NCBI GenBank assembly: GCA_001179505.1 | Contig: CDMY01000355.1 | Span: 40,155-104,154, forward strand | Length of the DNA: 64,000 nt | Direction of reading: 5' to 3' | DNA from: Vitrella brassicaformis CCMP3155 | Lineage: Eukaryota; Protista; Chromerida | Part shown: in pieces, positions 1 to 64,000 of the stretch | Layout: each line of letters starts with the position of its first letter | How positions within the stretch are numbered: position 1 is the stretch's first letter | Made by a program: the position numbers and the translations under genes | The notes under the pieces: generated by a model | Seen by the model: the letters and a program-made list of their open reading frames with translations, nothing else | Told to the model about the DNA's origin: nothing | The model's database searches: none

Positions 1-922
1 TCCTACCCGCCCCTTTGACGCCATCAGCCTTCTTCCAGCGCTGAGCCAGGCACCCTATCACCTCCATGGTGAGCTCCGCCGGCAGCTTGGTCATCTGCGG
101 CTTCCACACTTCCGGCGGATGCTTCACCACCTCCTTGGCCAGCGACTCAGCCACCCTGTCCTGGGGGAAGTTGGTACTCGTCATGAGGTTCGGCTTGAGC
201 TCCAGGACTAAGATTGCCACACCGAGGGTCCACTCGGGGATGCACGAGTAGAGCACGTCCAGGATGACAGCCACGTGCGCCTCCATGCCGAGATACTCAC
301 ACATAGCCAGCAGGTACAGCAGGCCGCCGTACACCATGGTGCCGTCCGGCTCGTGCTTCTTCTGCGGAGGGCCCTCGGAAGACGCCGCCGCCGCCGCTGC
401 TGACCCCTCTTGCACGGGCTCATCGTCCTGCTTGTGGTGTGTAGGCACATGAAGGGCGTAGGGGCGGTTCTGACATGAATGGAACCGGCAAATGACACAC
501 CCAGCAGAATGGCGTGTTGGCTGTTGTCTTACCTTCATGCCGGTGATGTGATTCTTGAGCAGCTGAAATGAACGGAAGAAGCAGATGGGGCATCAGGTCA
601 GAGGTACAGCAACGCGCGGGTGCCATTCCTACCTCAGAATCTGCCATCTCCGAGAGTGCCATCAGCACGGTCAGGTGTTTGAAGGTCTCGGCATGGATGT
701 ACGGCAGCTCCACCTCCTGTTTGGCGTTCTCGACAAACCCATCACGCTCGATGGCAGCAAAGTAACCCGAATGCTTGACGAGCAGATCCTGCACAAAAGA
801 GAGGCACGTGAATGTGGCGTTCCCACGTGTCTGCCCATCTCCCGCCTCACCTTCTTCTCGGTAAAGGTCTGCTGCGCGTCGCCTGAGCCAACGACTATCT
901 TGAAAAACGACGCCTCAGCCAT
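1..922 (-). CDS. BTB/POZ-domain protein (spliced; 3' end runs off the window)
   Basis: ATG at 922. Spliced reading KIVVGSGDAQQTFTEKK|DLLVKHSGYFAAIERDGFVENAKQEVELPYIHAETFKHL fits the BTB consensus (LL..HS.YF.A...F.E....EV.LP....TF). Later exons are open to base 1. Confidence 0.75.
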
Positions 923-1111
923 GGCGCCGCCTCGCACACCTCTCACCCAAACTCCGTTTCTTCGATCCGTTTCGCTACTTTCGTTGTATGCTACAGTCTG
1001 GCAGCGCTAGAGGAGTGCCGTCATGGCCAGAATGCGATGAAAGGCGCTCATTTTCTCCGGACGCGATCCACTGAAGCTCGCGCGCAGAGATTCTGAAGAG
1101 CGAAGGCGATT

Positions 1112-3077
1112 ATGTGGAGAGGCACCATTCGTTCGGGGCGCAAGTCCATCGACGCCATTCCCGAGTCGAGAGACCAGTCTCCGGGACGCTCGCCCACGCT
1201 GTCGGTGTATGGAGGCCTCAACACACCCACATTCGGTGAGGGAGCACCTGGAGGGCATGAGGGGATGGCCTCTTGAATTGCATCACACTGCCTCTTGTCT
1301 GTGTCCCTTGGTTGGTTGCTGTCCATTCTCAGATATTCTGACGCCAGATCGTGTCGGTGTGTTGGCCACTGTCGCCCGCATCGTCGCAGAGCACCAGTAC
1401 ACCATCGAAAGTGCAGATGTCGAGACCACAGACAAGGGATACGCCCGCGAAGTGCTCCAGGTGTGTGTGTGTGCCTCGCGAAAACAAATTCGCATCCATC
1501 ACATGCCTTCTGCTCGATGTTTGTGACTGCAGCTGCGTCGCAGTGACGACTTTGACGCGGTGCCAGCGCCCGACGATTCGACGGCCCGTCTGGAGGCGCT
1601 GAAGAACAGCATCAAGGAGCACTTGAAGACGCTCATCGACACCGAAGAAGCACCCCGTCCCCGTGGGAAGGGCAGGAGGGCCAGGGGTCGGGCGGGCGAC
1701 AAGGACCAGGCAGAGATCGTCGTCGAGGGAGCCGACAAGGTGACAGAGATGGATGTGCGGATGGATAGCACCTGATGACTGTGTGATATCTGTTGTGTGT
1801 TGTCAGGTTGGATTGCTCGGAGGGATTACTGACGTCATCCGTCGTCATGGCTTCACCATATCCAACGCAAAGATCGAAACGATGCAGGTGCGCGCACACC
1901 GAGAAACAACATGCAGCGCGCACAGATCACCTGAGAATATCAGCTCACCTCTTGCTCACGTTGATCGCAGGACGGCGTTGTGCGCGACACGTTCCGTCTT
2001 CGGCTCGGCGGTGCGCTTCTCTACAGCGACACATCAATCGACGAGTGCCTGGAGGACCTCATGGAGTCACTCGAGGACAGCGGCGCAAAGTAAATTCCCA
2101 CAACGATGGCACGCAGAATGACTGGATGGTGTCGCCCGTCGTGTTGCCTGTTGCCTGTGTCAGTTTCCACGACTTTGTGGAGCCAGTGTTAGACGAGGAC
2201 TTCAAGTCATCCCCCATCAAGCAGCCCATCGCTCCCGAGCTCATTACCAAGATGGTCACCCACGACTCCCTGGAGCTCCCTCAGCTGCCCCCCAAGTCAC
2301 TCGAGACCCCCGCCCTCTACTCGCGCAGCGCCACAGACCCCGTGGGCACACCCGGCACATTCTTCACACCTCCCCTCAAACCATCCAATCGCCCCCCACC
2401 AGGGACCACCAATGACAGCTCACAGCAGCAGCAGCAGCAGCAGCGAACAGACAAGGACGTCAACGACTCGCTGGCGCAGTTTTTCATCTCGCGTCTTGAC
2501 AGCGATGACGACTTCAGACTCGAGGAGGCGGCCGAGCCGGTCCCGCCAGCGGACGGGCCGACTGCTGCCGAGGGGGCAGTCATCAGGAAAGACAGCGGGC
2601 CCGGCACGTGGGTGGGCAGCATTCGCCCCGACAGCCCTCTGATGAACGCCGTGAAGCGCGAGCCCAGGCCGACGCGGCCCCCCGGCCTCCGCCGCAAGCG
2701 ATCCAGCTCTATAGCGTCTGGCGAGCGTCTGCCCTCCCTGCCGGGCCACCGCACGTCGAGCTCCCACTCTCACTCCACCGAGACGAGCGAGAATGAGAAT
2801 GGCGGCGATCTCCCTCCTGTCAGTCAAACACCACGATCGGAGTCGCGTTCGCCGCAGGAAGGGATGCACCTCTCCTGCAAGATCAGCAAGAGACCCGCCA
2901 GTGTGGACGCAGGACCAAACAGGGGCAGACACAAGTCAGCAACCGAGCGAGCCAGCCATACACACACACACAGACCTTTTTTCTGATAACTTCTACTGTC
3001 CGCCTGTGTGTGCCTCCAGCTTCTGTCTGTCGGCGTTTCGCGGTCTCCGGAAGGACGAGAGGGGCATGCACACGTGA
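1112..3077 (+). CDS. Protein with two ACT domains and a long low-complexity C-terminal tail (ACR/GlnD-C-terminus-like)
   Basis: ATG 1112 with in-frame upstream stop. Spliced TF|DILTPDRVGVLATVARIVAEHQYTIESADVETT and VGLLGGITDVIRRHGFTISNAKIETMQ|DGVVRDTFRL both match ACT consensus. 3' end is approximate. Confidence 0.75.
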
Positions 3078-4233
3078 CCTTACTGCGTCCATTCCATTGA
3101 AGCGGTTTTTTCCTGGCGGTTTTTGCCAGCAAAGGGAAGGGGTAATGTGGGATGTGGGGGGGTCTCGCCGGTCTTTCTATCTGTCTATCTATCTATCTCT
3201 GTGTTCGTCCCGTCACGACGAATTTTTATCCATCTCGCGTGCATGTGTGCGCGCTGTGTCGGTCGGTCGGTCGGTCGGTCGGTCATTCCATATATTAGAG
3301 GGAACGGTGTGTGCATCTTATCTATCTTGTGTGCAGTGCATGTGTCGATCAGAAGTACACATGTGCACCTGGGTGGGGGTGGAGGCATACAGCCAGGCTA
3401 TCTATCAAGGTCCTCGACTTTTTTGGCCGCCCTGCTGCTGCCCGCGCGTCTGCCACAGACCAGCAGCATTGCAAGTGGGTGAGAGGTGCGGATGGAGGCC
3501 TGGAAGTTCTTGTGCTATCTATAGCTTTCGTACTGCCTGCCTGTCGCACCTCCTCTGCCCCGTGTCGTCGAATGGACCATTCATGTCGTCGATGGGTTTG
3601 GATGCCATGCTAGATGGCTGCTCGTATGGGCATGTATTTGCCTTCAACTGCGACGTCTTTTTCGCGAGTTTCGATGGGTCGATCATGCTTCAACCGCGTG
3701 TTCCTTCGTACGGGTGGCACAGGTGGCTGGAAGGCTTCCCGGGGTGCGTCGAACAACGCATGTTCGGGACACCTTCCTGTCGCGAGTCGCACCTGTGGGA
3801 GGAAGGCGTCAGAGAAGTCTGCAGTTTCTCTTCGCACTGGCTCCGGCTCGGTTGCGTCTTTGTGTGCGGTGAGAGTGACGTGCGGAGGGCGCTCGAGGGT
3901 GAGCAAACGAGACGGTCAAGCAAGACACGTCACGTTTCCTCACACTCCTGCCCCAGTGTTCAGTGCCTTGCGATCGAAGCACGAACAAGAGATCTAGACT
4001 GTAGTCACGAGTATCAGACTGTGCACTTGAGACTCTCTTGAGACAGCAAACGCCGAGTTGTGCATGGACGATTGTGCCTGACGACACCAATCCGTAGCCA
4101 GTCCACGACAAACCAAAGATCTCGGAGACACCATAATAATTTGCACGCCTGCTCGCCCCCAGTCTCAGTCGAGTGAAGCTCCCACATCCGCTCCCTCCAG
4201 GTGCGCTCTCAGTCCCCTCCTTTCTCTGCCGGG

Positions 4234-7200
4234 ATGATGACGAGTGACTCGGATACAGGAAGTGTGGGCCCGCTGCAGCACTCATGGCTTGCGGATGCAG
4301 TCAAGGTCGGCATGGTGTGTGCGCGACTGTTTCGGGACGGCGCGAGCGAGCAGAGGCGGGTCTTTCGACTTGTGTTGGGGATGATGGCACAATTGGTGAC
4401 AAAGCAGGCGAGAGAGGAGGGACTGGGCGAAGAGTTCGGCCCGACGACAGAGGACGACAGGGACGTCATCTGGAAGATGTGGAAGGCCGCAAGAGGTGAA
4501 GGAAGAACCGCATCTATTGTGTCCATCATCCATGTGTGGAAATGATGATGGTCTTGTATGCTGTCCACCATCAGGTGCTGTGCTTCACCTTTTGCCACCC
4601 ATCCGGCCCTCCATCGTGTGGCCCATCCTCCCCGCCATCCGTCTCCGTCTCGCGAGAGCATTGCGCATCATCAGGCACCTCATCTATGCCCGCCTTCTCT
4701 CGTCCTTCCTCTCACTCAAAGCCGTCTGGCGGCAATCATCGATGCGTGGTCGGGCATCGCAGGCGTCAGATGCGGTCAGGCGTCGCATACTGGGATGCCA
4801 GATCACCGAGGCGAGCGCACAGTGGAAGGGAGGGGTCGTCGGCGGCCTGATTGAGCTGGACCGTGCGGTCAAGAGGGTGCTGTTGAGGCGGAAGGGCATG
4901 GCCATGCGTGTGTGGCGGAGGGAGGCTGGGCGGGGCGACAGGGAGGGATGGGCCATGATGCGAAAGGGACTGATGAACTGGACGGGAGAAAAAGGCGGAG
5001 ACGCCGAGAAGAAGGTCGGTCAGACAATGGCGCAGACAAGTGGACTGGGTGTTTGGTTCGTCAGTCAATCTCCGCGTGTGTTTGCACAGTGGCTGGGTCT
5101 GATGCTGCCTGAGAGACAGTTGGTTGTCATCCTCCTCGATGCACTGTGGCGAAACAGTGAGCGTATATGCATATCATATGGCCTTCGATCACTCATTCCC
5201 TCATCTGTTGTGTGCAGATGGCTCCACGCTTCTCTCCAGGCTGCTCATCGACACAAATGTCTCATCCCTGGCTTACCAGCTCGCCAACCAATATGCTCAC
5301 ACTGACCCATCCGCCCTCCCGCCGCGCCTTGCATCCATCGCACAACCCATCACCGCCATGTCGACACTCACCAGCCTGACGGCCTTCTTGCCCTTCCCTT
5401 TCGAGTCGCATGATGTCGGCGGCGACGACGTCTTCGTCCGTGTGACCCCTGAGGCGATGCGACTGTGGGGCCGGGTGAGGGAGTGGCATGGGCGGGGCGG
5501 GACGCCCAGCGACCTCGGCAAGAGGAAGAGGGCGATGGCATACGATGAGGCGAGAGAGGCCAAGTCACTTCGGGCGGGCATCGCGACGCTTGCAGGTGGG
5601 TGGGGGAGAAGGGGGAGAGAGACATTGAGGAGAGACATGCGTTTGGTGTGCAGGCCTGGAGCCGAGAGCCAAGAAACAGGAGAAGAGACCTGTCGAGCTT
5701 TCGCAGTCCGTGACATCGCTCTCTGACGTGAGCCCTTCGTTGTGCCTGCATTCAGCATTTCTTCTGTTGATCAATGTTGTTTGCGTCAGAAAGAGATGGA
5801 TCGGATGGTCGACGAGCTGCTGGGGATATTCCGCCTTATGAGACACCAGCGCAAACACGGCACCAATCTCCTTGTCGACCGCGACCAGCTGAGCAAGCTG
5901 GTGTCCCACCCTGGCGAAAAATCGGGTTCAAAACTCTCGCCGCGGACCCTAATCTCTTCCCTCGAAAGCCTGAATGTGCTCCCGCCAGGCTCAAACTGGC
6001 TCGACTTTGAGCGTCTCGCGGCATCTCTGCTTCAGAAAGACATCGATGCCTCCGCAGCCCCTCTTCCATCTGTCGCGCCACCGTCACCAACAGCACCTCT
6101 CGACCAGCCGCCACCCCTCTCGGATACCTCGCCACCTCCGCCACCGTCCAACACCTTCCTGGACGTGCCCCCTCTCCGTGTTTGCGTCTGTGCCGCATAT
6201 GGCCTGCCGCTGTTTGACGAGCCGCGAGACGCGAGCCGGCTGTACAGTGTGGAAGTATGCTTGCTGGGCGACGGCAGGGAGGAGAGGGGAGGTGGTTCGA
6301 CGATGTTGAGGACCCGGCCGAGCACACTGGAGGGGCGGGGGCGGCCGATGGGTGGGCGGGTCATGTGGGACCATACGATCGAGTTCTCGATGAGAGACCT
6401 GACGGTGAGCGACGAGAAAACGATACAAATATATCGGTGCGTGAATGATTCTGGTTTGCTGTGTGCAGGTCTCTGCTTTCCGCAACCTGCGGCTCCGCTT
6501 CACTCTTGACGTGGTCAGCAAGGAAATAATGTGTGTGTCTCCAATTGCCGGACTTATTCCTTGTCAATTGCCTTCTACCCGTCAGCTTGTCTCACACAAG
6601 GAATGGCGCACCCTGGGCACCAAGGAGGTCCCTCTCCGCCACCTCGCCAAGCTGCAACTCGAAAAGCCGCAACCACAGCCACAGTCCTCCACTTCAGCTG
6701 GCCGCCCGCAGCGCTTCATTGTCAGAGGGGCGTGGGAAGACAGAGCACCCGCCATGTACCGATTCAGGCTGACGAATGTGGACCGGCGGCTGGGCAGGAG
6801 AGTGGAGAAGGCAGCAGCGGGGAAGAGGATGTATCTCACGATTGCGGTCAACGAACTATGTCTTCGAAGGCAGCGAGCTGCTGCGCAAGGACGAGTGGGG
6901 CAACCTTCTGAGGCCGCGGGCGGTGTTGAAGCCCATCCCTGTCCGGATGGACGTGTGGGTGGACTCGGCCGCCTTCCACCCCTCGCTGGTCGATGTGCAC
7001 CTCGACACATCGACGGACAGCACTAAGGAGGAGCAAGCAAAACTCGCCACATATGCGGTCGAGATGTCATTTTCAGGGCCGCTTGGGGGCGGCAGACAGC
7101 CGCAGATGCGGTCGACAAGGTTTGTGTTGGCGCAGCTGCTGACGAAGACCACTGCTGGGTCGCGGCCGGCTCAGTGGGCGAAGAAATGCAATTGGGGCGA

Positions 7201-10200
7201 CGTTGTGGACATCTCCCTCGAACAGCTTCAGGAAGAAGGAGGCGAGAAGCAGCTGCAGCTGTCAATGGCGCTGCTATCAAAGATCGACAACCAGGTGTGG
7301 CGTACACACACAAATAGCGTCTCTGATACACCATATGCGGCCTCTTTGCCTGTCGGTGTCTCTTTCCTGACAGCCCGACACTATCCGTCTCGGCGCAACC
7401 CCTACGCCAATCGACCCCCTGCCCTTCATGCTGCCCTTCCCCCCTCCGCCGCCCCACTTACCGCCCTACACCCTCCCCACAGGAGACAGCCTCGAGGACC
7501 GCACCGACTGGCAGCTCCACCCCTTCAGACTCACTCCATCCATCCTGCCACTCAGGGGCCAGCAGGCGATCGATGTCTGGGTGGGGTTCAAAGTCAGGTG
7601 GGTGTGGGAGGTGGTCGACTATCCGAGAGAGCCCTTTGCCGCCTTCCCTCTGCCGCCGTTCCCGAAGGTGCGGCCCCTCTCTCATCGTAGTCAGCAGCTG
7701 AGGCGTGGGCAGGACATCCAGACGGAGGCAACCTACCCGCCACAGTATGCTGAGACACGGCTAGAACCCCCATGTGTGGAGATTGTTCTCGACGGCATGA
7801 TCGTGAGCAACCTCCCTGACCTGCCCATGGAGTATGCCATTGAAGTCGCCCTGTCGCTGAAGACTACCCGCCCCCCGCCGCCATCTGGGCCGCCGCCCAA
7901 AAGAACAGAGACCCGTGAAGAACTGTCCAGGCGGGAAAGTGGTGTCGCCGTGCCTCCGATGGCGACACCTTTGCCGGCGACACAGGCCGCTTTCCCGCCG
8001 ACTGTAAGCCTTCCTGTCCCTGCCAGCGTGAGCATCCCTACCCCTCAGGCGCCCTTGCCGCCTCCACCCCCATCACCACCCCCACACGACGAGATGGAGT
8101 CCGAAAGCTCTGCATCGTCAGAAGAGCGAACGCCGATAGTCACCGAGACAACAGGCATTCTCTCATCCTTCCTGGGTCCGACAACAAGTACCCAGCCGGT
8201 GCCGCAGACAATGCCGCCACCGCAACAGTCAACGCGGGCCCTTTCACAAGTGGCGAAGAAGCGGCCCCCACCGCCGCCACCGAGTATGCCGTTCCCAGAG
8301 CCGCCTTCCCCCGAAGGCAGCGAGTCGACGAGCGGATCAGAGGAGGATCAGCTGCTGCCAAACTTCAACCTGCCGCTCTTCGCGCCTCCCACAGCCACAC
8401 ACGCAGCTCCTCCGCCCGATGCAGTGGCGACCAGTCGGCCGAAAGGGAGTCCCTCTGTGTGGATGAGCCGGGCGATCAAGAGCACGGGCGGTGAGGGGGA
8501 GCGGTGGATAGAGTGGAGGGAGGTGGGGGAGGTCCTGTTGGATGCTGGGGTGGACAAAACAGTAGGGCAGATGACGATGGCCGTGACGCTCTGCGCGAGG
8601 CCGCTCAGGATTCCGTCGCAGGTGGGGACACTTCATGAGACACACTGATCCACCACCATCAATCACCACGTGTGTGCTCTGGCCAGGGCGAGTGGCGTCC
8701 ATTTGCAACAGCCCACATGCCCCTTTCCAGCGTCCTCACCTTCACACCAACGCACCCCTTGCCTGCGCCCCCTGAACTCAATTTCCACTCCCTCCTTCTC
8801 CAGAGTGCTCTCTCGACACGCGACGTCACCGGCAGCCTGCGAATCGCCTGCCGCGTGCGCCACCACATGCAGGCGGCATTCTCCTTCCCACCTGCATCGC
8901 CACCCAGGAGGCCCATCACGCCTCGACTTCGCTTCGAGCCTCCACTGGTAGACAGGGCGATTGGTGTGGACAAGGGGGTCGAGGCGCAGATCGAGGCGCC
9001 GAGGACTGCTGAGATTGCTGTCCCTCGAGTGCCGGCAAGACCATCCGTGCCTGTCACTGCCGTCGCGAAGAAACCCGACTCGGTGATTGCGGCACCACCC
9101 AAGAAGCCAGGAGCCCGGCCACCACCACCACCGCCTCCTCTCCCTCCTGTCGTGCCAAAGCGTCCCTCTGTGAGGCCACCGTCTGAGTCGGCGAGCGAGG
9201 AGTCTGTGGAGCCTTCACGGCCGTCGATCATCAACCTCACCGCTGCAGCAGATCGCGACAGGAGGGCAGACTCGTGGATGGGCGACTTCCTTGGCCCGTC
9301 TGTCAGGCAGTCTGCTGGCATCTTTGAGTCGATCGGTGCATCCATTGGCGGCGCAGAGACAGGGCCGGTGGAGGCGAGAAAGGCAGCGGGGGAAGGGCCA
9401 AGGCCATCACCAACTCCACCTGCACCACTACGACCACCACCACCACCACCACCACCAATGGAAGAGCGAAAGAGCAGGTTGACGGTCGTGCTGAAGGATT
9501 CCAGCTACACGGACCTTGATATGGTGATCTTGGAGAGGGGAGTGCTCGATCTGAGGGGGAAGGCTCTCGGGCCAAAGGGATTTGCAGACATGGCGCGCGA
9601 GGCTCACCAATGGGCCAAGAAGCTGCACACCATTAAACTCGCCGGTGAGGCAAACTGCATGCAGCATATTGGCTCTCCACTCTTGCACCTCGCTACGGCC
9701 GCCTGATCTCTGCGTGCGTCCTGCAGGCACGTGTCTCGAGGACGAAGGCGCCATGGCACTGGCGAGATTCCTGGGCAGTGGCACGACAGCAAAGACCCCA
9801 AGGCTGAGCTACCTGGACGTCACTGGTACACGCACATGGTCCCCGAGGCATGTGTATATGCATGGGCTGTGTCCTGTCTTATCTTGCATCTTTTGCCAGA
9901 CACGGAGATGACGGAGCGTGGTGTGGTTGAGTTGGTGAGCTGCCTCTACACGCTCAACATACCCATCAAACAGTTCTCCATCGGAAGTGAGACGTGGGAG
10001 AGAGACACAGACAGACAGACAAGCACATGGTCGGAGTGACATCTGTGTGTGTGGCATTCCTGCGTGCCTCAGAGAATCCCCTTGGAGTGACCGGCACGGC
10101 CGCTGTCTCTGCCCTCCTCTCGGCTTCGAACACCCTGCTCAACATCAACCTGGCTGGTGATCGCCTCTCTGTGTGATTATGTGATTACGTGATTGCGTGC

Positions 10201-10746
10201 AGGCTGTGGCATCGAAGACGGCGGGGCCCGTGCGCTGGCTGGTGCCCTGATGCCCTCTGGCAGGGCTGGCCAGAGACCATCGCCGCTGATGAAAATCCGG
10301 CTCAAAGGTACCAAGCAATTTGCAGAACGCAATGGCGTTTTTCAGTCCTTTGCAACGATGCATGTGTTGTTTTGCGCCTCACAGATAACCGCATTGGCGA
10401 CAACGGAGCTGTCCTTCTGTTCCAGAGCTTTGCAAATGTGCCAAACCTCCGAGAAATCAATTTTGGAGGTGATCTTGTGTCTTCGCACGATGAAGCACTG
10501 TTCCCATCGATGTATTGCGGCATCCAGGCAACCCGTGGGGCGACAGGGGTGCATCAGCCTTGCTGGCACTGCTCGACACACCGGACATGAGAATAAAGGA
10601 CGTGGACATAACAAGTATGCCCGCGAAAAAGCCTTGTGACGGCATGATGGTGTCTCTTCTTTCTTGCAGGTATTCGTGTGTCTGGGAGTGTGCGCGACGC
10701 CTTGCGACAGAGTGCCGGGGAGCACAATGTGGCTGTTGTTATGTGA
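4234..10746 (+). CDS. Large multi-exon protein: degenerate EF-hand-like pair, C2-like domain(s), proline-rich tracts, C-terminal ribonuclease-inhibitor-type LRRs
   Basis: C2-like segment CAAYGLP...YSVEV...RTRP...VMWDHTIEF. LRR exons LDLRGKALGPKGF, CLEDEGAMALARFL, NPLGVTGTAAVSALL, CGIEDGGARALAGAL, DNRIGDNGAVLL and NPWGDRGASALL. Last exon reads ...EHNVAVVM*. Start is uncertain, and the region could be two genes. Confidence 0.65.
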
Positions 10747-11231
10747 GTCCCAGTGAGGGCGTGGTTGTATCAGGGAAATTGATTCAATCAATGAGGAGGA
10801 TGAAATCGGCAGATCAGTGGATGTGACTTTGCTTCTGCACTGAGTCGATGGACAACTTAGGACTCCGACTTAGGAGACGAAATTTGGATATGTTTTGTTG
10901 GGGTGCGGCACACTGCATGCAGACATTAGGAATGAAAGCCACTCATCCGTTGTCCTTTAGGAACTCGTGTCTCCGATAGGCGTCTCCGCGTCATTTCCCC
11001 CACCTGGCATTTCCCTGCCGCGTATGGCCTGGGATGCTTAGGGTTTCTGTCGGTGGGTGACCTGCTGCCGATTGAATTTGGGACGGCCTTCATCATTTTC
11101 ACGGTGCCATCGCCACAGGCCATCACTGCCACACACATCACACACGAAGGTCCACACGCAACACAACGCATGAAGTGTACAGTATACAGTACAGCAAAAA
11201 ATGCCCAAAATGCCTTTCCCGCCCTGGTGCA

Positions 11232-11241
11232 CAGCTCGCAG
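11232..11241 (+). promoter_or_regulatory. Candidate upstream element CAGCTCGCAG
   Basis: About 180 nt before the ankyrin-RING ATG. Confidence 0.45.
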
Positions 11242-11423
11242 AGAAGCGCTGAGCCATTCTTCGCGTTAGCGTCTGCAGACACGACCAAGAGGAGCTCAGT
11301 GTCTTCACCGTCCAAGATCTCGCATTTCCATTCATCGAAGCGGCTGTGTGGATGCGGTCATGAGGAGGAGCACCTGTGCCGAGAAGATCTCACCACAGAT
11401 GCTGATCTGACCGCATTCTGCCG

Positions 11424-14400
11424 ATGAGCGCGTCATTCTTCGAGAACCTGCGGAAGGGCCTCACCGGCAGCACCAGGAAGGCACTCTACGAAGACAAGAA
11501 TGAGGAGGAGAGCCCACCTCGCATGCAGGCGTCATGGAGCCGCCGGATCAGCGGGAGGAGGAGCCGCTCGGCGTCGGCTCGCAAGGAGAGGGAGGGGGAT
11601 GTGAGGCTGGATTTGGAAGGGCAACCGGTGAGCATGAGATCGGCGACCGAGGGGAACCAACAGGGAGAGCACCGAGAGAAGAAGGACTTAGATGCCTGGG
11701 TGGAGAAGAAGCTGTGTCCTCAGACGGTCGGTAGTCACGACACAGCCAGATAATGCTGCACTCACCCACTCACTCGCTCGCTCACTCACTCACTCACTCA
11801 CACCCAGACAGACAGACAGACAGATGCAGACATACAGATGCACACACACACGCCTCTGCATGCTTGTCACTGGCTGGTTGGCTGGTTGATCGACTTAATT
11901 TGTCAGGTGAGAACCAACGCATATCGCGTCGGCAGAGAGGACGGCGATGCCAATGCAGACCTCTCGAGCCGCCAACCCAGCCGCCCCGCCCCACCACAGG
12001 CCAGCAGCACTCGCCTCAAGCAGCAGCACCAGCAGCAGCAGCAGCAGGGTGGTGGTGGTGGTGGCCCGACCCCTGGCAGAGCCTTTCTCAGCCGCAATCT
12101 GGCCCAGGGCCTGGCCGCACAGGCCATGGCTGGCCGTATGGAGTTTTGTTCGGCTCCATTGGCTCCATCAGGGGCGTATGAGGGTCTGGGTGGCGGGCAC
12201 AGCTCTGACGATGACGACAGCCCCCACTCGATGCGGGGCAACAAGGAGCTGACAGGACTCAGCGAGGTGATGATGCGCCAGAAGATCCGCGAGATGGTGC
12301 GGAACAGAGGAGGCATTGTCGACAATCAGACTAATGACAAAGAAGGTGAAGGTGAAAACGACAACGAGCAGCCAGACGACCCCGCGGTCACTGCGGCACG
12401 GCGAAGACAGCTGGCGATGGCTGAGGACAACATCAGCCTGCTGCAGTCGCTCCAGGGAGAGATCGAGCAGAGCCGCTACTTGCGAGCCGACCCAAACGAC
12501 GATCCGGATAAGAGAGTTGTAGAGTCATTCATGACGCAGCTAATGCAGAACGAGGTGGGCACCAGAAGGAACTCAAATACACGCATGAAGCAATGAATGT
12601 GTGTCCTCGGTTGAGTATCGAACATCAGGCGGGTGCCAAGGGAGACCGTGTTGGTGCCGACACAGAGGACAGTGATGGCGATGCAGCGCCCCCGAGCCAC
12701 CAGCCCAGCGGGTTCCCTCCCCCACAGGCCAGCAGCACTCCCCTCAAGCAGCAGCGCCAGCAGCAGGGTGGTGGTCCGGGCACAGGGACCTTTCTCAAGC
12801 CCATTGGCCGCGGGGTAAGATGGGGCTCCTCAGCTGCACCAGGGTACGCCGATAATAGCTCCCAATCCTCGCGAAGCAGCGATGAGGACGGCCCCCAGTC
12901 GACTGAGCCGAGAGGACTGGACGAGGCCTTGATGCGCCAGAAGCTCCGCGAGAGGGTGCGGAATAGAGGCGGGATTGCGGACGAGAATGACAGTGACGAG
13001 CAACCAGACGACCTCCTCACTGCGAAACGGCGAGAGCAACTGGCCATGGCTGAGGACAACAGCAGTCTACGTCAGTCGCTCCAGGGAGAGATCGAGCAGA
13101 ACCGCTACTTCTCCAAACCGACCTTCAGCGACTCAGACGAGGACAAGGAGCGAGGAAGGAAGCTGCAGCAAGACATGATGCCCAGCTTTGGCGACCTCTC
13201 CCAGCTGGGCGAGGCCGACTTCCTCCAGCAGGGCTCGCCCATCTTCTTCGGCAACGACATGGGCATCCCTGGCATCCCGTCGTCATCGGCAGCAGGCGCC
13301 GCCCAGCGGCGGGCTTGCCGGCGGGCTCACAACGACGACGGGGCCGACGATGCGACCAAGGGCGGTCAGGGCAGCAAGGAGCGGCAGTCGCGGCGGAACA
13401 AGGGTGTCACCACCACCCAGGATCGTTTCGAGAAGGTGCAGAGGCTGGTGGCGAGCTTAGGGCAGCGCCAGGACCAGCAGAGGAAGAGGATGCACGAGGA
13501 GAGGAAGAGGATGCACACTTTCAGCCAAATTGAGAAGCTCGAGGCCATGGTGCGGGCCACGCGCGAGAACTGCGCCCACGACCAACTGGCGCCAGAGGAC
13601 CAGCGCCAGCCGGTGCAGCTTCTCGAGGACCACCAGCTTCTTTTTGAGCTGCCCACCCCGGGCTACCCCCACCCGTTTCTCATGGACGGCCTGCTCTTCC
13701 GCCATGCCGTCCAGGCGTGTGTGGTCCACGGTGCGGCCGGGTCGCTTGAGGTTTTGCCGCGCGAGACACTCATCAAGCCGAGCAAGAAGGACTGCGACGA
13801 GCGCCTGGGTGCGGGTGAGGTGCAGGAGGAGGATGGGAAGAAGATCAAGTGGAGCGATATGGTGCTGGACGCTCTTGACTCGTCTTGCATGTACCGGGAC
13901 GAAGCTCTCAACGTGGTCACCGAAGGTGCGCGGACACACACACACACACACACAAACACACACATGCTGTTGATGGGTTCATTCGTGTAACCTGTGTCTA
14001 TCTCGATGAATGGAGCAAGCAGATTACCTGCCGTCGCCCCTGCTGGTGCAGGCGGCCATGGCCAATGCACCCATGCAGACCGTGCAGGTACGTCAGAGAG
14101 AGCACTCCGCCGGCATTGGGAGGGAGTGTGGGTGTGCATGGTGGCCTGCCCCCCTGACTCATGTGTAGACTCTTGTCGCCTACAGCGCCGACGTCAATGA
14201 CAAGGGCCATGTGCACCACTTCACACGCGGCGCATACAAAGCCAGCCTCAAGACATCATCACTCGGTACGTGAGACCTCACTATGTGACCAATCATATCA
14301 TGGCCACCTCTGTCTTTTCTTTTGTGGGTGCCTATGTGCGTGTGCAGGTGCGGCGGCCCTGTGGCATCGGCCTCAGATGCTCTCCTTCCTCCTGGCCAAC

Positions 14401-17400
14401 ACAGCCGCCGACATGTCGGTGCTCTCTGAGGTAGAGGTCAGGCCCCCACAAACGGCAAACGCCAAAAGTAACCGCCACCTGCGTGCCTGCATGCCTAAAA
14501 CACCAACAGACCAACAGACAGACAGACAGACAGACCCATTCACTTTCAGCCTCTTCTCTTTGCCGTCGTCCCTCAGGCACATTCCGTTGGGCTGAGGGTC
14601 TGAATCTGCTGCAGCTGGTGTGCATCGGCCCGCCCCCGCCCAAGACCGCCCCGAAGAGCACATCGATTGTGCCGAAGGAGTCCAGGCCGCCCGCCACACC
14701 CAAAGAGGCAGATGGTCAGACACAGGCAACCACAGACAGCAGCCTCTCATTGGTGCATTGCCCGTGCCATGCATGCAGAGTCTGCCAACGTGCTCAGTGC
14801 GGCAGCCAAGCTGAAGGCCAAGAAGGCTGTGGCCAAGAGCAAGGCGGAGGAGGGTGCATCATCACAGGCCAAGGAACAGGAGAAGGAGGATCGCCGCCGA
14901 GAGGCCATCTTGGAGCAGGTCCGCATCAGACGGGAACAGCAGGAGGAGGACAGACAGCGCACCGCCCTCGCGACGCTGGAGGCCCTCGCCGCCCACGGCC
15001 TGATCGGAGGCCATCAGCAGAGCATCCTCTCCCTGCAGCGGCGGGATAAGGAGGGCAACACGGCTCTGCACCTGGCGGCCCGGCACGGCTGGTCGAGCCT
15101 GGTTGACTGGCTGCTCAAGCGGGGCGTTGCAGTAGATGCCGTCAACATGGCCAACGAGACGGCGCTCGACCTCGCTCGCAAGAACAAGCGATCGGTGAGG
15201 CACGCCAGACAGCAGGCGGGCAACAGGGCCTCCCAAGTGTGTGATGGCGTCTTGTGTGCTGTGGAGTGCAGGCGTGTGAGGCGGTCTTGACAGAGCACCT
15301 GTCTGCCCATCACCAGCAGGAGGCGGTCTACGAGCTGCTGGCGGAGGAGACACTCAGACGCGAGCGCGACGAGAAAAAACGCGAGAAGAACCGGGAGAAG
15401 GTACGCAGACACACCCAGACACAGACACACAGGCCCCCCACAGACACGCCAGACAGGCGACAAACAAAGATCCTCTGCTCTTTTCCTTTCTTTGTGTGGT
15501 GTAGAGGAAGCGTCAGAAGTGCAAGAAGCGCGACACAGCCGTAGGAGCTGAAGGAGCCGAAGGCGACCAAGAGGAGCCGCAGGCGGCCCCAGTGGAGGAG
15601 GAGCTCGACGACCATGAACAGCGCCTAGTTTCCCGAACGAATGTCCCGCACCCAAACACGATTGCACGAACACGGCTTGCGCCCCTCTCCCTCTCTCTCT
15701 CACACACAAGGAAGGCCTCGACCGTCCAGTCGAGCTCGTAAGCGACGACGACAGAGCAAGGCATCCGTGCAGAGGACCTGGTGGTCTGTTCTCTTACAGG
15801 TGTGATGTCGAGGACGGGCCAATGTCGAGTTCGCCTCAACCTGGCGGAGACCTGCCGACCACGTGAGCATCAAAGCATCGCCAGGTGCTCGCAATATGGA
15901 GCGTGCCTTCGTCCATTGCAGGCTCGACGAAGACATGAGTGGCGTGCCGTCCTCCTCGTCGAGTGTCCCGCCGCCGCATGCACACAGGTAAACGAGTCAG
16001 CCCAGATCTCTCTCCATCGAAACGAATGAATCAGCGCCCCGCCCGATGTGTGTGTGCAGAGGTGCTGGCGACACTGATGAGGACCGTGACGAACAGGAGG
16101 CAATAGCTGCGTCGCTGGAGGCTGCCGCTGAGCAGTGGGAGGCCATCAAGACGCACGTGACCACTGCCCACAAGCAGATACAGGGGTGAGTACGAGACAG
16201 ACGCTCATCGGATGCGCGACGATGCATTTTCATCTGTGTCTGGCGTGGCGTGGCGTTGTGTATGCGACAGGTTGCGGGAGAGGTTACAGGCCGAGGCGGA
16301 CATGACTGCGGCCACAGAAGCCCAGGAGCAGCGCTTGATTGAGGAGAACAACGAGCTCGAGGCAGCCAACCCCGTGTACGTTGCTGCAGGCGTCACCCAC
16401 CAATGCGTCCATCCATCCATCCATTGCCTGCCTTCCATGTGTCGGTTCTGTTCTGTTGCAGTCTGACGGCGGACCAGCTCGACCTCAAGGCCTCTGCTGG
16501 TGATGTCAGGCACTTCCAGAGGGTCGTCGACGGCCGCTTCTACGAGCTGCAATCGCTGATGGGCGAGTGCCTCCAGCGAGCTGTGGACCTCACCAACAGC
16601 CCTCCTGACACATCATCGGACGAGCCGGCTCCCGACAAACAGGACAGCAGCCCGAACATGCCCCCCGAGGCCCCCTGTGCGACCAGTCCCCCATCGGCGA
16701 CGGCTGGCGAGTCCATTGGGTGGCTGGAAGAGTTGGAGAGCAGCCACCTGGACATCCCCGAGAAGTGTGTGAGGGCATCGAAGCGGCTGGAGGACATTGA
16801 GCAGGACATCGGCAAGTGAGAAGCGCAGATTGAAGAGGACTCACCGATTGCATTACAGATCGGTTGCCATCCCTTCCTGCAGGTTGGTGTGTGAGGTCGT
16901 CGACGCCACCACCCGCCGTGAGGCATCCGACGCCCATCTGCAGGGCCTCACCGAGCAGAATTACGAGCTCAAACGACGCGACAAGGAGCGGTGAGAAAGG
17001 CGCACACACAGTCTCATGTTCACTTCTATCTGTCTGTCTGTCTGCCTGCCTGCCAGATTGACCGAGGAGAAGCTCCAGTCGCTCACGTCTGTCCAGGCCG
17101 TGAAGTGCTTCCATCAGGCGGCCTCTCAAGAAAGCCAGCGACTGAAGGAGCTGCTGGGTCGGTGCAGCGACCACCTGCTCAATCTGGCGAGTGCGTCCTT
17201 CCAGCGTGATGTCGAGCGGCGCGTCGAGGAGGTCAGGGTGGCGCGCGACAGAGAGGCGGTCGAGCAGCTGAAACGTCAGGAGGCTGCGACGGCCAAGATG
17301 GTCAGCGAGATGCAGCAGCAGCTCGAGGAGGAGAGGGGCAAGCCCAAGCAGGACATCACCTCGTGTGTGGTGTGCCATGAAGCGCCCAATGACGTGGTTA

Positions 17401-17620
17401 TGATGCCCTGCCGACACAAATGCATTTGTACAGGTGGGCAGATGGGCAGGCAAGGGACACCTTGGGGCGTACATATGTGTGGTGTGTGCCCATTTGTGCA
17501 GGTTGTTTCGATCGCCTCAAGAGGCAGCACCCGGGGCGCAAGGTGCCGTGCCCCATATGTCGCAAAGAGCGCCTCAAGCAATACTCAGGGCCCGTGTTTG
17601 AGCAGGGGCACCACGACTGA
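11424..17620 (+). CDS. Ankyrin-repeat, coiled-coil, C-terminal C3HC4 RING protein (putative E3 ubiquitin ligase)
   Basis: Ankyrin RDKEGNTALHLAARHGWSSLVDWLLKRGVAVDAVNMANETALDLA at about 15045-15180, with degenerate repeats in the small exons at 14010-14430. Spliced RING CVVCHEAPNDVVMMPCRHKCICT|GCFDRL...PCPICRK; stop at 17620. Confidence 0.8.
11761..11825. repeat. Compound (CTCA)n/(GACA)n intronic microsatellite
   Basis: Directly visible in the first intron of the ankyrin-RING gene. Confidence 0.9.
11935..13112 (+). repeat. Diverged tandem duplication (about 0.5 kb unit) inside the ankyrin-RING gene
   Basis: Copy 1 (about 11935-12490) and copy 2 (about 12664-13112) share CCACAGGCCAGCAGCACT..CCTCAAGCAGCAGC and encode EDNISLLQSLQGEIEQSRY versus EDNSSLRQSLQGEIEQNRY. 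Confidence 0.9.
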
Positions 17621-18420
17621 CCGAGTGGTAGAGCTAGCAGGGGCGCGACTAGTACCCGGACAGGTGACCAGCTTGTCGGCCACCCCGTTGTGTGTAGTGA
17701 TGGGTGACATTAGTATGTACATATATACCTATATATGTGTGTGATGGGTTGGCGATGTCCATATGCGACATACATGGCCGGTTGGCTGGCTGGCTGGCTG
17801 GCATGTGTAGTGTTGTGCTGATTTATCGACACAGATGGATGGATGGATGGATGGACGAATGTGTGTGTGGCCACCTCAGATGCGGTGTGGTGCTTGTCGT
17901 TCGCCCGCTTTCTTCTGACACATAGCTATAGCCCAGCGGTGATGGGCGTCTGAAAGCGATCGAGGGAATGGCAGACACGACTAGGTCATCGAAAGACAAG
18001 GAGGGAAAGTCATGTAGTTATGGTTTTTAGCCACACCTGGATGGCACTGAGTGGTCAGAAATGTGGAGACGAGCACTGGCAAGACTTTGACTGAAAAATC
18101 GGATTCATTTCACATCCAAGACATAGTCAGCACGCACGTCTCCCTTTTCGTCTCAGTCGCATTTCGTTCAAAGGTTCCTCGGTGCAGTCACTCTGGATGC
18201 TTTGCATAGTATAACGCTGGCCAACAGCCATCCCTCCCTCCCTCCCTGCAGACAGACACTTCTTCAGCGAAGAGAACAAACACTGCGTTTCCCTGACCAT
18301 CCCACAACCCCTCACTCACCGTACCCTATCTCCCTCCCTCCCTCCCTCCCTGCCTCCCTCCCGACATGACACAACTGCCTAGAGATGTATCGCCCAAAAA
18401 ACACGGCTGAGCGACGTCAG

Positions 18421-20427
18421 TCAGTGTCGGGCGGCGACAGGCTTGACGACGACTGGGCTGCGCCGCTGAGGTTGTGCATCACCTTGCTGGTGCGACGCAG
18501 TCCCGACTGTTGCCGACCTGCAGATGAAGGGAACAAAGGGACGAGGGAGGGACACAGACAAGCAATGTCGAGACACGGTGATTGCTGCATGTCTCCTGCT
18601 CACCTTCACTGCTGGCAGTGCTGAGGCTGCTGCGGGTGCTGCTGAAGGTAAGGCCTGACACACACATTCAGAAGACACACACGGAAAGGACATGCGCACG
18701 TGAGCCACTCATTCAGCAGCCAACCAGTCAACGTCTCTCTCTCTTGGCATTCAAAGCTCATTCACTCTGCATGGTTGGGCTTCGGTTCAGGCCTTCCGAC
18801 ACGACGGGCTCGTTGTCGTGCTCCATACCCATCATAGAAAAGCTTGACGGTCCGTCCCGGTCGGCGACTGCCCCGAAGCCTGCACCAAAGGGATACACGT
18901 GCATGTCGACTGCTCACAGCTTACTCATTTCGCACTCACCAGACGCCACAATGGGCTCTTGCTGCTGCACCAGAAGCGGACTGTCATCTGCACAGATCCA
19001 TCCGCAGGAGAAGCGTATCTAATGTGAGGACAGTGCCCGTGTCTCATAGCCTACCGCTGCCGCCATGAACCTCGCTCTGAATCTCGCTCGAACCACCGCC
19101 AGCAGCTTCACCAGCAGCAGCTTCAGCAGCAGCTTCAGCAGCAGCAGCTTTCTCAGCAGCAGCAACGCCAGCATTCACTGCCGACAGCACCTGTGAGACA
19201 CACGGTATCCATCTCATTAGCCATGACGGATGTGATGACTGTGGAAGGGCACCTTTGCCAGCAGGGACCCCATTGCTGTTTTATCTTTAGCAGCAGCTTT
19301 GAAAAAGCGCGGCAGCATGTTCCTGGGCACGCCATTCCCCTTCCACCCATCGGGGTTCACCCAACCAGAACTCTGACCACTTGATGACGAGGGCGGCGTC
19401 CAGAAACACGACACTGCACAGAAATGAGAGCATCCTTGCGGCAAGTGACGATGGACCTTTTGGTGTCTCGTCTTACAGGCCACTCCAGCCAGTTTGTCGA
19501 TGGCGTTGTGGACCGCCCTCGACCTGGACTTGTACCGGCGAGCTGATGGGTGTTGAGACAAACACAGCAATCAATCCATCAGACATGCCAGCTGTCTGCC
19601 TTTGTCTGTGTGTGTCTCTCGCTCACCCTTCCGTCTCAGGTACACTATGAAACGCTGTAGACAAAGAGACAGACAGACAGACAGACAGACGAGTGTGTGT
19701 TTGGGTGTTTGCCTGTGTGTGTCTCACCACTTGCTCCTTGAGGTACTCCTTGTCCTTTTGAAGTTTGGCCACCTCGGCCTTCTCGGCTTGCTGCACGTGA
19801 CGCGATGCACAAACAGACCGTATGTAACACTTTCGCCGCCCACAAAGCCCCCGAGCTGTGCGTATGTACCAATTCTTGTTCTGTGCCGCTATCCGCCGTT
19901 CCCTGGAGGGTCTCGTGCCCCGTGGAGTTGGCTGCATTTCGCAGATGGACAGGCACGCACACAAGACAGACAGACAGAGAAATGCAGCGCACCCATCAGC
20001 CACTCATTAATTGTGGCGTACGGTCGGTCGTCCCAACATCCTCTCGGCTCTCAACCGGGTCGGCCTCGGGCAGCTCGTCAGCTGAAGCAAGGACCAGACA
20101 GAAAGACACCGTGGGAGACCCTTCTTGCCTCTTCCGTTCACTCACGTGCGTCCTTACCCCGGCCCTCTCGCGTCTTCGGCTGTCCATCTGAAAGGCAGGC
20201 ACAGCGGCACCCACAGCCAATCAAGCGACCACCGGTGAGTGCTGTGCCCCCTCCCCACCTCTGGTGCCATTTCGCTCACCAGTGGTGCTTCTCGGACGCG
20301 GACTCACCACATCAGTTTCTGGAATCCAGGCTTCCACAAAAAGCTGGATTCCAGCCCAGCACGCGAACGCGACGGAGGGGAAGCAGAGAATCACTTGGGC
20401 GGCGACAATTGCCTCAGCAACCGGCAT
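18421..20427 (-). CDS. Hypothetical multi-exon protein with coiled-coil and Ala/Glu-rich tract
   Basis: A chain of short exons with GT-AG borders: QAEKAEVAKLQKDKEYLKEQ, RFIVYLRRK, ARRYKSRSRAVHNAIDKL, AAAEKAAAAEAAAEAAAGEAAGGG. No family recognised; start and end are uncertain. Confidence 0.45.
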
Positions 20428-20937
20428 TTTGGATTTGGGCTGGTCTTGAAGTCGAGACTGGGGGCCGTCTGGGGGCGATCAGAGCGATCTTCCCAACGGA
20501 GGCCGAGATCTGACCGTGGTGGTTGTGTGGTGTGGCTTGTCGATGGCGGGTGTGGCGGGCGATTTCGACAGTGAATTGGTCGGATTTCTTTATCAAGACC
20601 TGATGTACATTACTCGATTGGTTCTCTCGATTGGTTCTCTGTGAGCACCATGGTTGAAAGTGCAATAGCCGTGTCACCATCTCACACAGAGAGAGTCTCA
20701 TCGACACACACATGCTCCAGGGATCATTGTGCTGAGAGCTCAGCGAAACTCTCAGCGTCCACCGACATACATAGATAAATCAGTGTGACACACTGAACTA
20801 CTCCTTCTCAGACCCTCGCTGCTGTACAATGGAGCACAAACACACATCTCTCTCTCTCTCTCTCTCTCTCCCTCACCCGCTCCCTTCATTGCCAGACCAC
20901 CCTTGATTCCCTCACTCGCCATTCATTCATTCCTTCA

Positions 20938-21214
20938 TCAGACTTGGACAGTCTCCATTGCGTCCTGTATCTTCTTGAACACAGTGCTGGGCTCCTCCGC
21001 CCCGTCGATGCGCACGAGTATGTCTTGGTAGCAGCCGAGTATCTCGTCACAGTTGTCCTTGAACTTCTGCAGCCGCACGCGGATTGTGTCCTCGGTGTCG
21101 TCGGACCGCTGGATGAGCTTCGACCCATCCACCTCGGGGCCGGGAGGGTTGGTCTTCAGGTTGTAGATCTTCCCCGTGGCTGGATCTGTCCGACGATACA
21201 CCACCCTGAGCCAG

Positions 21215-21255
<41 letters not shown>

Positions 21256-21877
21256 GACAGACAGACATGCAACAGGTAAATGATGGTTCCCTCCCTGCCT
21301 TTGTAGGTTTCTCTCACCTGTCGATGATGAGCTGGTCGGGCGCCTCGAGCAGCAGAAACTTGTCTGCCTGAATGCCAGCCTCCTTGAGTGCCTCAGCCTG
21401 GCTCTTGGTCCTCGGGAAGCCGTCCAGCAGCCACCCCTCCTCCACACAGTCACCCTGCTGCAGCCGCGTGACGACGATAGCAATGATGAGGTCGTCAGGC
21501 ACCAGGTCGCCAGCCTCCATGTACTCCTTGGCCTTGTTGCCCAGCTCCGTGCCCTCGTTGACAGCAGCCCGCAGGATGTCCCCGGTGCTCAGGTGGATGA
21601 CACCGTACTGCTGCTTGATGAAGTCGCACTGGGTGCCCTTGCCCACCCCTGGGGCGCCTGCAATGATGATCTGTGGGCCGCGCATCGAAGGCTGACCTCG
21701 CAGCGACGGTGATGGTCGTCGCCTCGATGCTGGCAGGCGCGGGCGGGAGGGCGGGGAGCGAAATAGAGGGCCGGAAGATGACGATGATGTCGATGCACTG
21801 CTGTCCGATGAACGGAACGAGGCCGCATCCGCAGATGCCATGGAGATCACCACCAACGCCGCGGCGACGAGCACCAT
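20938..21877 (-). CDS. ADK: Adenylate kinase with bipartite (signal + transit) plastid-type leader; 2 exons (21877-21318, 21205-20938)
   Basis: P-loop [49 protein letters not shown] and QRSDDTE. N-terminus is a hydrophobic signal, then ..ADAASF, then a Ser/Arg-rich stretch. Confidence 0.93.
21217..21251. repeat. (GA)n intronic microsatellite
   Basis: Run of GA dinucleotides inside the adenylate kinase intron. Confidence 0.95.
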
Positions 21878-21909
21878 CTTGAGAGCGCTTTTTCCCCGCT
21901 TCGGACCGT

Positions 21910-21919
21910 CTGCGAGCTT
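21910..21919 (-). promoter_or_regulatory. Candidate upstream element AAGCTCGCAG
   Basis: Minus strand, about 33 nt before the adenylate kinase ATG. Confidence 0.55.
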
Positions 21920-22142
21920 ACTGAGACGAGCAGTTTCACGAATATCCTAGGCAAATGTGAGCTTGAGGGTGACCGGTGTCTTCGGGGAGAGGAAAGAAGA
22001 CGAACGAGTAGTCTCCCATTCGGCAACGAGATCAGGTCGCTGACTTCTTGGTGACATCAACTGGTCCACACACTTCAGCCCTCTTGGTCAAGGCTCCTCG
22101 ACAGTCAGAAGGACAGTCAACCAACGGCCCACAGCCGTCGAT

Positions 22143-23072
22143 ATGGCTGAGTTCAGCGATGTAGGAGCCCACTGCAGTGACCCTGTGAGCACAAACAACA
22201 CTGGAAAGCCATCCATTGCTCACTCGTGGTGTTGCTGCTTGCTGTTGTGGTTGGCCATGTGGTGTGTGTGTGCAGTACTGCCGGCAGAAGGACTTCTTGC
22301 CCTTCGTCTGCAACCTATGCAATAAGACGGTAAATGATTGTGGCACTCAAGGGAGGCAGGGAGGGAGGGGAGGGAACCAACCTACCACTTCTGTGGCCGG
22401 ATGGGTGCTTGCTGTGGTGTTGTCCTTGACAGTACTGCCTTGAGCACTTCAAGCCGGAGTCGCACCAATGTCCCAGGGCGGCGGCGGTTGACAGGCGCGT
22501 GATGATCTGTCCTCTCTGCCTCGACTCCTTCCCCATGGTGGCGGGCGAGTCGTGTGACGTCACCTTTGAGCGCCACACGCGCACCTCCTGCCGACCAGAC
22601 CTCTATGAGACCCGCAGGGCGCAGCAGAAGGCCACCTGTCCCGTCAAGGGATGTAAGGCGAAGCTCACGGCTGTCAACTCATTCGTGTGCCCCCGGTGTA
22701 AGCAGAAGGTCTGCATGAAGCACAGATGGCAGGAGGACCACGACTGCCGGCCACCTCAGTCGAGTCTGATCAGTTCCCTAACCAGCAGCTTCTCTTCATC
22801 GCGGCCTCCGTTGAAGGGCAAGGCCGCCGCTCGGATGCAGGCCAACAAGCCGCCCAACGTCATGGACATGCTGCGAGGTGGGCGCGTCAGAAACAAACGG
22901 CACAGCACAACACAACACACACGAATTGGCTCACGTGCTTTCAGAGACGGCGCACAGGAGGATGCGCACAGGTGGATCCAGTGGTGCGCCGAGTGCACAG
23001 GGGTCCTCGTCCAACACACAGCAAGGGTCGCGCAATCAACGGCAACGCAACGATGATTGCGTCATCTCATGA
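22143..23072 (+). CDS. AN1-type zinc finger protein (ZFAND2/AIRAP-like) with C-terminal CaaX box
   Basis: MAEFSDVGAHC..|YCRQKDFLPFVCNLCNK|TYCLEHF..ESHQC, ICPLC, second AN1 finger CPVKGC...FVCPRCKQKVCMKHR..DHDC. Final exon ends DDCVIS*. Confidence 0.88.
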
Positions 23073-23632
23073 AGGATGACGAGCGAGCAGAGAGAACGGG
23101 CCGGTGTTTGGCTTGGACGGGAGGGGATGCGTATGTCGTGGATGTGTGTAGATGTGAGTGTATCTTGCTGACATACGAATCCTTTGGGGGTTGTCGTTTT
23201 CCGGTATATTGCTGCGATTGCTTCTTGGCTATGGGCTTCGGTTGCTGCAGCTCAGCGCCGATTTTTGCTGAATTCACTCACTCACGGGCGCAATGGTTGC
23301 TGATGTACATGTAGCCCGTTGGTGGGTTTCGTACTGAATGTTTGTGTGTGGGGGTGAGGTGACATTGCTTGCGGCACGGCTACGCGTGTCATGACGTGAT
23401 GGCTGACTCCAGCACAATGAAGGCAGTGTTATGTGTGCCACCGGTGTGTGGGTGCGAAGGTTGGCTGTACACGCATCGCATAGCATCCAAGGTCTCAACC
23501 AAGTAGCAGCTCAAAACAGCCCCATCATCGGAAAGAAACGATGCGCGCAACACTATTCTTCAACCACAGCGGCCCTCCCTGCAAAGCACTCTGACTGAGG
23601 CCATCCTGCCCACTTTGAGAGATGACGACAGC

Positions 23633-25224
23633 TCATCTCGTCTCCTCCGCCGCTTTGCCTAGCGCTCGCGTCAGCAGTTCGATGAACAGGGGGTCGCGCG
23701 GCACAAAGGCAGGATGCCGAGACACCAACGCCTGCACAACACAACACAACACAAGGCAACGATAAATGCACGTTGGTGTCGTGTGTCGTCAATCGTGCGT
23801 CCCCCATCGTCCTTGTCTGTCTGTCTGACAGATCTCCCATGGGGGATAGCGAGAAGGACAGCGGTGTGCGCAGAATCAGAGGATGCAGCACCACGCAGAC
23901 AGCACGCATCCGTGAACATCTGCGACTCCCTCCCTCCCTGTCTGCATCCCTCCCTCCGTCCACCCACCTGCTGTATCTGCCTGAGTCTGCCCACTTTCAG
24001 CTCCGACACTTCCGAAGGCGCTGGACGGAACACACCAGATGACGGCTCTGCCGCCGGGCTGTGGTTGAGCTTTAGCTGGAAGTCGTCATCGGTGAGCGGC
24101 GCTGGGACCATCTCCAACAGAGGCCTTGCAGGGCGGAAGAGGTACACCGACTGGTACTCGCAGCAAATGTACATGCCGTGCCGGCGGATCTCGCCCTTCT
24201 CGCGATGGCCGATGGTGAACAGGTGCATCAAGTCGCCCTCAATCACCTCGGTTGACGGATCTTCCCCAACCGGCCGCAGCAGCAGCCGAAGTGACTGCCG
24301 ATGCCGACTTGCCTCCGCCGGTCCCTTTGGCTCGTCACTCGGGGCGTTGGTGGGTTCCTGTTGGTCTAGCGGGTCATCGATTGACGAGCGTGTGACGAAT
24401 GCCGGCCTGCTGGGGTCGTCGCAGAGGATGGGACGAAGCACAATGGACTCATGGCTACTGTCAGCAGTGGGGTTGTGTAGCCGATCGAATGAGCAGTGGA
24501 GCGTTGCGTTGGTGAGGGGGTCGACGACATCGACAGTGACGCCCAGCTCCTCCTCTATCTCGCGCACCACTGTGGTCAGGGGCACACCGCCAGCGTCAAC
24601 ATGACCTGGTCATACAATGGAACCAACAATCCCCTCAATGCGTTGCCTTCTCCACAGCGAGGAATACCAGCATACCTACCTGCCACAGTGATGTCCCAAC
24701 AGCCAGGATTGGTGCTGCAGACACACACACACACACACACACAGAGCACATAAGGACACCATCGATGGATGGGTGTGTGTGGCTGCCTCACTCCCTCACT
24801 CTTTATGCCTTGACCGCCGCTGCAGGACCAGCTCCCAGTCACCATCCGCCGTGCTGCCCCCGAACCAGCACAGCGACGTCCGATGCCACAACCCACACAC
24901 ATGCACCTTCAGCCGGCTCTCCACATAGCCAGCAGGGACCACAGCCGACCTCTCCCCCGACGGCGGGCGGTACACATCAAAGGGCTCCGACATCGATTGT
25001 CCCAAAGAAGTGAAGGACGCATCCTTCGCAGCAGCAGCAGCAGCAAGGCGGGCAGCAGAGTGCAGGCGCCGACGCGAGAGAGACTCCCCGAGGGAAGATG
25101 GGAGCCCTACAAATGAAATAGCAGCTACGTCAGAATGGATCTTCGTCACGGCGGTGGGTGCCTGCGGGTGGTGGTTGCGGGGTGGCCGGTAGAGCAGCCT
25201 CCTGAGCGTCGAACATGAGGCCAT
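23633..25224 (-). CDS. Nudix hydrolase of the IDI/NUDX3-like type, with possible organellar transit peptide
   Basis: GLWHRTSLCW, LVLQRRSRHK|STNPGCWDITVA|GHVDAGGVPLTTVVREIEEELG (Nudix box), later EYQSVYLF and EVSELK. N-terminus MASCSTLRRLLYR is basic and hydroxylated. Confidence 0.82.
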
Positions 25225-25479
25225 GAGTGGATGTACCAGCAACAGCACCGAGCAGATCCGTATCAAAAGACACAGACAACGGTGCATTGATCACTGCTTG
25301 TGAACTCTCCGCGGGGCTGCTAACACGAGCCCTTCAGGCAGGAGATCTGCAGTTCGTGTTTTCATGTTGGACGCCTAGGGTATTACGTGAAACCGCTCTC
25401 TCAAGGGACATTGCGTTTGTTTGTGTGCTCCCTCAGCAGCAGGTCGACTGAGATCTGTGCAGATCTGTTCAAGCTGACT

Positions 25480-27227
25480 ATGTTTGGAGATCCCTATCGG
25501 GACCGGGAAGACACCAACACGCGCTTCTTCCGCAATGTGCAATGCATCCTGCAGGTGCGCCGCTGCTCACTTGATGTGCGCAGTACACACATGGATGGAT
25601 GGATGGATGGATGGATGGATGGATGGATGGATGGATGGATGGATGGATGGCTGCAGTTCCTGCGCGACAATGGGCTTGAGGCGTCACTGACATCCGTGGC
25701 CAGCGAGACGGGTGTGGAGTACATCGATGGCTACCTACCTGGAGGAGCACTCGACTGTGCCCTCGGTGAGGAGTGAGTAATTCCAGCAAAGGAGGAAGTC
25801 GAGGCATGCAGGCCGATTTGCCGGTGTCTGCCGTGTGTGTGCAGATCTGTATGAGGATTATCGTGTCAAGCAGGTCGCCCACTCGAGTGACGGGGCCGAT
25901 CCATCCGACTTGCAGGTGGTACTCCCCGACCACACAGGGCACATCTGCCGCAGCCAACTGCTGACCGTCGACCCTCCGCACCCAAAGAACGTGCTGACCA
26001 TCCGCTTTCTGCCCCCCTCCCCCTCCCTCTCCCAGCATCAGACGTTCATCGCCACAGGGGCAGCCGACAGCGTACTGCGGATCATCCGGCTGAAGCTGGA
26101 TGACAGCAGCGGTGCCAGCGAGGTGGTGGCGGCGTATGAAGGGATGCGGTCGCCCATCCTCACCATCGACTTCGACAAGTCGAGCGGCGGTGGGCTCCTG
26201 CTGCTGCTCGGGGGGATGGCAGGCAACGTGCAGCTGGTGAGGTGGGAGGAGGGGAGAGCGATGGAGCTGCTGCATGAGTATCAGCATCACGCGACCGGCA
26301 AGCCCGTCCTGTGCGCCCGGTTCTCCCCCGACGGCCGCTACATCGTCACCGCATCCAAGGACCGCACTCTCGCCCTACTCGAGCGGGCAAACGACGCCGA
26401 AGCAGAGTCCAGCGGCGGGGGGCGGTTCGTGCAGCGGGCGGCTTTCACCTTTACGGGAGAGGTGCTCGCCATCGAGTGGGTGGGTGTTGACGAGTGCGTT
26501 GCCAGCGTGCGAGGCAGCTACGAGCTGCATTATTTCAGCGCCAGCCAGCGGAAGGAGACGATGCGGACGACCCTCAACGCCATGCGCGATGATGTGGTGA
26601 GCTTCGCTGTGCTGGACCTCAAGGCGAGTGCCGACGGGACGAAGCTGCTGGCCTGCACCGACAAGTCGCGACTGATCCTCTTCGCCACCAAATCGAGCAT
26701 GCAGGTAAAGGACAGACTGACTGACGGAGAGGAAAGAACGGAGGGAGAAGTGACTGACATGTGACCAGAACAAGGGTCTATGATGCGGTGCGTGCGATGT
26801 GTGTGTTTGCTGCTGATCGATCCATTTGGCATCCATCATCATCAGCTGGGCAACTACTACGGGTTTGAGTGCGACGACTATTCATTGCCGGTGTGTGCCT
26901 TCTCCCTCGACGGCAAGTCGGTCTACGCCACCTCCACGGGGGCACACTCGACCAAAACCAAACTGCAGGTCAGTCAGGGGCACACAACACACAACACACA
27001 CGCTTACGCTTACACGCGACAGACAGGCTGCACACCAATGACCTCTGTGTGTGTGTCGGTGAGTGCTGTTGTAGGCGCCTGAGGTGGTGTGCTGGGACAT
27101 AGCGACGCAGCGCCTCGTGCACCGTTTGCGTGGGCACAAGGCGACAATCCGCACCCTGGCGCGGCACCCCACTCGAGAGCTGATTGCCACGGGGGGATTC
27201 GACAAACAGGTCATTCTCTACTCGTAG
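25480..27227 (+). CDS. LisH + WD40-repeat protein
   Basis: LisH-like ILQ|[20 protein letters not shown] motifs [59 protein letters not shown]; stop at 27227. Confidence 0.85.
25591..25650. repeat. (GATG)n intronic microsatellite
   Basis: About 15 tandem ATGG units inside the first intron of the WD40 gene. Confidence 0.95.
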
Positions 27228-27886
27228 ATATTGGTTCTGGCGATGGCTGTTGCGGATAGCAGACAGACAGACACGTTTTACATCAATGTGTGGTTCTGCT
27301 TTCCCATTTCGGCATTTTGACGTCACGAAGACCGACCGAGTGCGTGAGACCGTTTCAGCGGAATGAACCTTTCATTCATCATGTCATCAAGTCTTGTTTG
27401 GATGCCCATACGTCCAGCAACATATGCACACCCCATCTATCTATCGTCTCATCCCTTGGTCACACTGTGTGGGTCCATTATCATCTCTCGCCGCCCACGA
27501 TCTTCACAATCACTCCATCTCCCTCAAACCGTCTCTGAATCGTGTTATGGTCTCAGAGCAGATTTGTGGCAACCAGAGTGACGGTGAAAGCAGCGCACGC
27601 AGCAAGGACACACCACAGCCAGAGGCACCCTCATCCCTTCTGCACCGCCCGCCAACCAATTGCCGCCAACCACCAGACACCAGACACCACTCAAAGCAGA
27701 TCACGCAGCCGCTCAGTCATCCCATACCCACACACTTGCACCACTGACTGCCACGAGAGAAAGCTCATGTGCAATATGTGCTGCCTGCCTGCCTGCCTCT
27801 CTACACGAAAAAGAGACCAGTCCAGTCGTCTCGGCTCCGTCCCGCGCCAGCCACGCCATCCGGCATCTTCGGCGGTGTCGTGTCGG

Positions 27887-28147
27887 TCATGCCGAGTAAG
27901 GGTTGCCCATTTGTCGAAATGCGGGGTTGGTGAGGTTTCTGCGGCACTGTGCGTAGGCCTTTCTGAGTACGATGCAGTCGTCGCCCACGACGGCGCCGTC
28001 CTTGCTGTGTAGGCACTGGCGGAAGGTGTAGCCGTACTCGGCGAAGCACTTGGACTGCTTGTAGCACGTCACCATCTCGTCATGCACCTTCTTGCACGAG
28101 TTGGACGCCGAACGGTGCGGCTTGTCCTCACTCAGAGGCAAAGACAT
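27887..28147 (-). CDS. COA5: Cytochrome c oxidase assembly factor PET191/COA5 (twin CX9C protein), single exon
   Basis: 86 aa with six cysteines spaced CX9C-X5-C-X10-C-X12-CX9C, followed by RRN.....R..GN. This matches the Pet191 pattern (yeast CKRG...RFTGN). Confidence 0.8.
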   Translation of the reverse strand: MSLPLSEDKPHRSASNSCKKVHDEMVTCYKQSKCFAEYGYTFRQCLHSKDGAVVGDDCIVLRKAYAQCRRNLTNPAFRQMGNPYSA

Positions 28148-28303
28148 CAGGGTCAGGCAGGCTGGGAGAGATAGATAAGATGCGCTGCGGGGGAGATGGA
28201 TCAGCTGCTCATGGTGGAAGAATCAACATATCTCCCGACAGCAACCACTGTCCCTGAGCAGAACCACCGTCCCTTCCCTGCGAGTTTTCCTTCCCTTTGG
28301 GCT

Positions 28304-28313
28304 TAGCTCGCAG
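28304..28313 (+). promoter_or_regulatory. Candidate upstream element TAGCTCGCAG
   Basis: 62 nt before the MFS ATG. Confidence 0.5.
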
Positions 28314-28375
28314 GGGAAGGAGAGGAAAGGGGAGAGAAAGGGAGGAAGGCGTCAACATTCGGTGCGACAACACAG

Positions 28376-30854
28376 ATGCCTACGGCAGAGGAGAGCCAGG
28401 AAATCGACTGGGAAGCTCCAAAGTCGCCTTCACACTCTGCCGCTGCTGCGCATGCCGACAAGGATCCGTCAGCTGCCGGACGCCAAGCCACAGCTCTCCC
28501 GGTTCCGCTCCGCAGGCTGCAGCTGGTGGTCAACCTCTGCAACGCCATCGAGGGTGTTGATCTGCAGCTGCTGCCCAGCTCATTCAAGGCACTGGAGGGA
28601 AGCTTCGGCCTGTCGCCATCTGCATTGGGTCAGTCAGCAATGGCCAGGAGTGACTGCATGGTACATGTTCACCAGGACTGTCTGTCTGTCTGTCTGTCTG
28701 TGTGTGCAGGTAGGCTGTCTTTGGTGCAGGCACTGTGCCAGGCGTCGGCTGGCCCACTATGGGGCCACATGGCCGACAATGTGTCAAGGAACCTGCTGCT
28801 GTCGTTTGGGTGCTGTTTCTGGGGCGTGCTGAGCATGCTGTTCGCCTCCAGCCAGTACTACTACCAGATGCTGGTGTTGAGGGCACTCAACGGTGTGGCG
28901 CTGGCGAGCGTGGGACCTGTGTGTCAATCCATCATTGCCGACATGTTCCCGTCGTCTGAGAGAGGCGGCGCGTTTGGGCTGATTCAGCTCGCGCTGTGCA
29001 GCGGGATGATCCTGGGGGCCCTCTTCGCAACGTCACTATCACGGCGGCAGGTGGGACAGCTCACCTCACACAGGGCTGGCTGATGACGGCGACACAGCCA
29101 GAGGGGATTGTCTATGTGGCTGTTATGTTTGTGCAGCTGACCGATACCTTGCAAGGGTGGCGAGTTGCGTTTGCCCTCGCCGGGATGACATCCTGTGTCA
29201 TCGGAATGTTTATGTGCACAAGGACGGCTGAAGCACCGCGGCCAAGGCAGAAACGGTCTCATTCAGACAGGTCGTCTGTTGGCGACCACGGCGAGTTGGT
29301 GCCGGCTGACCTTGGGTCTGTCAAGATCCGGCACATCATGAGGAAGAGGACCTTCCTGCTGCTGCTGGGTCAAGGGCTTTTCGGGTATATCCCTTTGAAC
29401 GCATTCGCCTTCTGCACAATGTGAGATCCTAGATATGATGCCATCGATCAGGAGTGTCGCGTGTTCATCTGTGTGTGTGGTGTGTTTGGTATGTGTGTGT
29501 TTCGTCAGGTGGTACCAGTATGTCGGCTTTTCTGATGCAGCGGCCGCCCTGCTGACTGCTCTGTTGCTCTTCGGTGGCGCCATTGGTGGCCTCATCGGCG
29601 GGGTCCTGGGAGATAAGGCGTCGGTCATGTCGCGATATCACGGCCGTCCGTGTGTCGGCCAGTTCTCCTCCCTCGCGGGCATCCCTCTCGTGTGGCTCCT
29701 GCTGCAACGGTAACACCACCGCCACACACAAACCAGCCAGGCACGTATCGTATCAATCACGTGTGCGTGTGGGTCTGTCTCCTCCGGTTGCAGGACGCCT
29801 CGCGACACGGACCACTTCTTCGTCTCTGCGGTGCTCATGTTTCTGTCGGGCACTGTGGCCACGTGGGGCTCTGTTGCTGTCAACCGGCCCGTACTGGCCG
29901 AGATCGTGCCGGCACAGAAACGTGCCACGCTGTTCGCAATCATGGTTGCTCTGGAGGGTAGTGCGGCTGCATTTCTGGGGGCACCTGTTGTCGCTTTGCT
30001 GGTGAGGATGGAATACCGCAAATTGATTGCATTTGACAAGTGCTCTATCCATCCATCCATTCATCGATCCATATGTGTGTGTGTGTGTGTGTGTGTGTGC
30101 GGTGTCTGTCTGTCAGGCCGAGTGGGTGTACGGCTATGAGCTGCCCTCGTCACGAGACCTGCCTCGATCCGACCCATCAGCAGTCGACGTAGATGTCGAC
30201 CCAGCCGTCCGCTCACGGAACGTGACAGCCCTTGCCAACAGCCTCACTCTGGCCATCACCATCCCGTGGGCACTTTGCTTCGTCTGCTACTCGCTGCTGC
30301 ACCTCACCTATCGCCGCGATGCGACGCAGGGGCTCCCCACAAGGCAACACGGCGGCTATGTCCGAGTGGGGGTGGAGGAAGAGGCGAGGAAGGTCTCTGT
30401 TGACGAGAGCGGCCATTCGGCAGCGGCTGGCCAGCGCTCTGACGATGAGCAGCCGTTGCGAGGGGCGGTGGACGAGGGCCGTGCTGAGCGAGACACCGAG
30501 GCGGCCACCTCGGAGATCAGGGATGGTGACACCGACGAGTACATCCGTTCACGGTCTCCCGTCATTCCCAACAGCCCCCCACCCGACGCCGCCCCGAGGC
30601 CGTCGACCAGCCCTCGGCTGCCGCCGGTGGACAGGGGAGGAGGCGGTGTCTTTTCGCAGCTCTTTCGGCTTCTGGCCGGCCAGCCAAGTGACGCTGGGCA
30701 TCAAGACAAAGAGCGCCAGATGGACAGCCAAGACAAGAGGGGGCCGTGGCGGGCGGAGTTGTCTCTGTCGAGCGGACCTCTAGATTCCAGTAGCAATGAC
30801 AGGCCTGATAGGCCTGGGTCTAGGGGGCAGCTGCCTCACACTAAACCCTTCTGA
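28376..30854 (+). CDS. Major facilitator superfamily transporter (spinster-like)
   Basis: D.QLLPSSFKAL, WGHMADNVSR (MFS motif A-like), LRALNG, QSIIADMFPSSERGGAFG, GGLIGGVLGD, NRPVLAEIVP...RAT. Multiple TM segments across the exons and an acidic C-tail. Confidence 0.88.
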
Positions 30855-31297
30855 TGGATGGATGGATGCGTTGCATGCAGATGTGACACAGCACATTTAT
30901 TGGGTCATGTGGTGTGGTGTGGATTTCATGTCATGCTCGCGTGCGGTCTGATCTGACGTTTATCAGAACTGTTGAGTGACCCACAGCACGCGCACGTGCC
31001 AACGCGCACAGACACACCTTCAAAACCACCACCTACCGCACCCTGCCCTGAGCAGTCACATGAGCAGTCAGTCACACGCAGCGTTAATCAGTCCACACAC
31101 AAAGACGTACACGCCACCACACGCATCGTATCGCATCCCATCAGCTTTGACAGCTCCCTCCGAATTAAGAGCACACTCGCATCACGCTCACGTGAATGAA
31201 TGGCAAAAATCGGGTCAAACGGTCCAAAACTGAGCCTTGACCAGCAGTGAAAAAACGCACGAGCTTGCCCTTCCCCCCCCCACCCCCCTCCCTCTGT

Positions 31298-32155
31298 CTA
31301 CCAGACCATGTATTGCCTCAGCAGCTTGGCGCCCGTGACCATGAAAAGGGTCTGCCACACGCCCAGGCCTATCCTCGGCACGATGCCCTGGAACAGCCCC
31401 GCCACGCCGTCGTTGCGCACTACGGTGCGGAGGACCTGCAGCAGGTTCTCCTTCGGCTTGCCCTCGTTGGCCGCCGCCTGCATCTGGATGCGCGCCACCT
31501 CGAAGGGCTGATTCCATGTCGACAGGGCTCCGCCGAGGATGCCGGCACAGGCCTCCTGGGGGACCGTGAGCTTGGCGTCCTTGTCGCCGTGCAGCCGGAC
31601 CTTCAGCTGCGACCTGATGAACTCGGTGATGCCCTGCCGCGACGCCCAGTTGGTGGCCTGTCGGAATGCGATGGCGGTGCCGCCCGGGTAGAAGCCCTTG
31701 ATGCCCTGCTTGGCCCACACCTCGGCTGCCTTCTGAGTCACCGACACCTTCCCCTCACCCGTCACGGCCGCCGTCACGAGGAAGGTGCACGGACCCATGA
31801 CGACCGTCTGGCACACACCGCCCCCGGCTCCAGCCGCAAAGCCTGCCAGGGTCTCGCTGCAGCCCGCTGACGTCATGGCCGTGAGGATGAGCTCCTTGCT
31901 GTAGAGCAGCACGGCTCCCTTGGTCGCCGACTCGACCATCTTGGCTGAGGTGCCCTGCCAGAAGGCCAGCGGACCGCCACCCTTCTCCATGACAGCGAAG
32001 AAGGCCCGCACAGTCGACTCGTTGCGGAAGCGGCCCATCCTGGTCTTCCACACCTCAAAGGGCATCCCCAGCGTGGCCGCCTCGACGCATTGCAGCACGG
32101 CGCCATTCACGAGGTCCTTCCAGCCGCCCTTCGCAGAGCCAGCCGGAGGCGACAT
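31298..32155 (-). CDS. YHM2: Mitochondrial carrier, YHM2-like (citrate/oxoglutarate carrier family); intronless
   Basis: Carrier signatures PFEVWKTRM and PFEVARIQMQ. ESATKGAVLL, RQATNWASR, WNQP and PRIGLGVWQTLFMV closely match yeast Yhm2 as I recall it (EASTKGAVLL, RQMTNWGSR, PRIGLGIWQTVFMV). First true ATG is at 32155. Confidence 0.85.
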   Translation of the reverse strand: MSPPAGSAKGGWKDLVNGAVLQCVEAATLGMPFEVWKTRMGRFRNESTVRAFFAVMEKGGGPLAFWQGTSAKMVESATKGAVLLYSKELILTAMTSAGCSETLAGFAAGAGGGVCQTVVMGPCTFLVTAAVTGEGKVSVTQKAAEVWAKQGIKGFYPGGTAIAFRQATNWASRQGITEFIRSQLKVRLHGDKDAKLTVPQEACAGILGGALSTWNQPFEVARIQMQAAANEGKPKENLLQVLRTVVRNDGVAGLFQGIVPRIGLGVWQTLFMVTGAKLLRQYMVW

Positions 32156-32292
32156 CCGAAAAGGGCAAGGCCGCACAGATCACCTGCACAGGCGATATGG
32201 GGAGAGGCCGGTGCAATGATACTCGTCGTCGTTGGCGGCGTATTCGCGGCGGAAGGGGACTCGGGGAGAAGTCGCGAAAATGATCACTTCCA

Positions 32293-32302
32293 AAGCTCGC
32301 AG
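32293..32302 (+). promoter_or_regulatory. Candidate upstream element AAGCTCGCAG
   Basis: 2 nt before the ATG at 32305. Confidence 0.55.
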
Positions 32303-32304
32303 AA

Positions 32305-33089
32305 ATGGCGCGTCTGTTGTTATTTGGGCTTCTGGCCATCGTGGCTGCCTCGAGCGATGCCATGCGAGTCCGTAGGTCGCGTCTTGCAGTGGACCAGACC
32401 GCGTCCGACGAAGATCTCCAATCTCAGGTGAGGGTGGAGGCAGACGAAGTGGATGGATGGATGGCGTGTTCTGCCTTGTTGCAGGAGTCTGATTTGTCGG
32501 CTGATCTGGCTGACATGAAGGACAACATGAACCTCCGCCAGCAACATTCCCGTCTGCTCGAGCATATCGCACACGACACAAAGCAGCTCATCGATGCGTC
32601 CCAACAGGCAAACACACTCTTTCCCTCCCTTCCTCCTCTGTCTTAGCACTGCATGTGAATGGATGCATGGTCGCTGCAGATGGGTGAGTTGGCGGTGACG
32701 GCGGATGAGAAGGCCCTGTCCAAGCGGTGGGTCAAGAAGGAGCGGTCGCTGCTGGCCCTCGGCACATCACTTCTCCACGAGTCCAAGCAGGACGCCATGC
32801 GCCTCACCGCTGGGCTCAAGACACAACTCGAGGACGCCATCAACACAGGTGCGTACGCTGACATGACAACGGACCGACAGACACACACATACCACTTCCG
32901 CCCCGCCCGTTGTGGATGTGGTGAGCAGAGAGGAGTTTGATAGCACAGGCGGATGAGCTCAACCACCACCTGCAGCAGGGCGAGGAGGCACAGCCGGTGG
33001 CACAGCAGACGGACAACACGGCCTCAAAGGGCCAGGAGCAGGTAGCTGAGGGTGGCGCTGCGTCGAAAGACAGCCCTCAAGCAGCCTAG
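32305..33089 (+). CDS. Small predicted secreted helical protein, 4 exons
   Basis: Signal-peptide-like MARLLLFGLLAIVAASSDA. Exons joined by GT-AG introns give an amphipathic helical sequence ending ...SKDSPQAA*. Confidence 0.6.
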
Positions 33090-33846
33090 GCTAGTAGTGA
33101 GAGACAGAGGAGTATGGAGGCACGGAGAACAAAACTAATCGACTGCACGTGGTTGGGTGTTGGGTGAATTGGATCGACGGAGCACATAAATATATGCATG
33201 TGTAGGTAGTGAGTGCCATTGCTGCGTTTGTCCGTCCTTCCGTGTTGGTGTGCATGAATTCACTCCATCATGTAAAGGACCACTCTGCCCATGTCTGTCT
33301 ACCGCACTGTGGGTCCACCCCCACCCAGGCCACCACACCCCTCCCTGTGTCTCAAATGCACGCCTCACAAACACGTCGATGTCCTATCTGATGAAGCCAA
33401 GCCACACACGAACAAACACTTCACCCACCACACCACGCCAGCTGTCGCAACAAGCGACCGACGTATGCACCCCACACATCCACACCTCCACACAGATATC
33501 ATTGTGTCCCTCCCTCCCTGCCTCCCTCCCTGGTCGTGGCGGTGTGTACCGATTCGATTCAACGCCATGCCATACAAACATACATACAAAGGAGCAGGGA
33601 GGGGAGGTTGGCACGGTAGACAGACAGATATACGGAGGCATACACAACACACATACGCGCCAGTACGGGAAAAATGACGCGCCGAAAAGGGGCCGGGCAG
33701 GCAGCACCGGGCCTGCCCGCCGCCTGCCTGTTTGCCTCATGGATGCACACATACATACGGGGAGGGAGGGAGGGGCACTGCACTGATCGAGTGAATTCCC
33801 CCACCCTTGTCAGTCAGACGGGCGATACACACGACGTCTGTGGCTG

Positions 33847-33889
33847 CCTCACCCGCCCTGCCTCACCCGCCCTGCCTCACCCGCCCTGC
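33847..33889. repeat. 14-bp tandem repeat (CCTCACCCGCCCTG) x3
   Basis: Directly visible in the convergent intergenic region. Confidence 0.85.
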
Positions 33890-34041
33890 CCCAGTGTGGT
33901 GTGGTGTGGTGTGTGAGGCAGACCCGACCACACGACGCAAAAAAGGAAGCCAAACCCACAGCCGCCCGCCTTGAGGATGTCCGTCTGTGTCGACACACAC
34001 GCCCACGCCACGCTCTCCCACCCAGCAGACAGACTCATTAA

Positions 34042-37000
34042 TTAAGCGGAGCCGAGTGCGCTGCCGCCCATGAGTATGAGGTTGGAGATGCGGTAGGCGG
34101 CGCCGCGCAGTGCTAGGTTCTGAAACAGGGCATACAGCCGGGGGTTCCTCTCCATCAGCCGACCCAACGCCTGGATAGCAAGCACACACAGGACAGACAC
34201 ACGTGGATGGAATGGAATGGGTTGGCTGTGGGGGGCCCCCGGGGCGTGTGTGTTTTAGATAGTCGTGGCAGGGCAGACCTCTTCGGTGAGGACGGCGAGC
34301 AGGGACTTGCGCATGGCCACCAGATTGGTCTTGCGCCTCTCTCGAGTGAGCAGCCCCACCTCGCCTATCATCTGGCCGCTGTGGTAGTATTCCAGCCACT
34401 CACCCCGCCCCACCGATATGCGCCTACAAGCACACACACATCAAATCAACGCGTATAACATTCAACACAAGGCCATTCCAATTAATTTCCACTACCTGTT
34501 CCAAATTGGGTGATCGATGACGATCGGCTCGGGCGCCATGTTGTGCTCGGACGCTCTCCTGACCACACACACACACACACACACAGACACAATGCCGGCC
34601 GGCATCCCTGGCGCGTCAGTCAGTTTCACACACACCTGCTAATGGCGGCGCTGCGTTGGTCGCCGGGGGCGGGTGTGGGGGAGGGGACCATGGGGGAGCC
34701 CCGGGGGGAGGCCAGCGGCACGCTGGACACGGCAAGGCACACCAACAGGTGCTCTGCTGTGCTGTGCTGTGTGGCCTGGTGAGTCATTCATGAGTGTGTC
34801 TTACTTGACTTCATAGAGGTCTCTCGGCACGCCCAGCCAGCCCCTCAGCAACACGACGGCACAGTCGGAGGCGTCGCGCTCTCTGCAAGCCAAACCACAT
34901 AGATGCGCACATCACATCGACATGTAGTGCCAATGAGTCAGTCATTAATCGTCCCACACGAACCGCCATATGGTTGCGCCAGCCGTGACGCGCCGGGTGA
35001 CGAAGTAGGAGGCCAGCTCGTGAATGTCTGACCTGACAATGACGGCACACACACACCACACACCCCTCTCTCCATCCATCCATCCATCCGTCCATCCCGG
35101 TGCCCTCTCCCCTTCTACCTCGAGTCGTCGTCACCCTTGACGCGCACCAGAATGTCTTCCAAGCTCTCCGTGGGCGGTGCAGACGAGGCCCCCGACCTCG
35201 GTGTCCCCCCAGAGATGCCCGCATCAGGCCCTGGCGGCCGCAGCGTCTTGGTCTCTCTCTGCTGCGCGATGCCTGTGACAGGCGGCCTCGCACCGTTGTC
35301 CCTCTCCTCACCCACACCCACCGCACCATGGGCGAACTGCACGGACTTGACTTGCGACGCCGTGTCAGGCAGCTCTGCGGCCATGGCGTTGACCTCTGTG
35401 AGGGTCATCTGCTCGGTGGCGGCCTCCTCGTCCCGCTCGTCAGTGCTGGTCATCTCCCCGATCGGCGGGTCCACCCCGTGCAGCAGGTCTTGGGCGAGGT
35501 GCTGCTGGCGCATCAGCTGCCTCTCGATGGGCTCTGTGACGCCGACGTGGTTGCGGTGCTCTTCCAGCAGCTGCTCCTCACACCACGCAAAGGCTGCGCC
35601 GCGTCATGCAGAGAGACAAAGAGACAGAAATACAGCCAGCCATGCTGGGGACGCGACGCGTGTGTCGATGGGTTCTGGCTGAGCTGAGCTGAGCTGAGCT
35701 TACCTGCCGCAACGTCGCTGAAGAACCTGATGGAATAAGATCCGGTGGAGGCTTGGCGCTGCACGTTGTCAGGCTGTGCGGCCTGCGGCCCGATGGTGGG
35801 TGAGGAGCCGGGCAGCTCCGACGTCTGCTGAGTTATCATGGGGGAGTAATACTCTACCTTCAGCCTGACACACACACACATACAGTCGACACAAACAGAC
35901 GACCTCTGCCTGTGGGTGGGTGGCTGGCTGATCTCAGTGTTGTTGGAGTCACCCGGATCGTTTCCTTGGCGGCCCCGGCGAGGCGAAGTCGACAGGGGGT
36001 GTGTGCGAGGCGCGGCTGAGCGACTGGAGGATCATGCGGTTGTGGGCCTCGTGATGGTGGTCGAACATGTCAGACTCGAACACACGACCCCTCCCTGCCC
36101 GGCTCACGATGCTCTTCGACATACTGACACACACACACACACACACACCCCATTGGAGCACATCCACCCGATGTGGCCATCTGTATCCGTCTCGCCCCCG
36201 CACTTACCCGGTGCAGAGGAGTGTGACGTCCTGCATGTGTGCGAGTTTGGTGAGGCCGTGCAGTTTGTCGACGCCCGTCGAGTCGATCGAGACCACCCTG
36301 GTGAAGTCGAGCATGAGGTACCGCAGCCCACGACGGTCCTCAAACAGCGCCGTCACGAAACTCAGCATCTGAAAAGAGAGAGACGAGGAATGGGCGTCAT
36401 CTGCGTGTGGGGGATGGATGGGTGTGTGCGCGTGTGCATGCCTCATAGCCTCATACTTGTGTGGCGTTTCCGAAGAAGAGAGCGCCCTGCAGTTTGATGA
36501 TGTAGACGGACTCCTCCATCATCTCGTCCAATACGTCCTGCTCCCACAAGGCGCGCAACTCAGACGACCTAACGAACGACACACATACAACAAACCACAC
36601 ACACACACAGACATAGACACACCGACCATCGATCCATCCATCCATTCATCCATCGCGACCTACCTGAGCCCTTTTGCAGCGAAGGCGGTGTGTATGGCCT
36701 GTATCCGTGAGCACTGCAGGACGAAGGTGAGGAAGGCCAGCAGCGCCCCCACACCGATGCCGTCCATGAACGACCACCCGATCATCGTCAGCGAGATGAT
36801 CACCACGGCCGAGTACTCGTATCTGTCAAGCTCGAAGCGACTGTCGATGAAGGCCTCCTCTATCAGCAGCCACCCGACGTGCACCGGGATCAGCCCTGCC
36901 AGGATCTGCACACCACACACGGGGGATAGATGGATGGCCTGCACGGTTGTTGTGTTGTGTGTGTGTGCACTGTTTACTGGTTCCTCCTCCTACCTTTGGG

Positions 37001-39174
37001 AAGCATCTAAGGCTTTGGTTCGGCCCGATGGCGATGAAGCCCGACGCAATGATGCCCACACACACGCCTGCAGGCATACCACACCACAGCACACACAGCG
37101 CACCACACACACGTCATCGATCGACGTGAGCGTTGGAGGGTGGCTCGGCTCGTGTGGGTCCGTTTCGTCCATTTGTGCGCACCCACCGGCCCATCGGTCC
37201 TTCACGCCGCATTTGTAGATGAGGACAGATGTGCTGTAGGTGAGGTATGCCTGCAGCGACCCCCCCAGGCCGCACAGCAGGTTCGCCCCGCCATGGTTGC
37301 GCAGCTCCCGATCGACGCTGGCCTGCTTGTGCATCGAAGACGCCAAAGCGGGGATGTTCACTGACACACACACACACATAGAGTTCTTCGTGTGCAGGTG
37401 CGTCTGCGCGTGGACGCACACCCATACCCGGCACGTGCAGGACAGAGAAGACGACCAGACTGGTGATGGTGGTGACGTGACGGGATATCATATCCCAGGC
37501 TATCAGGTCGAGCCGCACCAACCGCCACACGTTGAAGTGCCGCAGCACCCGCTCGCACGTCAGCGCCTGCACGTACTCAAAGAAGGAGGGCGGCATGATG
37601 GTGTCCAGGTCGGGCTGCGTGGCCGAGGGGTTCGTCAGGTTGGCAGGGGACCGCGGCTCCCCCGCTGAAGGGATGTTGGGCACATTAGTGTCGAACAGCC
37701 AGCCGGCCTGGCGAGCTTCCTGCAGACAGACAGACAGACAGACATACATACAGACATCCGTTGGGTCGCCGCCAACAGACGTTGTGTCTGTGTTACCTCA
37801 GTGCCGATGCCCGCGAAGTACAGAATGAAGTAGAAGCCCATTGGGATGCACAGGAGGTAGAGCGGCGTGAGGAAGGGCCACTCGATCTTCCGGTTGAGGG
37901 TCAGCAGCAGCACCTCCAGCACAATCACGCACAACCACCGCTCCATCGGCCCCCACGCCAGCTGACCCAGCAGAGAGGTCGACTGCCAACTCCACGCCAC
38001 ACCTGCATTGCAATCATTGCATACACAGACAGACCAGCCATTGACTTGACGGGATCCAGCGACCAGGCTTGCATCGAGCCGCTGACTGACTGACTGACTG
38101 ACTGACCTGAGGCCACGCCGATGCCCGCAGTGGCGATGAAGAGCCCCATGCCGCCCGTGATGCCCAACAGCACGTGCTTGGGGAAATACTGGGTGGTGCT
38201 GCCGAGATGCAGCAGACCCAGGAAGTAAAACGCCACCTGATCATGTGTGAGTGATGAATCGAGCAGCCAAGACACCCACAGATCAGATACGTCTGCAGTG
38301 CCTCTTATGTGTGTGCGCCTTGCTCGCTTCGTTCCTACCGTACCCCGGTAGCCAGTGTGGACATGACGAAGGCCACGAGTATGGTGGAGACCACCTGGTC
38401 ATCCCTCCCGACGGACTCCAGCGATATTGCCAAAGATGTCGACAAGGCGTGCAGAAACGGCGCATTCTCGGCTATCACGCCTGATGGAACCAAGGGAGGG
38501 AGCAAGGATGGATGTTGCAGGCCGACCTTTTCTTCTCTGTCTGTCCGTCTGTCCGTCTGTCCATCTGTCCGTCCGTCCGTCCGTGTGTCTGTCTGTCCGT
38601 GTGTCGTGTGCGCACCGCACCGGCCATTGCGTAAGGGAATTGCGAGAAGATGGCAAACGCAATCTGAGATATCACCTGGTGAACACACCAACACACACAC
38701 ACACACAGGTCACTGACTGACTGCATGTTTCACACGTTCTTTCGTTTCGTCCGTCCGCCGGTCCATTCATGGCGTGCCTGCCTACCGTGCTGAGCATGAC
38801 CATGGTGACGCCAGTGGGTGCCAGCTCGGGGTGGTGGTGGGGGAACAGCAGAAACCCATACGGCACGTTGTCCAGGATGGCCACGATGCCCGCAACCAGT
38901 ATGCCCGGGATCTGACAGACAACACATGCCCAACAAACACATGTGCCCGCGCAGCGCATGCAGCAGAGCCCAACGCACAACTGCATGTATGCCACTAACT
39001 GCATGCGTCCCTCTCACCCACCTGCCCAGCAGCCCGTCGTATTCTCCTGATCCTCCTGCGCCTCTTTCGCGCATTCACGTCAATATCGGGGCACGGTACT
39101 GGCCCGGAGGGCGGGGGGATGTCATCCAGCGCCTCCTCCTCAACCGATTCAAGCAGCAGCTGGGTGCTCGCCAT
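34042..39174 (-). CDS. SulP/SLC26-family transporter with STAS and cyclic-nucleotide-binding domains (yeast Vsb1/Ygr125w-like)
   Basis: ILDNVPYG, VAFYFLGLLHLGSTTQYFPKHVLLGITGGMG, VDRELRNHGGANLLCG..GSLQAYLTY. STAS: IIKLQGALFFGNA..LMLDFTRVVSIDSTG. cNMP: YFVTRRVTAGATIW..., GQMIGEVGLL..RRKTNLVA. Start codon uncertain. Confidence 0.85.
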
Positions 39175-39267
39175 CTTCACTTCATCAAGGCATTCTCTCG
39201 ATTCCCGAAGGCAGGGCTGCTCTGGAATGGTCAGCAGCTGCTGTTGGAACCACCAGTCATTGGAGCT

Positions 39268-39277
39268 AAGCTCGCAG
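39268..39277 (+). promoter_or_regulatory. Candidate upstream element AAGCTCGCAG
   Basis: 65 nt before the TsaE-TsaD ATG; the same motif recurs before several other genes. Confidence 0.55.
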
Positions 39278-39342
39278 ATGCTCCGGCTCGCAATCGCTCT
39301 CTCGGCGTTCGTTTCGTTCGTTCGCTCGGCGGAAAGGAAAAA

Positions 39343-41521
39343 ATGAGCGCAGAGAAGAGGTAAGAAGCCCACCGTGCACTAGGCATGCGACGTGACTCAT
39401 CCACCCAGTGGGCGATCTCTGCCTCTTTCGTTGATTCCTTTCAGCGACGGAACGTCATCACCTGTTCCGTCTGTCAGCGTCTGTCTGCCCACATCGGATG
39501 CCACAGAGGACCTTGGAGCGCGGCTGGCGTCGCTCACCTGCCGCGGCGACGTCATCTTCCTATGCGGCGAGCTGGGTGCCGGCAAGACCTGCTGCGCCAA
39601 GGGCTTCCTGCGCTCCTTCTTTTCAAACCCATCCCTGGAAGTGCCGTCGCCGTCCTACCTGCTCTGCAACACCTATGCTGACGATGCTGACGACCAGCAG
39701 CAGCAGCAGCAGCCGATATCTGCCGACCACCCACCATTGGCGCAGCAGGCAGCATCGCTGCCTCCCCGGTTCAGAGCGGACAGGGCTAGGATCTCTGGGG
39801 TGACGGTGCATCACATCGACTCCTTCCGCCTCCCAGTGGGCAGGATCGCCGCCGTGTTGGATTTCTCGGCCATCTTCGCCAACAACATCAGCCTGATCGA
39901 GTGGCCGGAGCGGCTGGGGCCCCAGCTCGTGACGTCCACTACCCCGCCGCGGCTGGAGGTGCATCTCGAGGGCGTGGGGCCGCAGGCGCAGGGGCGGACA
40001 GCGGTGCTCAAGGGGGTGGGCGAGAGATGGGAGGCGCTGGTTGAGTCGTGGCGGCAAGCAGGTGGGCCACCTGGTGCACCACCCATGTCGAACTTAGCTA
40101 TCGCTCAGCCAGCGGATTCTTCTCTGAACGGACCTTCTGGCAGTGAGAGGCCCCTTGGGGAGAACACGGCAGCGAGTGATGAGGACAAGAGGGAGCGTGA
40201 TGTGATCACTCTGCCTGAGGATCCATCCACGTGGCTGGTGCTGGGCATCGAGTCAAGCTGTGACGACACCGGTGCGGCGGTCATTCGCGGCGACGGTAGG
40301 GTGCTGGGGGAGGCCTTGGCTTCGCAGAGTGGTGTCCACGAGCAGTGGGGCGGCGTCAAGCCCGATGCCGCACAAGCGTGCCACAAGGCGGCTATCGATG
40401 GCACTGTCGATGAGGCATTGCGGAAGGCTGGCGTGGAGCCGTCATCTCTCCATGCTGTGGCCGTTACAGTCGGCCCAGGCCTGTCGCTCTGCCTGCAGGT
40501 GGGGGTGAAGAAGGCGCTTCAGCTTGCATCGACCCATCGGCTGCCCCTCGTCCGTGTGCACCACATGGAGGCCCACGCCATGGTCACACGACTGCCCCAG
40601 CCCACCCAGCAGCCCAACCCCGACACGTCATCTGCACCACCCAGCCCTGGCCCTCCTGTCACGTTCCCCGCCCTGGTGCTGCTGGTGTCTGGCGGGCACA
40701 ATATGGCCGTGTTGGCCAAGGGCATCGGGCAATACAAGATCCTCGGCAGCACGCTGGACGACTCCATCGGTGAGGCCTTCGACAAGACCGCCCGTCTGCT
40801 GGGCATCGACACCATTCCCGGCGGGCCGCTGCTGGAGCGGCTGGCCGATCAGGGCGACCCCAACAAGTATGCCTTCTCCCTGCCCTTCGCCAAGAGCCGC
40901 AACCTCGCCCTCCGCAACGGGTGTGACTACTCCTTCTCTGGCCTCAAGACACAGGTCCGGGAGCTCGTCAACAGCGAGATACAGCAGCAGCAACAGCAGG
41001 AGGAGAGTGAGGGTGATGGGGGCGACAGCGATTCGTCGGCCAAGGTGCGCGCCGACATCGCCGCGTCGTTCCAGTCGGTGATCGTGTCGCACCTGCTGGA
41101 GCGGGCCACGCGAGCCATCGCCTGGGCGCAGGCAGAGGAGCCCTCCATCAAACACCTGGTGGTCGCGGGCGGCGTCGCCGCCAACAAGACGGTTCGGTCG
41201 CGCATGAAGGAGGCGGCAGACAACGCCGGCCTGACGCTCGTGTGCCCCCCGCCCCGTCTGTGCACGGACAACGGGGTCATGGTGGCGTGGACTGGCCTGG
41301 AGCGGCTGAGGCTGGGTCTGTGGGACGTGCCGCCGGTGAAAGGCGCGGATGTGGATCGTTTCGTGGAGGTGTGCCCTCGGTGGCCGTTGGGGCAGAGGGA
41401 CGCACGGAGCACACCCAAGCCTGGCGGGGGAGGGGGAGGGGGAGGGGTGGGCAAGGCGAATGGGCAGACAGGGGGAGAGAAGGCCGCCAAGAAGGCCAAG
41501 AAACAAAGAGACGGTGTCTAG
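39343..41521 (+). CDS. Fused TsaE (YjeE ATPase) - TsaD/Qri7 (t6A threonylcarbamoyltransferase); one 85-nt intron at 39360-39444
   Basis: TsaE motifs GELGAGKT (39566-39589), SPSY, HIDSFRL, IEWPERL. TsaD motifs LGIESSCDDT, AVTVGPGL, HHMEAH (40559-40576), LVSGGH, DDSIGEAFDK, SFSGLKT, AGGVAAN, LCTDNGVM. All lie in one uninterrupted frame from 39445 to 41521. Confidence 0.93.
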
Positions 41522-41859
41522 CTCAGCTGCATGGGGTTTTCTCTGTGTGTTGTGGGCGAATGAGATGAGTGGCGTTGGTTGATGTGACGGATGGATAGAT
41601 CCATGCGTTGCATGCAGGATGGACGGACGAGAGAATCTCAATAAGTATGTGCGAGTGTCAATGACATTGAATGCCGTTTGTCAGCCCACGAGCACGAGCA
41701 CGCGATAAGGGAATCAATGTCGTCGAACGTTGACCAACGAGACACACGCATCCAGGAATTACACTCCAACACCCTCACAGGCAGCAGCAGCACAAGCCAA
41801 GCCAGCCCACCCGATCTCACACACGTGCACAGACACACCCCACTACACAACACAGCGCA

Positions 41860-43630
41860 CTAGTCTGTGTCCCATCGGTGCCCGGCGCTTAACGCCCCCT
41901 TAGGTAGCTGCGGGCCTTTGTGCGCTTGCCCCCTCTGAAGCTCCGCACGATGGCCTGGATCCACTCCCCAGTCGGGCTGAGGCGCTTCAGGTAGATGCCG
42001 GTCCGATGACGCTTCGCCAGCGACAGTGGCACCGGCTCCTCGGGGGCGGCATACGCACTGTTGATGAGGCGCTTCTTGCCTCGGCCGATGACCCACGGCC
42101 ATAGGCTGACGGCTCACAGGGCCTGCAGGGGGTGCGCACAGGGGGGGCAGCCTCGACGGTCTGGGTCGTGTTGCAGATAGCTGCAGACAAGACACACACG
42201 AAGAGACATGATTGTTGACATTGATGGATGGGGGCGAGGTGGGGGAGGTGAGCTGACATGTCAGTGTACTTCTGCTTATACGCCTGCAGCTCCACGCGCA
42301 CACCAGTCTCTCCCGTCCCCTGCATCAGCCACGCGACAGATGAGTGAGCTCATGAAACGGTCGGTGCACTGGGGCGATGTTCTTAACTGAGTGCGTTCAT
42401 ACCATGACAAGGTTCTCGCGGGTGTCTCGCAGGACCTTTCTCCAGGTCCACAGCAGCTCACGGTGTTCCTGCAGACAGCCGGGCATACACACACACATCT
42501 CCACGTGGCGGATGGGATCGGATGGGATGCGGTGTGCATGTTGTTGACGGTGTGGTGCACACACGCCCCCACACACACCTGGATCAGCGTCTCCTCACTG
42601 GGCTTGCGCAGGAGCCTGACTTTGGTGACGGCCGCACCGCGGATCAACCTGTGGAGGGAGCGACGCAGGCCCCCATCAGTCAGCTTGTGTGTGGTCCGTT
42701 GTGCTTGTTGGCTGTGTGTTGGCTTACGGGCGGTTCGCTTCCAGGGCGGACATATCGTAGGGGCTGTCCCCCACAGAGACGACCCTCGTCGGCTCGAGCC
42801 CCATCACCCGCAGTCCCTTGAGCAAGTCCCCGAAACATCCCCTCTGAACGCACGGACCGGTGGAACACATCCATCAAATACACGCAACAACGAGGCTCGG
42901 ATCGCCCACCTTCCAGGTGGACGAGTCCAGCTTCCCACGGCAGGCCTTGTCGGCGTGTTTGCGTGACGATATGAAGGGGATTTGCTGCTGGTGCAGGAAA
43001 TGGCGGACCCCCTCATACCCGGGGTACTGCAGCGACTCGTACAACCTGCAGACACACACACAGACACACAGACACCACCCATGCACACACGCCGATGCAG
43101 TCAGTGTTTGTGTTGTGTGTTGCGTTGGCTAATTGGGTACTGTACACTCGGGAGACCCGTTGGAGATGATGACCACCTGGGCCTTCTTGGCGGCCTCTTG
43201 CAGGAGGGCCAGGGCCTCCGCACCGCCCCTCAGGTTGACCCGCCAGGGCCGCACGGGATCCACATAGGACGAAGGAAACAGCGTATCGTCCTGACACACA
43301 CATAAGCACGCAAGATGACAGAATGCATTCCGCATCAACGCCTTTACATGCATGTGTTGATGCTGCTAGATGCATCGGTTCAATGCACCCCGTGCTTACC
43401 CAGTCGAAGATGACGACGTCGACGCTGGTGCCTTCTTGGCCACCCAACGCCCCACTAGTCAGGCCGCAATTGAGGCCGCTTTCCATGCTCTCTGGCACGC
43501 TCTCTTGGGAGCCGCCTGCCTTGTTCGAGCCGGAGAGAGGGCAATCGAGAGAGGGCAGGGGCCGGGCGGTGGCTGCCGAGTGCCCCTCAGCGCCGCAGAA
43601 AGGGCTCCTGCACGTGGATGCTGACGCCAC
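41860..43630 (-). CDS. HAD-superfamily-like protein (DWDDT motif)
   Basis: Spliced motif I VVIFDW|DDTLFPSS, motif II VVIISNG, motif IV VVSVGDSPYD, then KVRLLRKPS. Start and last exon are uncertain. Confidence 0.72.
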
Positions 43631-44074
43631 GCCAATGGCGCCACGCTGATGGATGACCCTTGCAGAGGTTGCCTTTGTGGAAACAACAGCCTTTAATTGT
43701 GGAAAGAACAGCGTCCAAAACAGCGAGAGCGATTGGAAAACCAGAAAGGAGGGGGAGAGCGATCGGTAAAAAGGGCGAGCTTCTCTTTGGCCGAGTTGGG
43801 TCGCGGCCAGGTTGATGCGGAGAGATCTCGTCGCAAGCGGACGCGAACCACTGTGAAGACACTGTACAGATGAAGCAGTCAGTGATCAGTGAGTGTCCCC
43901 GATGTGACACATTACCTATCCACATGTACTTCCAACCATCCATCCATCCATCCAAATGACATGCATCTATACACAGCCCTGCCCACACCCCGCCACACAC
44001 ATACACAGACAGTGGCTGTACATCACGTCTGCATGGCATGCAACACCATGAGAGAAGCAACCCAATGCCATCCA

Positions 44075-47000
44075 TCATGCAGTCACTTGGATGTCTCCCA
44101 CTCCACTGTACACATCGGAGAGCGGCCCGCCCGCCCCGCACGCACCCCTGTCGTCCACAGTGATGCTCAGATCGACCGCCTGCGGCCCCACACACGGGGT
44201 CGCCACATCCGCACCGGTCGGGTGATACAACAGATACGTCGACAAGCTCCTGCCCAAAGCCTCCAGGGTGCCGTCACACGTCAGCATCGCATCCTCGATA
44301 CCGTCGCCGACCGAACAGGTCAGCCCCTCCATCCCAACTGCCGACGGCACCCGAACACCGTTGACAGCGTCTGGCCGGCCGAGCGAGACCCCGCCGCATG
44401 GCGTGACGGCGACTGTGAGGCGAAAGAGTGGGCTGTGGTCGCTGGTGCAGGAGGGGTAGGCCAGGATGGAGGGGGCGGCCGGTAGGGTGGTGGTCGCGAG
44501 AGGGGGGGAGGGGTGCGGGGGGAGGGCGGGGGAGTCGGTCTGCGATGCGATCCTGGTGCGATAGAGGTCGGGCTGGATGTCGATGTCGGCGACGGTGAAG
44601 CCGACGATCTCCACATAAGGAAGAGGCCCAGACAGGGATATCGACACCGGCACGTTGGGTGAGGGCGTGATGGCTGGTGCGTCATTCGTCGGCTCAATGA
44701 ACACATCGATGGAGCACTCCACAGGCGTGTTTGGCGACAGGGCCGTCGTCAGCCTGGCAAGGATCCGTATGGCACCGACAAGGTCCCCTCCCTGCGTGTC
44801 GAACTCCACCACACCAAGGCCAGTCCTCAGGTCGGCGAGTGTCCCCGTGGCTTCACTCTGAGTGGAAGCAACGCCATACGGCCCCATTGCCCCAGCCGGC
44901 GACTCGACCACCGTCACCCCAGGGCTGGCCTTCCAGTCCACAGTGCCATAGCCGGTGGGAAAGAAGAGCATCATGGTGCCGATGACGGGGTCGTCAGGCC
45001 CGCCACTCGTGTGCTCGAGGTTGCGGTCGCCTATCGCCACATTCTGGCCGATGGGGGCCGATGCACCCTCAGGCACAGATGCCTTGGAGGTGCAGACGAG
45101 CAGCGGCGGGTCCTCCACTGCCGTGACGACGGTGTTGAGAGTGACTGTGTCGGTGAGGTTGCCCCCCGTGCCCGTGTAGCCATTGTCATAAACAGTGAGG
45201 GCCAGCGCGTCCGCACCGCTGTAGTTGGGGAGGGGGGTATAGAGCATCTGTCGAAGGAAGGCGTTCAGCTCCGCCACGGTGCCCTGGATGTCGATGGTGG
45301 ACGCGAGGCCGTACGAGAGCGTCCCATAGGTCCCCCAGGACACGGTGGCCTCTTCGTTGAGCGTCTGTATGCCCCCACTGGTGCACGCCAGACGGGCCAC
45401 CAGCACGCCATCCACAGACTCGCCCACATCTGGGTCGCTCACGGTGAAGCCGACAATCGCACTGCTGTCCTCGGCCAACGTCAGGGGAGGCGCAATGGGC
45501 TCCAAGATAGAGACTGACGGCGGGTCATTGACTGCCTGCACCTCAATCACCGCCACAATTGACGTCTCAACAGGCACATTGCTCCACGACACCCGCGTCT
45601 GCGTCTGTGGCGGGTCAGTGTCGCTCGTCGGTATGAAAAGGTCGAAGTAGTCTGCTGCTCGCGAGCGCCAGAAGTAAGGTGGGTCTGGTGCTGTGTGGGC
45701 GGTGAGAGCTGCGTCATAGGTGAGGAACACCTGCTGCGCGGCGCTGAGTGTCGTGTGGGAGACGTCAGGGTGCACCGGGCCGTAGGGCGACGACGCCAGC
45801 GAAGGCGACAGCGTGAAGCCGGTCGTGCCAGGGTCCTTGACAGTGATCTCCACGCCAAGCATGCCGTTCCACCCCGCCGGAAAGGCCACGTCAATGTTGC
45901 CCAGCAGGGCCGTCTGCATGGCCGCCAGCGTCTTGGTGCGCGTGACGGTCGTCCCACTGACCCCATCAAAGGTCAGCTGGAAGGCCGGCGGGCTGGCCAG
46001 GCCCTCAGCAAGCCTGACGGCATCAGGGTACGCCAGCGGGGGGTAGAAGTCGTGGACTGTGAAGGAGAGAGAGGCCTCGAATGTGTCGGTGGGGAGCGCC
46101 TCGCCGTCTTGCAGGGTGGTGCCCGTGATGGTGGCGGGGGTGCCCTCTGGTGTGGACACCATTGGCGAGGCAAGCTGGAGCGTGGGGCGTGTGTTGAGAG
46201 GGCTGATGGTGAGGTCGAATGAGATGGCTGCCTGTGGGAGGGCCCCCGTGGTGGCGAACAGGGGAGGTGTGGGTGGGAGGCCGTCGGGGCGGCCCAGCTG
46301 GACGGCTGTGAGGGTGACTGTCACGGTCCCCGTGTATGGAGCGGCCGTGGCCGACTCTGCAGACCAAATGGACACAGCAAACACACACTGAAAAGATGAA
46401 CACACGTCAGCAGCCAGTGGCTGTGCGTGTGCCTCTCTCTAGTTACCTGTGCGTGTAGGAGGGATAAGGTAGATGCTCTTCAACGCCTGCTGCACCTCCT
46501 CGAGCAGGCCCCCCACCTCCAGCGCGCCGGTCTCCTTGCCCCGCTTCCGCACACTCCCCTGACCCACATCCACCTTCACACCCGACGCACCCGTCTCAAT
46601 CTGCACCAGCACCATCATCGGCCCGTCGTCACTGTCGCGCGTCGGCACGTCCAGCGCCACACACCCCCTGACGTGAAGCGGCGTGTGCTGGAAGCTCTGG
46701 AAGGTCGGGGGGCAAGACGCGTCATACGTCCACACCGGGGGCTTGTTCTCTGGCTGTGGGAGGATGAGCACGTCTGCTGTCGCTGTGTGCGTCAGCGGAG
46801 CCGACGGCAGGATGCCGCTGCCGTTGTCGTCGACCTGCGCCGTGAGGGTCACCATGCCACTCTGCCCAGCAGTGGGCAGGAAGGTCAGACGGTTCGCTGG
46901 CGTGGCCTGGATCGCCGCAAAAGCCGTGTCCGTCACATCGAGAGCGAGAGTGGAGACGGCCGTGACGAGACACCCACTGCCGTCGAGCGCCGGGGCTGCT

Positions 47001-50000
47001 GGTGTGGTGATGGTGACGGCAGGATCGTTGAGGGAGCACATGTTGATGACACCTGCGGCAGCAGGGCTGACGGCAATCGAGATGGACACGCTTTGAGGCG
47101 AGCCGTCTGGGTCGGTGAGTGCCATGGCGTCGAATGTGAGTGGCGTGGCTGTGCCCTCGAGGGTGGTGGAGAAGGTGGGGGTGAGGGTCAGCAGCGGGGC
47201 GTCGTTGACCGCAACGACGGTGATGTCGACGTCTCGCGTCAGGCTCGTCGCAGCGGGGTCGGTGCCGGTGGGCCACGCCTTGACCGTAACCTTGGTCGCG
47301 CCTGCAGCACACAGAAGAAGACAGTGTCCATTTCCATAGACACACACGAGCCCCTCCCTCCCTCCTATGTCTCACCAGCATAGTTTGCCGGCGGCCGATA
47401 CCTCACTCGTGTGAAGATGTCCTGTATGTCCGTCACATCGCCCTGTAGCGTCACGATGCCCGCCACAGCTGGCCGCACACCGCCCCGGTGCAGCACACTG
47501 GGGGGCTCGGGCGAGTCGTCCGGGACGGTCATCAGAATATCGCCCCCAGCCACAGCGTCAGGCGTGACCTCCACAGTGAATGAGAGGTGGGGGTTGGCTG
47601 TGGCCAGCACCACGTCGTCGCGCAGGGGGAAGCCCTCGCTGTCCTCGGACATCTGGAAAGGTGTGGGTGAGTTGTCCCATGTGAGAGTGAATGTCTGCTG
47701 GCAGTCCGGCAGGTGGAGCACGCTTTGGTGGTGCGCAGAGAACCCCTCTGGCGGCGGGATGGTGGCGCTGCTGCCCTCCCCTACTTCAGCGGGGTAGCTC
47801 ACGCCAATGCCAAACACAGCTATGTCGCAATCGCCTTCCGCACTCCTACAACACAACACACCGGCACACCTAGAAATCCGCCATGGACAAACCTATCCCC
47901 CCTTACCATTTCAGTGTCAGCCCCGCCAGCTTGGTCGCCGCGTCGGTGCGTGTGGTCCTGAACACCAGCCGACTCGCATCGTTGGCGGTGCCGTCCTCGA
48001 ACAGAATCCCCGATGTGTCCCCGAGCTCAAGCGTCCCCTTGTCCACCGTCAGCTCCCACCGCACCAGCGCCTGCGCCGCGCCGCCCACAGGCGACGCTCC
48101 ATCGACGTCCGACACAACCAGATCGGAGAACACCTTTGGCGACGGCCCCGCAATGACTCGGTATGAGCCCTGGAAGGCCGAGCCGTCGGTCCACCTGATG
48201 GCTGGGGGGTCGTCTTGGGCCGTGATGGTGACGGTGAGGGGCTGGGATGTGGAGGAAGGGGCGAGAGTTGAGGTGGGCGAGAGGCGGCGTGTGAGGGTGA
48301 AGGTGACGGTCTGGGTGGCGGTGATGTCTGGGGGCGGGGTGTAGAGCATCCTGGTCAGAAAGTGGTTGATGTTGGCTGCGGGGCCGTTGAGCGAGATGGG
48401 GCTGCTCTCACTGCTCTCGCCCGCAATGTTGACTGCACCCCCGGAGGCGGTCACATTCAGCTCCAGGAAGCAGGAGCCGTCCACCACCATGCTGCAGTCG
48501 CCGTCTGCCACACTCACCCCGCTGATGAGCGTCGCCGTGTCCTCCAAAACAGACACCGTCGAACCTGCGGGCAGGGTGATTGTCGGGCTATCGTTGTCCT
48601 GGGCCGTCACAGCGATTGTGAATGACATGCGGCACTCCGGTTGGTGAGCTGGGAGGGACATGCCATCAGTGACGCTGAGGTCCACACCCACCGTCCCATA
48701 GTAGTCTTGCTGCGGCGTGACGAAGAAATAGCCCTGGAAGAAGGCCTCAATATCTGCGGGCGAGCCGGCCAGAATGGCTTGAGACACCAGCAGCGGGGCG
48801 GCCACTGGCGCATAGGGGGCCGACTGGCTGGTGGAGACCTCTGTCGACGTCACCGCCACCCCCAGAGCCTTCAGAATCAACGCGAAGGGGTCGGCGTCTC
48901 GGAGCCCCATCTGTGTGTCGATCTCGGCAACGATGGCTGCGATGGCGAGGCCACCGTTGTGGGCCGAGAAGGCCACTCGGACAGATGGCGGGGGAGTCGC
49001 CAGGCCGGTCGTCAGATGCACATCGCCGTGGAACGTCAGGGGGCACTTGAATGGGGTGTCTTCGACCGTTGAGAGTGGGTAGGTGGACAGAGGTATGTAG
49101 AACCCACAGGCCTGCAGGCACCACATACACCCCACATCAACGCACACACACAGAGACAATTGTACCCTCTCCGTGTGCTCACCGCGGTAATGGGCAGCAC
49201 GTCAAGCGACAGGGTGCTCTGGTCGGTCAGCTCGGCCGCTGTGCATGACGCCGACAACGATGGCTTGTCAGTGGTCGACGGCCACTGCCCCATCAGCACC
49301 ATTGATGCGGGGCAGCCGATGCTGCTCTTGTCGCTGAGTGTGACCGTCACAGAGGCCGTTCTGAGAGGCGTGGAGGGGTCATGGGTGCGGAGGGCGCGTG
49401 CGGGCAGCGGCAGCAGCACCTGCAGGTGCTGCACCAGCAGCTGGAGGGAGGGCAGCGGCCCCTCGACCGTGATGGATGTGTCGGACTGAAGCCGGCCCGT
49501 AATGCTCTGTAGCACCCAAGACCTCTCCACCATGTGTGTGGGGTCGACGCCCACCAGCCCCTCAGACACAGACACAGTCAGCCGCATCCACAGCGATGCG
49601 TCCATCGCCCCGTCCGGCTCGTCCAGGGTGATGTAGCTGCCGAGTGGATACTGCCCGCCCTCGGCCACAGTGAGCAGGGCGGTCGCATCGGGTGCGGTGG
49701 TGCCTGTGTGGATGGTGACGGCGGGTGGGTCGTTGATGGGGTGGACATCGAGCAGAGACTGGGACTGGTCGTAGAGGGCGCCGGGGCCGCTTGGGGGGGG
49801 AGATGGTGCCGCCAGCCATTCACGTACCTGCAGGGCCCACACACAACACACATAATTAAAGGTGGGTGGACGATTGCGTTGTGTGTCCATGCCATGCCAT
49901 GCCATGGGTGTCTTCATACCTTGATGGTGAGTAGGTCTTGGCCATACCAATGGGGTTTGGGGTCGTACCAGAGGTCCCCAAGCATCCCAACCAACGCACC

Positions 50001-53000
50001 CACGGGGCCCGACACTGAACACACACGACACAGCACAGCACGGACATTGCAGGCACAAGCAACAAAGACACCACCCTCCTTACCAGTGACGCTCCCAACA
50101 CTCTGCCCATCCAGGAAGCTGACAGCCACGGCATCACTTCCCGTGAGAGCCGTCCAGTAGCCGCCCCCTGCCGAGCGTCCCCCCAGGCGCACCCCTCCAA
50201 CCCTCGCAGCCACCTCCAGTGTGAGCATGTCAGGTGAGGGCAGCGGGGTGGCCGTGAGCGACAACCAATTCGCCATGCTGATGGGAGTGTCTTCCAGGAG
50301 GTACATCAGGGGTGGTGCGGTGATGGACCGGAGGGGCCGGGAGTGGTGCAGGATCGACACACGGATGGGGAGCGAGGCGGATGCCGATGGCTGAGTCGCG
50401 CGGAATCGCTCGGCCGTCACCGTCAGATTGACAATGTCCTCGCCGACGTGAGCGGCATCGGCAACGTAGATCAGCCCGTCGAGCATGGCTTGGACATCGG
50501 CGTACGTCGTGGGGATCTCGATGGGCGACGGGAGGGCCCAGGGCACCTCGACGTGACCCTGCAGTGCGACCCTGCCGTGAGTGAATGTGACGCCCAGAAG
50601 TAAAGGGTCGCTGGACACTGCTGAGGAGGAGGGCATGGCCACCGACACACCGCCCAACGGCACCTGCATTAAGCGACCAGACACAAACAAGCATGAGCCA
50701 CAGTCTTCTGTCCTTCCAGCTGCATCTATACCGTCTCGCCCTTGGTCACGGTGAGAGGTTCTGCGATGGCTGAGGTGAGGGATGGAGGGGCCGGGTCAGG
50801 GCGGTCGGCGTAGATGAACAGACGGTCGGTCGACAGGGGATTGGGGGCGGATATGTCGTTGGGAGCGCGGAGAGCTATGCCGATGGTGGCCAAACCTGCA
50901 GGCGCGGCGCATAAGAGACAAAACAGCGTGCCTGGGGTCTCTTCTGGTGAGTGTCAGTCACCTCGTTGTGTCAGGGTGCTCTCTTTGAAGTGCAGCGCCT
51001 CCAGGGAAGGCCGCAGCTCCCCCATGCTCCCCGTCAGCACCATCCGCCTCTCGAATGTAGGGGACGTGCCAACCTTCAGCCCTGCAGTGGGGCTGTCGCA
51101 CTCCAACACCACCTCGAACATGCCGCCCACATCCACAGAGTCCTCACTATTGGCGTTCACCAGCCGCACCGCATCAGAAGCCAACGCAAGAGTGTCCCCA
51201 GCCGTCACGCGATACCCCCTGCTCTCCACCAACAGAACAGGGTAGGCCTCGCTCTGCCGCAGCTGTATGTCGATCCGCGGCGTCACTGCTATCAGTGAAG
51301 CGGGCGGCTCCACGGCAAAGTCGAAGGGGCTGCCCCCGTTGAGATGGTGATGCTCCAGCACTGCTCCTGGGTCGAACGCCTCCACACGCACCACGTCGCC
51401 AGCAGCGCATTCTGCCACCGTCGCGCAGGGGAAGCGGACGGACAAGCGGATGTTGACGAAGTCCATCAGAGCTGACGGCAGCCCCTTGATGGTGAAGCTC
51501 CCGTGCCGCTCGGCAGCTGGCGCATGGGTGCTGTAGACGCCACTGAGGGCATTGTCAGTCACGCGGTGAGGGAGGAATCGGCAGGCCCGACAAATAAGGG
51601 ATAGCGACACGGGGAAGGGGTGGGCGATCTGGAGGTCCAACACACTCCTAAAGGGCAGCCAGCGGTTGCGGTGCGACCATGCCACCGTGCTGCCCACACG
51701 CGCCGACGGCTGTATGCCAAGCGTCACAGCTGGTGCGGTCAGGGGGGCAGTCACGTTGACGAAGATCTCCGTCTCGGCGATGGGCCGCGACGCACCCTGG
51801 GGCGCCACACTGATCGAGAGAGGCACCAGTAGCGCCTCTCGCCGGCCCTCTGCGAAGCTTCCCAAGCCGGGAGGGACGTAGATCAGGCCAGAGAGAATAC
51901 CTGACAGCTCTGTGAGGCCGCCTGCCGCCGTGTATTGAGGCGCCGTCACCGGCCAGCCACTCAACGAGCCGACAAACATGTCGATGCTGAGCTCAAAAGC
52001 GAATTGGTCCATGACGCCCGCAACTAGTGGGTTGGCCCTCAGTGTCACTCCAGAAGCAGATAGAGGGAGCGGGTCGCCGCGTGTGGAGAGATGGGGGTGG
52101 GTGGCTGTGAGGGCCACGCTGAAGGGCGGCGCGTCCTGAGGCATCTCGATGGACAGAGGGAGCGACAGCGCCGACGTCATGGCATCCTTGAGCGCATCCG
52201 ACGTCTGCAGGCGGGACACGTCCGTGACAAAGATGCCGATCTGCCCGACGTGTGTCGAGCCCGAAACCACTCCACTGGGGTCGCCCTTCAACGCGATGCT
52301 GCTGCCGCTGCTGAGCACACGATTAACTTCCCTCGCAGGACCGGCAAACCGCACTACAGAGCTCTCATTGGCGAGTGGCGTCACATAGGTGTAGTTGCTC
52401 TCCTCGTAACCGACATGCAGCCCCAGCCCCGCCTGCGGCACGACCACAAGATGCCCGCCCGTCGACCGCACCGTCACCTCAATCACAGGCTCCTTGGTGT
52501 CCATCGGCGTGAGGGACGTCACTTGGCAAGAGGGCAGGAAAACCTGGTAGCCGATTGTGACCTCGACGCGGCCGCTGTCGCACGCCAGCTGAGGGGCGGG
52601 TGGGGGCACACGCACGCCGAGAGTGATGGAGTGCTCGAAGCCGCTGGGGAGGCAGTCGGCTGCGGCGACCATCGTGGTGGTAGCGGGGTTCTGTAGGGGC
52701 TTGGTGGCCGCGGTGGCCAGCAGTGAGGCGCTGGGCTGGAAAGCCAGGGACGCCATGGCATCGTTGATCTCCTGCAAGGCCCCCCGCAGCGACCACCGAG
52801 CCGCCACGTTCACGGAGTTCACAGCACACTGGGGTGGGCAGGTCCGCACCGCCAAGCCCCCGGCCCCCACAGTCGCACTCATATCGGCCAGCTGCCCGAG
52901 CTGCCCGCCAGACAGCAGCGTGACGAAGGCCTCCACCTGCACGCCCGCGAGATGGCCCTGGGGGTCCTCGAACGACATTGACGGCAGGGGGAACACCTTC

Positions 53001-56000
53001 GTCGAGTCGGTAGACGCCGCATGGACATCTGTGTAGTGTGGGGCGGTGAGGGAGCAGTGGGCTGTGGCGGGGGGGCTGATGCGGATGACGGCATCCTGGC
53101 TCACGTGGTGCTGCACGGGGGTCGTCTGGTGGGCTATGTCCACTGCGATGGCGTCCTCGACCGCTGTGGCGGCCAGGCCCCTCACCGGTGTCTCGCCCAC
53201 ATACATCACGTGGTTCGACAGCACCTGGTTGAGGCTCCGCAACGTGCCCCTGACCACCATGTGAGAGGGAGAATTGACCTGGGCCTGTGCCAGCTCGTCC
53301 GGGTAAGGGTATGGCCCCACGATGCTCCAGTTGCCCCGCTGAGCCGTCATCTGCACCGTCAGCACGTCGCTCCTTCGCGCGTCGGGTGCGCTGATCTGCA
53401 GCCAGCCGCCCAGCAGCCGCGGCCAGTTGGTCTGCACGTCGAAAGGCGATGACGCCACGAGCAACGAGGGGGGGTCTGGTGTGGCTGTGACGACAACGGG
53501 CAAAGTGGCTGTGGTCTCATAAGCTGTCGTGGCCGACAGATCCCGCACCACCACGTCGATCAGCTGTGTGCCGCTGAAGTCTGCTGGAGGGGTGTAGGTG
53601 GCCTGTGAGGCGCGCAGGAGGCCCGCAAGCTCCTGCACCGTCGTGGCTCTCGCCGACATGACATTGGCCGCAGTGTAGCTGACACTCCCACCCGTCACGA
53701 CTGCGGTGCCTGCGGGCGATTGAAGCGTCCCCGTGAGCTTGGTTGCATCATCCCACGTGACATCTCTGGCTGTGATTCGCAGCTCCACTGCGCCCCCGGG
53801 GACGATGCCGTCGATGGTGATGATGTTGTCCCAGAGTGGGAGCTGCCCGTCCTCTGCCACCTGTAGAGGCGCCGCCGAAGTGCTGTGTGCGATGGATATG
53901 GACGCGCCGGCAGGATTGGCAACGACGACATCGCACTCGATGGAGGGCGTCACGATGGTCGAGCCCGATTGGAAGGGCGACACTGGGGTGTAGAGGGCCG
54001 ATGGGAGGGAGAACAGATGCACTGGTCCACTGTCGCTTGTGGCGTGTCCGGTTGCTGTCACAGTCACCCTCCGAGTGCACTCGATCGCCCTCGTGTCTGG
54101 GCATGGACAAGCGGCATAGTACAGCTCGCTCTGCATCAGGTAGTTGATGCGGTCGATGTCAAACCCCCGCAGCACCAGCTCCCTCCCGTTGCTCAGCACG
54201 GCGAAATCCCGCTGCGTGCCCGGCACCCTCAGCCGCTTCCATTGCCACGTGCCGTCATCCAGACCGCCTCCCTGCCCCCCGACCAGCCCCCAAGGCGCCC
54301 TCGACGCCTCCCGCTGCTGCTCGTGCTGTGTGGTCTGTCGGAACTCGATGGCGTCTTGGCAAGACGTCATGCCGAGAATGGCTGGACTGTAGGTGACGGG
54401 CCCGTCCGCTGTCACGTGGACAGTGTACTCAAGCTGAGCCGTCAGGGGGACGTCCTGGCCGGCTGTGAGGGTGAGACCGAGCCCGCTCAGAGGGATGGCC
54501 AGCGGCTGCATGGCTTGGCCTGACACGGACGGCTGGCCCGTCCGGGTGAGCAGCAGCGTGCCCCCCTGGTTGTTCGAGGGCTGCGTGACCACGACTGCCA
54601 CCTGCAGCTGCACCGAATGGCGATCGTCGACCACCGTGACGTCGACGCCGGCCGACCCCCGATACCCGACAGATGATGCATACTCCAGCCCCTGTAGTGC
54701 AGCCGCCACCTGTGCCGCTGTGCCCTGGAAGGCCAGCAGGAATCCCGGCGGGTAGTCGAGAGGCCGGTACTCCGCTGTGGTCGGGCTGACAGGGGCTGAC
54801 GGTGCGAGAGCAACGGTTCCGTCGCCCGTGACGCGGACCTCCACCTCCAGCCTGTCGACACCACCGCCACCCATGCCGTCGTCAGCAAATGTGATGGACG
54901 CCTTGCTGCCGATAGACACAGTCCTGCCTGCCGAGACGAAGACCACTGGATGGGCGGCGGTGAGGGTGGGCGGCTGGTTGACAGCTGTGAGCGTGACGGA
55001 GAGGGCTGCTTCGTTGCTGCCGGGTGAGCGGAGCAGTACTCGAGCTGTGGACGAGGGCCAGGGCGAGAGTGTGGGTGGCGCTGCGATTGTGAGGTCACTG
55101 AGGCAGTCGCGGAGGAGAGAGATGCTCCTTGCCGTGATGGTCAGGGCAGTGGGGTGGGAGACCTGGCTGCTCAGCAGAGAGAGGCGCTCTGGAAAGAGGA
55201 AAGGATACACACAGGTGCCCGTGTCCGATGGATGTGGCCGTGTGCTCGCGCACCTAAGCCAGTTGCAGTGACGGCAACGGTGCAGAGAGAAGGCAGCGGC
55301 GTGACGAACACCAGCCCGCCCTCCAGCCACACATCCATCGACGCACTCGAATGCCCCGGCAGCTCCGCGGCGTTGACCAGCTCATCCTCATAGTCCACAG
55401 ACGTCACGCCGACCACACCCGCCAAAGCCAGCCCCCCACCGATCTCCATCGACGTTTCTGGCGGGGCCAGCAGGATGGTCGGCTGCAGCGGGTCCTTTGC
55501 CGACGTCACGTGGATCCACACAGAGTGGTCGAGCGTCACGGCGGTCAGTGCCGCCTGTATCTGCAGCCGACAGGTGGGGGATTGGTGCGTGTTGAAGTCG
55601 GGAGTGGGGAGGAAGACCACGCCGCAAATCGGCACAGCCACCGCCGGCAGCCGGATGCGGAGCGTCGATGAGCCGGCACACGCCCCTGCCAGCACCACCG
55701 CCCCCTGCCCAGCCCACGTGCTGCACAAGGTCGCTTCAATGGTGCCCTGATACGCCGTCAGCGTCAGCACAACGTCATCCCCTTGTGTGAAGCCGTCGAT
55801 GGCGATGCACGGGAGCGACAGGGGGGTGTCCTCCATGGTTGAGAGGTCCTCCTGGGGGCTGGTTGGCGGCACCAAGACGACCTTGGGCGTGGCGGGGGAG
55901 TCGGGATGCACCCGAATGGGCACGGACAGAGACGACGAGGCGGTCGGGTCGCCCTCTGTGCCGTAGACAGTGATCCACAGCTGGTCGTAGAAGTCGCTGC

Positions 56001-59000
56001 CCCTCTCCATGTACCGGCCGTCGATTGGAATCCACCGGTAATACAGATCCCTCAGAGCCGTGTTCACGTCATTGAGGGCCGCTGGGCCAAACACCAGATA
56101 CTTGCCGTCATAGCGCAGTGAGTCAGCCTGCAGGACGCTGCTCACGACAGCGCTGCTCGTGTCGTGGAAGAGGCTCCCCCGCCCCAGCAGCTCCACACCA
56201 GCGCTCCCACTCGTCCGGTTCCCCCCCACCATCCGCACACCCATCTCCACAACCACACCTGTGCACACCAACGGCTGAGCGCTCGACAGGGATACAGCGG
56301 GGCCGAGGGCGATGGCGCTGAGATCCGTCACCTCCAGCGTGCCCGCTGCCGCCACCGAAATGTCGCAAGATGGCTGAAGGGCTCGCCTAAAGATAACTGT
56401 TGCACTGGTGGCCGCCTTGGGGTGTGCAGTGGGGTTGAGAGTGAGGTGGAGAGAGAGCCGGCCACGGGCATGCTGATCTGGGGATAGCATGAGTGTGTGG
56501 ACGCCTGACGAGAGGGCGGGTAGGGGGCCTGATACGATGGCTTTGCGGAAGTAGAGAGGGGGCCCGGTGGTGTCGGTGAAGCTCAGAGGCGGGATGTACT
56601 CGATGCTCACACCCTGGCACAGCACACACAGGTCCATGAAGGTGAGTTAAGTGCATGGACAGATCACCAGCCAACATAGCATGCCCCTGTTTAGTTACCG
56701 ACCGGGTGTGATGTGTCCAGCGACGGCAAAGCGATCCTGCCGCCCGTCTCCATCCACACCACCAGCCTGTAGGGAGAGGCCGTCGCGTCACCTGCCTGCA
56801 AAGTGATGCCGGTGAGCGTGAATTCGCCCACAGCCGGGATATCTATGGGCCGCTGGGGGTCTGCTGTGTCGACGGAGAGGGCAGGGTCGTCATAGGGAAT
56901 GGAAACGGTGGGCGGGAGGGGGCGTGGTGACACCGACACAGCGATGCTGCCTGCATGCGCGGGCACACACATAGGCGGGCGCTTTTGTCGGCGTGTGAAG
57001 GAAGTGTTCGGAGTTTGTGTGCTGACTGACTGACCTGTTGCTGTTCCAGCGTCTTGGTCCTGTGTGTGTCTGAAGTGTTCCACTGACACTGATACCACCC
57101 CGCTGCTGCCGCCGTCGGCCATGGTCGTCTCCAGATACACCAAATCTGGAAGGGCAGCCAAACCGCTCGGCAGCACCCTCAAAGACAGCTGACTCAACCA
57201 CAGACACACGCACACACACACACATCACCATCACACACACACACACACACACAGAGTTCATGTCGCCTTCACCCCGCTCACCTTTGCGCATCCCCGAAGG
57301 CACGATGCCGGCGCACTGTCAGAGGCCGGTTGGAGAAGGTTGGGGTACTGCAATGTCAGCCCCCCGACGGTCGTCTCAATGGTCACACTGAGCATGGCCG
57401 TGGGGCCGCCCTCCAGCCCATCCACATACAGCTGTGAGGGGGCGGTGTAGTAGTCGGATGCATCCAGATCGGTCAGGGTGAGCGCGCCGTCCAGCGACAC
57501 CTGAGCAGGGCAACAAAAGAGGATTGTGATCCGTCATAAGTTTGCGTCATGTACGGTGGCTGACCTTCTTGCCGGCAGTAACGGTGAGGTCTGCATCGAC
57601 CTGCGGCGGCTGTAGCCGGCGGATCACCGCTACCCAGAAGCGCCAGCGACCCACAAACTCATAGTCACCTGCATACACACGAAAAGCCGAATGACGCCGT
57701 TGTGTTTGTGAGAGCCTCTGCGACCTCATTGCTCGCCCCACCGGAGCCAATGGTGCGTTCAGCCTTCAGGAGTGCCTCGATGGTCGCCACGGGCGAAGTG
57801 AGTGACCCAGCCGGCACGGCAAGCCGAGCGCCCTCGAGCAGCACATTCTTGGTGACGGTGACAGACGTCTGCCATCCGATAGAGCGACCTCTGAGTGGGT
57901 GCAGCAGCGTCAGGGATGAGGCACCAATGGCCGTGGACGCCACGGTGTTGGTGTCGATGCTCAGCTCGCCGACTGTTGTGGTCAGCTCCACACGAACACT
58001 CTTAGGCCTGCATGCAGTGCAGAAACCCACCGAGAGACAACACAGCCACGTGGATTGGATGTATGGCCACTCATTGTCATTGGTTGATCGCTCCGCTCCC
58101 ACCCATCTGCTGAGCTTGCGACCAGTGCGATTCCACCAATAAGCACATCCTGCCCCTCCTCCACAGACAGCGCTCCATTAGGCGGCACATCCAGCCGCAT
58201 GACGGTCCCCCTCTGCACCACCTCAAGGGCCAGTGTCTCGGTCACTGGGGCTGGCATGACGGTGCTGCCCTCGCTGCCCGTGTAGCCAAAGTCCTGCACA
58301 CTCACGGTGAGGGTGTCGGTGCCGCTGAAGTTGGCAGAGGGCGGCCAGTAGTGCACCCACTGGAGACACTCGTTGAGCCGCAGCAGACTCCCAGATAGGA
58401 CGAGTCGGTGAGCTGTCCGCTGCTTGACCAGCACCCCCGCCTCAGACATGAGCCCGATGGTCCCCTCGTCCACGTGGATGTCCACCTCGACTGGCGACGT
58501 CCGCCACTCCTCTGCGTCGATGTCACTTACCGCCACAGGGGGCAGAAGGGACGCCGTGGCCGGATCTCCCACCACTCCACCGTCAGCCAGGCCATTCAGC
58601 ACGCTCAGCGGCGACACACCTACCGTCCCCCCAACCAGGGCCACATCGAACTCGATGGTCGGCAGGCTGTTCGATGGTGTGGTGGCCACGTGCCAACATG
58701 CCGTGGTCTTTCGCGTCGTGACGCCCTCAGCATCGATCGTCCCAGCGACGCCCCCATCGTCGAGCGTGATGCAGAGGGAGTCGAGCCCAGGGTTGAGGTG
58801 GTTGCCGTGCAGTGGGGGCCTGTATACAAGGGTTGCTAGGGCGTTCTGTAGCGCTGCGAGCGTCCCCACCAAGGCCAGAGTCGACGGTGGGCCCTGCCGC
58901 TGGTCGACCGTCACCGCGTGGCTGGCCGCGTCCACCGAGACGCTCCCGAAGGAAGCCGACACAGTGAGGGTCATGCGTGGAGGTGTCGACTCGAATGCTG

Positions 59001-62000
59001 CGTCAGGGTCGCTCAGCACGAAGGAGCTCAGAGCGATGGGTGCGTCCTCGGTGCCCGTGATGGTCCTCCACCAAGGATAGAGCGGCGATGTGACGGACGG
59101 CGGGTCGTTGACGGCCTCGACAGTGATGGCGAAGGACAAGTCGCGGCACACTCTCTCCACCGAGGGGGCCGCTGGCGGTGCATGGGACCGGTCGTCGAGG
59201 GATGGGAAGCAGACCTCAACAGTGACGGTGACCGGGCCCCCATTCTCGCTGGACCAGTGTGGGGTCGAGTGGAGGAACACAAACCGCCGTATCATTCGCT
59301 CCATCGAGGCAGCCGCGGCGATGCCCTCGATCTTGCTCGCATCAACGGAGAGTAGCTGCGTCAGCCAGTCGGATGGCGACACACGCGTGGATAGAGGAGA
59401 TGTCTCCCATTTGGGCCTGCCCGCTCCCCATGTGTGTGGGAAGAGCCGGCCCTGGTCCACCTCCACAGAGAAGAAAAAAGGATAGAGCGGCAGGTCGCTG
59501 TCAATGTGCAGGCCGATGTCGCCCAGTGGGGCGGCCGTGTCCTCCTTGGCTGTGAGTGAGGTGTGGTCGAGTGCGATGGTGGGGAGGTTGGCGGCCACCC
59601 TGGCTGTCTCGATGACGAAGTCAAACGAGAATGTGGTGGTGAGGTTGCCGCCTCGCCCCTCGACGCCGCCGTCTGCCGCACGTATCTGCACCACCTCCTC
59701 GCCCTCAAACGACTCAGGGGGCCGGTACACCACCTGCACATTGAAGGGGACAGATAGGCCCAGTGACGGTGGTCATCTTTGTCCCTGTGTGAAGAGCTTA
59801 CCGAGTGCAGCATGGTAGTGACGTCGTCTCTCGTCCCAGGACCGATCATGAGGTAGCGGTGAAGCGCTGGCGGCGGTGGGATGGCCGTCACAGGCAGAGA
59901 CCCAGCCAGGGCGTCGAAGTGCCCCACACGGCACTCGACCGTCGCAGTGAAGGTGTTCCACTCGGCCTTCTGCACACTGCCGCTCAGATCCGCATCGTCG
60001 ATAGAGAAACTCCCGAACCCCACTGTCTGGTCGCTCCACACGTGGCTGGGCGGCATCGCCGTCACCCTGACAATGGGTGGGTCGTTGACGGCCTCGACAG
60101 CGATGGTGGTGTGGAAGTCGACTGTGAGTGGTGTAGGGTCCTGGGCTGTTCGTGTGGATGGGTCGATGGCTGGGCTGCCGTAGCCGTTGTCATCGATGAA
60201 GACCTTCATGGCCACATCGCCGTTCATGTGGAGAGGGGGTGTGAACCGAAGGTCGTCAAGACAGGCCCGCAGGATTGACATGGCGGGGTACGTCGACGGC
60301 CGTGTCGTCAAACGGCAGGACACTGCACCAGGCAGACACACGCAGTGGGATCACTGTATGTATTCGGGCCATCGCTTCACTTACCGCCTGCAGCGTATGG
60401 ACAGTCGGTGACGAAATAAGTCCGCAAGTCGATGGGCGCAGTAAAGCCCTCCACATTGACGACCTTGTGGTTGGGGCATCCGACCCACCCCTGGGCCGCC
60501 TGCACGCTGAGGGTGTAGTAGCTGTCAGGCAGATGCGCCCCGTCATCGGTCACATCGATGCAGCACAGCCTGGTCAGATAGCCGTCCTCTGGCGCAGACA
60601 GGGGGCCGCTTGTGAGCGTCACGGAAGGGCGCTGGTTGGCCGCATGGACGAACACCGCAATGTCAGCCGAGAAGGCCACCGGCACGCCGCCCTCCTCCAC
60701 TGTCATCAAGACGGTGATGTGCTGCATGGAGCTGCCGTGGCTGCCGGCCGAGTCACGATGCACCGACAGCGACGCCAGGTCAGCATTGGCCTGCGCGAAG
60801 GTGCAGCCGATGCACGAGATGGACGTGGCTGCAGCCGAGGGGTCGCCGAACGAGATCTGAAAAAAGACAGCAACAAACACTAGTGGTTGCTGCAATGTGC
60901 GTCGCCCTTCTCCCCGACCGTGAGAGGCCCCGCGTCGACGGAGAGTGTCATGTCGATGGTGTCAAACGCCCCATGGACCAAAGCCACATTCCCCAGGGTC
61001 TTGGTGGTCTCCCCGACCAGCACCTCATACAGCGGCTCCCGCTCCAGTCGCGGCATTCGAGCAGGCAGGTGCAGACCGACCGACCTGGACACTGACAGCC
61101 CCGTGAGCCGATTGGTGGCATTGACGACCATCTGCAGGCTGCCGTGCACCTCCTCATTGCGGATGAGGGTGAGAGGATCCATGAGACGATTCGACAGAGG
61201 GCCACACGTGAAACATCCCACCAGCGACTGACGCCGCGGATCACCACTGTGTGTACACAAGACAGACAGACAGACAGATGGACAATTGATGCCCAGACAC
61301 CACACCCACAACCATGCTTGTCTGGCTCGCTCACGCGATGGCGACGGCCCATATGTTGACGGGCTGGCGAAAGGTCACTTGGATGAAGGGATCAGCATCA
61401 TGCAGATCCGGCAGCCAGCACGAGGAGTATGAAGACACCAAAGCAGCCCGATCGGCCGCGAAATACACAGGGGAGAACTCCGATGACGCGATGATGGTAA
61501 GTGCGGTCGATGGCGGCACATCAGCGGCTTGACTCGCCCAGACTAGCGGGGCTGCCGACTGTGCTGAGCAGAAGGTCGACAGCGGGCATCCATACACCTC
61601 AAAACGAAGGGCAGGGAACCTGATTGTTGACAAAACGGGTTAAACAAAATATGCATGCATCCTTCCTTTTCCGTGTCGTATCACGTCGATCGACCGTCTT
61701 CCCTTGTTTCGCCACTCACCCAGAGAACTTGCGGGGCCGAATCCGCAGCCTCTGCGCCGGCACTGGCTGTCCAAATGAGGTCTTGTGTGCCGCCTGCGCG
61801 TCCGCCGGTCCGCTGAGCCCGTCCTGCACCCTCCACTCCTCCGCCCACTCGATCTGGCCGACCGTCTCGATGGCATACTCCGTCACCCACCCGCCATAAG
61901 CAACCTGCCGCCCCTCGTCGTTGCTTCGCCAGTAGCATGACGCTTGGGAGGCGAAGGGCGAGAGGGACAGCTGCACGGGCGGGCTGGGGCGGGAGAGGTC

Positions 62001-63568
62001 TGATGGGGATGTGGCGAGGGATGGTGGGGACACCCATATGGTCAAGGCGAGAGATGCGTCGTTGGTGAGATCGCTGCTGCTAAAGCATGAGGTCTCCACG
62101 TCGGATATTGCCAGCTCCGGGGGACCTGTGTGGTGGAAAGGTCTAGAAGTGACTTGCGCCTGTGCGGTTTTGTTGCTTACCAATGCTGACAGCCCTCGAC
62201 ACGACGACCGGCTCTGCTCCAGAGTAGGTGACTTGGGGCGGATCCACAACGTTTCGGACATACACCTGAATCAACAAGCAACAGCATCGTCATTTACTCG
62301 CCTTTCTCTGTGAGATCTTCCCTTCGCTTGTCTGGCCCCTCACCTACCGGCATCTCGATGGTGTCGCGCCAGAAGAACTCAACCGGTGTGCCGCCGATCT
62401 CGTGCACTGCAGTGTTGGAGTCACAACAGGAAGGACAGCGCATGTGGTTGAGCCAGTGCATGTGTGGCTTTCTGGTCTCCATGCTCACGGCTGACTAGCA
62501 ATGCCACTTTGTCGCCAAACACATCCGAGTTGTAGTCTGGTGGTGGCCGGAAAGACAGCTGACCCAGCTTGCCGTTCACAGACAACACATCACCTTCACG
62601 CAGGCAAAAAAAGAAAGAGACCAAAGATTGCATGCTCCCTCCGTCTTCTCCCTGGTGGTGCCTCCCTACCTGTGACGTTCACCTGGTGGGCGAATGTGCT
62701 GCCATCGACGGCCAGGGTTCCCGCAGACACCGCCAGCCCCACCAACACCTGCTGCGACGCCACGGCTGTGGCTGAGGCAGTCGAGTGGACGTATAGCAAC
62801 AGGATGGGCGAGGTGGTGTCCTCCGGCACCTCCCACCAGTCGTGTGTGGCCCGCAGCAGCAGGGTGGACGAGGTGGCCACGGGCGTGACGGTCATGCCGA
62901 TGGTGGCAGCGTAGTGGCCCTCGGTCGATGCACCGCTCTGATCGACCAGACAGGCAGATTGTGAACAGACAGGGAGGGCAGATGGACATATGGATCCACG
63001 GCGGCTCCCTGACCCGTTTGCTGCATGATACAGAGAGTGTGTCGTTGGAGCAGTGTTGGCACGGCAGATACTCCAGCTGACTCAACACGACCGGGGCAGC
63101 ATCCAACGGCGCCTGAAACCTGACATAAACCAACCAAGCAGCCACCATCCACGGCCATTCAGACACACATGGCATCCACCGACCTGATGGCGTGTCCCGT
63201 CCACTCCATTATGTTGACCCCCGCGATGGACTGGGTGTGCACCTCGCCATAGGCCGCAGACACACGCACGTCCATCATGGCGTCATCGTCAACTGACGTG
63301 CCACTGGCGGCGGCCAAGACGTCGATGCCGTGGATGGGCGACGCGGCGCCTCCATGCACCTCTTGATGAGGCCGAGATATGACACATGCCTTATCAGATA
63401 CACACGCGAAGAGCACAGACAGACAGGCAGCCAACACACCCGTCCGCACACAGACGAATGGGTGACGTGTTTGGCTGTCTTTTCTCTCACCGATTGGGCG
63501 AGGGCTCCATGAGTCGACAGTATCCACACACACACGAGCACCGTCACAATTGTCGCTCGAAGATTCAT
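44075..63568 (-). CDS. Giant secreted protein (roughly 5,500-6,000 aa, about 25 exons) with discoidin/F5-8C-like domains and tens of cadherin-like/Ig-like repeats resembling bacterial adhesins
   Basis: ATG 63568 with signal peptide MNLRATIVTVLVCVWILSTHGALA. Long exon ORFs (1458, 776, 585, 488, 418 aa) are separated by 50-100 nt GT-AG introns. Recurrent motifs G...LN..L..L.Y.P..(N/D)F.G.D.L...V.D.G and V.AVNDPP/NDAP. Length is a rough sum of exons. Confidence 0.8.
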
Positions 63569-64000
63569 CGTCCCTCTAAATCGACACTCGCCCGCTGCAT
63601 CAGTGGCTCACGCAGATCCATCCATGTCCTCGCCGCCTCTACCACATGCCTCCCTGGTGTTGGGCGCCGCTGATCAGATCTATCATCGTAGCTCTCGCGC
63701 GCGAGATCCGCTCTCGAACCAGCACCACCTGGCCAGCAAAGGCACAGATCTCGCTAGCATTCAGCCCATCGCATTGGTTGGTTGGTAGTGTGCTGCCCCC
63801 GATCTTCGCGAAGCTCGCACTGGGGGAAGTGGCTGTCAGAAGTGCAAGTCGGTCCAGGGTTTAGGGTCTAGGGTTCATAGACCGACGATCCACTGATCTG
63901 TGAGACAGGACGGCTGTTGAGTCTTTGTCCGTTCCATGAGACAGGCCATGGCGGACAGGACGTCAGACAGGATGGACTGACGCATACTACATGTCCTACG

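Follow-up and report, generated by a model that had tools for sequence, protein, structure and literature searches.

A single-chain TsaE-TsaD protein of Vitrella brassicaformis belongs to a widespread eukaryotic family of candidate t6A-synthesis enzymes

The stretch of Vitrella brassicaformis CCMP3155 DNA analyzed in this work (64,000 nt, hereinafter the window) harbors on its forward strand a two-exon gene (39344-41521) coding for a protein of 697 aa, in which a TsaE-type ATPase is followed by a TsaD-type threonylcarbamoyl transferase. A sequence-only reading of the window had reported that one reading frame carries both domains, and an uninterrupted frame embedding them is indeed present (39392-41521, + strand); it has no in-frame ATG before TsaE, the true start being the ATG at 39344, in an exon of 17 nt. 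This first exon (39344-39360) consists of the ATG plus 14 nt and encodes MSAEK plus the first two positions of codon 6, as indicated by the sequence, the annotated protein P0001, and the RNA splice. It is followed by a spliceosomal GT..AG intron of 84 nt (39361-39444) and by exon 2 (39445-41521), which contains the remaining coding sequence with the stop codon at 41519-41521, in agreement with the ORF, its translation, and a continuous RNA contig. The latter is record 23 of RNA run X6 (2,274 nt), which joins 39330-39357 to 39443-41688, the joint 39357->39443 being reported as "GT..AG (cut +2)". The existence of a single mRNA, for which an RNA check had been recommended, is thus confirmed, since this contig covers the 5′ UTR (39330-39343), the splice, the complete ORF, and the 3′ UTR (41522-41688), the limits of both UTRs being those of the contig itself. 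The transcript of the upstream neighbour ends at 39252.

It might be argued that the fusion is an artefact of annotation or assembly, in which two neighbouring genes, or contaminating bacterial DNA, were read as a single gene, and the long frame without an in-frame ATG ahead of TsaE might be invoked in favor of this idea. We consider it extremely improbable: both UTRs and the entire ORF lie on one spliced RNA contig, the gene contains a GT..AG intron, its GC content is that of the flanks, the DNA runs are contiguous over the locus, and the same fusion is encoded in independent transcriptomes of many species. For these reasons, the merged-gene or contamination reading was ruled out. Hence, the gene is a genuine, expressed one coding for a single TsaE+TsaD chain in an intron-bearing eukaryote, as previously proposed. 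That it is native is indicated by the phylogeny discussed below, together with the RNA evidence, the presence of an intron, and a GC content like that of the host. The polyQ runs that had been taken as a sign of long residence in this genome are real in both domains (39695-39712 and 40982-40999), but they say little about the length of that residence.

The boundaries originally drawn for the two domains, with TsaE at 39470-40060 and TsaD from about 40232, agree with our analysis (residues 15-211 and residue 269 onward, respectively), and all the motifs then quoted (GELGAGKT, SPSY, HHID..RL, IEWPE, HHMEAH, SGGH, DDSIGEAFDK, SFSGLKT, GGVAAN, and TDNG) were found in the translation. The TsaE P-loop ATPase domain (39470-40060, +) was recognized by Pfam PF02367 (TsaE/YjeE family, COG0802; 67.5 bits vs. 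a cut-off of 26.6), whose match is divided in two by an insertion, and is further supported by its secondary structure and its fold, the AF2 model showing in Foldseek a TM of 0.85 to Bacillus subtilis TsaE (5np9) and of 0.77-0.78 to 6s84_B/6n9a_E. The insertion (approximately residues 86-122; 39683-39793, +) corresponds to a gap in Escherichia coli TsaE, is of low complexity (pLDDT 55-66) with a polyQ run at residues 90-95 (39695-39712), and measures about 40 aa, its length varying between the aligned homologues. The Walker A sequence GELGAGKT (residues 47-54; 39566-39589, +) aligns to E. coli GDLGAGKT, and the Walker-B-like strand HHIDSFR (residues 129-135; 39812-39832, +) aligns to E. coli YHFDLYR. 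In the 80 fusions compared, G47, G52, and K53, as well as H129, D131, and R134, are invariant, T54 is conserved in at least 90%, and S74 and E158 are either invariant or conserved at that level. The domain also carries a motif specific to the fusion family, G-x-G-P-Q-A-x-G-R.

The NCBIfam equivalog models for TsaE remained below their cut-offs (TIGR00150, 44.6 vs. 60.1; NF007931, 52.2 vs. 246 bits), which we attribute to the 40-aa insertion and to general divergence, and the sequence matches with the TsaE chains of the PDB were weak (26 bits). Moreover, the alignment to E. coli TsaE revealed that in the D-x-Y-R-L motif Vitrella has a Phe (DSFRL) where most homologues have a Tyr, this being the sole motif deviation. 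These three features would be compatible with a degenerate, ATPase-dead appendage kept only for folding or dimerisation. Nevertheless, 80 fusions from very distant eukaryotes all retain the Lys of Walker A, the Asp of the Walker-B-like strand, the Ser of SPSY, and the Glu of IEW, and the fold is intact (TM 0.85), so that we regard a dead domain as improbable and the Vitrella TsaE as a putatively active ATPase.

A linker of about 50 aa (approximately residues 216-265; 40073-40222, +), mostly disordered (pLDDT < 50 at residues 234-255) and without conservation, connects TsaE to the TsaD/Qri7-type threonylcarbamoyl transferase domain (residues 270-660; 40235-41407, +). The latter matches Pfam PF00814 (255 bits, E 1e-75) and scores above the cut-off of the NCBIfam TsaD equivalog TIGR03723 (322 vs. 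296.1 bits) and below that of the Kae1 equivalog TIGR03722 (175 vs. 375 bits); the PDB sequence matches reached 210-215 bits with E. coli/Salmonella TsaD and 80-120 bits with Kae1 chains. The two-lobed ASKHA fold of TsaD was recovered by Foldseek with a TM of 0.90-0.91 and an rmsd of 2.8 Å to 3zet_B and 4ydu (Salmonella/E. coli TsaD). Concerning the catalytic residues, the metal-site motif HHMEAH (residues 378-383; 40559-40576, +) has H378, H379, M380, E381, and H383 invariant throughout the 80 fusions, among which the conservation of SGGH, GGVAAN, and D614-N-G (TDNG) is either complete or no lower than 90%. The second polyQ run read in the translation (residues 519-524; 40982-40999, +) falls within this domain; repeat-related loose ends occur at the same positions in all runs. 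Lastly, the protein terminates in a disordered tail (41408-41518, +; pLDDT 36-41) that includes a Gly8 stretch and ends in the Lys-rich KKAKKQR, and a C-terminal tail with at least five K/R is shared by 65 of the 80 fusions.

The t6A modification is among the few universal tRNA modifications, and its machinery is usually pictured as falling into three types, TsaBDE in bacteria, KEOPS in archaea and eukaryotes, and a minimal Qri7 in mitochondria; TsaE and TsaB are called bacteria-specific. In this context, the arrangement might have been thought special to the Vitrella genome. This is not the case, since a search for the TsaE+TsaD architecture, as suggested by the earlier reading, revealed a large monophyletic family distributed over many algae and protists: myzozoan alveolates (dinoflagellates, Amoebophrya, Perkinsus), haptophytes, euglenids, picoeukaryotes, and chlorophycean green algae. 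Proteins with PF02367+PF00814 were found in Symbiodinium, Effrenium, Amoebophrya, Perkinsus, Prymnesium, Euglena, Tetradesmus, Volvox, and Chlamydomonas, and are also encoded by complete MMETSP transcripts; the chlorophycean ones possess an extra HIT domain, and a member of 656 aa lies in a eukaryotic context, its neighbours being capping-enzyme, kinase, and separase genes. The fusion is real, and it represents a variant of a known t6A system rather than a Vitrella peculiarity. As to the eventuality, raised beforehand, that it might prove widespread and already described in algae, the former holds true, whereas a previous description was not confirmed: the family carries annotation in databases, and our literature search found no paper on eukaryotic TsaE or on the TsaE-TsaD fusion.

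Phylogenetic trees were constructed for each half separately, and in the careful ones the fusions are monophyletic for both TsaD (100/100) and TsaE (100/99), with the same sub-clades appearing in the two halves. The monophyly of both halves indicates that the fusion arose once. In the careful TsaD tree, whose sample is without cyanobacterial, animal, fungal, and plant sequences, the eukaryotes form a clade (100/100) with the sampled Alphaproteobacteria outside. Of 597 bacterial proteins related to the TsaD half, the best 80 are almost all from Alphaproteobacteria, the bacterial sampling being biased by the search patterns used (HHME[AC]H); the best reviewed match is the Arabidopsis mitochondrial GCP1 (45% identity). 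The bacterial or endosymbiotic ancestry previously put forward is in agreement with these data, in that the TsaD half falls within the clade of Qri7/GCP1, next to Alphaproteobacteria, and from this alphaproteobacterial ancestry a mitochondrial one follows. Compared with the TsaD-only GCP1 of green algae, the fusions constitute their own 100/100 clade, and the separation of chlorophycean fused TsaD from trebouxiophyte TsaD-only GCP1 indicates that this clade is a separate lineage. A TsaD-only record labelled "Magallana gigas" was considered as a possible animal OSGEPL1 and rejected, as it nests within haptophyte-type fusions.

As regards the other half, the fused TsaE groups with the free-standing eukaryotic TsaEs, its nearest relatives, and in the careful tree, constructed without cyanobacterial sequences, eukaryotic and sampled bacterial TsaEs are split with 100/95 support. 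A tblastn search of a plasmid collection retrieved tsaE from proteobacteria, Bacillota (Firmicutes), and actinobacteria only (best match Sinorhizobium, E 2e-15). A bacterial precursor, either already fused or in the form of operon neighbours, was also taken into account and rejected: tsaE adjoins tsaD in none of the 80 closest loci, all alphaproteobacterial; it occurs within the 10-kb flanks in four of the 80, never adjacent and in all four on the opposite strand; and an exhaustive TsaE-profile search yielded no high-scoring proteins at bacterial-fusion length.

The comparison with known systems helps to define what is peculiar to this family. With the bacterial TsaB-TsaD-TsaE (E. coli YeaZ-YgjD-YjeE; Thermotoga maritima TsaB2D2E2, PDB 6n9a/6s84) the Vitrella protein shares two families, their catalytic motifs, and their folds; it differs from it in having TsaE and TsaD in one polypeptide joined by the linker, in its eukaryotic host and intron, and in the TsaE insertion and family-specific motif. 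Qri7 and OSGEPL1 are homodimers functioning without TsaE, and they possess, like GCP1, mitochondrial presequences. The TsaD half falls with these three proteins in the eukaryotic clade next to Alphaproteobacteria, but the fusion family has a basic C-terminal tail, is without a presequence, and bears a conserved TsaE domain, which would speak against a transferase working on its own. The idea that mitochondrial Qri7 works without TsaE, on which the earlier reading relied, is valid for yeast and animals, a YjeE homologue being absent from yeast and worm (PMC2760799), but it cannot be extended to all eukaryotes, where both fused and free TsaEs exist. Free-standing ones were found in Prymnesium, Chondrus, Attheya, and about 100 further clusters; their motifs are common to the fused TsaE, whereas they are separate, leader-bearing proteins.

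The archaeal Kae1-Bud32 (Methanocaldococcus jannaschii MJ1130, PDB 2vwb/3en9) is likewise a transferase of the Kae1/TsaD superfamily fused to a regulatory ATPase, and reviews consider Bud32 the functional counterpart of TsaE (PMC10275265). However, its ATPase has a kinase fold and is C-terminal, whereas that of Vitrella is a P-loop TsaE at the N-terminus; in addition, it belongs to the KEOPS lineage, and the Foldseek match is limited to the Kae1 part. The Pandoravirus TsaN (TsaD-TsaC-SUA5-TcdA, PDB 8ide) illustrates how readily t6A components fuse (PMC10484737), and bacterial TsaEs joined to APH domains or to RimI-type acetyltransferases were found in Atlas clusters, as leads only; all of them have other domain partners, and none is a plain eukaryotic-type TsaE-linker-TsaD.

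How might such a protein work? Bacterial TsaE docks at the tRNA site of the TsaD-TsaB dimer, and ATP hydrolysis then permits further TsaD turnovers, that is, an ATP-driven reset of TsaD. The reset presumed here follows the literature (PMC10484737, PMC10275265). In the fusion, the TsaD domain would use its His-His-Asp metal site to modify A37 of ANN-decoding tRNAs with the threonylcarbamoyl group of TC-AMP. TsaE, for its part, is attached through a flexible linker of about 50 aa and is predicted to lie against the TsaD of its own chain; its ATP-driven docking and release might take place in cis, or else between the subunits of a Qri7-like homodimer standing in for TsaB, on which the enzyme would then not depend. 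The whole-chain AlphaFold pTM is 0.87 for Vitrella and 0.89 for a compact homologue (49% identical), and these two models suggest that TsaE docks on the TsaD of the same chain; the self-resetting enzyme that we infer is consistent with them and plausible. Altogether, we assign a probability of roughly 0.8 to the reading that the locus is a native, expressed gene of V. brassicaformis coding for a t6A-synthesis enzyme in one chain, composed of a Qri7/GCP1-lineage TsaD and a tethered TsaE-type ATPase.

A further question concerns the compartment in which the protein might act. Only 14 residues (MSAEKSDGTSSPVP), acidic or neutral, precede the TsaE fold in Vitrella, with neither a signal peptide nor a transit peptide; they do not have the character of a mitochondrial presequence, and the RNA contig begins 14 nt upstream of the ATG. 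Similarly, in 61 of the 80 fusions at most 20 residues, acidic in nature, lie ahead of TsaE, leaving no room for an N-terminal targeting peptide. The absence of such a peptide from the Vitrella protein and most of its homologues makes canonical import into the mitochondrion or the plastid unlikely. The free eukaryotic TsaEs (180-340 aa) have a median leader of 43 aa with 14% K+R and 2% D+E, and a diatom one shows a signal peptide with an ASAF motif; the composition of these leaders suggests organelle targeting, probably to the plastid. Both forms coexist in Prymnesium parvum. The Euglena homologue EG_transcript_4384 is absent from the plastid and mitochondrial proteome supplements, although absence from a proteome proves little.

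One could speculate that the fusion is the t6A enzyme of the Vitrella plastid, derived from cyanobacterial-type TsaD and TsaE that moved to the nucleus and were fused. The plastid of Vitrella encodes tRNAs needing t6A, the fusion is restricted to lineages with present or past plastids, and the nearest TsaE relatives bear the plastid-like leaders described above, the diatom ASAF included. In spite of this, we judge a plastid enzyme to be improbable, given the position of the TsaD half beside Alphaproteobacteria, the lack of signal or transit peptides in Vitrella and in the 61 homologues, the missing Euglena homologue in the plastid supplement, and the retention of the fusion in Amoebophrya and Perkinsus, neither of which is known to have plastid translation.

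Alternatively, the fusion might be the mitochondrial Qri7 orthologue provided with an accessory domain, imported in a non-canonical way and acting on tRNAs inside mitochondria. In favor of this hypothesis are the descent of the TsaD half from the Qri7/GCP1 lineage and the automatic annotation of the Perkinsus copy as mitochondrial, and we assign it a minor but appreciable probability. Against it, a presequence is absent, the fusion clade is distinct from trebouxiophyte TsaD-only GCP1, and the Euglena homologue is missing from the mitochondrial supplement as well; furthermore, myzozoan mitochondrial genomes code for three proteins and rRNA fragments, and Amoebophrya has no mitochondrial genome at all (PMC6723311), while the Plasmodium mitochondrion uses cytosolic tRNAs that are already modified (PMC4615747).

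A different and more novel scenario, which we advance as possible but less likely than not, is that the family is a eukaryote-born t6A enzyme that left the organelle: combining a TsaD of mitochondrial lineage with a TsaE derived from an endosymbiont, and having a basic C-terminal tail but no targeting peptide, it would act on nucleus-encoded tRNAs in the cytosol, in the nucleus, or on the surface of the organelle, alongside KEOPS or partly replacing it. An activity outside the organelle would explain why the fusion is kept in Amoebophrya, Perkinsus, and other myzozoans without organelle-encoded tRNAs. If this were true, a second eukaryotic t6A route would exist outside organelles, independent of KEOPS.

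Whatever the compartment, which the missing targeting peptide turns into a testable question, TsaE has been kept by many algae and protists, either as a free, leader-bearing protein or welded to a Qri7-type TsaD by one ancient fusion. The latter offers a natural single-chain system in which to ask how the TsaE ATPase cycle resets TsaD, whether a TsaD homodimer may replace TsaB and yet need TsaE, and where t6A is formed when mitochondria import all of their tRNAs.

At 39344-41521 on the forward strand lies a native gene, expressed from a spliced transcript as a TsaE-TsaD fusion. An ORF scan of the window revealed an uninterrupted reading frame at 39392-41521 (+), in which no ATG precedes the TsaE domain. 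In the DNA sequence the start ATG lies at 39344 (+), at the head of a first exon of 17 nt, followed by a GT..AG intron (39361-39444), whose joint is also seen in RNA, and by a single second exon extending to the stop codon at 41519-41521. This two-exon model is exactly the annotated 697-aa protein of V. brassicaformis CCMP3155 (P0001). Four public sequencing runs were compared over 37800-43500. In run X6, which behaves as RNA, one contig (record 23; 2,274 nt, depth 42.5) joins 39330-39357 to 39443-41688 over the GT..AG joint and comprises a short 5' UTR, the splice, the complete TsaE and TsaD frame and 167 nt of 3' UTR; the single mRNA supposed by the sequence-only reading is thus borne out. 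Run X1 is also RNA-like, covering the ORF and not its flanks, while runs X2 and X3, with contiguous coverage of even depth, are therefore genomic DNA. The GC content of the fusion gene is that of its flanks.

The upstream neighbour is a spliced gene on the minus strand (37800-39252) with introns CT..AC (that is, GT..AG) and a high RNA depth; one of its exons has its match in PF00916, the sulfate permease family. The transcript of this gene reaches as far as 39252, and its 5' end is about 80 bp from that of the TsaE-TsaD transcript, so that the two genes stand head to head and probably share a bidirectional promoter region. One intron of this neighbour harbors a tetranucleotide-type repeat (GTCT/GTCC-like; 38529-38711), at which every run skips or breaks and over which the ORFs show SVCPSV/RTDGQTD repeats in several frames.

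The N-terminal part of the protein matches TsaE (PF02367, 67.5 bits) and the C-terminal part TsaD (PF00814, 255 bits, E 1e-75) in Pfam. Among the NCBIfam equivalogs, that of TsaD (TIGR03723) is exceeded with 322 bits (cut-off 296), that of Kae1 falls far under its cut-off, and those of TsaE match, yet under their cut-offs. All the motifs previously quoted for the two halves were found in the translation. The alignment of 80 fusions revealed as invariant G47, G52 and K53 of the TsaE Walker A, S74 of SPSY, H129, D131 and R134 of the Walker-B-like strand and E158 of IEW, together with HHMEAH and SGGH of TsaD, while T54, W159, GGVAAN and D614-N-G show conservation of 90% or more. The TsaE motifs of the fusion correspond one to one to those of E. 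coli TsaE (from MG1655); the Tyr of D-P-Y-R-L is Phe in Vitrella alone in the TsaE alignment. In all fusions a low-complexity insertion of variable length separates the SPSY strand from the Walker-B strand; in the Vitrella protein it embeds the first polyQ. Since the catalytic residues have been kept over such evolutionary distances, being invariant in all 80 aligned sequences, an ATPase-dead TsaE appendage, which the sequence-only reading had contemplated, is not expected.

The AlphaFold2 model of the Vitrella protein, whose input alignment was the 80 fusions, has a mean pLDDT of 86.8 and a pTM of 0.87, with disorder only in the N-terminal 5 residues, the linker 234-255 and the C-terminal tail 668-697. 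In Foldseek comparisons, the C-terminal domain resembles Salmonella and E. coli TsaD (TM 0.90-0.91, rmsd 2.8 A), and the N-terminal one the TsaE of B. subtilis (TM 0.85) and T. maritima (TM 0.77-0.78). A second model, obtained for the compact homologue P0067 (570 aa, 49% identical), reached a pTM of 0.89. Such high values despite a disordered linker indicate a confident predicted mutual arrangement of the domains, in which TsaE would pack on the TsaD of the same chain.

Far from being peculiar to the Vitrella genome, the fusion is widespread among algae and protists. Searching the full-length protein against 5.8 billion proteins for the PF02367 plus PF00814 architecture retrieved it in Symbiodinium species and Effrenium, Amoebophrya, Perkinsus olseni, Prymnesium parvum, Euglena gracilis and a second euglenid, as well as in many MMETSP and EukProt transcripts flagged complete. 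A large group of further members (570-660 aa, 41-44% identity) is also eukaryotic, one of them lying on a 152-kb contig with genes for mRNA-capping enzyme, protein kinase, RRM, RING and separase. In the chlorophyceans Tetradesmus, Volvox, Gonium, Chlamydomonas, Haematococcus, Astrephomene and Pleodorina, a HIT domain (PF01230) precedes TsaE. These triple fusions of 750-1090 aa include the matches P0049, P0059, P0062, P0063, P0075, P0079, P0083, P0097, P0102 and P0103. The substrates of HIT enzymes are nucleoside-monophosphate conjugates, and TC-AMP, the t6A intermediate, is an acyl-adenylate; this suggests a possible role of the HIT domain in editing or salvage. Bacterial clusters of the ESM Atlas provided, as leads, TsaE joined to a RimI-type acetyltransferase (about 300 aa, Actinomycetota), TsaE joined to an APH phosphotransferase (about 505-519 aa, Pseudomonadota), and an Acetyltransf+TsaD+TsaE protein of 1,042 aa.

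As for the origin of the TsaD half, its alignment was scanned against one genome per bacterial or archaeal species, giving 597 confirmed relatives; the best 80 of these (40-46% identity) are nearly all Alphaproteobacteria (Rickettsiales, Rhodospirillales, Acetobacteraceae, Parvibaculaceae), in a bacterial sample biased by the scan patterns (HHME[AC]H and CDFSFAGLK-like) and including no cyanobacteria. Among the reviewed UniProt structures, the top match is the Arabidopsis mitochondrial GCP1 (O22145, 45% identity), alphaproteobacterial TsaD reaching at most 41% and animal OSGEPL1 36-37%. In the maximum likelihood tree (LG+C20, 84 rows), all eukaryotic TsaD sequences form one clade (100/100), within which all 34 fusions and five TsaD-only rows constitute a sub-clade (100/100). 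Four of these five rows come from contigs of 1.27-1.46 kb encoding 391-401 aa, which barely exceed their ORFs and are thus fragments. The fifth, a 490-aa UniRef record with no contig recorded (P0070, K1P1Q4, 'Magallana gigas'), nests with strong support in the haptophyte-type fusions and shares 55% identity with the TsaD half from Vitrella, vertebrate OSGEPL1 being only 36-37% identical; the oyster assembly probably holds here an algal contaminant or a piece of a fusion gene. The trebouxiophyte TsaD-only GCP1 (Coccomyxa, Chlorella, Myrmecia) forms a separate clade. Since the chlorophycean fused TsaD groups with the other fusions and not with this GCP1, the fusion clade is a lineage of its own and not merely a local Qri7 with an additional domain.

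In a search with the TsaE half only, a length filter leaving out the fusions, bacterial TsaE (at most 88 bits) was outscored by free-standing proteins of 220-275 aa (100-117 bits). One of the latter (locus L002, 1320-2003) is encoded next to actin and triose-phosphate-transporter genes on a eukaryotic contig, with no TsaD downstream; others come from Prymnesium parvum (a species that has the fusion too), P. polylepis, the red alga Chondrus crispus and the diatom Attheya. When 1.84 billion representatives were searched exhaustively with a profile, 23,674 TsaE-like proteins were obtained, only 64 of them at E <=1e-30; the fused type ranked first, and next came the free type, in which the domain begins at residue 40-125. 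In the TsaE tree (119 rows, the bacterial sample including four named alphaproteobacterial TsaEs and that of E. coli), the fusions are monophyletic (100/99) and the eukaryotic TsaEs split from the sampled bacterial ones (100/95). The TsaE and TsaD trees share the same sub-clades (euglenids; chlorophyceans; the Amoebophrya group; the Prymnesium group; Perkinsus with picoeukaryotes); the two halves have thus stayed together since a single fusion event. As tsaE adjoins tsaD at none of 80 alphaproteobacterial tsaD loci, the fusion looks like a eukaryotic invention.

The N-terminus was unexpected, being in most fusions too short for a targeting peptide. The Vitrella protein has only 14 residues, of net negative charge, ahead of the first TsaE strand; its transcript starts 14 nt before the ATG, and no other ATG in frame lies between the start at 39344 and the neighbour gene. 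Across the 80 fusions the residues before this strand have a median of 2, and are at most 20 in 61; the short N-termini are acidic (D+E 12%, K+R 6%), and 65 of the 80 have a C-terminal tail with at least five Lys/Arg. Free eukaryotic TsaEs have leaders with a median of 43 residues (K+R 14%, D+E 2%, S+T 17.5%), and the diatom one begins with a signal peptide that has at its end ASAF, a motif typical of import into diatom plastids. This free-standing family with organelle-type leaders is large (P0126-P0131, P0145, P0258-P0328), and its sequences imply that plastids of red-lineage algae have a TsaE of bacterial type, of which no published description was found. The Euglena homologue of the fusion is absent from plastid and mitochondrial proteome supplements, which is not decisive. 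Myzozoan mitochondrial genomes encode three proteins and rRNA pieces only, and that of Amoebophrya is wholly absent (PMC6723311); the Plasmodium mitochondrion uses cytosolic tRNAs, modified beforehand (PMC4615747). Given such mitochondria, the substrates of the fusion kept by Amoebophrya and Perkinsus must be nucleus-encoded tRNAs.

The closest systems are the bacterial TsaBDE and the mitochondrial Qri7/OSGEPL1/GCP1, the archaeal Kae1-Bud32 fusion being a functional analogue. Yeast Qri7 is a homodimer acting without TsaB and TsaE. In bacteria, tRNA is bound by TsaD-TsaB and receives threonylcarbamoyl from TC-AMP; TsaE and tRNA compete for the TsaD-TsaB interface, and the ATPase activity of TsaE resets TsaD, so that a further turnover can follow (PMC10484737; PMC10275265). 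In the fusion, a TsaE predicted to be catalytically intact would sit on a flexible tether and dock on its own TsaD. By analogy, the most economical model would be a Qri7-like dimer in which each tethered TsaE would, with ATP, alternately occupy and leave the tRNA site, and a separate TsaB-like partner may exist.

Every part of the fusion belongs to well-known families, and databases auto-annotate it as 'GCP1', 'Glycoprotease 1' or 'N6-L-threonylcarbamoyladenine synthase'. Neither a eukaryotic TsaE nor the fusion is mentioned in two reviews of t6A diversity, the paper on TsaN, that on Qri7 phylogeny or a large tRNA review, and targeted literature searches, with subscription journals thinly covered so that an earlier description is possible, gave nothing. 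It had been envisaged that the fusion might prove widespread and already described in algae: the protein search upholds the former, the literature searched does not uphold the latter. The fusion is thus real, widespread and visible in databases, though apparently undescribed.

Follow-up and report, generated by a model that had tools for sequence, protein, structure and literature searches.

A giant Vitrella brassicaformis gene encodes a predicted secreted protein built of tandem-95/Big_9-type Ig-like modules

The window analysed here is a stretch of 64,000 nucleotides from Vitrella brassicaformis CCMP3155, whose genome comprises 72.7 Mb in 1,064 scaffolds; the source contig is 104,154 bp long. 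Positions 44075 to 63568 of the window, on the minus strand as are all features given below, hold the complete coding sequence of the public protein CEM04679.1 (A0A0G4EZD3, here P0003) of 5,807 amino acids. The match, established with tblastn and exact matching, is exact, which agrees with the preliminary description of a giant secreted-protein gene at this position. The coding sequence is made up of 28 exons totalling 17,424 nt, equal to 5,807 codons and a stop (44075..44077), and is interrupted by 27 introns of 55–101 bp, from intron 1 (63390..63490, 101 bp, GT-AG) onwards. All 27 are GT-AG, and phases 0, 1 and 2 occur 11, 11 and 5 times respectively. When a few codons round each published junction were joined, a unique solution was obtained in each case and the public protein was reproduced. 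The longest exon, exon 20 (50962..55188), is open for 1,409 codons; in DNA of 64% GC a reading frame of 4,227 nt cannot have arisen by chance. The GC content of the introns (53.5%) is 11 points lower than that of the exons (64.5%), while the GC3 of the gene is 78% and that of two neighbouring ORFs 78% and 88%. The 104-kb scaffold also carries a gene for a mitochondrial carrier, and degenerate fragments of the CEM04679.1 gene are found on five other Vitrella scaffolds. CEM04679.1 is encoded by a genuine nuclear gene of V. brassicaformis, whose status as a single gene over 44075–63568 follows the public Augustus-based annotation. The protein is already deposited as uncharacterised, under the UniProt name 'EGF-like domain protein'. 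No EGF family was found in Pfam scans of its exons, transcriptions of the two PROSITE EGF patterns match nowhere in the protein, and a literature search found no paper describing the gene.

The protein begins with a signal peptide (residues 1–24, 63497..63568), read from the sequence as MNLRATIVTVLVCVWILSTHGALA followed by QS. This is the top-ranking hydrophobic segment and the sole strongly hydrophobic 19-residue stretch among the 5,807 residues; the ER-type signal that had been proposed is present from 63568, and the picture of a gene with introns, 27 spliceosomal ones, and a eukaryotic secretion signal holds. Beyond the signal peptide the hydrophobicity scan revealed no segments resembling transmembrane helices. 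The C-terminus, ...DVYSGVGDIQVTA, lacks a hydrophobic tail and therefore carries no transmembrane or GPI-type signal. Anchor families (HemolysinCabind, sortase and others) were absent from the Pfam and NCBIfam scans of the exons, and neither a retention module nor an RTX or T1SS signal was found in the protein. From its sequence, CEM04679.1 is predicted to be secreted by way of an N-terminal signal peptide that is cleaved off, and to have no membrane anchor.

Almost all of the remainder consists of repeated modules, which we counted with an iterated profile both on the raw stop-to-stop segments and on the public protein. The former gave 20 significant copies and the latter 24–25, with about 10 weak ones besides, so that the total comes to ~35 units of 110–150 amino acids. 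The main array of ~30 tandem-95/Big_9-type Ig-like modules extends over residues 643–5807 (44078..60856) with 17 introns within it, and two weak modules (residues 27–131 and 153–251, profile E-values 8.5e-8 and 3.6e-7) are encoded nearer the N-terminus by exons 2–5 (62489..63389). Introns cut the modules at varied positions. Pairwise identity among the copies is only 14–36%, in keeping with the tens of diverged modules noticed earlier; the six NDPP/NDAP junctions listed at the time turned out to be module starts, at 44686, 45529, 47206, 49734, 59109 and 60086, and the peptide quoted as an example is located in the last exon. The structural core motif G-T-L..L..L.Y.P...G is present in most modules, and the layout of the Vitrella consensus is that of the consensus of 1,484 pooled modules, 1,464 of which come from other proteins. 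The acidic residues are less constant. In 25 aligned modules N-D-x-P was found in ~8–10, E17 in 12, and D30 and D32 in 11 each. Of the proposed Ca2+-binding pattern, the calcium-type acidic junction motifs survive in only ~40–50% of modules.

The best-conserved module (residues 5317–5466, 45101..45550) was folded with AF2, giving a beta-sandwich with one short helix (pLDDT 85.6, pTM 0.81). VIA-align matched the model to Ig-like, PKD and RTX-adhesin-like domains: B4GALNT1 (chain 9h6j_A, Z 10.1), a PKD domain (Z 9.2) and an RTX-adhesin-like domain (Z 8.0). Foldseek against the PDB returned generic Ig-like folds only, with TM scores of at most 0.5 and nothing specific, and a search of the module profile against PDB sequences yielded chance-level antibody matches only (E≥0.1). 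As judged from the one module that was modelled, the predicted fold is an Ig-like sandwich of the general E-set kind and not specific to cadherins. PF00028 (Cadherin) matched no exon at E≤1, and Cadherin_3 matched one exon only, at E 0.2.

Between the two weak N-terminal modules and the main array, exons 8–10 encode a region with weak similarity to discoidin (F5/8 type C) domains (residues ~304–642, 60919..62125). Exon 8 matches positions 55–114 of PF00754 (E 0.03) and exon 9 positions 2–52 (E 0.25), both under the curated cut-off, and the region has a look-alike in a protein atlas, F5_F8_type_C_2, at 0.90. An AF2 model of exon 8 alone, made with no alignment, was uninformative (pLDDT 34), and phmmer with residues 300–660 found no match among all the fetched relatives. 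The region is possibly a sugar-binding head, a candidate suggested by these faint resemblances. Since exon 9 fits the first half of the PF00754 model and exon 8 the second, we considered whether one discoidin domain might be circularly permuted here; a tandem pair of diverged domains with an intron inside each would be the simpler reading.

To place the modules in a family, the 776-residue last exon was used as a phmmer query, which gave 1,417 matches at E≤1e-3; the top matches other than the protein itself had E-values from 2e-206 to 1e-72. The 1,417 matches include a tandem-95 repeat protein of Roseimaritima (E 8.4e-83) and a tandem-95/Ig-like protein of Ferrimonas (9.4e-37), and another named relative is a RapA2 cadherin-like protein of Magnetococcales. 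The best match (P0004, E 2e-206) is a protein from a bacterial MAG that is encoded by one ORF of 14.7 kb and whose gene lies among bacterial mreB, mreC and rpoZ. P0004 in turn has 675 relatives, of which the named ones are bacterial save one entry from a protist transcriptome and two that are unassigned, an 'uncultured bacterium' and an 'ELWxxDGT repeat protein' for which no organism is given. The named bacterial relatives are giant tandem-95 repeat, Big_9 or VCBS proteins, many of them from Planctomycetota. A word-indexed protein search, which is too insensitive for this family, gave two distant relatives for the last exon and three for residues 4764–5807 of P0003. Scores of single exons in Pfam and NCBIfam were mostly under the curated cut-offs. 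In the Pfam comparison that had been suggested as a check, run here exon by exon, one exon scored 27.3 bits for Big_9 (PF17963), where the cut-off is 23.6, and the others 10.9–19.7; with NF012211 (tandem-95) exons scored 13–26 bits, roughly 120 in sum, the cut-off of 90 applying to a whole protein. Sequence similarity assigns the Vitrella modules to the bacterial tandem-95/Big_9 repeat family (Pfam Big_9, Cadherin_4 and Cadherin_5). In fibrillar adhesins Big_9 is known as one of the domains of the stalk (bioRxiv 10.1101/2020.12.07.414375), and extracellular proteins of huge size typically contain Big_9, Cadherin_4 and Cadherin_5, Planctomycetota having the largest share (PMC11573180). The description of the repeats as resembling those of bacterial adhesins is borne out by homology to tandem-95/Big_9 proteins (E 2e-206 to 8e-83); the fold is Ig-like in general and not that of cadherins in particular.

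Compared with bacterial giants of the tandem-95/Big_9/Cadherin_4-5 type, such as WP_153555201.1 of Roseimaritima sediminicola and P0004, the Vitrella protein has the same module pattern (the NDxP junction, E-D, DxD, G-T-L..LN.AL..L.Y.P..F.G.D and D.G), arranged likewise in dozens of tandem copies over 4,000–8,000 residues, and shares the Ig-like E-set fold and a predicted extracellular destination. It differs in its 27 spliceosomal introns and eukaryotic signal peptide, in the loss of roughly one in two acidic motif residues and in lacking the N- and C-terminal motifs of the bacterial matches, among them the 'LEERxLLDA' start and the 'PAWRVxDP' end. Its modules are also all strongly diverged, whereas many of the bacterial proteins have near-identical internal repeats. 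In the definition of Monzon et al., a fibrillar adhesin combines a stalk of tandem domains with an adhesive domain and an anchor. The Vitrella protein resembles such adhesins and the Ca2+-dependent Bap/RTX adhesins (BapP, LapA) in its long tandem Ig-like stalk, which includes the Big_9 type, in the calcium-type motifs kept at part of its junctions and in a possible lectin-like head near one end; on the other hand no surface anchor was found, the adhesive domain is weakly indicated and the host is a eukaryotic alga. Tandem beta-sandwiches with acidic inter-domain motifs are shared too with classical cadherins and the CSPG repeats of FRAS1/FREM, though the transmembrane helix and catenin-binding tail of classical cadherins are absent. 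Neither the family nor the fold is new, nor is the idea that protists may have adhesin domains of bacterial type, and no new mechanism is involved.

The best explanation for these observations, to which we give a probability of roughly 0.7, is that CEM04679.1 is a domesticated, ultimately bacterial scaffold, which now forms a secreted, nuclear-encoded Ig-like protein of ~35 modules with no anchor. A bacterial source of the scaffold in the end is most likely; its direct acquisition, like the direction and age of the transfer, we infer, in the case of direct acquisition from taxonomic distribution only. Best scores of the individual modules are flat, at 27–32 bits over the top 64 of the proteins compared, and a tree of 81 modules over 107 columns lacked resolution, being dominated by long Vitrella branches with terminal branches 2–4 times the median. 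The comparison of modules with their homologues that the preliminary description had called for thus revealed no donor lineage, because the modules are so diverged, and the tree gives no sign of whether the array came whole or expanded in the alga. Of the ancient acquisition proposed there, divergence that hides the donor fits an old event, while transfer straight from a bacterium goes no further than the distribution of relatives.

Tandem-95-type giants are found in at least one eukaryote besides Vitrella, and because eukaryotic homologues exist a transfer through or between eukaryotes is possible. The gene might accordingly have come from, or descended together with that of, another eukaryote, within a eukaryotic clade of such giants and with no direct acquisition from bacteria. 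Cases in point are P0020 and its cluster mate P0161 (ENA ERZ25074135 contig ctg10398, JGI metagenomes), P0020 lying on a 949-kb contig beside a Ty1/copia element (RVT_2, rve, zf-CCHC). P0161, of 7,371 residues, combines a signal peptide with 45 tandem-95-type modules, one strong transmembrane helix and a proline- and RS-rich tail. P0039 comes from a contig with fragmented, eukaryote-like gene calls, P0022 from a Mantamonas transcriptome, and an expressed gene of Vermamoeba has a tandem-95 protein as its best match (PMC7125106); some Vitrella modules also group with those of P0027 and P0039 in the tree. The contig of P0037 carries only its own gene. The groupings in the tree, however, join long branches with weak support, and the Mantamonas match may be contamination from prey. 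The proteins of this eukaryotic set, P0161 and P0020 included, resemble the Vitrella protein no more closely than bacterial ones do, the mean best module score against Vitrella being 27–29 bits for the former and 30–32 for the latter. P0161 and P0020 differ in architecture as well, in that they would be type I membrane proteins with a long cytoplasmic tail, both helix and tail being absent in Vitrella, and are encoded by very long uninterrupted ORFs; residues 300–660 of the Vitrella protein match none of the eukaryotic proteins. The motif D-x-G-[YFW] did not prove diagnostic of a eukaryotic subfamily. On balance we consider such an origin unlikely.

The strong divergence of the modules could also be taken as relaxed constraint, the gene being a decaying or functionless relic or its model a fusion of several genes. 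Module identities of 14–36%, the loss of half of the motif residues, the terminal branches of 2–4 times the median length and the degenerate fragments scattered in the genome would all suit this. It would nevertheless seem a slim chance, as 17.4 kb of coding sequence remain open over 28 exons with splice sites that are all canonical and frame-preserving, the only signal peptide is at the very start, there are no intergenic gaps and no intron exceeds 101 bp, and the core motif is kept in most modules. A bacterial contaminant or a chimeric assembly, with no algal gene at all, is a scarcely credible explanation of the locus. Bacteria accounted for ~80% of the Vitrella read set, making it necessary to discard 620 bacterial scaffolds (PMC4501334), and the named close relatives are bacterial; contamination is excluded because of the introns, the host-like codon composition and the eukaryotic neighbour genes. 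The frame is broken by 27 GT-AG introns where the bacterial relatives have single uninterrupted ORFs, the GC3 resembles that of the neighbours, the 104-kb scaffold includes the mitochondrial carrier gene, and fragments of the gene recur on five other Vitrella scaffolds.

The shape and role of the protein may be pictured as follows. An Ig-like domain is usually ~4–4.5 nm long, and the modules of CEM04679.1 would form an extended bead-on-a-string rod of ~150 nm. Where junctions have retained the NDxP, E and DxD acidic motifs, calcium would stiffen this rod. Laid down outside the cell, the rod may serve as a fibril of the wall, sporangium or matrix, or as a soluble adhesin. A broader proposal, which we regard as doubtful, is that the proteins of Vitrella and P0161/P0020 (perhaps with P0027, P0032, P0033 and P0039) represent a eukaryotic lineage, as yet undescribed, in which fibrillar-adhesin scaffolds of bacteria have been domesticated. 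Protists would employ them either as fibrils of the wall or matrix or as adhesins anchored in the membrane, the Vitrella version being secreted, without an anchor and with a lectin-like head.

Chromerids are free-living photosynthetic relatives of apicomplexans, and interest in their extracellular proteins lies in these being the raw material for the adhesins of parasites (PMC4501334). The tandem-95/Big_9 family goes unmentioned in the published survey of extracellular proteins in chromerids. In CEM04679.1 a fibrillar scaffold of bacterial type with ~35 modules appears fully naturalised in a eukaryote, down to its introns, its host-like codon usage and its ER signal. The gene points to further eukaryotic users of the tandem-95-type module and, should there be such users, the origin and spread of the scaffold would become testable.

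The product of the giant gene was retrieved by an exhaustive protein search as P0003, a protein of 5,807 residues whose last 770 are identical to the last exon, and a cluster look-up identified it as CEM04679.1 / UniRef A0A0G4EZD3, 'unnamed protein product [Vitrella brassicaformis CCMP3155]'. Exact matching placed it on the minus strand as 28 exons between 63568 and 44078, and the coordinates of the preliminary description, 44075-63568, are therefore exactly those of the annotated CDS. The exons, all on the minus strand, lie at 63568-63491, 63389-63184, 63119-63014, 62937-62670, 62593-62489, 62406-62348, 62265-62181, 62125-61720, 61619-61335, 61246-60919, 60856-60385, 60322-59802, 59733-58103, 58007-57742, 57668-57565, 57500-57282, 57188-57035, 56950-56703, 56613-55254, 55188-50962, 50895-50732, 50663-50084, 50014-49920, 49827-49183, 49111-47907, 47845-47376, 47301-46447 and, including the stop codon, 46356-44075. 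Their summed length of 17,424 nt equals 5,807 codons plus the stop, and each of the 27 junctions has one GT...AG solution that yields the public sequence. The introns are 55-101 bp long (phases 0/1/2, 11/11/5). They split the repeated modules at varied sites, e.g. after residues 799, 973, 1517, 3764, 3957, 4762 and 5047, and only some fall between modules, e.g. after residues 4204 and 4606; comparing the 27 introns with the module borders gave no one-exon-per-module pattern. The window forms the final 64 kb of scaffold C355 (104,154 bp), of which only 432 bp (63569-64000) lie beyond the start codon on its upstream side, so that the promoter region is cut and a further upstream exon, if any, would lie outside the assembly (72.7 Mb in 1,064 scaffolds; PMC4501334).

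The Vitrella read set was heavily contaminated by bacteria (PMC4501334). Contamination at this locus is nevertheless excluded by the 27 GT...AG introns, several of them within modules, by the contrast in GC between introns (53.5%) and exons (64.5%), and by a host-like third-position GC of 78% in the exons, compared with 78% in the TsaE-TsaD ORF and 88% in a mitochondrial-carrier ORF on the same scaffold. It is also excluded by the bacterial relatives, which are uninterrupted single ORFs; the best non-self match, P0004, is a 14.7-kb ORF with mreB, mreC and rpoZ as its neighbours. The carrier gene, at 31298-32176 (minus strand), encodes three Mito_carr repeats (E 7.5e-26).

A classical signal peptide occupies residues 1-24 (MNLRATIVTVLVCVWILSTHGALA, then QS), in agreement with the ER-type signal described previously, and it is the only strongly hydrophobic 19-residue window of the protein. 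The C-terminus is hydrophilic, so the hydrophobicity scan gave no TM or GPI-type signal there. A module profile iterated from one unit on raw stop-to-stop segments found 20 significant copies in those segments, and 24 significant and 11 weak copies in P0003. With a pooled profile, built from 1,464 modules of other retrieved proteins and 20 Vitrella modules, there were 25 significant and 10 weak copies across residues 27-5786, two weak ones being at the N-terminus (residues 27-251). The copies share only 14-36% pairwise identity, so the tens of diverged modules noted earlier are indeed present. The Vitrella consensus (NDPP, then ..ED......LSVSDPD......LTLTV..G.V.L......L.L.GTLAELNAALAGLLYTP.....G...LTV.V.D.G) has the same layout as the pooled one (NDAP, then ..NEDT.L.LSGISVSDVDAG...LTVTLSV.NGTLTL...GLTF...LTFTGTLADINAALAGLTYTPAANFNGADTLTITVNDLG).

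On sequence grounds the homology of these modules to the tandem-95/Big_9 family is secure, as the likeness to bacterial adhesins in the preliminary description had implied. At E<=1e-3 a phmmer search with the 776-residue last exon matched 1,417 proteins, of which 102 reached E<=1e-30. Those with names were a tandem-95 repeat protein of Roseimaritima sediminicola (Planctomycetota; 8e-83), a Ferrimonas tandem-95/Ig-like protein, a Magnetococcales RapA2 cadherin-like protein and VCBS-repeat proteins. Pfam Big_9 scored 10.9-27.3 bits per exon, one exon (27.3) passing the curated cut-off of 23.6; Cadherin_4 and Cadherin_5 stayed below theirs (25.1 and 26.5 bits), and NCBIfam NF012211 (tandem-95 repeat) gave 13-26 bits per exon, its curated cut-off of 90 bits applying to the whole protein. 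A survey seeded with the best bacterial match returned 675 relatives at E<=1e-10, with Planctomycetota (Pirellulales, Tepidisphaeraceae, Gemmatales), Proteobacteria, Cyanobacteria, Myxococcota and Actinobacteria (Solirubrobacteraceae) among the named taxa. This agrees with the report that Big_9, Cadherin_5 and Cadherin_4 are characteristic of huge extracellular proteins, to which Planctomycetota contribute most (PMC11573180).

The module at residues 5317-5466, folded with 18 Vitrella modules as alignment, gave a model (pLDDT 85.6, pTM 0.81) of a beta-sandwich with one short helix at a GT(V/L)AELNAFL motif. Foldseek returned only generic Ig-like matches. In an exhaustive structural search the top matches were human B4GALNT1 (chain 9h6j_A residues 141-261, which we take to be an Ig-like sandwich; Z 10.1, rmsd 3.9 Å over 114 aligned residues), a PKD domain (4xed; Z 9.2, 2.4 Å over 94) and a repeats-in-toxin-like domain (9cse; Z 8.0). 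Because of these matches the predicted fold is that of an E-set Ig-like sandwich; the Ig-like half of the earlier cadherin-like/Ig-like proposal holds, while the fold is not cadherin-specific. The calcium-type junction pattern is partial. N-D-x-P is kept in about 8-10 of the 25 aligned modules, the glutamate of the 'ED' motif in 12 and each DxD aspartate in 11; the structural core (G76, L78, L88, Y/F90, G98) is present in most. With the acidic motifs kept in about half of the modules or fewer, any calcium stiffening could only affect part of the rod.

Exons 8-10 (60919-62125, minus strand) show an inverted order, in that the match to the first half of the F5/8 type C (discoidin) model, in exon 9, comes after that to the second half, in exon 8. 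Both matches are sub-threshold (exon 8, positions 55-114, E 0.03; exon 9, positions 2-52, E 0.25), and a language-model look-alike search with exon 9 gave F5_F8_type_C_2 clusters at 0.90. On the simplest reading this would be a tandem pair of diverged discoidin-like domains, both interrupted by an intron, though one permuted domain could also give this order. Exon 8 folded alone gave no usable model and residues 300-660 resemble none of the fetched relatives, so an 'adhesive head' here is put forward only as a hypothesis. The UniProt name of A0A0G4EZD3, 'EGF-like domain-containing protein', received no backing: the family scans of the exons gave no EGF match, and our transcription of the two PROSITE EGF patterns matched nothing.

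For every Vitrella module the best-scoring partner was a bacterial module and not another one from Vitrella, a comparison biased by numbers (1,464 other modules vs 19 from Vitrella). Mean best module scores stay level at 27-32 bits over the 64 best-ranked of the compared proteins, so no donor can be named among them. The module tree lacks resolution; Vitrella terminal branches are 2-4 times the median length, and several bacterial proteins carry near-identical internal repeats. In the bacterial relatives P0005, P0008 and P0015 modules of one protein are often identical or nearly so (branch lengths 0-0.06); all Vitrella modules are highly diverged. Repeat turnover evidently differs strongly between the bacterial hosts and Vitrella. 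The long branches fit a long residence in which the repeats were not homogenised; relaxed constraint, however, would leave the same picture. Of the old, diverged expansion proposed earlier, the divergence (14-36% identity, long branches) stands and would fit an old event.

The family is also not confined to bacteria and Vitrella. P0020 (E 1e-65) is encoded on a 949-kb contig (ENA ERZ25074135, ctg10398_29x_l; L018:10001-21652), immediately adjoining a Ty1/copia element. Its cluster mate P0161, of 7,371 aa, combines a signal peptide and 45 modules with one strong TM helix (residues 6882-6901) and a tail rich in proline and RS; the two represent a giant type I membrane protein of a eukaryote, built from the same modules. 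The contig of P0039 has fragmented, eukaryote-like gene calls, P0022, from a Mantamonas transcriptome, may derive from contaminating prey, and an expressed Vermamoeba gene has a tandem-95 protein as best match (PMC7125106). By per-module scores none of these is nearer to Vitrella than the bacterial relatives, and the 30 top matches with a source look-up included no Chromera or other EukProt protein. Because the eukaryotic distribution is patchy and the bacterial family vast, an ultimately bacterial scaffold is the most economical reading, as had been suggested; given the eukaryotic relatives, Vitrella may have received the gene directly from a bacterium or by way of another eukaryote.

Five other Vitrella scaffolds carry scattered short fragments of the gene, 0.1-1.4 kb in length and with 83-96% nucleotide identity: C336 (8506-9912), C77 (24273-24815 and 28442-29220), C443 (58249-58803), C974 (186-625 and 6980-7232) and C339 (50910-51008). 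Some contain indels and frame breaks, their orientation is mixed and pieces from distant parts of the gene adjoin. Possible explanations are dead partial duplicates, captured gene pieces and leftovers of the assembly. The annotated protein P0051 (CEM38264.1, 137 aa), encoded on a Vitrella contig of 7,524 bp that is probably C974, is 88% identical to residues 542-630 of the last exon and most likely stems from gene prediction on one of these copies.

Once its signal peptide was cleaved the protein would be exported. An Ig-like domain usually spans 4-4.5 nm, and about 35 such beads would add up to a rod some 150 nm long. Lacking an anchor, it might be retained through wall or matrix interactions, possibly with the discoidin-like region binding glycans, or alternatively be released from the cell. 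Vitrella has thick-walled vegetative cells and sporangia and a coral-associated habitat, which makes a wall, matrix or adhesion role plausible. In bacterial fibrillar adhesins Big_9-type domains serve as stalks (bioRxiv 10.1101/2020.12.07.414375), and BapP, a Ca2+-dependent biofilm adhesin, also has them (PMC12153261). The gene is annotated in databases but uncharacterised; neither CEM04679.1 nor A0A0G4EZD3 was found in the searchable literature, and the tandem-95/Big_9 domain type goes unmentioned in a published survey of extracellular proteins in chromerids. The gene adds a new eukaryotic member, with introns, to a known bacterial family, and offers both a clean case of domestication and a lead toward other eukaryotes using the tandem-95/Big_9 scaffold.
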